The translations under genes and the position numbers were made by a program. From positions 1-35,607 of the forward strand of contig CAWIEK010000062.1 of assembly GCA_963835065.1 (NCBI GenBank): a DNA stretch of 35,607 nucleotides. The letters are read 5' to 3'. A model generated the notes under the pieces. It was not told where the DNA came from. It ran no database searches and was given only the letters and a program-made list of their open reading frames with translations. This document shows positions 1-35,607 of the stretch, piece after piece. Every line of letters begins with the position of its first letter. Within the stretch, counting starts at the first letter, position 1. The DNA is from an uncultured Chthonomonadaceae bacterium (lineage in GTDB: Bacteria; Armatimonadota; Chthonomonadetes; Chthonomonadales; Chthonomonadaceae).

Positions 1-1
1 C

Positions 2-190
2 ATGATCGCCGGGGTAGGGTTGCCGATGATTGTTTTCTTCCAGCCAGATTGTGCGCGAGATGCCGTCAGGAAAGGCCGAGCAGATGCGCGTTCCCTGATA
101 GTGCCGACAGAAGTTACAAACATCGCTGAAAGCAGGAACCGTTTCGTGGTCTCTGTCCAAAACGACATCGTGATTGGCATTTACTGACAT
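2..190 (-). CDS. Small Cys/His putative metal-binding protein (partial, runs off the window start)
   Basis: Not in the ORF track. Manual translation from the ATG at 190 gives MSVNANHDVVLDRDHETVPAFSDVCNFCRHYQGTRICSAFPDGISRTIWLEENNHRQPYPGDH..., open to the window edge, with a CxxCxH...C-x-AFPxGI...H..PYPGD pattern. Co-oriented with the upstream membrane-protein gene. Confidence 0.75.
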   Translation of the reverse strand, partial: MSVNANHDVVLDRDHETVPAFSDVCNFCRHYQGTRICSAFPDGISRTIWLEENNHRQPYPGDH

Positions 191-279
191 GGATTGAACA
201 TCTTCTTTTTGTTTGACAAGTTCCAATAGGGACACGTTTCATCATTCCCAGTTGTCGTTCAAGAGAGCAGGCAATTGCC

Positions 280-2292
280 CTAAATCGGAAATGCCCGATA
301 GGTTTGGATGCCGAGTACGCTGCCGTAGATGGCCCAGACGCTGCCGGTGATGTAGTCGCCTAAAATCAGGCCGATGAAGAAGGGAATGAACCGGCGGTAC
401 GATTTCATGCCGCCGTAGCGGACGATGAGCAGCTTGATGAACCAGCCGACGAGGGTGGCGCACCACAGCCATTCCATCGTGGCCGTGCCCGCCACCGCGT
501 AGCCGATGGGATGGAACGGCCACCAGATGAAGCGCTGCCGCAGGAAAATCAGCAGCCCGGTGACAAGCAGGCCGAGCGTGACGCCCTCCATGCGCGGGAA
601 GTCCGGCTTGACCGGGTTGTCCAGAATGTCTTTGAGCTGCCGCCAGGGAGCGCTGCCCATGTCGGTGCGCCAACTATTCACTTTCGCCGTTGCCGCGCCA
701 TACTGGTAGTAGCACGTCAGCACGGAGGCCCACGACGCCAACGCGCCGACAACCGTTGCCAGCACGATCACCGCCGCCAGATGCTTCAGGTTCATGCGGC
801 TCGATTCGCCGATTTTCATGGCTTCCAGTTGGTTGGGCATAACCGTGGTACGCATGTCCAGGTCGTGCCACAAAACGGCGTGAAGACCCACCTGATCCTG
901 CAGGGAAAACGCGCTGGAACCAACGCCCGCTTTCATCAGGTCATGCACGTTCATGTATGGCCCGAAACCCCAGGGCAGGCCGGCTTCCGCCCGGATGCGC
1001 GTAAACGTAATCACGTACAGATAGTACAGGAAGAAGTACACGGTGGGAACCAGCCATGACATGCCGATGGCGACCCCGAAGCCGATCAGAAACAGATACC
1101 CGGCAAGCCCGCCCAAAATGGCGGCGCGGTAGGACATCGGTTCGTTCGCGTCGTTCAGGTCGGGCGCTGCGCCGGGTTTCAGCAGGCGGAACGCGCTGAG
1201 GAGGGCGGCTTTAGCGGGCTTGCGCAGGCCATACAGGGCGAACAACGCCACGCCCAAAAACGCGCCCGCCGACTGCTCCCCGACATACGGCATCCGGCTT
1301 GCCGCCTGACTCGCGCCCGGCTCGTGGTAGCCCAAACCCGTTGCCGTCACGTTCTGGAACTTGCCGAACAAGAAGAAAAACCACAGGGAAAACGCCACAT
1401 CCAGCGGCAGAAAGTACGTCAGACCGATAACAAGCGGATAAAACGACAACTGCAGTGTGCCGACGCCGCTCCAGGGGGGTGAATTGGCGAAATAGGGTGT
1501 CAGGTTGAGGCGCTGGTCGGAGGGCTTGATGGGGAAGAACGGGACGCTCGGATACAGATAATTCAGGCTGGCAAGCGATTCCAGAACGACGGGAATCAGA
1601 AACCCGATCCACAATTGCTTGTTCGTGAACAACGCGCCCGAACCGCCGTCCCGCGCAATCTCCAGCGGCAACTGCGTAATCGGGAAACTCAGGCGTTCCT
1701 GATCCATCCACTGCCGCCGAATGAGGACGTTGAGGCACAGCATCACCCACAGCAGCGCGACGATAAAGGCCGTCCAGACGAGAACTGGCGTCATCCAGCC
1801 GGAAATATGTTCCCACGTCCAGAACGTGCTTTGCCCGGTGTAAAAGGCTTTGGTCACGCTTTCGCGGGGCAGCAGCCAGGGGCGCACAACCGGCAGAAAT
1901 CGCTCCTTCCATTTGTTTTCGGGCGTTCCGTAGTAAAAGATGTTGCCCGTAAACGTGTTCAGAAACTGCATCATGCCGATGCCTGAAATGCCGATGGAAA
2001 CCGTCTGCATGACATAAATGTACATCAGTTCGGCCTGCGTGAACGCCCATCGCGGCGCAAACCGTTTCAGGCCGAAGTTAATCAGCAGCAGGACGAAGAG
2101 AACGAACACGACGGCGATAATCAGCGACATGGCCGCCAGATCGGTTGCCTGCGCGACAATTTCGGTGTACTCCACCCACAGGCACATCAGGGGAATCAGC
2201 AGAACGCCGATAAGGAGGGCGCGAAGGGTGATGCCTTCGCGCCGAACAGCGTTTTTTGCGGGCGTGGGAGAAATGGTGGGCGTCGTTGCCAA
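280..2292 (-). CDS. Large polytopic membrane protein, DUF6785/DUF6784-type (putative transporter)
   Basis: Many hydrophobic segments with motifs RRQWxxxERLSFPI, RIRAEAG and WWPFHPIGY. Start moved to the TTG at 2292, which follows a GAAAGGA SD (670 aa); the ORF track extends it to 2436. Confidence 0.75.
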   Translation of the reverse strand: MATTPTISPTPAKNAVRREGITLRALLIGVLLIPLMCLWVEYTEIVAQATDLAAMSLIIAVVFVLFVLLLINFGLKRFAPRWAFTQAELMYIYVMQTVSIGISGIGMMQFLNTFTGNIFYYGTPENKWKERFLPVVRPWLLPRESVTKAFYTGQSTFWTWEHISGWMTPVLVWTAFIVALLWVMLCLNVLIRRQWMDQERLSFPITQLPLEIARDGGSGALFTNKQLWIGFLIPVVLESLASLNYLYPSVPFFPIKPSDQRLNLTPYFANSPPWSGVGTLQLSFYPLVIGLTYFLPLDVAFSLWFFFLFGKFQNVTATGLGYHEPGASQAASRMPYVGEQSAGAFLGVALFALYGLRKPAKAALLSAFRLLKPGAAPDLNDANEPMSYRAAILGGLAGYLFLIGFGVAIGMSWLVPTVYFFLYYLYVITFTRIRAEAGLPWGFGPYMNVHDLMKAGVGSSAFSLQDQVGLHAVLWHDLDMRTTVMPNQLEAMKIGESSRMNLKHLAAVIVLATVVGALASWASVLTCYYQYGAATAKVNSWRTDMGSAPWRQLKDILDNPVKPDFPRMEGVTLGLLVTGLLIFLRQRFIWWPFHPIGYAVAGTATMEWLWCATLVGWFIKLLIVRYGGMKSYRRFIPFFIGLILGDYITGSVWAIYGSVLGIQTYRAFPI

Positions 2293-2421
2293 GCGCGTCA
2301 ATCCTTTCGGAACGGGAGGTTGCTGCGCGCCTATTCGCCACAAAGCAAGGCATTTCCTGCAAAGCGGCGTTTCCCGAAAATCCGCGCCCTTCCACTGTGG
2401 ATTGACGTTTAACGGGCAAAT

Positions 2422-2490
2422 AGACAGGATTAACACGGATTAGTCGGATTAAACAGGATTTCTTTGAAAACGTCCCGCCTGATCCTGTTT
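2422..2490. repeat. Degenerate ~9-mer tandem repeat (ACAGGATTA-like) with a partial inverted copy
   Basis: gacaggattaacacggattagtcggattaaacaggattt followed by gatcctgttt, in the divergent intergenic region. Confidence 0.55.
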
Positions 2491-2588
2491 CCCCCGAAGC
2501 CGCTTATCAGAAAAGGTATATTGTACTGGTGTTCGATGCGATAGGGTAACGGAAGGACAGCAAATTGTAATAGTGAGGGAGAAACTTT

Positions 2589-3839
2589 GTGAGGGAAGCG
2601 ATATCGGACGCGCATGACCCGTATGCCGCTCTGCGCCTGCGCGAGTTCCGCGCCTTTGTGTTTGGCCGGAACCTGTCCGGGTTGGGCGATTCGATGCAGG
2701 GCGTTGTGGTCGGATGGGATTTGTACCAGCGCACCAACGCGCCGTTGACGCTTGGCTATGTCGGGCTGGCGCAGGCGCTGCCGATATTTTTGTTCGCGCT
2801 TCCTGCGGGGCATGTGGCGGATCGCTATTCGCGCCGGGGCATTGCCATTATTGCCCAACTCGCGTTTTGCGTTTGCAGTCTGCTGCTGGCGTGGCTGTCC
2901 ATCGTTCATGCCGCTGTTGGGTGGGTGTATGCGTGTCTGTTTTGCGCAAGTACGTGCCGCGCCTTCGGCAATCCGGCGCGGGGGGCTTTGCTGCCGCAGG
3001 TCGTGCCGCCCGCGCTACTGACGGGCGCGATTTCGTGGGACACCAGTATCCGGCGTATCGCGGTGATGTCAGGCGCGGGCGTGGGCGGGTGGCTGCTGGC
3101 GTGGAGCCATCACGCCTGGATCGTGTATGTGACGACAGCGTGTTTTGGCGTTGGGAGCGCGCTGCTGCTCGGCCTCGTTTCCGAACACGCGCCCGCGCCT
3201 TCCGGCAAAGAGCGCGCGACATGGCAGACCCTGCTTGGCGGCGTGGAATACATTCGGCACACGCCCATTATCCTCGCCACAATCACGCTGGACTTGTTTG
3301 CCGTGCTGCTCGGCGGCGCGACAACCCTGATGCCCGTTTATGCCCGCGATATTCTTCATGCCGGGCCGGGCGTATTGGGCTGGCTGCGGGCGGCTCCCTC
3401 GGCGGGCGCGCTGGTGACGGCCCTGACGCTGGCCCATTTGCGCCCGTTCCGCTTTCCCGGACGCGCCATGCTGTGGGCGGTGGCGGGTTTCGGCGTGGCA
3501 ACCATCGTGTTCGGGCTGTCAAGTTCCCTGCCCCTTTCGCTGGGGGCGTTGTTCGGCGTGGGCGCGCTGGATATGGTCAGCGTGGTCGTCCGCCAAACGC
3601 TCGTACAAACCTTAACGCCCAACACGATGCGCGGGCGCGTCAACGCCGTCAACAGCGTGTTCATCAACTCTTCCAACGAAATCGGCGGCTTTGAATCCGG
3701 CTTTGTCGCCCAATATACGTCGCCCCTGTTTTCCGTCGTCAGCGGCGGCATCGGCACGATTGCGGTTGTCGCGCTGGCCGCGCTGCGCTGGCCGCAAATT
3801 CGGAGTTACTCACGAGGGGATCGTGAGAGTGGAGAGTGA
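2589..3839 (+). CDS. MFS transporter (EntS/DHA3-like)
   Basis: 416 aa, about 12 TM segments, MFS motif A GHVADRYSRR, C-terminal TPNTMRGRV; GAGGGAG SD before the GTG start. Confidence 0.9.
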   Translation: MREAISDAHDPYAALRLREFRAFVFGRNLSGLGDSMQGVVVGWDLYQRTNAPLTLGYVGLAQALPIFLFALPAGHVADRYSRRGIAIIAQLAFCVCSLLLAWLSIVHAAVGWVYACLFCASTCRAFGNPARGALLPQVVPPALLTGAISWDTSIRRIAVMSGAGVGGWLLAWSHHAWIVYVTTACFGVGSALLLGLVSEHAPAPSGKERATWQTLLGGVEYIRHTPIILATITLDLFAVLLGGATTLMPVYARDILHAGPGVLGWLRAAPSAGALVTALTLAHLRPFRFPGRAMLWAVAGFGVATIVFGLSSSLPLSLGALFGVGALDMVSVVVRQTLVQTLTPNTMRGRVNAVNSVFINSSNEIGGFESGFVAQYTSPLFSVVSGGIGTIAVVALAALRWPQIRSYSRGDRESGE

Positions 3840-3860
3840 GAGGAACAACGCTCTGGCCTG

Positions 3861-3896
3861 CGAATGTCCGGGTACTGGAAAGTACCCGGACATTCG
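3861..3896. terminator. Perfect 16-bp hairpin between convergent genes (probable terminator or stabilising stem)
   Basis: cgaatgtccgggtact-ggaa-agtacccggacattcg; no strong U-tract follows. Confidence 0.6.
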
Positions 3897-3913
3897 GAGT
3901 CGGCTCTTAAAAC

Positions 3914-4069
3914 CAATACCGTTCAAATAAGAGTTCGTAGGGACACAACATGTTGTGTCCTCTTCCTGAAATGCGGCGGGCGGGCATAGGTTGGAAGCGC
4001 GGGCACAACATGTTAAGAGCGCGGGCACAACATGTTGTGCCCATACGAACTCTTATTTGAACGGTATTG
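3914..4069. mobile_element. MITE (156 bp) with 26-bp perfect TIRs, 10-bp TSD and internal REP-like palindromes
   Basis: TIR caataccgttcaaataagagttcgta (3914-3939) and its reverse complement (4044-4069); direct repeat ctcttaaaac at 3904-3913 and 4070-4079; internal GG(A/G)CACAACATGTTGTG(T/C)CC palindromes. Confidence 0.85.
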
Positions 4070-4072
4070 CTC

Positions 4073-4978
4073 TTAAAACGCTTGTGCCGAGGTCGCGCCG
4101 TATTTGGTGAGCAGGGCAAGCAGTTCGTTTTCCGGCTTGCCGTCTTGAAGATGGATGCTGAGGACGGGGCCGCCGGATTCGAGATGGGTTTGCAGCTGCT
4201 GCGTGTAGTGTGGGGGAAGACCGAGATCGGCCAGAAAGCCATACGCGCCGCCGGCAACCGCGCCTGCCGCGCCCGTTGCCGCCGCCAACCCTGCCACAAG
4301 CGCACCAGCGCCCGCAATCAATCCAACGCCGGGAATGGCAATGGCGGCAAGCCCAAGCAAGGCTCCCAAACCAAGGCCGATGCCCGCGCCTCCCACAGCG
4401 CCTTTCGCCGCATCGCGGCCTGTGGTTGTGGTGATGCCATGCGCCGCAGTCGTTTCCACGCGCTGCTGATCCACGATATGGGCGTGGTCGTCATCTGTCA
4501 CAACGTTCAAGGGCGCGTTGCCGGACAAAGCGGGAATATCCGTTTGTGGAATATCCGGGTGCGAACGCAAGGGCGTATTGATGGGAATGTGATCGTTGGG
4601 ATCAATAGCCGGCACGTAGGAGGCTGGAACCTGAGCGCGCGCGTTGGGAGCCTCTGCGCCCAGCGCGTCATAACTATAACCTGAAGCATTGTGTGTAACG
4701 GAAACATCTTCGCCTACCCGCGCGCCCGTGTTCAGATCAACGGCGGCGGTCATGGGCGGGGCGGGCGTTTGTATATCCGGGATGGGAAGGTCGTTGGGAA
4801 TGGCGGGATGCGCGCCGGGAATATGGGGCGTACCGGCTACAATCGGCGCGCGGGTATCGTGGGGCAGCACAAAACTGACAGCGGCGGCGCTGACTCCATG
4901 ATCCATCAGCGCGCCCGCCGCGCGCTCGGCATCGCGCTCTGTGGCAAACGTGGCGTAAATCGTTCGGTGGGTTAGCAT
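4073..4978 (-). CDS. General-stress/YflT-like membrane protein with a glycine-zipper helix and a Pro-rich insert
   Basis: N-terminal IYATFATERDAERAAGALMDHG, long G/A-rich hydrophobic stretch, C-terminal DLGLP...LESGGPVLSI; ATG at 4978 preceded by GGAGAGGA. Confidence 0.65.
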   Translation of the reverse strand: MLTHRTIYATFATERDAERAAGALMDHGVSAAAVSFVLPHDTRAPIVAGTPHIPGAHPAIPNDLPIPDIQTPAPPMTAAVDLNTGARVGEDVSVTHNASGYSYDALGAEAPNARAQVPASYVPAIDPNDHIPINTPLRSHPDIPQTDIPALSGNAPLNVVTDDDHAHIVDQQRVETTAAHGITTTTGRDAAKGAVGGAGIGLGLGALLGLAAIAIPGVGLIAGAGALVAGLAAATGAAGAVAGGAYGFLADLGLPPHYTQQLQTHLESGGPVLSIHLQDGKPENELLALLTKYGATSAQAF

Positions 4979-5146
4979 ATCCTTGTTTGTCCTCTCCAAG
5001 CGCGCGGAAACAGCCATGTATCACCGCGCGTTTCTGGAATTCAGGAGAAGGACGGGAGGGAAGCGGGCGGGGTTCCGCTGAATTGCCGAATCAAGGAACA
5101 AGCCCCGCGTTGCGGGCGTCCTTTTCACAGACTAATTCAGCGAATA

Positions 5147-5222
5147 TAGGGAACAGGAAACAGGGAACAGGGAACAGGTTGTTGGCTACAACGCTTTTCC
5201 TTTTGCCTTTCTCCTTTTGCCT
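5147..5222. repeat. Heptamer tandem repeats (GGGAACA)n and (TTTTGCC)-like
   Basis: tagggaacaggaaacagggaacagggaacagg followed by ttttccttttgcctttctccttttgcct. Confidence 0.75.
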
Positions 5223-5257
5223 GTATTGAACGGTAGGCACAAAGGAGCGGAACGAAT

Positions 5258-5536
5258 ATGGAAGGTTCCTGGCTGGACACATTCAAGGGGCAGCATATCA
5301 CGGTGCTGACTTCGGTTGGAGGGGACGAGCGCAGCGATACGGGCACACTGGTTGCTATTGGCGATGGCTGGCTGCAAGTGATGAAGGATAACGGCGACAT
5401 GATTCTGGTTCCCAGCACGGCCATTCGGCTGGTCAAGCTGCTGAACATGACCCACACCATTCCCGGCGCGCAAAGCCGCACTGAGTCCCAGATTTCCTCG
5501 CATGTTTTTGAGCCGAACGCGCAAACGCTTCCGTAG
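5258..5536 (+). CDS. Small hypothetical protein, possible Sm/LSm-like beta-barrel
   Basis: 92 aa, AAGGAG SD; pattern KGQHITVLT...GTLVAIGDGWLQV...ILVPSTAIRLV resembles Sm-like folds. Confidence 0.7.
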   Translation: MEGSWLDTFKGQHITVLTSVGGDERSDTGTLVAIGDGWLQVMKDNGDMILVPSTAIRLVKLLNMTHTIPGAQSRTESQISSHVFEPNAQTLP

Positions 5537-5539
5537 GAA

Positions 5540-5644
5540 GGTTTCAGGTTTCAGGTTTCAGGTGTCAGGAAGTGTAGTCCTAATAACGGTGCTGCAATGC
5601 ACCTAGTAGAAAGCAGCAGTTCCTGAAACCTGAAACCTGAAACC
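5540..5644. repeat. Inverted pair of heptamer arrays (GGTTTCA)n / (TGAAACC)n
   Basis: ggtttcaggtttcaggtttcaggtgtcagg ... cctgaaacctgaaacctgaaacc between convergent genes; can fold into a long hairpin. Confidence 0.8.
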
Positions 5645-5650
5645 TCTGTC

Positions 5651-5866
5651 CTAATTGAACAGTTTCTGTCGCACCATGTAGCGGAAGATGGCGGCGCGCT
5701 CATCTTCGCTGAAGGACCGCATTTCGGTGCAGATGGTCAGTTTGTGCTGTTTGCACCAGGTAACAAACTGCTCATCCGAGAAATAATAGACCCACTCCGG
5801 TACGCGCACTGCTTTGTGCGGCATAGTCGGCGTGGCTTCGGTAGACGCTGGAACCATCTGTGTCAT
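5651..5866 (-). CDS. Small hypothetical protein
   Basis: 71 aa with protein-like composition and an AAGG upstream; fills an otherwise empty gap. Confidence 0.6.
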   Translation of the reverse strand: MTQMVPASTEATPTMPHKAVRVPEWVYYFSDEQFVTWCKQHKLTICTEMRSFSEDERAAIFRYMVRQKLFN

Positions 5867-6054
5867 TTTATTTGCCTTACTTTCTATCGGGCGGCAGGTG
5901 GTTGGTGGCTGGTGGCTGGTTTCACAGACAGCCTCTTAATGAACAGCCAACGCTTAACAACCAAGCCTTATTCACCGACTACAAAAGGGCGGGCAATGGA
6001 ACCCAAAGCGCGATACCGCCACGCTCCGAATTTCCACCGCGCCACCCCAATCAA

Positions 6055-6131
6055 GGTTTCAGTGGTCAGGTTTCAGGTGTCAGAGAAAGAACAGTGGCTT
6101 CCCTGATACCTAATACCTGACACCTGACACC
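6055..6131. repeat. Inverted pair of heptamer arrays (GGTTTCA/GGTGTCA family) at the htrA 3' end
   Basis: ggtttcagtggtcaggtttcaggtgtcaga ... cctgatacctaatacctgacacctgacacc. Confidence 0.75.
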
Positions 6132-7657
6132 TACTCAATCGTGATATCCGCCAGAATCGTCTGCGTCCCGTCTTGCGAGGCGCGCTTGACGACGATGGGA
6201 ACCGAGGCTCCGCTGTTCAATTTGGCGGCGATGTCGGACACCTGATCCGCGCTGGTCACGGCCCTGCCGTTAAGCTTTACCAGAACGTCGCCGGGGTGCA
6301 GTCCCGCTTCCTCTGCCGGGCTGCCGGGCAGAATTTCCACGATCACCACGCCGTCTTTAATGGCGCTGCTCAGATGCGCGGCTTCGCGGACTTGCGGGTC
6401 GCTGGCATTGCCCAGGCTGATGCCCAGTTTGCCTTTGGCGTGTTCGCGCGCCGGGGCGGGCGTGGCGTCCGCCGTTTTATCCATGGGCGATGTGCCTATG
6501 GTTGCCGTCAGGGTCTTTTCCGCGCCCTCGCGCTTCACCACAAGCTGTACCTGCTTGCCGGGAGCGGTGCGGGACACCAGTTCGCGCAGGGTGGCCTCAT
6601 CCGTGACCGGCTGGCCGTCATAGCGGACAACCACGTCTTCGACCTGCAAACCGGCCTGCGCGGCAGGCTTGCCCGCCTGCACAAGGGTAATCAGCGCGCC
6701 TTCCTTAACGCCGTAGCGCTGCTGCATGGCGTAGGTCAGCGACTGCGGCACAAAGCCCAGGTAGCCGCGCGTCACGGTTCCCTTGCTGCGCAATTGCTCC
6801 ATGATGTAGCGCGCCTGGTTGGACGGGATCGCGAAGCCGATGCCGACGTTGCCGCCGCTCGGCGATTCGATGGCGACGTTGATGCCCATGATGCGTCCGT
6901 ACACATCCACAAGCGGCCCGCCGGAGTTGCCCGGATTGATGCTGGCGTCCGTCTGGAGCAGGCTCGGATACAAGCGTCCGTCCGCGCCGCTGCCGCCGAT
7001 CTCTTCGCGCCGCTTGGTGGACGAGACAACGCCGACTGTCATGGTATCATTCAAACCGAACGGGCTGCCGAAGGCAATGGCCCACTGGCCCACTTTCACG
7101 CCGTCGGAGTTGGCGAACTCGGCGGCGGGCAGGTTGCTGGCGTCCACTTTGATCAGGGCCAGGTCGCTGCGCTGATCCCGGAACACCTTGCCCACAAACT
7201 GGCGCCCATCCTGCAATTTGACCGTAACGCGATCCGAACCCGCGACAACATGGTCGTTGGTCAGAATGTAACCGTCACTGGAAACAATCACGCCCGAACC
7301 GCTGGCTTCCGCCGAGCGCCGATAGGGCTGCTGCGGGAGCATACGGGGCTGACGCCCGCCGCCCGGAACCTGCGGGAACGTAAAGCCGAACGGGTTCTCA
7401 TCATCACCGCCGCGCAGCGCCGTATTCGTCACGGTTTGGCGGCTGACAATATACACTACGGACGGGCGCAGTTTGTCGGCAACTTTCTCAAAAGCATCCT
7501 GAATATTGAGTACCTGCGCGCTCGGCTGCACAGGCGGCGGGGTGTTCTGCGGGCCGGCGTTGCCGCGCAATCCGGTCAAAGCAAGCGCGCCGGTTCCCAA
7601 AGCAGTGCCGGCCAGCAGCGCGCGCGGAATTCGTTTTTGCCATCGCGTCGAAACCAT
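6131..7657 (-). CDS. htrA: HtrA/DegP/DegQ-family serine protease with two PDZ domains
   Basis: Catalytic triad motifs TNDHVV, SDLALI and GNSGGPL; two PDZ-like domains; N-terminal signal or anchor; start at ATG 7657 after a GGGAGAG SD. Confidence 0.95.
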   Translation of the reverse strand: MVSTRWQKRIPRALLAGTALGTGALALTGLRGNAGPQNTPPPVQPSAQVLNIQDAFEKVADKLRPSVVYIVSRQTVTNTALRGGDDENPFGFTFPQVPGGGRQPRMLPQQPYRRSAEASGSGVIVSSDGYILTNDHVVAGSDRVTVKLQDGRQFVGKVFRDQRSDLALIKVDASNLPAAEFANSDGVKVGQWAIAFGSPFGLNDTMTVGVVSSTKRREEIGGSGADGRLYPSLLQTDASINPGNSGGPLVDVYGRIMGINVAIESPSGGNVGIGFAIPSNQARYIMEQLRSKGTVTRGYLGFVPQSLTYAMQQRYGVKEGALITLVQAGKPAAQAGLQVEDVVVRYDGQPVTDEATLRELVSRTAPGKQVQLVVKREGAEKTLTATIGTSPMDKTADATPAPAREHAKGKLGISLGNASDPQVREAAHLSSAIKDGVVIVEILPGSPAEEAGLHPGDVLVKLNGRAVTSADQVSDIAAKLNSGASVPIVVKRASQDGTQTILADITIE

Positions 7658-8172
7658 TGTTATCATCTCTCCCTGAAATGTGTTAGGTAGTGTAATCGTG
7701 GGAAGACAAAGCGCGGAGGTGGCGCAAAGAGCGTTGCGCGGCTCTGTTCCCTGTATCGCAGACAACTGTTCCAAATTTGAATTCAACCGGCGAATAAAGG
7801 TCAAGCGGCCTGTCGGCAGAATGGAACAGCAAACATCTGTGTCTAGTTGTTTATACGGAAGTTTGTCAAGGGGTTGTTTCCGAAAATGTCCCAACTCACA
7901 AGTATTTACAGAAATTTTTAGCGATTACAACAGTATGACAGCCTGCTTGCCTTAGCGAGTTTGCTCGTAAAAGAAAACAAACGCAAGCAGCGTTGCGTTT
8001 GCGCGTGTTTCTTCTTCAACAACCGTATGCAAAGGTAGACGCGCGGCACACGGGTTTGTAACACAGATTTGCAGCATGGCTGTTGCTGATGTGATAGTAT
8101 CTTCTCCCAACAATGGAAGAAAGAAGCGAACACAAAACCCCGCTCCAGCATAATCGCTGAACCGGGGTTTGA

Positions 8173-8210
8173 AAATCACCAACCACCAATCACCAGCCAC
8201 CAGCCATCAG
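8173..8210. repeat. Heptamer tandem (CACCAGC/CACCAAY)
   Basis: aaatcaccaaccaccaatcaccagccaccagccatcag; the reverse-complement family occurs at about 5897-5921 (ggtggttggtggctggtggctgg). Confidence 0.65.
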
Positions 8211-8212
8211 TT

Positions 8213-8698
8213 TCACGGCCCGACTTTGAGCAGTTCCACTACGAATGTCAGGGTGGCGTTGGCCGGGATGACGGGCGGAAAGCCGCGCGCGCCATACGCA
8301 AGGTCGGGCGGGCAGATCAATTTACGCTTGCCGCCGACGCGCATAGTCGCCACGCCCTCATTCCATGCCGGAATCACTCGCCCTCCCAGATCAAATTCAA
8401 AAGGCTGACCGTGCGGATGATCCGGGTCTACGTGTTTGGAGGACGCATCGAACACGGTTCCGTTCGCCAGCGTACCCGTGTAATTGACCGTCACCATGTC
8501 GCCGACTTTGGGCATGGCTCCCTTGCCCACCTTCAAATCCACGTACTTCAGTCCTGTTTTGGTCGTGACCACTTTGCCGCCCGCGTCCGCTTTTGCGGCA
8601 GGTTTTTTGGCGTCGTGTTTAGGCGGCGCGGCAATCGCGCCGACAACCAATACCAGCAGCAGCCCGGCAGAAATCGGGAACATTCCTATCTTTTGCAT
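8213..8698 (-). CDS. FKBP-type peptidyl-prolyl cis-trans isomerase (exported)
   Basis: VNYTGTL..GTVFDAS, VIPAWNEG, GGKRKL.CPPDLAYG, IPANATLTFVVELL; hydrophobic signal peptide. Confidence 0.95.
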   Translation of the reverse strand: MQKIGMFPISAGLLLVLVVGAIAAPPKHDAKKPAAKADAGGKVVTTKTGLKYVDLKVGKGAMPKVGDMVTVNYTGTLANGTVFDASSKHVDPDHPHGQPFEFDLGGRVIPAWNEGVATMRVGGKRKLICPPDLAYGARGFPPVIPANATLTFVVELLKVGP

Positions 8699-8810
8699 GG
8701 GGTTTCTTGTTCTCCTCACTTTTTATCACCAAAGGATTAGCTCGCCTGATGCGAACCTCACCCGCTAATTCGCGCTTGCCGCTTCTGTTTCCTGCTTCTC
8801 CACATGCGCG

Positions 8811-9836
8811 TTACACAGCGGTCTGCAAGCGGGGCGTTTGCTGGCGCAGTTGCTGTCGCTGCGCCTGAAACACCAGGCTGATAATGGTTTCCTGCTGCCA
8901 GGCGGGAAGTTCTACAAATTCGCCCCGCACCCGCAGACCCAGGCCGCCGCGAACCACGATACGCTCACAGGAATGGACGCGCAATTTTAACGGTTCGTCG
9001 CGCAGGAGCGGCAGGTTGAGGCGACATTTCAGCAGCGCGTTCCTGTCCCACTGTTCGCACAAGCGGGCAATGGTGTCCGGGCGTAAAACGCTGTCGAGTT
9101 CCAGGCAGAGGCCACTCCCGGACAAATCGCGCAGCGTCCCGCGCAGGACGTTATTCACATTCTCCTTTGCGCGATTATTGCCGATGCTGCCGGGGTTGTC
9201 CGTCATTTGAACCGCTGCGCCGCTGTGAATGGAAGCGCGGACGTGCCGCCGCCGCTGAATACGGGCCAGCCAGAACGGAAGTTTGACCGCGATTTGCGTA
9301 CACAAGGGCTGTTCCGGGTCCGGGCGAACACTGCGCACAGTGGCTTCAAAACGGAAAAGTTCGCTGTCGCCCGTGACCTGAAGCGCGAGGGTTTGCCCGA
9401 CGCGCAGCGAATTTCTCAGCGCGATTGCGCCGCGCTCATCCCGCGTAATCGTTTCCGGTTCCAGCAGAAGCAGCAAAAGTCCGCGTGACATTCCGATGAT
9501 GCGCCCGGTCATTTCGCTGCCGATACTTGCTTCCGGTTCACCGAAAATTGTGTCGGCAACAGAGGCGGAGGCAACAAGCCCTGCCGCAGTGTGACCTTCA
9601 CGTGGAAAGGCTGAAGTTGCAGCGGCTTTGTCTTCCCCCGCCGCAATGCGAAAACGCTGGCCGGCGCACAGCGCTGCGGTCGCCTGCGCTACTTCGCCTG
9701 CCGCCAGTTGCCGCGCCTGCTTCCAGTACCAGAACCGCTCCGATGCCTGCCACAAACTCGCCAGAATCAAGCCCGCCCCGGTCAGCAACATTGCCCAAAC
9801 AATCCAAACGGCCCACGTACCCTCAGCGTACTGCAT
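8811..9836 (-). CDS. Membrane-anchored PilZ-domain protein (YcgR/flagellar-brake-like c-di-GMP effector)
   Basis: QRRRHVR (RxxxR) and DLSGSG (DxSxxG) motifs; N-terminal TM helix; GGGAG SD. Confidence 0.85.
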   Translation of the reverse strand: MQYAEGTWAVWIVWAMLLTGAGLILASLWQASERFWYWKQARQLAAGEVAQATAALCAGQRFRIAAGEDKAAATSAFPREGHTAAGLVASASVADTIFGEPEASIGSEMTGRIIGMSRGLLLLLLEPETITRDERGAIALRNSLRVGQTLALQVTGDSELFRFEATVRSVRPDPEQPLCTQIAVKLPFWLARIQRRRHVRASIHSGAAVQMTDNPGSIGNNRAKENVNNVLRGTLRDLSGSGLCLELDSVLRPDTIARLCEQWDRNALLKCRLNLPLLRDEPLKLRVHSCERIVVRGGLGLRVRGEFVELPAWQQETIISLVFQAQRQQLRQQTPRLQTAV

Positions 9837-9961
9837 GGCTGCGCTCCCTGTAACAACAACTTGCTGCTAACGTAACAGCGAGTTGCTGCAATGGCCTCGC
9901 GCTTCCATGCGCCACGTCGGAAATCCGTTTCCTGATTGCGTTTGCATATAGACGTACAACC

Positions 9962-9978
9962 TGCAAGATTTGTGCCAA
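9962..9978 (-). promoter_or_regulatory. Sigma54 (-24/-12) promoter for the PilZ gene
   Basis: Minus strand reads TTGGCACAAATCTTGCA, with GG and GC separated by the canonical 10 nt, about 125 bp upstream of the PilZ start. Confidence 0.75.
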
Positions 9979-10018
9979 AAATGCGCGAAACGTCCCTACA
10001 GGAACATTTCGCGCATTT
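9977..10018 (-). terminator. Intrinsic terminator of the prepilin-like gene
   Basis: Stem aaatgcgcgaaa / tttcgcgcattt ending in a T-run on the minus strand, about 15 bp past the stop codon. Confidence 0.75.
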
Positions 10019-10032
10019 CTACGAGAGTATTC

Positions 10033-10776
10033 TTATGGGCATGCCGTCCGTCCCACATCGCCGTAGATGTAGCCCGCGCCGACAATCTGGCTGGGCCGAT
10101 GGTATTTGGAGTGGCCGTCCATAAACGTCACATTGGAGCCGTCAATGTGCCGGGTAGAAATCAGGTTGCCGCCAAGTCCATTAGTGGGCGGCAGAAAGTA
10201 GCCGTCGTCGGTGGAATCGCCGGAGATGTCGCCGGCATCTTCGCACTCTTCCATCAGCATAATCCAGCTGCTCGTTGAGTCGAAAGCGGCCAGCGTTTTG
10301 CCGTAAACGAACGGCATTGCGGGCGTGGGGCTGCCATCGAAAGCGCAGCCGTTGACGGCGTAAGAGTTGCCGTTGTAGCGTCCCTTGCTGTCGTCGGGGC
10401 ACACGAAGACCTGCGCGTTTTTTACGTAGGAGTAGATCGCGCCGTAGCGGGGATCATAGCCCGCCGGCCCGGTTCTGCTGTCCGCCGCAAACTTATTATA
10501 GTAAATCCAGCCGCCCTGCTTGCCCGCCGCGTCCGCGCCCACAGCGGCAGACGGCAGCTGCTCGTCGTAATCCTGCACGTACTGGAAAAAGGCCAGTCCC
10601 AACTGTTTTTCGTTGCTCAGGCAACTGGTGCGCCGCGCCATTTCGCGGGCGCGGGCAAAGGAGGGAAACAAAATGGAGGCCAAAATCGAGATGATGGCAA
10701 TGACCACAAGCAGCTCGATGAGGGTAAAGGCGGCATTAGGTGTTAGGCGTTGAGCATTGAGGGTTGTGTGGCGCAT
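10033..10776 (-). CDS. Prepilin-type N-terminal cleavage/methylation protein with DUF1559 and H-X9-DG motif
   Basis: [48 protein letters not shown]-terminal [12 protein letters not shown]; start at ATG 10776 after GGAAGGA. Confidence 0.92.
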
Positions 10777-11093
10777 ACTGCAGTGTCCTTCCAGCGATAG
10801 AATGTCACAGGTGACGTTACAAACAAGAGACGTTCCAAACAAAGACTTTAACAGGTTTCCGCAAGCAGTCTTTTCGATAGTCTGGTTGGGGAGTGGAAAA
10901 GCGTGTGGCGAAAAACAAAGCGTAGGCGGCTGCGCGACCGCCTGTAACCATTATAACACAGGTTTTGCCGGAACACAGATTACCTGACGAATAATGAGCC
11001 GTTGCCGGAGGAGCAACGAGAATAGTCTGCACATCGGCGTAATTTCGGTGTATACTATTTCCGCGTATACTAACGAGCCGGAGGAAATCAGCT

Positions 11094-11336
11094 ATGAAAC
11101 TGGATCGCATCAGCGTCCACCCCGCGCGCATGAACGGTCAGCCCTGTGTGCGGAACCTGCGACTTACTGTAAGGCGCGTCATGCAATTGCTGGCAGCCTA
11201 CCCGGATCGCCAGGAACTGCATCAGGAATTTCCTGAATTGGAAGACGAGGATATACGGCAGGCGTTGCTCTTTGCCTCCGCTTATCTGGATGACCGCGTT
11301 GTAGAATTTCCGGTGAACCATGAAGCTGCTGCTTGA
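11094..11336 (+). CDS. DUF433 protein (putative antitoxin)
   Basis: RISVHPARMNGQPCVRNLRLTV...EFPELEDEDIRQAL; GGAGG SD; overlaps the downstream PIN gene. Confidence 0.9.
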   Translation: MKLDRISVHPARMNGQPCVRNLRLTVRRVMQLLAAYPDRQELHQEFPELEDEDIRQALLFASAYLDDRVVEFPVNHEAAA

Positions 11337-11691
11337 TCAGGGATTGCCGCGCTCCACTGCCGTCCTTTTGCGGCAGGCAGGGTTGGACGCGCTCCATGTT
11401 GGCGAAATCGGCTACGCGACAGCGGAAGATGAGGCCATTCTGGAGCGTGGCAGGGAAGAAGATCGAATCATAGTAACACTTGATGCCGACTTTCATACCC
11501 TTCTGGCTCTGTCGGAGGCAAGTACGCCCTCTGTAATTCGCCTCCGCATTGAGGGGCTACGCGGAGAAGCGGCTGCCGCGTTACTGCAAGCGATTATAAC
11601 GCAGTTTGATGAAGATTTGGAGCAGGGAGCGGCAGTAACTGTGCAAGAGGGACGTGTTCGTGTTCGGCGTCTTCCATTACGGTCAGAGTAA
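11320..11691 (+). CDS. DUF5615 PIN-like protein (putative toxin, VapC45-like)
   Basis: MKLLLDQGLP, DEAIL, IIVTLDADF and PSVIRLR carry the PIN acidic residues; paired with DUF433. Confidence 0.9.
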   Translation: MKLLLDQGLPRSTAVLLRQAGLDALHVGEIGYATAEDEAILERGREEDRIIVTLDADFHTLLALSEASTPSVIRLRIEGLRGEAAAALLQAIITQFDEDLEQGAAVTVQEGRVRVRRLPLRSE

Positions 11692-11836
11692 GGCCATACA
11701 ACCCGATTATCTGGCGGTTGCCGGCCTTCGGTGTCTGACTCCGCGTTCGGCTGCTATTTCGAAGCCGCGCTTTCTCCCAACTTCCGTTTGTCTCTTTCGT
11801 CTTATTTCGCATTTTTCACGGTTCGTTCACATGTAT

Positions 11837-12520
11837 TCAGGGCTGAAAGGTTCCGATTGCGATGCCGGCGCGCAGGGGCACGATCATGCTCGTGAACTGC
11901 GGATGCGCGGCCAGGCGTTCGTTGAAAATGCGAATGGCGAGGATGCGCGGATCGTCGGCAGCGGGATCGAGCAGGGTTTGTCCGTTCCACGAGTCGGCGC
12001 GCAGCACGTTATCGGCCAGCAATAATCCGCCCGGACGCAGAACCTTAACCGACCAGTCGAGAAATTCGGGATAGTGGGATTTATCGGCGTCCAGAAAGAT
12101 TACGTCGAATTTCTGGCCGCTTGTTTCCGTTTCGGATTGCAGCCGCGCCAGCCAGTCGCGCGCCCCGCCCTCCCGCACTTCCACTTTTTCTCCACCCGCG
12201 CGTTGCGCCAACTGTTCCCGCGCAAAGTCGGCATACGCGGCGTTGGCTTCGATGCTGATAACCTTGCCTTCATCGGGCAGGGCGCGCGCAAACCACAGGG
12301 CGCTATGCCCCGCGAGTGTGCCGAACTCCACGACCCGCTTGGCCCCAACCGCGCGGCACAGCACTTGAAACAATCGCCCCACGTCACTGGAAATCTCCCA
12401 GCCCGTCGGCATCCCAAAATCCGCCGCCGCCCGCGTCAGCGCGATCAAATCCGCGTCTTCGGGCGCAAACAGGCCGTGTATGTATTCCAGCAATTCCAGC
12501 GGCATCGGACCGTTCAGCAT
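11837..12520 (-). CDS. SAM-dependent O-methyltransferase (CCoAOMT/YrrM-like)
   Basis: VVEFGTLAGHS, FDVIFLDADK, LRPGGLLLADN; GAGGAG SD. Confidence 0.92.
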   Translation of the reverse strand: MLNGPMPLELLEYIHGLFAPEDADLIALTRAAADFGMPTGWEISSDVGRLFQVLCRAVGAKRVVEFGTLAGHSALWFARALPDEGKVISIEANAAYADFAREQLAQRAGGEKVEVREGGARDWLARLQSETETSGQKFDVIFLDADKSHYPEFLDWSVKVLRPGGLLLADNVLRADSWNGQTLLDPAADDPRILAIRIFNERLAAHPQFTSMIVPLRAGIAIGTFQP

Positions 12521-12655
12521 GATGCTCCTCTCCTGATTGCCTCACCTTAAAACCGATCTCAACAGGCGCGGCATTTGCGTCCTGCGGACGTTTGATCTTT
12601 CACCAATTTACCGGCAACAATCTTTACTCTCACTCTTCACTCTCATACTCCACTT

Positions 12656-13645
<990 letters not shown>

Positions 13646-13670
13646 GCGTATCTCCTGACTCTTGAATGTG

Positions 13671-15848
13671 TTACTTTTTGCTCGACGCCCGGAAGGCGCT
13701 GTCGGGAATGGGCGCGTCGAACTTTACGTCTTTCACGATGGTAATGGTTTCACTGCCCGATGCGGCTTCCACCGTTTTGAAAGCGACCATCACGCCGTCT
13801 ACGGGGCGGTAGTCGCTGAACGTGGTAACGCTCGTCAGGGCGATGCCAAGTTCCGGGTTCATTTCCTGCGTTTCGCGCTGGAGCAGCAGGAACGTTTTCG
13901 TGGAATAGCGCTCGACAACGGGGCTGCCTTTTTCGGGCGTCTTTTCCACCACATACGCTTCTTCATCGCCAACTTTCGCAATGGCCTTGATGACAACGGA
14001 TTTATAGGCGGTTTTCCAGTTCAATTCGCGGTAAAAGTCCGCATTCATCAGAGCCGCTTTGAGTTGGCTGTCGGTCAGGGGCGTGGAAACCGCAAAACTA
14101 TTCTCTTCGCCGCCCTGCGCTCCGTCGAAGAATTTGCGCATGGTAGCGATTTTCTTGCCTGCCGCGCGCAGGGTGATGATTTCCGCGCTTGCTGCGGGGG
14201 CGCGCTGGTACGCGATGCCCTCACCGACAATTCCCTGTCCCGGCAGTTCAACCGTTGTTCGCGCCTGCATGGACTTATGCCTGCGCAGGTTGGCCTCGCC
14301 TCCTGAAGCCGCAATCACTTTCGCCATCAAATCCTCAATGGTCAAGGGCGGCACAAAGGCGGGCGCGGGCGCTTTCGGTTTGGCAATCAGCGTGGCTCCG
14401 TTCTGCTCGAAAAGTATCTCGGTCACATTCGGATCGTCTTTGGCGGGCCGGAATGTCAGAAAGATACCCGTTACGCCCGGCACGTCTACGGCATAGCGGC
14501 GTCCTCCCAGGTTTTTGAGGGGCAGATGGGGCTGTCCGGTCGGCTGCGCTGTCAGTTTGCCGTCATTCAGCGTGATATTGAGGTCCAGTTTCGGCAGCAG
14601 GGCGTACAAGCCGACTTCATGCGCCGGGTCGCCGGCGGGCATAGCGGGAGTGGAAGCGGCAGTATCATTCGGCGTGGGCGCAGCCGGTGTGCCAAGCAGG
14701 TCGTCCCACACGATGTCCAGACATACGTTTTGCAGGGGCGTGACATTCAAATTGGTGAGCAGCACAAAGCCAAGATTCTGGTCGGGCATAAAGGCGACGG
14801 CGGAAGAAAAGCCGTCTATGTTGCCGCCATGCTCCACCACCTTATGCCCGTGCCAGTTGCGCAGGAACCAGCCATAGCCGTAGCCGACGCCCCCGCCCAC
14901 ATCTATATGTTTGGTCAGTAATTCCGCGAAACTGGTTTCCGACAGCAGGCGCTTGTCGCCGATTTTGCCACCGCCAAGCATCAGGCGCAGCCATTGCGCC
15001 ATGTCCTGCGCGTTGGAATTGATAGCCCCGGCGGGCGCAATTACGTTCAAATCGCGGGTGGGCAGCAGGCGCGTGGTTTTCGCGCTGCTGTTGTAGCCGT
15101 AGCCCCGCGAGAAATCTTTGCGCTTCTGCATGTCGTGGACGGAAAGCGTAGTGTCTTTCATTTGAAGCGGTTTGAAAATGCGATCTTTCAGCACGTCCGC
15201 CCAGGGCCGCTCCTGCGCACCGGCAACCACTTCCCCGGCTGCCAGAAACATCACATTCTGGTACTGAAACTTCTCGCCCAGTTTCGCCGTTGGTTTCGCT
15301 TCTCCTGCTACTTGTATTACTTCCTGCGGGCGCAGTTTGCCCGTGTACCAGGCCAGGTCGGTGCGTTCCAGACCGGAGCGATGGCAGAGCAGGTCGCTGA
15401 CGGTGATTTTCGCGTCCGCCTCCGGGTCTCTCAGTTTGAAGTAGGGCAGATATTTGCGGGGCGGATCGGACAACGCCAGTTTGCCGTCGTCCACGCTCAT
15501 CATGGCGGTCATGGCGGTAAACGCTTTGGTGGAAGAGCCGATAGCGAAAAGGGTCTGCGGAGTCACGGGCAATTTACGCTCCACGTCGCGCAGTCCCATG
15601 CCTTGAATGGCGACGATTTTATCGTCTTTCACAATCACAAGCGCCGCGCCCGGCACGTGGTACTCTTCGCGCTTGGCGTCCAGGTCTTTCTGCGCCTTCG
15701 CCAGCCGGGAAGCGAAATCGCCCTGAGCGGCAACAACGGGAACAGGCGGCGCGGGCGCGTTCTGAGCGTGAACAGGAAGCAGGGGAAGAACAGATAAGCC
15801 GAGGCAGGCGCAGGCAAAACCCACTCGGAAAACGAACCGTGTCAACAT
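13671..15848 (-). CDS. Secreted serine hydrolase (beta-lactamase/class C fold) with two C-terminal beta-rich domains
   Basis: SxxK (SSTK), YxN (YQN) and HGG motifs; signal peptide ending VHA-Q; start at ATG 15848 after GGGAG. Confidence 0.9.
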
Positions 15849-15908
15849 AATAATAGAATCTCCCGGAAAGAAAAAAGCGGATTGGTCAGAAGTTTTCAAT
15901 GCTGCGGC

Positions 15909-15936
15909 TTCATCCTTCATCCTTCATCCTTCATCC
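15909..15936. repeat. Perfect heptamer tandem (TTCATCC)x4 overlapping the DinB stop
   Basis: Four exact copies; they encode the terminal MKDEG* of the DinB gene. Confidence 0.9.
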
Positions 15937-16405
15937 TTGTCCACTGCGCTACTTGCCGCGTATGGTAGCCATCATGCCCCAAAATGAATGAGACAAGGTT
16001 TTCCAGCGTAAGGATGCCGATGGTGTCGCGGTTGCCCATGCGCGGCCAGGCTTCAGGGGGCAGCGCGCGCAAGGTTGCCAGCAAATTAGCGCGTCCCGAA
16101 CGGAAGCGGGACAGGCTTGCGCGCGGGTCGCTGTGCGCGTAATCGTTTGTAATCGCCAGCTTCCCCTCATCTACGTCGGCGAGGAGAGGCATGTCTTCAT
16201 CACGGATGCGCTCAATGCGCTGCAAGAAGATCGGTTCCCAATCCGCCAGATGCGCGACGATTTCGCGCAGGGTAAAGCGGTCCGGGTCGGGGCGCGTATC
16301 CCAGCGCGCGTCGGTAGGCGTCACGTCATGGAGCAAGGCTTCCAGCACATCGGGAGTGCCTTCCAGTCCGCTCAAAATATAGCGTAAAGCAACGGGAGGG
16401 AGCAT
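15917..16405 (-). CDS. DinB/YfiT-family protein
   Basis: FTLREIVAHLADWE and GHDGYH metal-binding histidines; AAGGA SD. Confidence 0.9.
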   Translation of the reverse strand: MLPPVALRYILSGLEGTPDVLEALLHDVTPTDARWDTRPDPDRFTLREIVAHLADWEPIFLQRIERIRDEDMPLLADVDEGKLAITNDYAHSDPRASLSRFRSGRANLLATLRALPPEAWPRMGNRDTIGILTLENLVSFILGHDGYHTRQVAQWTRMKDEG

Positions 16406-16420
16406 CGTATGGTTTCCTTT

Positions 16421-16493
16421 GGTGTCGGTGTTCGGTGTTCGGGTGTTCAGGTGTTCAGGTGTTCGGACAATCCGGCGTGTTCATGTTATCAGG
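16421..16493 (+). repeat. Composite repeat copy 1: (GGTGTTC[A/G])n + GGACAATCCGG..GTTCATG tail
   Basis: Related copies at 17401-17464 (direct) and 22488-22535 (inverted). Confidence 0.8.
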
Positions 16494-16670
16494 TGAACGT
16501 CGTTCTTATGGACTGTGTTGTTGCTGATGATGGTTTGATTGTTGATTCATGGGTTGTGGGGCGCGTTTGCGCGCCTGCCTCTCGCATCTGATATAATACC
16601 TTTGGAACGGAAAAAGAAAACGCAAATTTTTGCAGCGCCACATTGCGAATGGCAAAAGGATACCAGACAC

Positions 16671-17396
16671 ATGGCAAACGCAGGGTTGAAAATGGCAGTG
16701 TTGGGAATGGCAGGCTTGCTGCTGAACGCGCCCATAGCAAAAGGAAATACACCGCGCCGCCCACAATTGAAGCAGCCAACCGGCTGGGAAGCCAAGGGAA
16801 CGCTGTTTGAAGCGTGTTCGTGCAGCGTGCCGTGTCCGTGCAACTTTGGGCAAGCGCCATCGCGCGGCTTTTGCCACACCGTTTATGCGTATCGGCTCAA
16901 AACGGCGCGCTACAACGGCGTTGTTCTGGACGGGCTGATCTTCGGCGGCGGCGAGGGCGATAAGGGCGCGATGGGATTTGTGGATGCCCGCGCCACACCC
17001 GCGCAGCGTCCCATTCTGGAGAAACTGGCCTTAGCCGTTTTCGGCAAGGGCGGCGCGTCTTCCGGGGCGCGCTCGTTTACAGCCGCGAAGTTAATAACGG
17101 AAGACAGCCCCGCAAAGTTTCGGCTGGATTTCGGCGACGCGGGCGGATTTGCGGCGGATATTCTGATTGGCGCGGACGGTAAAAACCCGATTATCGTGGA
17201 AAACAACACGACCTGGCCCGTCCGCCGCTTTGTCAAGGGCAAAACCACGCGCTTCGCGTACAAGGACGCGCTCGGCAACAAGCTGCAATTCGACGGGGTG
17301 AACGCCAATCTCGGCGAGTTCAATCTATCAGGCGGCACAACGGGCGCGGACGCCAAAGCGGGCGCAACCGGCTCCTGCTGCGCCCCGAAAAACTGA
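16671..17396 (+). CDS. DUF1326-domain Cys-rich protein with a probable signal peptide
   Basis: EACSCSVPCPCNFG...GFC, FVDARATPAQR..L; start at ATG 16671 after AAGGA. Confidence 0.8.
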   Translation: MANAGLKMAVLGMAGLLLNAPIAKGNTPRRPQLKQPTGWEAKGTLFEACSCSVPCPCNFGQAPSRGFCHTVYAYRLKTARYNGVVLDGLIFGGGEGDKGAMGFVDARATPAQRPILEKLALAVFGKGGASSGARSFTAAKLITEDSPAKFRLDFGDAGGFAADILIGADGKNPIIVENNTTWPVRRFVKGKTTRFAYKDALGNKLQFDGVNANLGEFNLSGGTTGADAKAGATGSCCAPKN

Positions 17397-17400
17397 AATG

Positions 17401-17464
17401 CGGGTGTTCAGGTGTTCAGGTATTCGGTATTCGGTGTTCGGTATTCGGGTCATCCGGCGCGTTC
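17401..17464 (+). repeat. Composite repeat copy 2
   Basis: cgggtgttcaggtgttcaggtattcggtattcggtgttcggtattcgggtcatccggcgcgttc. Confidence 0.8.
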
Positions 17465-17537
17465 GCGCGCGGGCACGAACCGAGCAGGCAAGGTTGATTT
17501 GGAGAAGGCTGCGCAATAATTTTGTTTGGGAGGCGGG

Positions 17538-18908
17538 ATGCAGTATTACAAACCGGAGGGGCCGCGCTTTGTGGGCGACTGTATGCCGTTCTTCCATGCG
17601 GGACGGTTTCATCTGTTCTATCTGCTGGATGAAAACCACCATGCGGGGCTGAACGGTTTGGGCGGGCATCAATGGGCGCATGCCTCCACGACGGATTTAG
17701 TTCACTGGCAGCAGCATCCGCTCGCACTGGCTGTGGAAGAGGAGTGGGAAGCCTCGATTTGCACGGGTTCCGTTTTCTGGCATGAGGGCGTGTTCCATGC
17801 TTTTTACGCCACGCGCAAACCCGATTGGACACAGCACCTCAGCCACGCGGCAAGTTCGGATGGCATTGCTTTTGTCAAAACGCGCCCCATCCCCGTGCTG
17901 CCTGTTCCTGCCGGGTACGATCCCCTGCATTTCCGCGATCCGTTCGTGTTTCAGGACGAGGCCGGGCGCTTTCAAATGCTCATCACCGCCCGGAAAGCGG
18001 ATTATCCGCTCCCGGATCGCGGCGGCTGTTTGCTGCGCCTGAGTTCCTCTGACCTGCTGCATTGGAATGTGGAAGAGCCGCTTCTATTTCCGGGCAGCGC
18101 GGATGATTACGCCGGCATCCCGGAATGTCCCGATTATTTCGTGTGGAACGGCTGGCACTATCTGATTTTCGGGCAGGGGTTGGCGACTCATTACCGCATG
18201 GCGCGCGACTTTCGGGGTCCCTGGCGGCGGCCTCCGAATCCGCTTTTGGACAGCCGCTTGATGGCCGTGATGAAAACCGCGCCTTTTGGAGCCAACCGGC
18301 GGATTGGCGCGGCCTGGATCGGTACGCGCAAAGGCGACGAAGACAAAGGCGCAATGCAGTGGAGCGGCAATCTCGTCCTGCGCGAACTGGTACAGGCCCC
18401 GAACGGCTCACTTTCCACAAAGTTCTTGCCGGAATTTCCTGCCGCAAACGCCGCGCGCCTCGAACCCGTTCTGCTTCCGCTCACGCCCGGCATACAGGGC
18501 GATGCCCACTCCCTGACGCTGGACGCTCCCAACGGGCAAGCCGCAGCCGCGTTTGTGGATTTACCCCATAATTTTCAACTGGATTGCCGCGTCATTCCGC
18601 AAAAAGACAACGCCCGCTTCGGCCTGGGTCTGCGGGGCAATGGCATCTTTCAGGACTATTACACCTTGGCTTTTGACGCGGGATTGCGTACCGTGACGCT
18701 TGCGGATCAGGCGTGTTTGGGAGTGGCGGAGATTACGGAACCATTCGATTTGCAGGTGATTTGCCGGGGCGACATTATAGATGTGTGCATTGGCGGTACA
18801 CGCTGCCTGATTAACCGGCTTCCCCAAAAGCAGGGCAATCGCCTGTTCTGGTTCTGCGAGAACGGGGCTGTCGCGTTTGAAGAGATAGCGGTTAAATCAT
18901 TTTTCTGA
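17538..18908 (+). CDS. Glycoside hydrolase family 32-like (five-blade beta-propeller)
   Basis: GDCMP..FHLFYL, WAHASTTDLVHW, FRDP and ECPD catalytic motifs; GGGAGG SD before ATG 17538. Confidence 0.88.
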   Translation: MQYYKPEGPRFVGDCMPFFHAGRFHLFYLLDENHHAGLNGLGGHQWAHASTTDLVHWQQHPLALAVEEEWEASICTGSVFWHEGVFHAFYATRKPDWTQHLSHAASSDGIAFVKTRPIPVLPVPAGYDPLHFRDPFVFQDEAGRFQMLITARKADYPLPDRGGCLLRLSSSDLLHWNVEEPLLFPGSADDYAGIPECPDYFVWNGWHYLIFGQGLATHYRMARDFRGPWRRPPNPLLDSRLMAVMKTAPFGANRRIGAAWIGTRKGDEDKGAMQWSGNLVLRELVQAPNGSLSTKFLPEFPAANAARLEPVLLPLTPGIQGDAHSLTLDAPNGQAAAAFVDLPHNFQLDCRVIPQKDNARFGLGLRGNGIFQDYYTLAFDAGLRTVTLADQACLGVAEITEPFDLQVICRGDIIDVCIGGTRCLINRLPQKQGNRLFWFCENGAVAFEEIAVKSFF

Positions 18909-18917
18909 GAATAATGC

Positions 18918-19028
18918 TGTAGGGGCGCAATTTATTGTGCCCTCTTTATGCCAATTTATTGCGCCCAAGCCTCTTCGCAGAGACGCAATGTATTGCCCGT
19001 CAGAGGGCGCAATAAATTGCGCCCTACA
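18918..19028. repeat. GTAG-family REP doublet (REPIN-like) between convergent genes
   Basis: tGTAGGGGCGCAATTTATTGTGCCCTCT ... AGAGGGCGCAATAAATTGCGCCCTACa, plus two degenerate internal copies. Confidence 0.85.
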
Positions 19029-19069
19029 AACGTTTATTTGTCCTACAGCACAAGCACATTGGTAGGTTT

Positions 19070-19594
19070 TCAGTATTTGTCTACGGCGATGGGCAGGGGC
19101 TGGTTGTCTTCCTGCTCCAGTTTGCGCAGGGCGCAGATCAATTCCGACATTCCCATGCCTCCAACGGCCTCGCTTGCGGCAGCCTTGCCTTTTTTGGTGG
19201 CGGCTTCCTCGTGCAGGCGCGTCAGGATGTAGCCCAATGGCTGCCCCGTGAGCCGGCGGCTGACGTCGTCCATGACATCGGCAACGACTTCGGCGCGGGT
19301 GCGCGTCGGCCCATAGTACCCTTTGCCGCCGCGTGGACGCCGCTCGACGGTGAGCAGTCCCTTTTCCACCATGCGGCTCAGGGTGACGGCAATGGTGGAA
19401 GGCGACTGCATTTCGCGTTTTTCGCGGCGGCGCGCGAAGTGCATGGCCTCATACACCTGAACTGAAGACTGCGGTTCGCCCGCGTCCCATAGCAGCCGCA
19501 AAATGTCGCCTTCCAGTACGCCCAAAGACGGCACATCATCGCCGCCCACGCCGATGTATTTACGGCGTTTCTCCTTCTCCTGTGTTGCTTCCAT
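19070..19594 (-). CDS. BlaI/MecI/CopY-family transcriptional regulator
   Basis: LGVLEGDILRLLW...STIAVTLSRMVEKGLL winged helix; GGAGG SD. Confidence 0.85.
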   Translation of the reverse strand: MEATQEKEKRRKYIGVGGDDVPSLGVLEGDILRLLWDAGEPQSSVQVYEAMHFARRREKREMQSPSTIAVTLSRMVEKGLLTVERRPRGGKGYYGPTRTRAEVVADVMDDVSRRLTGQPLGYILTRLHEEAATKKGKAAASEAVGGMGMSELICALRKLEQEDNQPLPIAVDKY

Positions 19595-19767
19595 TCCTCC
19601 ACCCTTCCAGCGTCCATGCGTGGACGTCTTCTGATGTTGCCGAAACGTTATTCCGGCAATTTGTGTACAAACTTGAAAACGTACATCTGAAAAATGCTTG
19701 CTGTAGACCGTGCCAAGCGTCCGCTTTCAGTATAACACTTTTTCTGTCAAATTATATTTAACAGCAC

Positions 19768-19826
19768 AAAAAACCCGTACCCGGAATTTGCAGAATATTT
19801 TTATGCAAATTCCGGGCACAGGGTTT
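19768..19826 (-). terminator. Intrinsic terminator of the MFS gene
   Basis: Core stem cccggaatttgca / tgcaaattccggg, followed by a T-run on the minus strand. Confidence 0.7.
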
Positions 19827-19868
19827 CTGATACTTCAGGGAAGGCGTTAATTTTGTTCTAAAAAGGCG

Positions 19869-21566
19869 CTAACTTTGTTCTAAGGAGGATAGCAGCGCTG
19901 TGCCGCGCGCCGTCAGTTGAAGGATACGCGCAAAAGCGACAAGCGCCAGAACTGCCAGCAGCAGGAACACGCGATGCAGGCCAGAAGCAAGGGCGTGTTC
20001 TGCGGAAGCAAGCAGGGCCGGGGACAGATGCGCCCGCGCCTGCGCGTTGAGCAGGTCATTAGGCGTAAAGCCGACAGTTGTGGTTTGGGGCGTACCGGAA
20101 AGTGGCGCGTTTAGGGCGGCGGCCAGATGCGCGTTCAGCACGGCTCCCAATGCGCCGACGCCAACCGTTCCGCTGATCATGCGAAAGAACTGTGAGGAAG
20201 CCGTGACCACGCCGCGCTGCTGCCAGGCTACGGCGTTTTGGGCGGACACCAGAAAAGCCATGCTGCACGGCCCCATTCCCGTGCCCAATAACGCCATCAG
20301 CGCGACAATGATTGGCGTAGGCGTTTGCGCGGAAATCAGCGCCAGGCCAAGCGCGGACAGCAGGATGCAGGCCGCGCCGAACGTCGCCACCTTCCGAAAC
20401 CCGAACCGCGACAGCGCCTTTGCGCCCGCATACGCCGACAGCGCCCACAGCAGCACGAGCGGCGTCAATACCAAACTCGCGCTGTGCGCCGTGCCACCCC
20501 GAACCCCCTGCATAAATAAAGGCATGAAACTGTCAATGGAATACATCATCGTGCCGATTAAAATGTTGCCCACTGTGGAAGCGGCAATGATCGGATTCGC
20601 AAACAGGGCCAGCGGCAGCAACGGCTCGGACGCGCGTTTTTCCTGCCGGAGAAACGCCGTTATCAGCACAAGCGTCAGGGTCAGCAGGGCGAGGGCGGAA
20701 GGCGCGAAAAGGGAAAGCCCCGTACCCAATTGCAGCAGCAGCCACAGCAGCGCGACAACGCCCGCCGTCATTAAAATCAGGCCGGGATAATCCATATCAA
20801 CCCGCGTTTTCCTGCTCCTCTCATTGTTGATTTCCCCTTGCTTGTCTTCCTCATTCTCGCCTTCCAAATGCCTATCATTGGCGTGGTTGGGTTCGCGCAG
20901 GAAGTTGCCGACTAAAAACATCGCCAGCAGGCCGAAAGGCAGATTGACGTAAAATACCCACCGCCAGGAAAGTTGCTCCGTAAGCGCCGCGCCCAAAATC
21001 GGGCCGGACAAACTGGCAAATCCCCACATGCCCGTAAACAATCCCTGTACGCGGGCGCGTTCGCGCAGGGCGTATAGATCGCCGATGACCGTCAGCGTCA
21101 GGGGCATGACGCCGCCCGCGCCCAATCCCTGAATAGCGCGAAAGGCGATCAATTGCGGCATGGAGTGGCTGGCCCCGGACAGCATGGAGCCGAGCAGAAA
21201 GATGCCTGTGGCAATCAGGAAAATACGCCTGCGGCCAAACAAATCGGCCAGTTTGCCGTAAATGGGAACGGTTGCGGTGCTTGTCAGCAGATACGCGGAA
21301 AAGACCCAGGGGTACAGGTGAATGCCGTGCAGGTCGCCGATAACCGTCGGCATGGCTGTGGAAATCACGGTGCTTTCCATCGCGGCGATTAACATTCCGA
21401 GCATCAGGCCGATGGTAATAATGGCGCGGGCGCGTGAAGGTCCGATTACAGGATCAATCCGCGAAGACGGTTCGGTTAGCGAAGAAGACGTTTCCGGCAG
21501 GGAAGACGTTTCGGCGGGGGCATGGACTGCGCCTTGCTCGTCGTGTGCTTGCAGCGTTTCGGGCAA
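19869..21566 (-). CDS. MFS drug:H+ antiporter (DHA2, 14 TM)
   Basis: ESTVISTAMP, GKLADLFGRR, RAIQGLGAG and WRWVFYVNLP; probable TTG start at 21566 after AGGAAGG. Confidence 0.92.
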   Translation of the reverse strand: MPETLQAHDEQGAVHAPAETSSLPETSSSLTEPSSRIDPVIGPSRARAIITIGLMLGMLIAAMESTVISTAMPTVIGDLHGIHLYPWVFSAYLLTSTATVPIYGKLADLFGRRRIFLIATGIFLLGSMLSGASHSMPQLIAFRAIQGLGAGGVMPLTLTVIGDLYALRERARVQGLFTGMWGFASLSGPILGAALTEQLSWRWVFYVNLPFGLLAMFLVGNFLREPNHANDRHLEGENEEDKQGEINNERSRKTRVDMDYPGLILMTAGVVALLWLLLQLGTGLSLFAPSALALLTLTLVLITAFLRQEKRASEPLLPLALFANPIIAASTVGNILIGTMMYSIDSFMPLFMQGVRGGTAHSASLVLTPLVLLWALSAYAGAKALSRFGFRKVATFGAACILLSALGLALISAQTPTPIIVALMALLGTGMGPCSMAFLVSAQNAVAWQQRGVVTASSQFFRMISGTVGVGALGAVLNAHLAAALNAPLSGTPQTTTVGFTPNDLLNAQARAHLSPALLASAEHALASGLHRVFLLLAVLALVAFARILQLTARGTALLSSLEQS

Positions 21567-21820
21567 AATAAAACCTTCCTGGGTTTTCGATAGGCAACCG
21601 CCTGGCACACCATTTCAAGTGGCTTCGGCTGTTAGCCTTCGCCTTACTATACCACGTTCGTTACGTTTCCTGTCTTTTGCCGCGCTGCCGGGTATGGAAA
21701 ACAACCTGCGTCGCAACGCTGTATTGAGCGGGTATACTAAATATACAGCGTGACGCTTATCAACACCTGACCCGTCACTCGAAACTAGTTCTATTTGTGG
21801 CTGCTCAGATAAATTTCGTG

Positions 21821-22465
21821 ATGTACATTCCCGCCTGGTTCCATGAAGAAAACCGCGCCGTTCTGCACGATTTGATGCGGCAGTTCAGTTTCGCCACGCT
21901 TGTGACGCAAACGGCAAACGGCGCGTCAGAATTGTTCGCAAGCCACTTGCCGTTTTTGCTCAATGCTGAGACAGGCGAACAGGGAACATTGCGGGCACAC
22001 CTTGCGCTTGCCAACCCGCAATGGCGCGATTGCGCCGGGGAACACGAAGTTCTGGTTGTGTTTCAGGGGCCACATGCGTACATTTCGCCCGCGTGGGTTG
22101 TCAAACATCCGAGTGTGCCGACGTGGAACTATGCGGTGGTTCATGCTTACGGCATCCCGCGCCTGCTTTCTCACGAGGAATTGCTCGCCACGCTGGAGGA
22201 TACTGTGACCCTCTATGAATCCGGCTTTGCGCAGCCCTGGACGATGGAGGAACTGTCGGCCAACTATGTGGATGGCATGGCGCGCGGCATTGTCGGCATT
22301 GAGATTGCCCTAACGCGACTGGAAGGCAAATTCAAACTCAGTCAGAACCGCTCCGAAGCAGACCGGGCCGGCATCATCACGCATTTGCGGCAAAGCGGCC
22401 ATGCATCAGACGTGGAAACCGCCGACTGGATGCAAAAAGAACCTAACCTGAAAAGAAATTTATAA
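21821..22465 (+). CDS. paiB: PaiB-family FMN-binding negative transcriptional regulator
   Basis: MYIPAWF, ASHLPF, GPHAYISP.W, VPTWNY, KFKLSQNR. Confidence 0.92.
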   Translation: MYIPAWFHEENRAVLHDLMRQFSFATLVTQTANGASELFASHLPFLLNAETGEQGTLRAHLALANPQWRDCAGEHEVLVVFQGPHAYISPAWVVKHPSVPTWNYAVVHAYGIPRLLSHEELLATLEDTVTLYESGFAQPWTMEELSANYVDGMARGIVGIEIALTRLEGKFKLSQNRSEADRAGIITHLRQSGHASDVETADWMQKEPNLKRNL

Positions 22466-22487
22466 CAGACGCCATGCGCTTCGCGCG

Positions 22488-22535
22488 CCTTAGACCATGA
22501 ACGACCCGGATTGTCCGAACACCGAATACCGACAC
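22488..22535 (-). repeat. Composite repeat copy 3 (inverted)
   Basis: Reverse complement reads gtgtcggtattcggtgttcggacaatccgggtcgttcatggtctaagg, which aligns with copy 1. Confidence 0.75.
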
Positions 22536-22579
22536 TTTCAGGCCAGAAACTTGACCGAAACTTATAAAGGAACTCGCCC

Positions 22580-23794
22580 ATGACGACAACGATGCTGTCT
22601 CCCTTTCATAACATTGCGCAGGCTCCCGCCGACCCGATTTTGGGATTGACGGAAGCCTTCAATGCCGACCCGAACCCCGCCAAAGTGAACCTCGGCGTGG
22701 GCGTGTATCAGGACGACAACGGCAAAGTGCCCGTGCTGAAAGTGGTGCGCGAAGCCGAAACGCGGTGGCATGACCGAGAAGACTCCAAAAGCTACCTGCC
22801 CATAGATGGCGTTCCCGCGTACAACAAGCAGGTGCAGCAATTGCTGTTCGGCTCGGCCTCGCCCATCATAACATCAAAACGCGCCGTGACCATTCAGGCG
22901 TTGGGCGGCACGGGCGCATTAAAAGTGGGCGCGGATTTCCTGCGCCGCTTTTTCCCCGAATCCAACATTTACATCAGCAATCCCAGTTGGGAAAACCATC
23001 GCGCCTTGTTCGAGGCGGCGAATTTTACGGTGGAAAATTATCCTTACTATGACCCGCAAACGCATGGCGTAGACTTCGACGGCATGGTGAACCATATCAA
23101 GGGTTTGCCCGCCCAAAGCATCGTCGTGCTTCACGCCTGCTGCCACAACCCGACAGGCGCGGATTTGACCCCGGCGCAATGGGACACGCTGATTGACGTT
23201 TTTCAGAACGCGAATTTGATTCCTTACCTCGACTTCGCGTATCAAGGCTTTGGAGCCGGATTGGAAGAGGACGCTTACGCGGTTCGCGCGTTTGCGAACG
23301 CCGGAATTCCCTGCCTGATCGCCAATTCGTTTTCCAAGTCGTTTTCGCTGTACCGGGAACGTGACGGGGCGCTGACGATTTTAACCGAAGATGAGGGCGA
23401 AGCGAAGCGGGTATTGAGCCAGTTGAAGCGCGTGATTCGCACCAACTATTCCAGTCCCGCCGCGCACGGAGCCAATGTTGTCGCGCTGATTCTGGCCGAT
23501 GCCGAACTGCGCGGGTTGTGGGAGGAAGAACTGGCCGAAATGCGCAATCGCATTCAGCGTATGCGCGGCCTGTTCGTGCAGGGCTTGCAGGAACGCAATG
23601 TAAGGCAGGACTTCGGCTTCATCGCCCACCAGCAAGGCATGTTTTCCTATTCCGGCCTGACCCGTGACCAAGTCCACAAACTGCGCGACGAGTACAGCCT
23701 GTACATCGTGGACAGCGGGCGTATCTGCGTGGCCGCCATGAACGCCAAGAACCTGCCGGCCATTTGCGACGCCATTGCCCACGTGGTGAAATAG
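22580..23794 (+). CDS. tyrB: Aromatic amino acid/aspartate aminotransferase (class I, TyrB/AspC)
   Basis: DPILGL, KVNLGVGVY, HACCHNPTG, DFAYQGF, SFSKSF (PLP lysine), GMFSYSG, SGRI. TyrB and AspC cannot be distinguished by eye. Confidence 0.93.
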   Translation: MTTTMLSPFHNIAQAPADPILGLTEAFNADPNPAKVNLGVGVYQDDNGKVPVLKVVREAETRWHDREDSKSYLPIDGVPAYNKQVQQLLFGSASPIITSKRAVTIQALGGTGALKVGADFLRRFFPESNIYISNPSWENHRALFEAANFTVENYPYYDPQTHGVDFDGMVNHIKGLPAQSIVVLHACCHNPTGADLTPAQWDTLIDVFQNANLIPYLDFAYQGFGAGLEEDAYAVRAFANAGIPCLIANSFSKSFSLYRERDGALTILTEDEGEAKRVLSQLKRVIRTNYSSPAAHGANVVALILADAELRGLWEEELAEMRNRIQRMRGLFVQGLQERNVRQDFGFIAHQQGMFSYSGLTRDQVHKLRDEYSLYIVDSGRICVAAMNAKNLPAICDAIAHVVK

Positions 23795-23884
23795 CCCTCA
23801 CCCCAACCCCTCTCCCAAAAAGCATGGGAGAGGGGCTAATCTTAAAACTCCAACCCCTCTCCCAAAAAGCGTGGGAGAGAGGCC
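23795..23884 (+). repeat. Two tandem CCCTCACCCC..CCCCTCTCCC..GGGAGAGGGG palindromic repeats
   Basis: Units at 23795-23837 and about 23848-23884, directly after the aminotransferase stop. Confidence 0.8.
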
Positions 23885-23937
23885 AATTTATAAAAATTGC
23901 AAAATCGGGCTGAATATTTGTTCTTTGAGGAACGTAA

Positions 23938-24153
23938 TCAGGCCGATGCTTCGTTTGATGATGAGGACGGTAGGCTGCTTCCGGCCATGCGGTCTGCCGC
24001 CTGCATCGCTTCTTGCTGCGTGGCAAATTCCTGCGTTTCCGTGTTGTCAATGAACAGGACGAACACCTGCTTGCGCTTGCGAACGCTGATTTCGCTGCCT
24101 GTGGACGGCTGCAAGCGCGTGTACACGCGGGTTCCTTTTCGTGTTGGCTGCAT
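23938..24153 (-). CDS. Small hypothetical protein
   Basis: 71 aa, GAAAGG SD, plausible beta-beta-alpha pattern. Confidence 0.6.
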   Translation of the reverse strand: MQPTRKGTRVYTRLQPSTGSEISVRKRKQVFVLFIDNTETQEFATQQEAMQAADRMAGSSLPSSSSNEASA

Positions 24154-24178
24154 CTTTTTTACCTTTCCGGGCGTTCAG

Positions 24179-24234
24179 AAGCCTCCGCGGAATAAGTTCC
24201 TCGGCTGTGGTAACCAAGTCCGCCTGCGCGGACT
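24179..24234. repeat. REP-like double hairpin (AGTCCGC-CTGC-GCGGACT)
   Basis: Perfect 7-bp stem at 24217-24234, preceded by an imperfect palindrome; single copy in the window. Confidence 0.5.
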
Positions 24235-24311
24235 GGAACGGTTAGTGTGTTGTAAGTTCCTTATCAAAGCCTTCTCCGCCAGCGCGTGAAACGGCGCCGG
24301 TATAGTTTTCT

Positions 24312-24803
24312 TCACTCGGCGAGGTCGCGCCACTCGGCGAACAGGGCAGCCTGTCCATAGGGCTGCCCATTTTCATCCGTCAGCGTCCAGACCGTCGCGT
24401 TTTCGATCCAGAAGCGGCGTCCGTTTTTGGCGATGCGAACGCCCCGGTAATCGTCAATGTAGCCCTGCGCCCGAACCCGCTCGAACAAGCGGGCGCGCTC
24501 CGCCTGATGCAGCGGTTCGGCAGACAGGCGCGACGGCAGGCGCGTAAATTCCTCCCACGTCATTGCGAATAGATGCAGCGCCGTTGCATTGCCGTAATTA
24601 AAAATCGGTTCCTCGCCACTGGGCGCGGCATTGTGCGATACCAGCGCATACGGAGCCGTCCAGATTTGCCGCGCCTGCTCGTCAGGCGGCAAGGTCGGAT
24701 CAATCACATCGCGCCCCAGCAGTTGCCGGTAACTGTTCACCATTCGCGCAATGTGCGGCGCAAGCCACCCGTTTTCTTCACAGGGTTCAACGCGGGGAAA
24801 CAT
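24312..24803 (-). CDS. Stand-alone MEKHLA-domain protein
   Basis: PIFNYGNATAL.LF.MTWEEF..LPSRLSAE, YRGVRIAKNGRRFWIENATVW; AGGAG SD before ATG 24803. Confidence 0.92.
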   Translation of the reverse strand: MFPRVEPCEENGWLAPHIARMVNSYRQLLGRDVIDPTLPPDEQARQIWTAPYALVSHNAAPSGEEPIFNYGNATALHLFAMTWEEFTRLPSRLSAEPLHQAERARLFERVRAQGYIDDYRGVRIAKNGRRFWIENATVWTLTDENGQPYGQAALFAEWRDLAE

Positions 24804-24880
24804 CTGCGGACAATCTCCTGTCAGGTACAATACAGCAATTGAAATTCGCTGTTCCCACCCTACTACGAAAGAAAACACGC

Positions 24881-26263
24881 ATGATTACGCGCATCGAAAT
24901 TGACGGCTTCAAAACCTTTCAGGACTTTGCTGTTGACCTCGCTCCCTTCCAAGTCATCATCGGCGCAAACGGCTGCGGCAAAAGCAACTTCTTCGATGCT
25001 TTACATTTGCTCTCGCAGATTATTAATTCAGGAGTATACGTAGCTTTACAATCTTTACGCGGAAGATTACGTGAGCTTTTCACTCAACTTCCTGATGGGA
25101 AGTCGGCAGATAAAATTCGTTTTGGCGTTGAGATGTTAGTCACGTCCACTGTTCGAGATGAATGGGGGCAAAGTGTTGAATTGGCAAACCCTCGCCTCCG
25201 CTACGAGCTGGAAATTCGTTACCGTCCTGATTTATCTGGCGTAGAGTGGCTCTCGATTGAACATGAATCGCTCACCTCTATAATGTGGCGTCAAGACAGG
25301 TGGCTGTCTGGATACGAATTGTTCGCTGCCGGTATCCGTTCTACCATTGACGAAATAAAATACATTGTTACTGAATTTACTGGCAGTGAACCGGCAGTAC
25401 GGCTGTTGCAGGATAATACCGGTATTATGCCTCGCGTGAAAACGTTTTCTCTACGATCCCTGGAGAAAACGATGCTTAGCGCTGCACAAGATTGCGAAAC
25501 TCCCCATGCGCTTGCCGTTCGTCAAGAAATCCAAAGCTGGCAGTTCGCAAACATTGAAACTTATGTAATGTCAATGTCGCCCGACTTGCAATTTTCTGGC
25601 ACACCAACGGAAATGATTACCGGGAACCAAATCCCATATATCCTTGCTAAAATGCAGGCAGAAGTGCCCGAGCAAATGGCTTGGGTTTCAAGGGACATGG
25701 CAAGTTTGATTCCGAACCTTCGTTTTATAGAGGTCGCCACTGAGCCGGATAATCGTATTGTGGTTTACGCGAATATGCAAGATGGACGCCGTTTTTCAAT
25801 ACGAGTTCTCTCTGATGGCACTCTGCGTTTATTAGCGCTCGCCACCTTACGTAACGATCCAAAACGACAAGGCGAACATAGCGTTATCTGCTTTGAAGAC
25901 CCGGAGGAAGATGTACATCCCGGCGTACTCAAAAGGTTAGTAGGCTTGATGCGCGATATGACTGCAAATTTGTTCGACGATCAGCAGTTAAGATCGCCGT
26001 TGCGCCAATTGCTGGTAACGACGCACTCGCCGGAATTCGTCAGCCATTTAGATGTTCGCGCAGGAGAGTTGCTGTACGCGGAGATGGTGACGCGGATGCA
26101 GCCGGGGCAACTGCCAATGCAGGTGACGCGCATGACGCCTGTTGGCAGAGAGATCGAAGGGGATAAAGCCGCCAAATCGTATACGCTCAACCAAGTGTTC
26201 AAATACTTGAACAACGCGGATTATCAAGCCATTCGCAACGATTTGCAAAAGGCAGGCGGCTGA
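24881..26263 (+). CDS. ABC-type/AAA_21 ATPase (copy 1)
   Basis: Walker A GANGCGKS, signature LSDGT, Walker B ICFEDPE, H-loop TTHSP; the stop overlaps the next start (TGATG). Confidence 0.9.
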   Translation: MITRIEIDGFKTFQDFAVDLAPFQVIIGANGCGKSNFFDALHLLSQIINSGVYVALQSLRGRLRELFTQLPDGKSADKIRFGVEMLVTSTVRDEWGQSVELANPRLRYELEIRYRPDLSGVEWLSIEHESLTSIMWRQDRWLSGYELFAAGIRSTIDEIKYIVTEFTGSEPAVRLLQDNTGIMPRVKTFSLRSLEKTMLSAAQDCETPHALAVRQEIQSWQFANIETYVMSMSPDLQFSGTPTEMITGNQIPYILAKMQAEVPEQMAWVSRDMASLIPNLRFIEVATEPDNRIVVYANMQDGRRFSIRVLSDGTLRLLALATLRNDPKRQGEHSVICFEDPEEDVHPGVLKRLVGLMRDMTANLFDDQQLRSPLRQLLVTTHSPEFVSHLDVRAGELLYAEMVTRMQPGQLPMQVTRMTPVGREIEGDKAAKSYTLNQVFKYLNNADYQAIRNDLQKAGG

Positions 26264-26953
26264 TGGTCGGCCTGCCACTCCGCTTCGCGCTTTATCACGA
26301 AGGCAGTTCCGACCAGCACTTTCTGCCGTTTCTCATTCGGCGCACGGTAGGCCGCATTGTGGCGGGACGAGAACGCTACGCGCTGGACATTTTCGAGGTG
26401 GAGGCCGTCAACGAATGGAACGGCTTGCCTTCGCCAACAGGAGCCTACCCAACTCGTGTTTTAGAAGCGGCGCGGCGGGCGGAAGGGTTCGATGCGCTTG
26501 TTATTCATCGTGACGCGGATAGTCCGAGTACGGCGGTTGCCTTAAGACGTTACATACAACCGGCCTTCAAACTTGTGGAAGAAAGCACGGAGCCGATATG
26601 CAAAGTCTTGATTCCTATCATTCCTGTTCGCTGCATTGAGTCTTGGATGCTTGCCGACGCCGACGCCCTCCATACCGTCACCGAAACCAATGTGCGCCCG
26701 GAACAGTCTAGGGCTTCCCGCAACGCCGCCACAGGCAGAAAGTATTCAAAAGCCGAAAGAAGCTTTGCAGCAGGCGATTGATATAGCGCGCGGCAACAGG
26801 CGGCGCGGACGCCGGGAAATGGACATTAAAGATTTATATGAAGGACTTGCGCAGCAGATCAACTTATCCCTGCTGGAACAGCTTGCGTCTTACAAGCAGT
26901 TCTGTAAAGATGTAGAGCAAAAACTCACAGATATGCACAAGATTACGCCTTGA
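26263..26953 (+). pseudogene. DUF4276-type TOPRIM-like protein (copy 1) with a single +1 frameshift near 26690-26707
   Basis: EGSSD, HRDAD and PVRCIESWMLAD in one frame; LGLP..AESIQKPK..LYEGLAQQINL..LASYKQF in another. The span is 691 nt (3n+1). It may be a sequencing error. Confidence 0.8.
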
Positions 26954-27054
26954 TAGTACACCTGCGCCTGAGAACAGCACAAGCGAAAATCAAGTCAGGC
27001 GCAATACCGCAGCACAAATTTGCTGTTCTCACCCTACTACGAAAGAAAACACGC

Positions 27055-28450
27055 ATGATTACGCGCATCGAAATTGACGGCTTCAAAACCTTTCAGGATT
27101 TTGCTGTAGACCTTGCTCCCTTTCAGGTCATCATTGGCGCAAACGGCTGCGGCAAAAGCAACTTTTTCGACGCGCTCGACTTGCTGTCCGGTTGCACTCC
27201 GAAATTCGGACGGCGCATTTCAAAGAGATCGCGGAAACATCGACGAACTATTCACCATTCTGCCCGGAATAAATCTGTAGATGAAATGCGGTTTAGCTGT
27301 TGAGATGCTAATGGAGGGTATGAACAAGATGGATTAGAAGGGCTGAAACGAAAAAACTTAACACGCATGCGGTACGTTAAATTCAGTTGCAAAAACGGAC
27401 CAGCCCGACGGGTTTGAACAACTAGATGTCTATGAAGAACATCTTGACGCTATTTCTACTGACAAAGATCGCTTGGGCGAATAGGCGGTTCCAGATGATG
27501 CCAAGCCTCTTTAGAAAGTACAAGCCAGACATGGATTTTCACAAACCGCACGAGTTAAGATGGCAGCACATACAATGGTGGAACTGATGTCGTAAGTTAT
27601 AAATCTGACTGATTAATTGATGTTTTACTCAAATGACTATTGGCCGCAGTTTGGGATTCGCCAACCGTCCCATGATTAGTATCTACTTAGATGCACACTC
27701 GCCGCATTTACTAGCGCTCAGAAGGAGTTAAGCAGCATTGCGCCTGTTGCGGCTGGACACGGCTAAGTTACGGCTGCCAAGTGATTATTTTGCCGAAAAG
27801 ACTGTAGCAGCAACAGGTGAAAACCTTCCGGCAACATTAGCGCGGATGCAGGATAAACATCTGCTCAAAGATGTTTCGCGGGACGTCCTTAACATCGTGC
27901 CCGGTTTTGCAAGCATCGAAGTGGACCTGGACGAAGGGCGGAAGCAAATTTACGAATTTACGCCAACATGCGAGATGAGCGCCGCTTTTCTATTGATGCG
28001 CTGTCGGAGGGAACGATGCGCATACTGGCCCTTGCCACACTGCGCAACGATCCGCAATTGCAAGGAACGTTGTGCGTTGAAGACCCGGAAATGGGCGTTC
28101 ATCCCGCCGCGTTGAAGCGCATTGTAAAATTGTTAGCGCGGCATGGCTACCGAGTTAACAGTCCCGAAGATTTGCAATTGCCTCTGCGTCAGGTGCTTGT
28201 AACCACACACTCGCCGGAATTAGTTAGCCACCTGGACGTAGCGGCGGGCGAACTGCTGTTTGCGACAATGGCTACGCGGGTTGGTCGTGAACAAGCGCCA
28301 ATGCAGGTGACGCGCATGTCGCCGGTTCGCGTAGATGAGGGAAAAAACACGCCGGAAGGAGCCTACGCGCTTACCAATGTAATCGCTTACCTGAATGGCA
28401 GCGGCGTGGAAGCCGCCAATAAAAAGCTGCGGGCGGCGCACCTGAAATGA
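27055..28450 (+). pseudogene. ABC-type/AAA_21 ATPase (copy 2), multiply frameshifted
   Basis: First ~41 aa identical to copy 1; fragments RGNIDELFTILP, GENLPATLARMQ, LSEGT, LCVEDPE and TTHSPE are spread over different frames. Confidence 0.8.
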
Positions 28451-29127
28451 ACGTTCTGACTATCGCTGTGTATCTGGAAGGCAGTTCCGATAAGGCTCTG
28501 CCCATTCTGGTACAGCGCGTCGCACAGCAGATGGTGAATGAGCATGGGTGGGCGGAACGGGGCTGGGGTGATGTGGATGTGCTGTCGCCCCTGATTCTCA
28601 ATGAGTTCGTCACAAATGAACCCCCGAACTTGCCCGCCCGGCTGCTGGCAGCGGCTCGCTTTGCGCATGGCTACCGTATCCTTGTGATTCATCGAGACGC
28701 GGACGCCGCCACAACCGACAAGGCCAAAAGGAAAAATGAACTGGCGCTGAAACGTGTCAAACAGGCGTCGGCGAACGGCATTGCGGTTTGCAGCGCCATT
28801 GTACATCTTGTTCCCATTCGTGAAATGGAGGCATGGCTGCTTGCGGACCCGGACGCTTTGCGCAAAGTGTTCGATCTTGACGCGGATACGGATTTGTCCG
28901 ATGTGCCAAAACATGCCCGCGAAGTGGAAGCTATTAGAGATGCCAAACAGCGTCTCAATCAAGTTATGACACGGATTGCTCCCAATGCCAATCTGGAGGA
29001 TATTTACGAGACGCTTGCGGAAGCCATCAGCCTTGAAAGGCTAAGGCAACTGAGCGCCTTTCAAGAATTTGAACGGGACTTGAAACGAGTTTTGCGCGTA
29101 CTGGAAATCATTGAACCCGGAACATAG
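28447..29127 (+). CDS. DUF4276-type TOPRIM-like protein (copy 2, intact)
   Basis: EGSSD, HRDAD and PIREMEAWLLAD; ATGA overlap with ATPase copy 2. Confidence 0.85.
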   Translation: MNVLTIAVYLEGSSDKALPILVQRVAQQMVNEHGWAERGWGDVDVLSPLILNEFVTNEPPNLPARLLAAARFAHGYRILVIHRDADAATTDKAKRKNELALKRVKQASANGIAVCSAIVHLVPIREMEAWLLADPDALRKVFDLDADTDLSDVPKHAREVEAIRDAKQRLNQVMTRIAPNANLEDIYETLAEAISLERLRQLSAFQEFERDLKRVLRVLEIIEPGT

Positions 29128-29218
29128 AAGAAAACTGCCCGTGTTGAAGCCGCCAATCCTCCTGCGTTCACGCATGGGAATAGGGCGGCTTCTTGCTTTA
29201 GGCTTGCAGAATATACAG

Positions 29219-31129
29219 TTAAGCGGGGTGGGCGTAGAAGGCGGACAGCAGCAGGAATTTTGCCGTGTAGTCAATGGCCGCTTCGTTGGTCACATAATCC
29301 TGAACGGTGTCGTGGTAGACGGCAACCTCGTCCGGCAGATCGGCGGGCGGGATGGGACCGGGCAGCATCTGCATATCATCGAACTTGTCCATGACAATGT
29401 GCTGCGCGCTGAAAATCTCCTGCGTTGCCGGCCCGCCGACCAATGCGCCCGTCAATTCCAATTTCTTCAAGTTGGCGATGGGATGATGCGGGAACAGGGG
29501 ATAGCGGGTACCCGCCCCGATCAGATACGACATGCTGAAGGGATTGCAGCCTAAGATGAAATCGCGCTGCTGCCGCGCCACATCGAGATACACTTCCCGG
29601 CTGCTGTCGTCCAAAATCTGCGCGTACAGCAGGCAGTTGAGCGCCGCGCCCGCCGCCGCTTCCGCCGTGCCCCAGATGTAGGGCGTCGCCAGGCCGTAAG
29701 GATTGGCGGAGCGCAGGCGGGCATAATCGGCGTCTGCGCGCAGATACTGCCGCAGCCGCAGTTTATCCTCGCCGTTGACATAGGGAAGCAGCGAGTAATG
29801 GGCTAGCGCATGGGTGTTGTAAATGCTGGTCGCCTCATACGCCGCGCCTGCCCGGTGCGCGAAGTCAATGGCCTGCCGCAGATATTCGGGCTTGCGCGTG
29901 GCGCGGTGCAATTCGATTGCGCCCCACGCCATGTCGTCTTCCCACGTCTTTTCAGGATAAAAGTCGGCGGGAATGGTACTCAGCGCGACAGGGTTGTCAA
30001 GCCCAAGCTGATACACCGTCTGTGCGGCCTCGTAGCAGCGGTGCGCGAATTGCTGGTCGTGCCGGGCGTACAATCGCGATGCAATCGCAAAGGCCGCCGC
30101 CGTTCGTCCCGCCAAATTCGCGCCGATGCCGTAATACGCGAGGCGCGGCTTCCAATCCGCCGTGTTGACGACACTATCCTGCTCCGGCAAGCGCCATACG
30201 TCGTGGTCTGACTCGTCGCCGATCTGGAAATAAAACTCGTCGGGCGCGGGGTGCATCTTCAGCAGCCATTCCAAACCCACGCGGGCGTTCGCCAGAAGGG
30301 GTGGCAGGGGCGCGAACGTGGAATGGGAATGTGTCAATTGGGGAAAATGGTCACACGTAAACAGCATCAGCGCGGTGACGTAACTGGCGGTTTCCACAAA
30401 CTTCATGTAATCGCCAGCATCGTGCCAGCCGCCGCTGCCGTCCAAAATCTGCCCGTCGCGCGGCCCGCCCACAATTACGCCATCATCGGCATGGCAGTTG
30501 TGGGGCGCATTGTCACCCGTGCCGCAGCGCTGGATGGTGAAATAATCCAGCGTCAGGCCGATGAGATCACGGTACAAATTCGGCCCAATGGAAAAAGGCG
30601 CGGAATGGACGCCGTTGGACAGGCGCAGGCGATAGCGTCCGGGGCGGGTAAAATCCTCGAACTCGGCGATGTAGTGGTGCGGGAAGCGGCCATACTGCGC
30701 GCCCGAAGGAGCGGTATAACGCCGCAGTTCGCCCTGATAGCGCACTTTGGGCATCGTATCGTCGTCAAGGATGCTGAAACTGTTGCCGGGAATAGGGCCG
30801 TGCGCGGGAATAACCGCCCGCTTGCTTTCATTGGGCAGATACCCGACCTGATTGAGATGGATATGCGCTTCGACAACGGGCATGGGTGTGGCAACGCCTT
30901 GCTTGTTTTTGCCGCGCGCATTGGCGGTGGAAAGCCGTTTGGCGCGCGCAGAAGCGAAACGCGGCTTGCTGTCGCCCGCGAACGCCGCCTTGCTCAACGC
31001 CGATTGCGCGGCAATGCCTGCGCTCGACAGCGCCGCGCGCCGCAGAAACTCGCGCCGCGAAACATTGCTTTTAAGCAGCGGAGTTGGGCTGGTATTAAAA
31101 GTTGGGTTATTAAAATCGGTGGCCTGCAT
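29219..31129 (-). CDS. Glycoside hydrolase family 9 with an N-terminal Ig-like domain and Tat signal
   Basis: SRREFL twin-arginine motif; HLNQVGYLP Ig-like start; GGWHDAGD, PHH and TNEAAIDY catalytic motifs. Confidence 0.92.
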   Translation of the reverse strand: MQATDFNNPTFNTSPTPLLKSNVSRREFLRRAALSSAGIAAQSALSKAAFAGDSKPRFASARAKRLSTANARGKNKQGVATPMPVVEAHIHLNQVGYLPNESKRAVIPAHGPIPGNSFSILDDDTMPKVRYQGELRRYTAPSGAQYGRFPHHYIAEFEDFTRPGRYRLRLSNGVHSAPFSIGPNLYRDLIGLTLDYFTIQRCGTGDNAPHNCHADDGVIVGGPRDGQILDGSGGWHDAGDYMKFVETASYVTALMLFTCDHFPQLTHSHSTFAPLPPLLANARVGLEWLLKMHPAPDEFYFQIGDESDHDVWRLPEQDSVVNTADWKPRLAYYGIGANLAGRTAAAFAIASRLYARHDQQFAHRCYEAAQTVYQLGLDNPVALSTIPADFYPEKTWEDDMAWGAIELHRATRKPEYLRQAIDFAHRAGAAYEATSIYNTHALAHYSLLPYVNGEDKLRLRQYLRADADYARLRSANPYGLATPYIWGTAEAAAGAALNCLLYAQILDDSSREVYLDVARQQRDFILGCNPFSMSYLIGAGTRYPLFPHHPIANLKKLELTGALVGGPATQEIFSAQHIVMDKFDDMQMLPGPIPPADLPDEVAVYHDTVQDYVTNEAAIDYTAKFLLLSAFYAHPA

Positions 31130-31265
31130 AGTGACAGCCTTTTCTCAGCGAACCAAAACCATAAGATATCCAACTAAAGATAGCAGTTCCGTATGTCGCG
31201 CGTTCGCGTGGCGCAATGGTAAATTTGTTGGATTATCGGCGTCCATCAAGACACGCTCTATAGCG

Positions 31266-31292
31266 AGACGCTTGGAGATAGGATACAGTTCC
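31266..31292 (-). promoter_or_regulatory. Candidate ECF sigma promoter for the GH9 gene
   Basis: Minus strand reads GGAACT-N16-CGTCT, about 140 bp upstream of the GH9 start. Confidence 0.4.
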
Positions 31293-31464
31293 GCTTTTGT
31301 TTTAGCCCTGTGCCGACATTCTGTGAATGTCCGATTTATTTTCATGCGAAACTCTTCCCAACATGCCCGCGACGTGGTACAATAACCATAGACACGAATC
31401 ACTCTCAACGTGGTTGCGCTGGTTTCCAGCCCGTGTTTCAATTGAATAGCGCGTTTTGAATGAC

Positions 31465-31546
31465 CGCTAGGGGTGCTGCAAAGCTGAGAAGGCAATTTCG
31501 CCTAACCCTGACTACCTGATTCGGGTAATACCGACGGAGGGAAGCG
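31465..31546 (+). ncRNA. TPP (THI-box) riboswitch aptamer
   Basis: cgctaGGGGTGCtgcaaaGCTGAGAaggcaatttcgcctaACCCtgactACCTGATtcggGTAATAccgaCGgAGGgAagcg: all hallmark segments are present; P1 cgct/agcg, P4 cct/agg, P5 tcgg/ccga. Confidence 0.95.
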
Positions 31547-31570
31547 ACCAAACGCCGCCACTTGAAAAAA

Positions 31571-31636
31571 TCCTTCAAACCTGGCTGCCGTCGCTTTCGC
31601 CGCTGCGCAAGCGACGGCATTTTGCGTTTGGAAGGA
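31571..31636 (+). terminator. Riboswitch expression platform: terminator hairpin plus SD-sequestering stem
   Basis: 11-bp stem tgccgtcgctt (31586-96) / aagcgacggca (31609-19) followed by TTTTGCGTTT; tccttcaaac (31571-80) can pair with gtttggaagga (31626-36). Confidence 0.8.
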
Positions 31637-31643
31637 GAAGAGG

Positions 31644-32534
31644 ATGCGTTACACAGGAAGTAGGGAACAGGGAACAGGAAACAGGGAACAGGAGGAGACG
31701 GGTTCCCCTCAACTCTCAACCGGGCGTCCGCTTGCGGACTACAACCGGGCGTTTACCTTGATTGAGTTGCTCGTCGTGATCGCTATTATCGCGATTTTGG
31801 CGGCGATTTTGTTTCCGGTTTTTGCGCAGGCGCGGGAGTCGGCTCGGCAGGCGGTCTGCACGTCCAATGTGCGGCAAATCGGATTGGCGGTGCAGATGTA
31901 CACGCAGGACAACGACGAAACCCTGCCTATCTTCTTCGCCTACAACACGCAGGACCCGGCGACGGGGCAGTCGGCGAAAGCGGGCCAACCCCTGCACAAA
32001 GGCGTGGAACTGGAAGTCCTGCCGTATGCCAAAAACAAGGACATTTTCAAGTGTCCCGACGATTTGGGCAGCGCGTTCCTATCCGACCCGACGTATGGCT
32101 GCCCCGGCCTGCGTTCCTATCAAGCGTGCTACGGATCGAGCTACCGGTTCACCAAGCGGGCGTTCAGCATCATCGGGCAGGATCAGGCGGGGCCGACCAA
32201 TGGCTCCAGCCAGAACAACGATACGACGCAATTTCCCACCAGTTTCGTTTCCACGCTTGCCGGCATGACCGCGCCGTCCGACACCCGCATCATGCGCGAC
32301 GAGATGATGCCCTGGTTCGGCGCAACAGACAAAGGCGGCGCGAAATACGGCTACTATCCCGACTACTTTGCGCAATGGCACAGCCGGGGCGGCGGCACGG
32401 TCTTCGCGGACGGCCACGCCAAATTCACTGTCAGCGCCCTCCAGTTCGATCAGCAGGTCGTCTGCCCCGCCGGCGGACGCAGCGGCGACACCGACCCGGC
32501 CACCAACACCGCCTACTACTGGGAGTGCGATTAG
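31644..32534 (+). CDS. Prepilin-type N-terminal cleavage/methylation protein with DUF1559 and H-X9-DG motif (TPP-regulated)
   Basis: [48 protein letters not shown]-terminal [21 protein letters not shown]. Confidence 0.93.
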
Positions 32535-32535
32535 G

Positions 32536-32723
32536 AAAATGAACCACCCGCTTCGCTAGAGACACAGAGGCACAGAGGAAAAGCCAATGCGAGAAAAACA
32601 ACGAGAACAAGGAGAGAAAATGGAACCGCAAAGAGGCAAAAGAAGCAAAGTGGTTTATTCTCTTCTTTTCTTTTTTTCTTCCTCTGTGTCTCTGTGTCTC
32701 TAGCGAAGCGGGTGGTTCATTTT
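32536..32723. repeat. 188-bp element with 45-bp inverted repeats (one mismatch) built on CACAGAG nonamer units
   Basis: aaaatgaaccacccgcttcgctagagacacagaggcacagaggaa (32536-32580) versus 32679-32723; fills the whole gap between convergent stop codons. Confidence 0.9.
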
Positions 32724-33927
32724 ATGCGAGGAATTCGCTTAATACGGTGTTGGCGAGGAGCAGGCCGCGATGCGTGAGGCGGAGGGTGTCCGCTTCGAGG
32801 ATGAGCAGGCCGCGCCGGGTTAAGTTTTCGAGTTGGGGCGCATAATGGGCGAGCGGGTCAATGTGAAAGCGATGGCGCAGGCGGGACAGGGGCAGGCCGT
32901 CGCGCAGGCGCAGGCCGAGCATGATGGTTTCGCCCAGTGTTTCTTCCATTGTCAGCTGCTCCGACTCGACGGTCAGATCCGCCTGCGCCTGCGCCTTTTG
33001 CACGTAGCGGGCGGGCAGGCGCTCGCGCTTCCAGCGTCGCCCCCCGATATAGGAAACCGCGCCCGGTCCGATGCCCAGATACTCCTCGTTGCGCCAGTAG
33101 ACCAGATTGTGGCGGCAGCGAAAGCCGGGGAGAGCGAAGTTGCTGACTTCGTAATGGTCGTACCCGGAAGCGGTCAGCAGTTGGATGCTGCGCTCGTACA
33201 TTTCCAGTTCGGCGTCCTCGTCGGGCAAGTCCAGTTTGCCGCCTGCGTGGAGCCGCTCAAAGCGCGTCCCGGCTTCCAGCGTCAGGGCGTACAGGGATAG
33301 ATGCGTTGTGCCAAGCGCCAGCGCGCGCTGCAGCGAGGCTTCCCAAAGCGACGTGGTTTGCTTCGGCAGGGCAAACATCAGGTCGAGGCTGAGATTGTCG
33401 AAACCGGCCTGCCGCGCCAGCCGCAGCGCGTTCTCGGCGTCCTGAGCGGTATGGAACCGATCCAGCGCGGTCAGCAGCGTATCATCGAAGGATTGAACGC
33501 CGATGCTCAAGCGGTTGAACCCTGCCCTCCGCATCTGCGCGAACCGGGCCGCGTCGGAAGAGCCGGGGTTCGCTTCGCTGGAAATTTCGGCGTCCGGCGC
33601 AACCGGGAAATAATCGCGTATCGCGCCCACAATGCGCTCCAGTTGCTCACCCTGTAAGAATGTCGGCGTTCCCCCGCCGAAAAAGATCGTTTGTACCGGG
33701 CGCTCGCCCAAAACCCCGTTGCCTTGCTCTTCTTCCCCTGCTGCGCGTTGCAATGTGGCTTGTTCCCGGCTTGCCTGCGCAATGTCCCGGCAAATCGCTT
33801 CCACTGTGGCGGCAACAATCGCGCTTTGCGCTTTTTCCACATACGTGTTGAAGTCACAATAGGCGCAATGGCGCGTACAAAACGGAATGTGTACGTAAAT
33901 GGCAAGCGGCAAAGCGGTTTCTGTCAT
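32722..33927 (-). CDS. hemW: Radical SAM heme chaperone HemW
   Basis: YVHIPFC-x3-C-x2-CDFN, GGGTPT and the HemW-type HNLVYW motif; AAGGAG SD. Confidence 0.93.
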   Translation of the reverse strand: MTETALPLAIYVHIPFCTRHCAYCDFNTYVEKAQSAIVAATVEAICRDIAQASREQATLQRAAGEEEQGNGVLGERPVQTIFFGGGTPTFLQGEQLERIVGAIRDYFPVAPDAEISSEANPGSSDAARFAQMRRAGFNRLSIGVQSFDDTLLTALDRFHTAQDAENALRLARQAGFDNLSLDLMFALPKQTTSLWEASLQRALALGTTHLSLYALTLEAGTRFERLHAGGKLDLPDEDAELEMYERSIQLLTASGYDHYEVSNFALPGFRCRHNLVYWRNEEYLGIGPGAVSYIGGRRWKRERLPARYVQKAQAQADLTVESEQLTMEETLGETIMLGLRLRDGLPLSRLRHRFHIDPLAHYAPQLENLTRRGLLILEADTLRLTHRGLLLANTVLSEFLA

Positions 33928-34193
33928 TCGATCAACTCCTTCTCCCTATTGTACTACGAACGCGAAATTTTAATAAGAAAATAGTTCCTTTTTGGCAATG
34001 TTACCTGTTGCATTTCAGGCGTACTTTAGGATAGAATAGGAGCAGAACTATCAGCGTACAGTAATGCTTCTGTTTACCTCCAGCCTGACCGCAGGATGAA
34101 GGTGTTCGACGCAATACAGGTACGGCGAAGATTATGTTCGTTCGTTTTGCTGCAAAAGCCACTTACCGGCATTGTCTATCCGAGGGCAAAATC

Positions 34194-34838
34194 ATGTCAC
34201 GCGCCAATGGGATCACTCGTCAGGAAATTTTAACTGCCATCAAATGGAATGGAAGCATGACCGCCGAAGAATTGGCGCGGGAATTGACCATTTCGCAAGT
34301 TGCAGTACGCCAGCACCTTGCCTCCCTGGAAGCGGAAAATATGATTTCCATTTCCGTAGACCGTAAGGGTCTGGGCCGCCCTTCCCATCGGTATCGCCTG
34401 ACCTCTTATGGCGACGAGACGTTCCCGCGCCGGTACGAAGGATTTTCTGCCGCGCTGCTGCGGGAGTTGGAAGACTGGCAGGGCGAGGAAGCGATTGAAG
34501 CCCTTTTTGCCCGCCTGCGCGAACAGGGTGTTCAGAGATTGCAGCATCGCACCGCCGGCAAAACGCTTGGGGAGAAGGTGAAGGAGTTGGCCCGCATCCA
34601 AACCGAGTTCGGCTTCATGGCGGAAGCGGCGGCGGGGGATGAGGACGGCGAATGGCGTATTGTACAGCACAACTGTTCCCTGTGCGCCGTGGCAAGCCAT
34701 TATCCAAAAGCCTGCTGCCGCAACGAGATGCAGATGCTGGAGCAGTTGCTCGGCGACGTGGATATCCAGCGCGAAAAGTATATTCTGGCCGGGGACAATA
34801 CGTGTACGTACAGGATACAGGAAGGACAGGGAACGTAA
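34194..34838 (+). CDS. SufR-like HTH transcriptional regulator (putative Fe-S sensor)
   Basis: AVRQHLASLEAE, GRPSHRYRLT..G.E.FP; C-terminal HNCSLC...CCRNE...TC ligand pattern; start at ATG 34194. Confidence 0.82.
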   Translation: MSRANGITRQEILTAIKWNGSMTAEELARELTISQVAVRQHLASLEAENMISISVDRKGLGRPSHRYRLTSYGDETFPRRYEGFSAALLRELEDWQGEEAIEALFARLREQGVQRLQHRTAGKTLGEKVKELARIQTEFGFMAEAAAGDEDGEWRIVQHNCSLCAVASHYPKACCRNEMQMLEQLLGDVDIQREKYILAGDNTCTYRIQEGQGT

Positions 34839-35067
34839 GCCCTTGTAGAAGTTGATCAAGCCGCTTGTGGAAACGGGAAGTCCTGCAAGCGTTGGAAAAG
34901 GGTAGGTAGAAAAAGAGTATGTAGAGGCATCGTCGAAATCTTGGCAATACAGCGCTTCCAGCCCGATGTCTCATTGTGTCAAGTTGTAGAAGAGAGGCAT
35001 CAGGGCCTCAGCGGCGTCAGGGCGAGCGGGAGGGGTGAAACATAGGCTTTGCACCTCCCTTCGTGGT

Positions 35068-35095
35068 TAGTTGATAGTTGATAGTTGATAGTTGA
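35068..35095. repeat. Perfect heptamer tandem (TAGTTGA)x4
   Basis: Four exact copies. Confidence 0.9.
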
Positions 35096-35246
35096 GAGGA
35101 ACTGCCAGCGTTCAACCTTCCGGTCTGTATAGTAGACACTTGTACTATTTAGACAGGGGAATGGGGCAAAAGGTTCACTGTTTTGGCGTTATTTTGCTCT
35201 TTTTTCTGTTTTTATCAGGACGGTTCTCGTGGTACACTAAAAATAG

Positions 35247-35534
35247 ATGGCTGACATGATTTCTGAAACTATGACGCCGCAGGAAGTCGCGGATCGGGTA
35301 CGCCCTTATGTTGCGAATAAGAAAGTGGGAACGATTCCGCTCTTGATAGATGAGGCGGGCATCCACCTGAGAAATGGTTACTGGCGCGTTCCTGTGCGTC
35401 CCTACGTGGAACCGCAGCCTCTTTTTGCGTATTATGAAGCGCTGGCCGACATTGACGACGCGATTCACGACAGGGAAGGCATCAAGGTCACTGTTACATC
35501 GGGCGACCCTCTGAGTGAAGATACCACAACCTGA
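35247..35534 (+). CDS. Small hypothetical protein
   Basis: 95 aa with protein-like composition (GYWRVPVRP...YYEALADI); weak SD. Confidence 0.65.
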   Translation: MADMISETMTPQEVADRVRPYVANKKVGTIPLLIDEAGIHLRNGYWRVPVRPYVEPQPLFAYYEALADIDDAIHDREGIKVTVTSGDPLSEDTTT

Positions 35535-35607
35535 TTTCGGAAACGTTTTCATATAGAAAGAACGTTGCCAGTTCAGGCAGGCGAATTTTGTTATCACAGC
35601 CGGGGAT

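Follow-up and report, generated by a model that had tools for sequence, protein, structure and literature searches.

Why should a vitamin-sensing RNA stand directly before the gene for a pilin-like protein? The question is raised by a locus in the genome of an uncultured Chthonomonadaceae bacterium, within a window (the whole stretch of DNA that was analysed) of 35,607 nucleotides. There, a TPP riboswitch precedes a prepilin-type gene whose product belongs with the DUF1559/H-X9-DG proteins, which are among the largest paralogue families in Armatimonadota, Planctomycetota and Verrucomicrobiota. Planctopirus limnophila carries 68 family members, two of them essential, and the same source describes the family as being without known function as of 2023 (PMC10632474). 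A literature search, with subscription journals and supplements outside its scope, found no paper on the pairing of a TPP riboswitch with a DUF1559 pilin. On the evidence presented below, the unit is probably a thiamine-repressed single gene for thiamine acquisition in a thiamine-auxotrophic member of the Armatimonadota, with a thiamine-specific capture subunit as its product. We infer the role in thiamine acquisition from how the gene is regulated, which genes accompany it in operons and in which genomes it occurs; the binding of thiamine, the assembly of filaments and the passage of the outer membrane are offered as conjecture.

A TPP riboswitch with a single target gene

The features of the locus are as follows.

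31355..31383, + strand: candidate sigma-70-type promoter (TTCCCA, 17 nt, TG-TACAAT), a pattern match only from a consensus scan
31459..31559, + strand: TPP riboswitch aptamer (THI element), full-length match to RF00059
31540..31598, + strand: predicted anti-terminator, present when a transcript ending at 31606 is given its MFE fold
31586..31629, + strand: intrinsic terminator, hairpin 31586-31619 followed by TTTTGCGTTT; -23.9 kcal/mol
31630..31643, + strand: ribosome-binding region GGAAGGAGAAGAGG directly 5' of the ATG, read from the sequence
31644..32534, + strand: prepilin-type DUF1559/H-X9-DG gene, 296 aa, from the ORF and profile matches
32379..32414, + strand: H-X9-DG motif (H246 ... D256 G257), read from the sequence
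32536..32723, no strand: 188-bp palindromic repeat element with 45-nt arms, 98% complementary

A cmscan of the whole window returned RF00059 (TPP) at 31459-31559 on the + strand as the sole match above the gathering score; it spans model positions 1 to 105 of 105 and scores 65.2 bits (cut-off 54.3, E 8.6e-11). The P1 core is formed by CGCU at 31466-31469 paired with AGCG at 31543-31546. The canonical aptamer recognized in the first-pass annotation is therefore borne out, its earlier start at 31465 falling 6 nt inside the match. This is also the sole TPP match found in the 8.0-Mb assembly, where a core-motif regular expression likewise hits this site alone. Between the end of the aptamer and the ATG of the pilin-like gene at 31644 lie 84 nt; the short gap claimed earlier stands, at less than the distance of about 100 bp then given. 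The candidate promoter, with 9 of 12 consensus matches and the TG extension, is located about 75 nt 5' of the aptamer.

Folding and hairpin conservation lead us to predict an OFF switch, with the terminator as its expression platform. The predicted anti-terminator is a duplex of -14.8 kcal/mol in which the terminator's 5' arm, GUCGCUUUC (31590-31598), is bound by GGAAGCGAC (31540-31548), a stretch that overlaps P1 on its 3' strand; the fold predictions make the terminator and the anti-terminator mutually exclusive with P1. The terminator hairpin was detected by a dedicated hairpin scan and is also present in the MFE fold of the full leader; another terminator scan did not report it. Among orthologous leaders, 53/64 have a similar hairpin with a T-rich tail, compared to 8/64 shuffled and 10/64 coding controls. 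At high concentration, TPP would bind the aptamer and close P1, freeing the 5' arm of the hairpin to form the intrinsic terminator, and transcription would halt before the gene. At low TPP, the 3' strand of P1 would pair with the terminator arm as the anti-terminator and the gene would be transcribed.

Upstream, a GH9 cellulase gene (29219-31129) is divergent; downstream, a gene at 32722-33927 with Radical_SAM and HemN_C matches, hence hemW-like, is convergent. The pilin-like gene is therefore the sole gene that the switch can control, in agreement with the first-pass annotation. The 188-bp repeat, which fills the gap before the convergent hemW-like gene and gives 225 blastn alignments across the genome, marks the 3' boundary of the riboswitch unit and may serve as a bidirectional terminator.

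A pilin-type N-terminus and a large globular domain

No further in-frame ATG, GTG or TTG occurs between the ATG at 31644 and the pilin motif. The protein is organized into a leader (residues 1-36), the motif A|FTLIE (F37, E41), a hydrophobic helix (37-60), a long helix that ends at residue 89 and, over residues 90-296, a globular domain. Matches to PF07963 N_methyl (35.8 bits against a cut-off of 21.2, residues 34-57) and TIGR02532 (31.8 bits against 16.3), together with F37 at +1, E41 at +5 and the hydrophobic helix, identify it as prepilin-type. The canonical prepilin cleavage rule calls for Gly at position -1. The protein departs from it with Ala36, and Ala occupies the same position in 47/62 clade members and 42/74 of the genome's own pilin-like ORFs.

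Membership in the DUF1559 family is indicated by PF07596 (34.6 bits against a cut-off of 23.3, with only profile positions 2-29 of 268 aligned) and by the ESM Atlas, in which the clusters nearest to residues 62-296 are DUF1559 (score 0.97). The H-X9-DG motif is family-wide rather than clade-specific, as H246, D256 and G257 are found in 86%, 95% and 89% of paralogue rows; the NCBIfam H-X9-DG model gave no match to the protein at E <= 0.1. With TIGR01710, the model for the type II secretion major pseudopilin GspG, just the N-terminal 57 residues align and the score of 35.4 bits falls short of the cut-off of 88.85; the protein scores under the cut-off of every equivalog model. In profile searches it had no family match to ThiT, PnuT, SSF ThiV-type or TonB-dependent OMthi proteins, and its likeness to known thiamine transport components is confined to riboswitch and operon context.

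The AlphaFold2 model (mean pLDDT 85.0) places a helix at residues 39-89. With this model, Foldseek returned no match in the PDB at E <= 0.001, and the weak matches from VIA-align are nearly all pilins, the best being PilA4 (6xxd, Z 5.2, rmsd 3.6 over 122 residues), with 4lw9 at Z 4.5 and 5wda at Z 3.6. A profile search of PDB sequences gave matches confined to the N-terminal helix of pilins. Neither Foldseek nor VIA-align matched the model to a known ligand-binding fold, and their matches include no two-lobed periplasmic-binding-protein chain, an absence from a list that does not exclude the fold. The protein shares an N-terminal methylation motif and a long helix with PilA4 of Thermus (6xxd), EpsG (4lw9) and PulG (5wda), but it is about twice their size, has a large, conserved and insert-rich globular domain, and is under the control of a vitamin riboswitch.

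Conservation of the pairing among relatives

In a sample of 61 genomes from the host order, 56 have a TPP match, and all 65 TPP matches were examined. A TPP element stands directly before an orthologue in 53/61 genomes, one per genome, with the orthologues at 45.7-91.2% identity. This recurrence argues that the pairing is not due to chance. The remaining 12 of the 65 matches comprise 11 that head thiC, thiE-thiS-thiG-thiO or thiM operons and one too short to read; the locus of one TPP match of the order (L017) is broken by a contig end. Thiamine pyrophosphokinase (TPK, PF04263) is encoded directly downstream of the pilin-like gene in 31/53 loci, and an SSF symporter (PF00474) comes next in 14 of the longer ones, giving a frequent operon of the form pilin-thiN-SSF in which the pilin-like gene is first. 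All 32 SSF-bearing genomes of the order (32/32) also have the TPP-pilin pair. A complex prediction that combined the SSF symporter (alignment A3) with the soluble domain of its operon partner, the pilin-like protein (alignment A2), scored 0.00 without controls and so speaks neither for nor against a complex. Since thiC co-occurs with the pair in 7/53 genomes, auxotrophy is not a strict requirement for it.

The wider sample consisted of 151 genomes across Armatimonadota, searched with a profile match threshold of E <= 1e-50. Of the 54 genomes with a profile match, 52 carry a TPP match on the same strand within about 300 nt upstream, and in each of these the profile match is at E <= 1e-79. The pilin-positive genomes divide into 3 with and 49 without thiC (n=52) and the pilin-negative genomes into 82 with and 17 without (n=99), counts that overstate the association because related genomes are not independent samples. 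Within each of two families (f6 and f29), the split between pilin and thiC is clean. Named records with the pairing come from Chthonomonadales, Capsulimonas and Armatimonadales. Among the 13 loci L084-L096, the TPP element is directly upstream in 12 and about 1.5 kb upstream in L089. The orthologues thus keep the riboswitch, in 53/61 genomes of the order and in 52/52 genomes of the phylum sample with an orthologue at E <= 1e-79, so the aptamer is not an orphan that some rearrangement left behind. Outside this group, a TPP element was found in 0/7 paralogue or other-phylum loci. In a Planctomycetota sample (101 genomes), a pilin-like gene follows none of the 29 usable TPP loci, and the same holds for the four loci from three other genomes; most of these loci stand before thiC or thi4. 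An extension of the TPP riboswitch-DUF1559 link to Planctomycetota accordingly finds no support in that sample.

A distinct clade within an expanded family

About 77 pilin-like ORFs are present in the host genome, of which about 76 are non-TPP paralogues. In the tree, a branch with SH-aLRT 98 separates 64 TPP-linked proteins from 62 own-genome paralogues and one from a relative. These 64 thus form a clade, a point that the first-pass annotation had put forward for testing. A second TPP-linked group, of 232-aa proteins in family f17, lies apart, and the tree forces two changes; judging by the tree, this group was recruited separately. The window protein scores 450 bits against the profile of its own clade, and the next own-genome paralogue 146.5 bits. 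The clade is single-copy and strongly conserved, its members in alignment A1 being 59-85% identical to the window protein, and the soluble domain (about residues 62-296) has six conserved Cys. Among the residues specific to the clade, 17 are nearly invariant; many of them are aromatic or charged, and they include F97, Y100, H118, E122, Y159, F169, R215, R218, F225, Y237, W245, F261, F268 and D296. The clade shares family-wide residues and H-X9-DG with the DUF1559/SBP_bac_10 (PF07596) paralogues of Planctomycetota and relatives. Single copy number, strong conservation and riboswitch linkage set it apart from those families, of which the Planctomycetota sample yielded no TPP-linked member.

The only cobalamin riboswitch of the host genome is also upstream of a DUF1559 paralogue. 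This parallel adds support to the idea, raised at first pass, that the family provides exchangeable ligand-specific subunits.

Thiamine supply and filament machinery of the host

A family search of the host genome found no thiC, and tblastn with proteins of relatives found no ThiC, ThiE, ThiS, ThiG, ThiM or ThiD. TPK is present. With no ThiD, ThiM or ThiE found, the likely ligand is thiamine and not HMP/thiazole; of the ligands first proposed, thiamine itself fits, given the TPK, and HMP and thiazole are set aside. ThiT, one of the thiamine uptake proteins that the first-pass annotation named for checking, was not found in the host genome. No SSF symporter was found there either, and the sole candidate for carrying vitamins through the inner membrane belongs to the PnuC family; this protein passes the NCBIfam PnuC equivalog model and takes from it the name nicotinamide riboside transporter. 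Across the 61 genomes of the order, the two carriers are nearly exclusive (both in 1, SSF only in 31, PnuC only in 22, neither in 7). No riboswitch was found upstream of the PnuC-family or TPK genes of the host. Directly upstream of the PnuC-family gene is a paralogous pilin-like gene, a pair kept in 5/22 loci examined, with a sixth having a different pilin N-terminus.

For the assembly of filaments, the host genome offers four secretin matches, a prepilin peptidase, two PilT-family ATPases above the cut-off and several GspE/PilB-like ATPases. No TonB-receptor Plug domain was found in it. Since one relative (G005) has both the TPP-pilin pair and Plug domains, the pilin is not simply a substitute where TonB receptors are missing.

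How the protein might act

The product is a type-IV-pilin-like protein, probably processed by prepilin peptidase and then either held in the inner membrane or made part of a short type IV filament or pseudopilus, with the globular domain as the putative thiamine-binding part. Using the secretin and PilT-type machinery, it may take thiamine through the outer membrane and the periplasm and deliver it to a carrier in the inner membrane. That carrier would be the SSF symporter in many relatives and here perhaps the PnuC-family protein. Imported thiamine would then be converted to TPP by TPK.

In this scheme, the part played in Bacteroides by an outer-membrane transporter would fall to the pilin-like protein. 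In Bacteroides thetaiotaomicron, the TPP-riboswitch-controlled thiamine uptake genes are described, in PMC5613172, as OMthi (a TonB-dependent outer-membrane transporter), pnuT and tnr3. As there, the pilin-thiN-SSF operon of the relatives has a TPP riboswitch at the head of an envelope component, a carrier and a TPK. Relative to that description, the first gene encodes a pilin-like DUF1559 protein and not a TonB-dependent barrel, in a host for which no Plug domain was found, and the carrier of the relatives is an SSF symporter. In the window the unit is a single gene, whereas the TPK and PnuC-family genes of the host sit elsewhere, the latter outside riboswitch control.

The first-pass interpretation as a whole has gained on the side of regulation, clade structure and co-transcription with TPK and SSF genes in many relatives; on the structural side, the model shows a weak likeness to the pilin fold, and a periplasmic-binding-protein fold was not matched. 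These latter points bear on a rival with a modest chance of being right, in which the protein is a tethered periplasmic binding protein. The pilin N-terminus would be a mere inner-membrane anchor, much as a lipid anchor tethers Gram-positive binding proteins, and thiamine would be handed to the SSF or PnuC-family carrier with no filament or outer-membrane passage. The co-oriented SSF gene adjoining the pilin-like gene in many relatives, and the paralogue paired with the host's own PnuC-family gene, are in keeping with it. Against these stand the unmatched binding-protein fold and the retention of riboswitch control where the carrier gene is not adjacent, as at the window locus; SSF and PnuC-type carriers, moreover, are not known to work with binding proteins. 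The Pfam name SBP_bac_10 and the term solute-binding family in PMC2754498 favor tethering, as do the sugar-binding proteins of Sulfolobus solfataricus, which have class III signal peptides and are assembled by Bas into a bindosome (PMC3047682). The bindosome, as far as that source describes it, likewise joins a pilin-type N-terminus to a solute-capturing domain serving uptake, a capture that is only proposed for the protein considered here. It differs in being archaeal and in having the domains of ABC-transporter binding proteins, a fold not matched in the present case, where the partners are SSF or PnuC.

Two further readings give the protein another role. One, which we think improbable, makes it an extracytoplasmic salvage enzyme that dephosphorylates TMP or TPP, or converts a thiamine derivative, for a thiamine-only carrier and TPK. 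The clade-specific invariant residues H118, E122, R215, R218 and D296 speak for it, as does the organism's restriction to intact thiamine. No enzyme family or fold was matched, however, and since the scaffold is common to about 76 non-TPP paralogues in the genome, variable binding fits better than one catalytic activity. The other, to which we give slightly less credence, is a starvation-induced subunit for adhesion or secretion, either making contact with thiamine-producing neighbours or belonging to a type II secretion pseudopilus that exports a scavenging factor. The pilin or pseudopilin-type fold and motifs, as well as the secretins and several GspE/PilB-like ATPases, would accommodate such a role, but there is no conserved cargo or adhesin gene alongside, the conserved partners being TPK and the symporter, and the degree of conservation of the globular domain (59-85% in alignment A1, 45.7-91.2% in the order) is judged unusual for adhesive pilins. 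That the gene has no thiamine-related function, the riboswitch being a regulatory relic or acting on something else, draws on the host's PnuC-family and TPK genes having no riboswitch of their own and is already very unlikely given a pairing maintained across at least three orders, a conserved expression platform, a second pilin-like group that appears independently recruited, and divergent and convergent flanking genes that leave no other target.

Implications for vitamin B1 uptake and the DUF1559 family

Returning to the capture subunit, the recurrence of the pairing within the phylum points towards a component of vitamin B1 uptake that has gone undescribed. If the protein does capture thiamine, it would be a new kind of component in that process, would explain the vitamin supply of these auxotrophs, some of them without TonB-dependent receptors, and would suggest that type IV filament machinery takes part in the import of small nutrients. 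Vitamin dependence might then be better predicted from soil and biocrust metagenomes.

Beyond thiamine, we raise as a tentative possibility that DUF1559/H-X9-DG proteins in general are interchangeable ligand-specific capture subunits of a system, built on type IV filaments and secretins, that takes up scarce small nutrients through the outer membrane, a functional alternative to TonB-dependent receptors in which this clade would serve thiamine and a paralogue cobalamin. Since a riboswitch names its ligand, the TPP-linked clade offers the DUF1559 family a concrete, testable small molecule. Were the general reading true, it would supply a first ligand and a general role for a family of which single genomes, in several phyla, carry dozens of copies.

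The riboswitch and the gene it controls

A TPP riboswitch is the sole Rfam match above the gathering threshold in the entire window, with the full RF00059 model aligned at 65.2 bits against a threshold of 54.3. As the first-pass annotation had described, this canonical aptamer precedes a prepilin-type gene, the ATG of which lies 84 nt beyond the aptamer end and is immediately preceded by a strong ribosome-binding stretch.

31459-31559, + strand: TPP riboswitch aptamer (RF00059)
31644-32534, + strand: prepilin-type DUF1559/H-X9-DG gene, 296 amino acids (ORF with PF07963, TIGR02532 and PF07596 matches)

Since the upstream neighbour, a GH9 cellulase gene, is divergent and the downstream neighbour, a hemW-like radical SAM gene, is convergent, the switch can act on the pilin-like gene alone, in agreement with the earlier view of its target. 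The encoded protein carries a prepilin methylation motif (PF07963, 35.8 bits; TIGR02532, 31.8 bits) and matches DUF1559 (PF07596) at 34.6 bits against 23.3 with the start of the profile alone, positions 2-29 of 268. Near the C-terminus, H246-X9-D256-G257 can be read by eye from the sequence.

Two other features of the window may be mentioned here. The gap that separates the pilin-like gene from the convergent hemW-like gene is filled by a 188-bp palindromic element (32536-32723) with 45-nt arms that are 98% complementary; it gave 225 blastn alignments genome-wide and is therefore a dispersed MITE- or REP-like repeat. Upstream, an AAA_21/AAA_15 ATPase gene (24839-26263), AbiEii-like in Pfam's wording, and a DUF4276 gene (28447-29127) may constitute a defence-type pair.

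The leader that separates the aptamer from the start codon contains a 34-nt hairpin (31586-31619, -23.9 kcal/mol) with TTTTGCGTTT after it. Folding a transcript that ends at 31606 joins the P1 3' strand GGAAGCGAC (31540-31548) to the hairpin's 5' arm (31590-31598) in a duplex of -14.8 kcal/mol. Folding thus predicts the mutually exclusive design usual for a transcriptional OFF switch. By custom hairpin-plus-T-tail criteria, a hairpin of this kind occurs in 53 of 64 orthologous leaders; among controls, it occurs in 8 of 64 mononucleotide-shuffled sequences and 10 of 64 length-matched coding stretches. The output of a consensus terminator scan of the window did not include the hairpin.

Conservation of the pairing

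Homologue names and related records put the window in Chthonomonadaceae, phylum Armatimonadota. A TPP match is present in 56 of the order's 61 genomes, the window's own counted among them, and all 65 matches were examined. Fifty-three of them, one per genome, immediately precede an orthologue of the window protein (45.7-91.2% identity), a retention that argues against the orphan aptamer left by rearrangement that the first-pass annotation had considered. Eleven of the remaining 12 head thiC, thiE-thiS-thiG-thiO or thiM-thiE/thiD operons and one is too short to read; one locus in the order ends at its contig edge. Three relatives (G025, G034 and G052) have a TPP-thiC unit as their sole TPP unit.

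The pairing also occurs in an evenly drawn phylum sample of 151 Armatimonadota genomes, 104 of which have a TPP match. A profile of the TPP-linked clade matched 54 of the 151 at E <= 1e-50, and in 52 of these, comprising every match at E <= 1e-79, a same-strand TPP match lies, by coordinates, no more than about 300 nt upstream. The two without such a TPP match are the weakest (1e-53 and 9e-51) and at paralogue level. Named records with the pair include Chthonomonadales, Capsulimonas, Armatimonadales and other Armatimonadota. In 13 loci (L084-L096), the element is directly upstream in 12 and about 1.5 kb upstream in L089, and it was found in none of seven paralogue or other-phylum loci.

Tandem TPP-linked pilin-like genes stand behind one riboswitch in two genomes (L084, G084:C3:37310-38766; G097:C264:3557-5074). 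An in-frame stop is present in one G084 copy and in the single copy of G127. Locus L092, a riboswitch-pilin-thiN-SSF unit typical of Armatimonadota, is on a contig filed as a Janthinobacterium lividum MAG, which may be a binning error.

Position in the DUF1559 family and predicted structure

DUF1559 is a family of unknown function according to PMC10632474, which gives 68 paralogues for Planctopirus, two of them essential. In the genome that holds the window, the clade profile matched 77 ORFs, the window protein at 450 bits and the next best at 146.5. A quick maximum-likelihood tree, with many long branches and no outgroup, placed 64 proteins chosen by riboswitch adjacency on one side of a branch with an SH-aLRT of 98, opposite 62 paralogues of the same genome and one from a relative. 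In this outgroup-less tree, TPP-linked proteins form a clade, the grouping that the first-pass annotation had proposed to test, with one pair from family f17 standing apart. Of 20 TPP loci from phylum families lacking the orthologue, 18 head thi4-like, thiC, thiE or thiG genes, while the two f17 loci head a shorter pilin-like H-X9-DG protein of 232 amino acids, followed in one case by an apparent symporter N-terminus. Adding both f17 proteins to the tree forced two label changes, which points to a second, separate recruitment to TPP control.

Residues conserved in at least 95% of the clade and rare in paralogues are rich in aromatic and charged side chains: F97, Y100, H118, E122, G142, Y159, F169, S188, R215, R218, M221, F225, Y237, W245, F261, F268 and D296. 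Conservation of the N-terminal helix, C72, C137 and the H-X9-DG-H block extends through the whole family.

An AlphaFold2 model built with 60 orthologues (mean pLDDT 85.0) has a helix at 39-89. Foldseek returned no match at E <= 0.001, and exhaustive alignment to 48,161 chains gave weak top matches, mostly pilins or pseudopilins (6xxd, Z 5.2, rmsd 3.6 over 122 residues; 9iuf, Z 4.7; 4lw9, Z 4.5). PDB sequence profiles matched the N-terminal helix alone. Together, these searches found no counterpart of the large globular part among solved structures, and neither structure comparison revealed a binding-protein fold.

Thiamine genes, operon partners and carriers

The assembly that holds the window (8.0 Mb, 71 contigs, 91.9% complete) has one TPP element by Infernal and likewise one by a conserved-core regex. 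A family search found no thiC in it, and tblastn with proteins from relatives' riboswitch operons found no ThiC, ThiE, ThiS, ThiG, ThiM or ThiD. Its thiamine pyrophosphokinase gene is on another contig beside ligA, without a riboswitch. Within the limits of an incomplete assembly, this points to an organism able to use intact thiamine alone, to which HMP and thiazole would be of no use. Of the ligands first proposed, the two precursors become unlikely with the lack of ThiD, ThiM and ThiE matches; thiamine, for which the kinase is present, stays a candidate. Long hairpins in and just past the ligA-like gene (G000:C5, L110 8600-8736 and 10334-10437) matched plant or animal microRNA precursor models far under cut-offs and may be further palindromic repeats.

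In the order, 7 genomes have both the orthologue and thiC, 46 the orthologue without thiC, 4 thiC without the orthologue and 4 neither; the corresponding numbers in the phylum sample are 3, 49, 82 and 17. Six of those 17 belong to f17, with its own TPP-linked pilin-like group. Because related genomes are not independent, no test statistic is attached to these counts. Families f6 and f29 each split cleanly. In f6, the single thiC-less genome (G127) is the sole one with a riboswitch-linked orthologue; two further f6 genomes show weak profile matches, at paralogue level and with no TPP element next to them. In f29, the pair is missing from just two genomes, the same two that have thiC.

The kinase gene directly follows the pilin-like gene in 31 of the 53 order loci. 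Where about 3 kb of downstream sequence was retrieved, 14 loci have an SSF-family symporter gene after the kinase gene, and in one locus the symporter gene directly follows the pilin-like gene. The same pilin-kinase-symporter order recurs in Capsulimonas and Armatimonadales records, and all 32 order genomes with the symporter have the TPP-pilin pair. In the window and both other genomes of the genus, the pilin-like gene stands alone. The window's genome has no ThiT and no SSF orthologue, and its PnuC-family gene has a DUF1559 paralogue directly upstream on the same strand.

G000:C2, L114 1432-3277, - strand: 345-amino-acid DUF1559/H-X9-DG paralogue and PnuC-family transporter gene, no riboswitch

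Five of the 22 PnuC loci examined have this second pair (here and in relatives G002, G013, G024 and G031); in G017, a different pilin N-terminus takes the paralogue's place. SSF and PnuC-family carriers are nearly exclusive across the order (both 1, SSF only 31, PnuC only 22, neither 7), with one genus containing both states, which suggests that in this genome the role of thiamine carrier may fall to the PnuC-family protein. Against this, its gene lacks a riboswitch and passes the NCBI PnuC (nicotinamide riboside) model.

Envelope machinery and a second vitamin switch

The genome has four secretin matches, a prepilin peptidase match just above cut-off, two PilT-family ATPases above cut-off and several GspE/PilB-like ones. 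No TonB-receptor Plug domain was found in it or in relatives G001 and G041; G005 has four. An FMN riboswitch search of the genome found none, and the sole cobalamin riboswitch found precedes another prepilin-type DUF1559 gene.

G000:C49:773319-774640 (L191 520-1840): cobalamin riboswitch (RF00174, 53.4 bits) and DUF1559/H-X9-DG gene

For both vitamins, the only switch found in the genome thus controls a DUF1559-family member. The cobalamin-linked gene is followed by genes for an NMT1-like binding protein, a DUF169 protein and a further DUF1559 protein. The N-terminal leaders of the TPP-linked (window 31662-31700) and cobalamin-linked (L191 ~995-1030) proteins have in common a GTGNREQ motif, for which GGGAACA-type heptamer repeats code; these peptide words also matched cyanobacterial records in a chance-like manner.

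A proposed role in thiamine acquisition

The best reading, and a probable one, is a role in thiamine acquisition; it draws on TPP regulation, the conserved kinase and symporter partners and the link with thiC loss. The favoured mode of action is that of a thiamine-capture subunit within a type IV filament or pseudopilus, from which thiamine would pass through a secretin and the periplasm to the carrier. The pilin-like protein would then stand where Bacteroides, in its OMthi-pnuT-tnr3 system, has the TonB-dependent OMthi (PMC5613172). The leading alternative is a periplasmic binder tethered to the membrane and forming no filament, akin in idea to the Sulfolobus bindosome (PMC3047682). An enzyme for salvage outside the cytoplasm, a part in adhesion or secretion and, with the switch kept before its gene across at least three orders, a regulatory relic are less likely. 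A literature search outside subscription journals and supplements found no paper tying a riboswitch or thiamine to the DUF1559 family. The riboswitch itself is ordinary; the component under its control, if a thiamine-capture subunit, would be a type of part new to an otherwise familiar sort of regulon.
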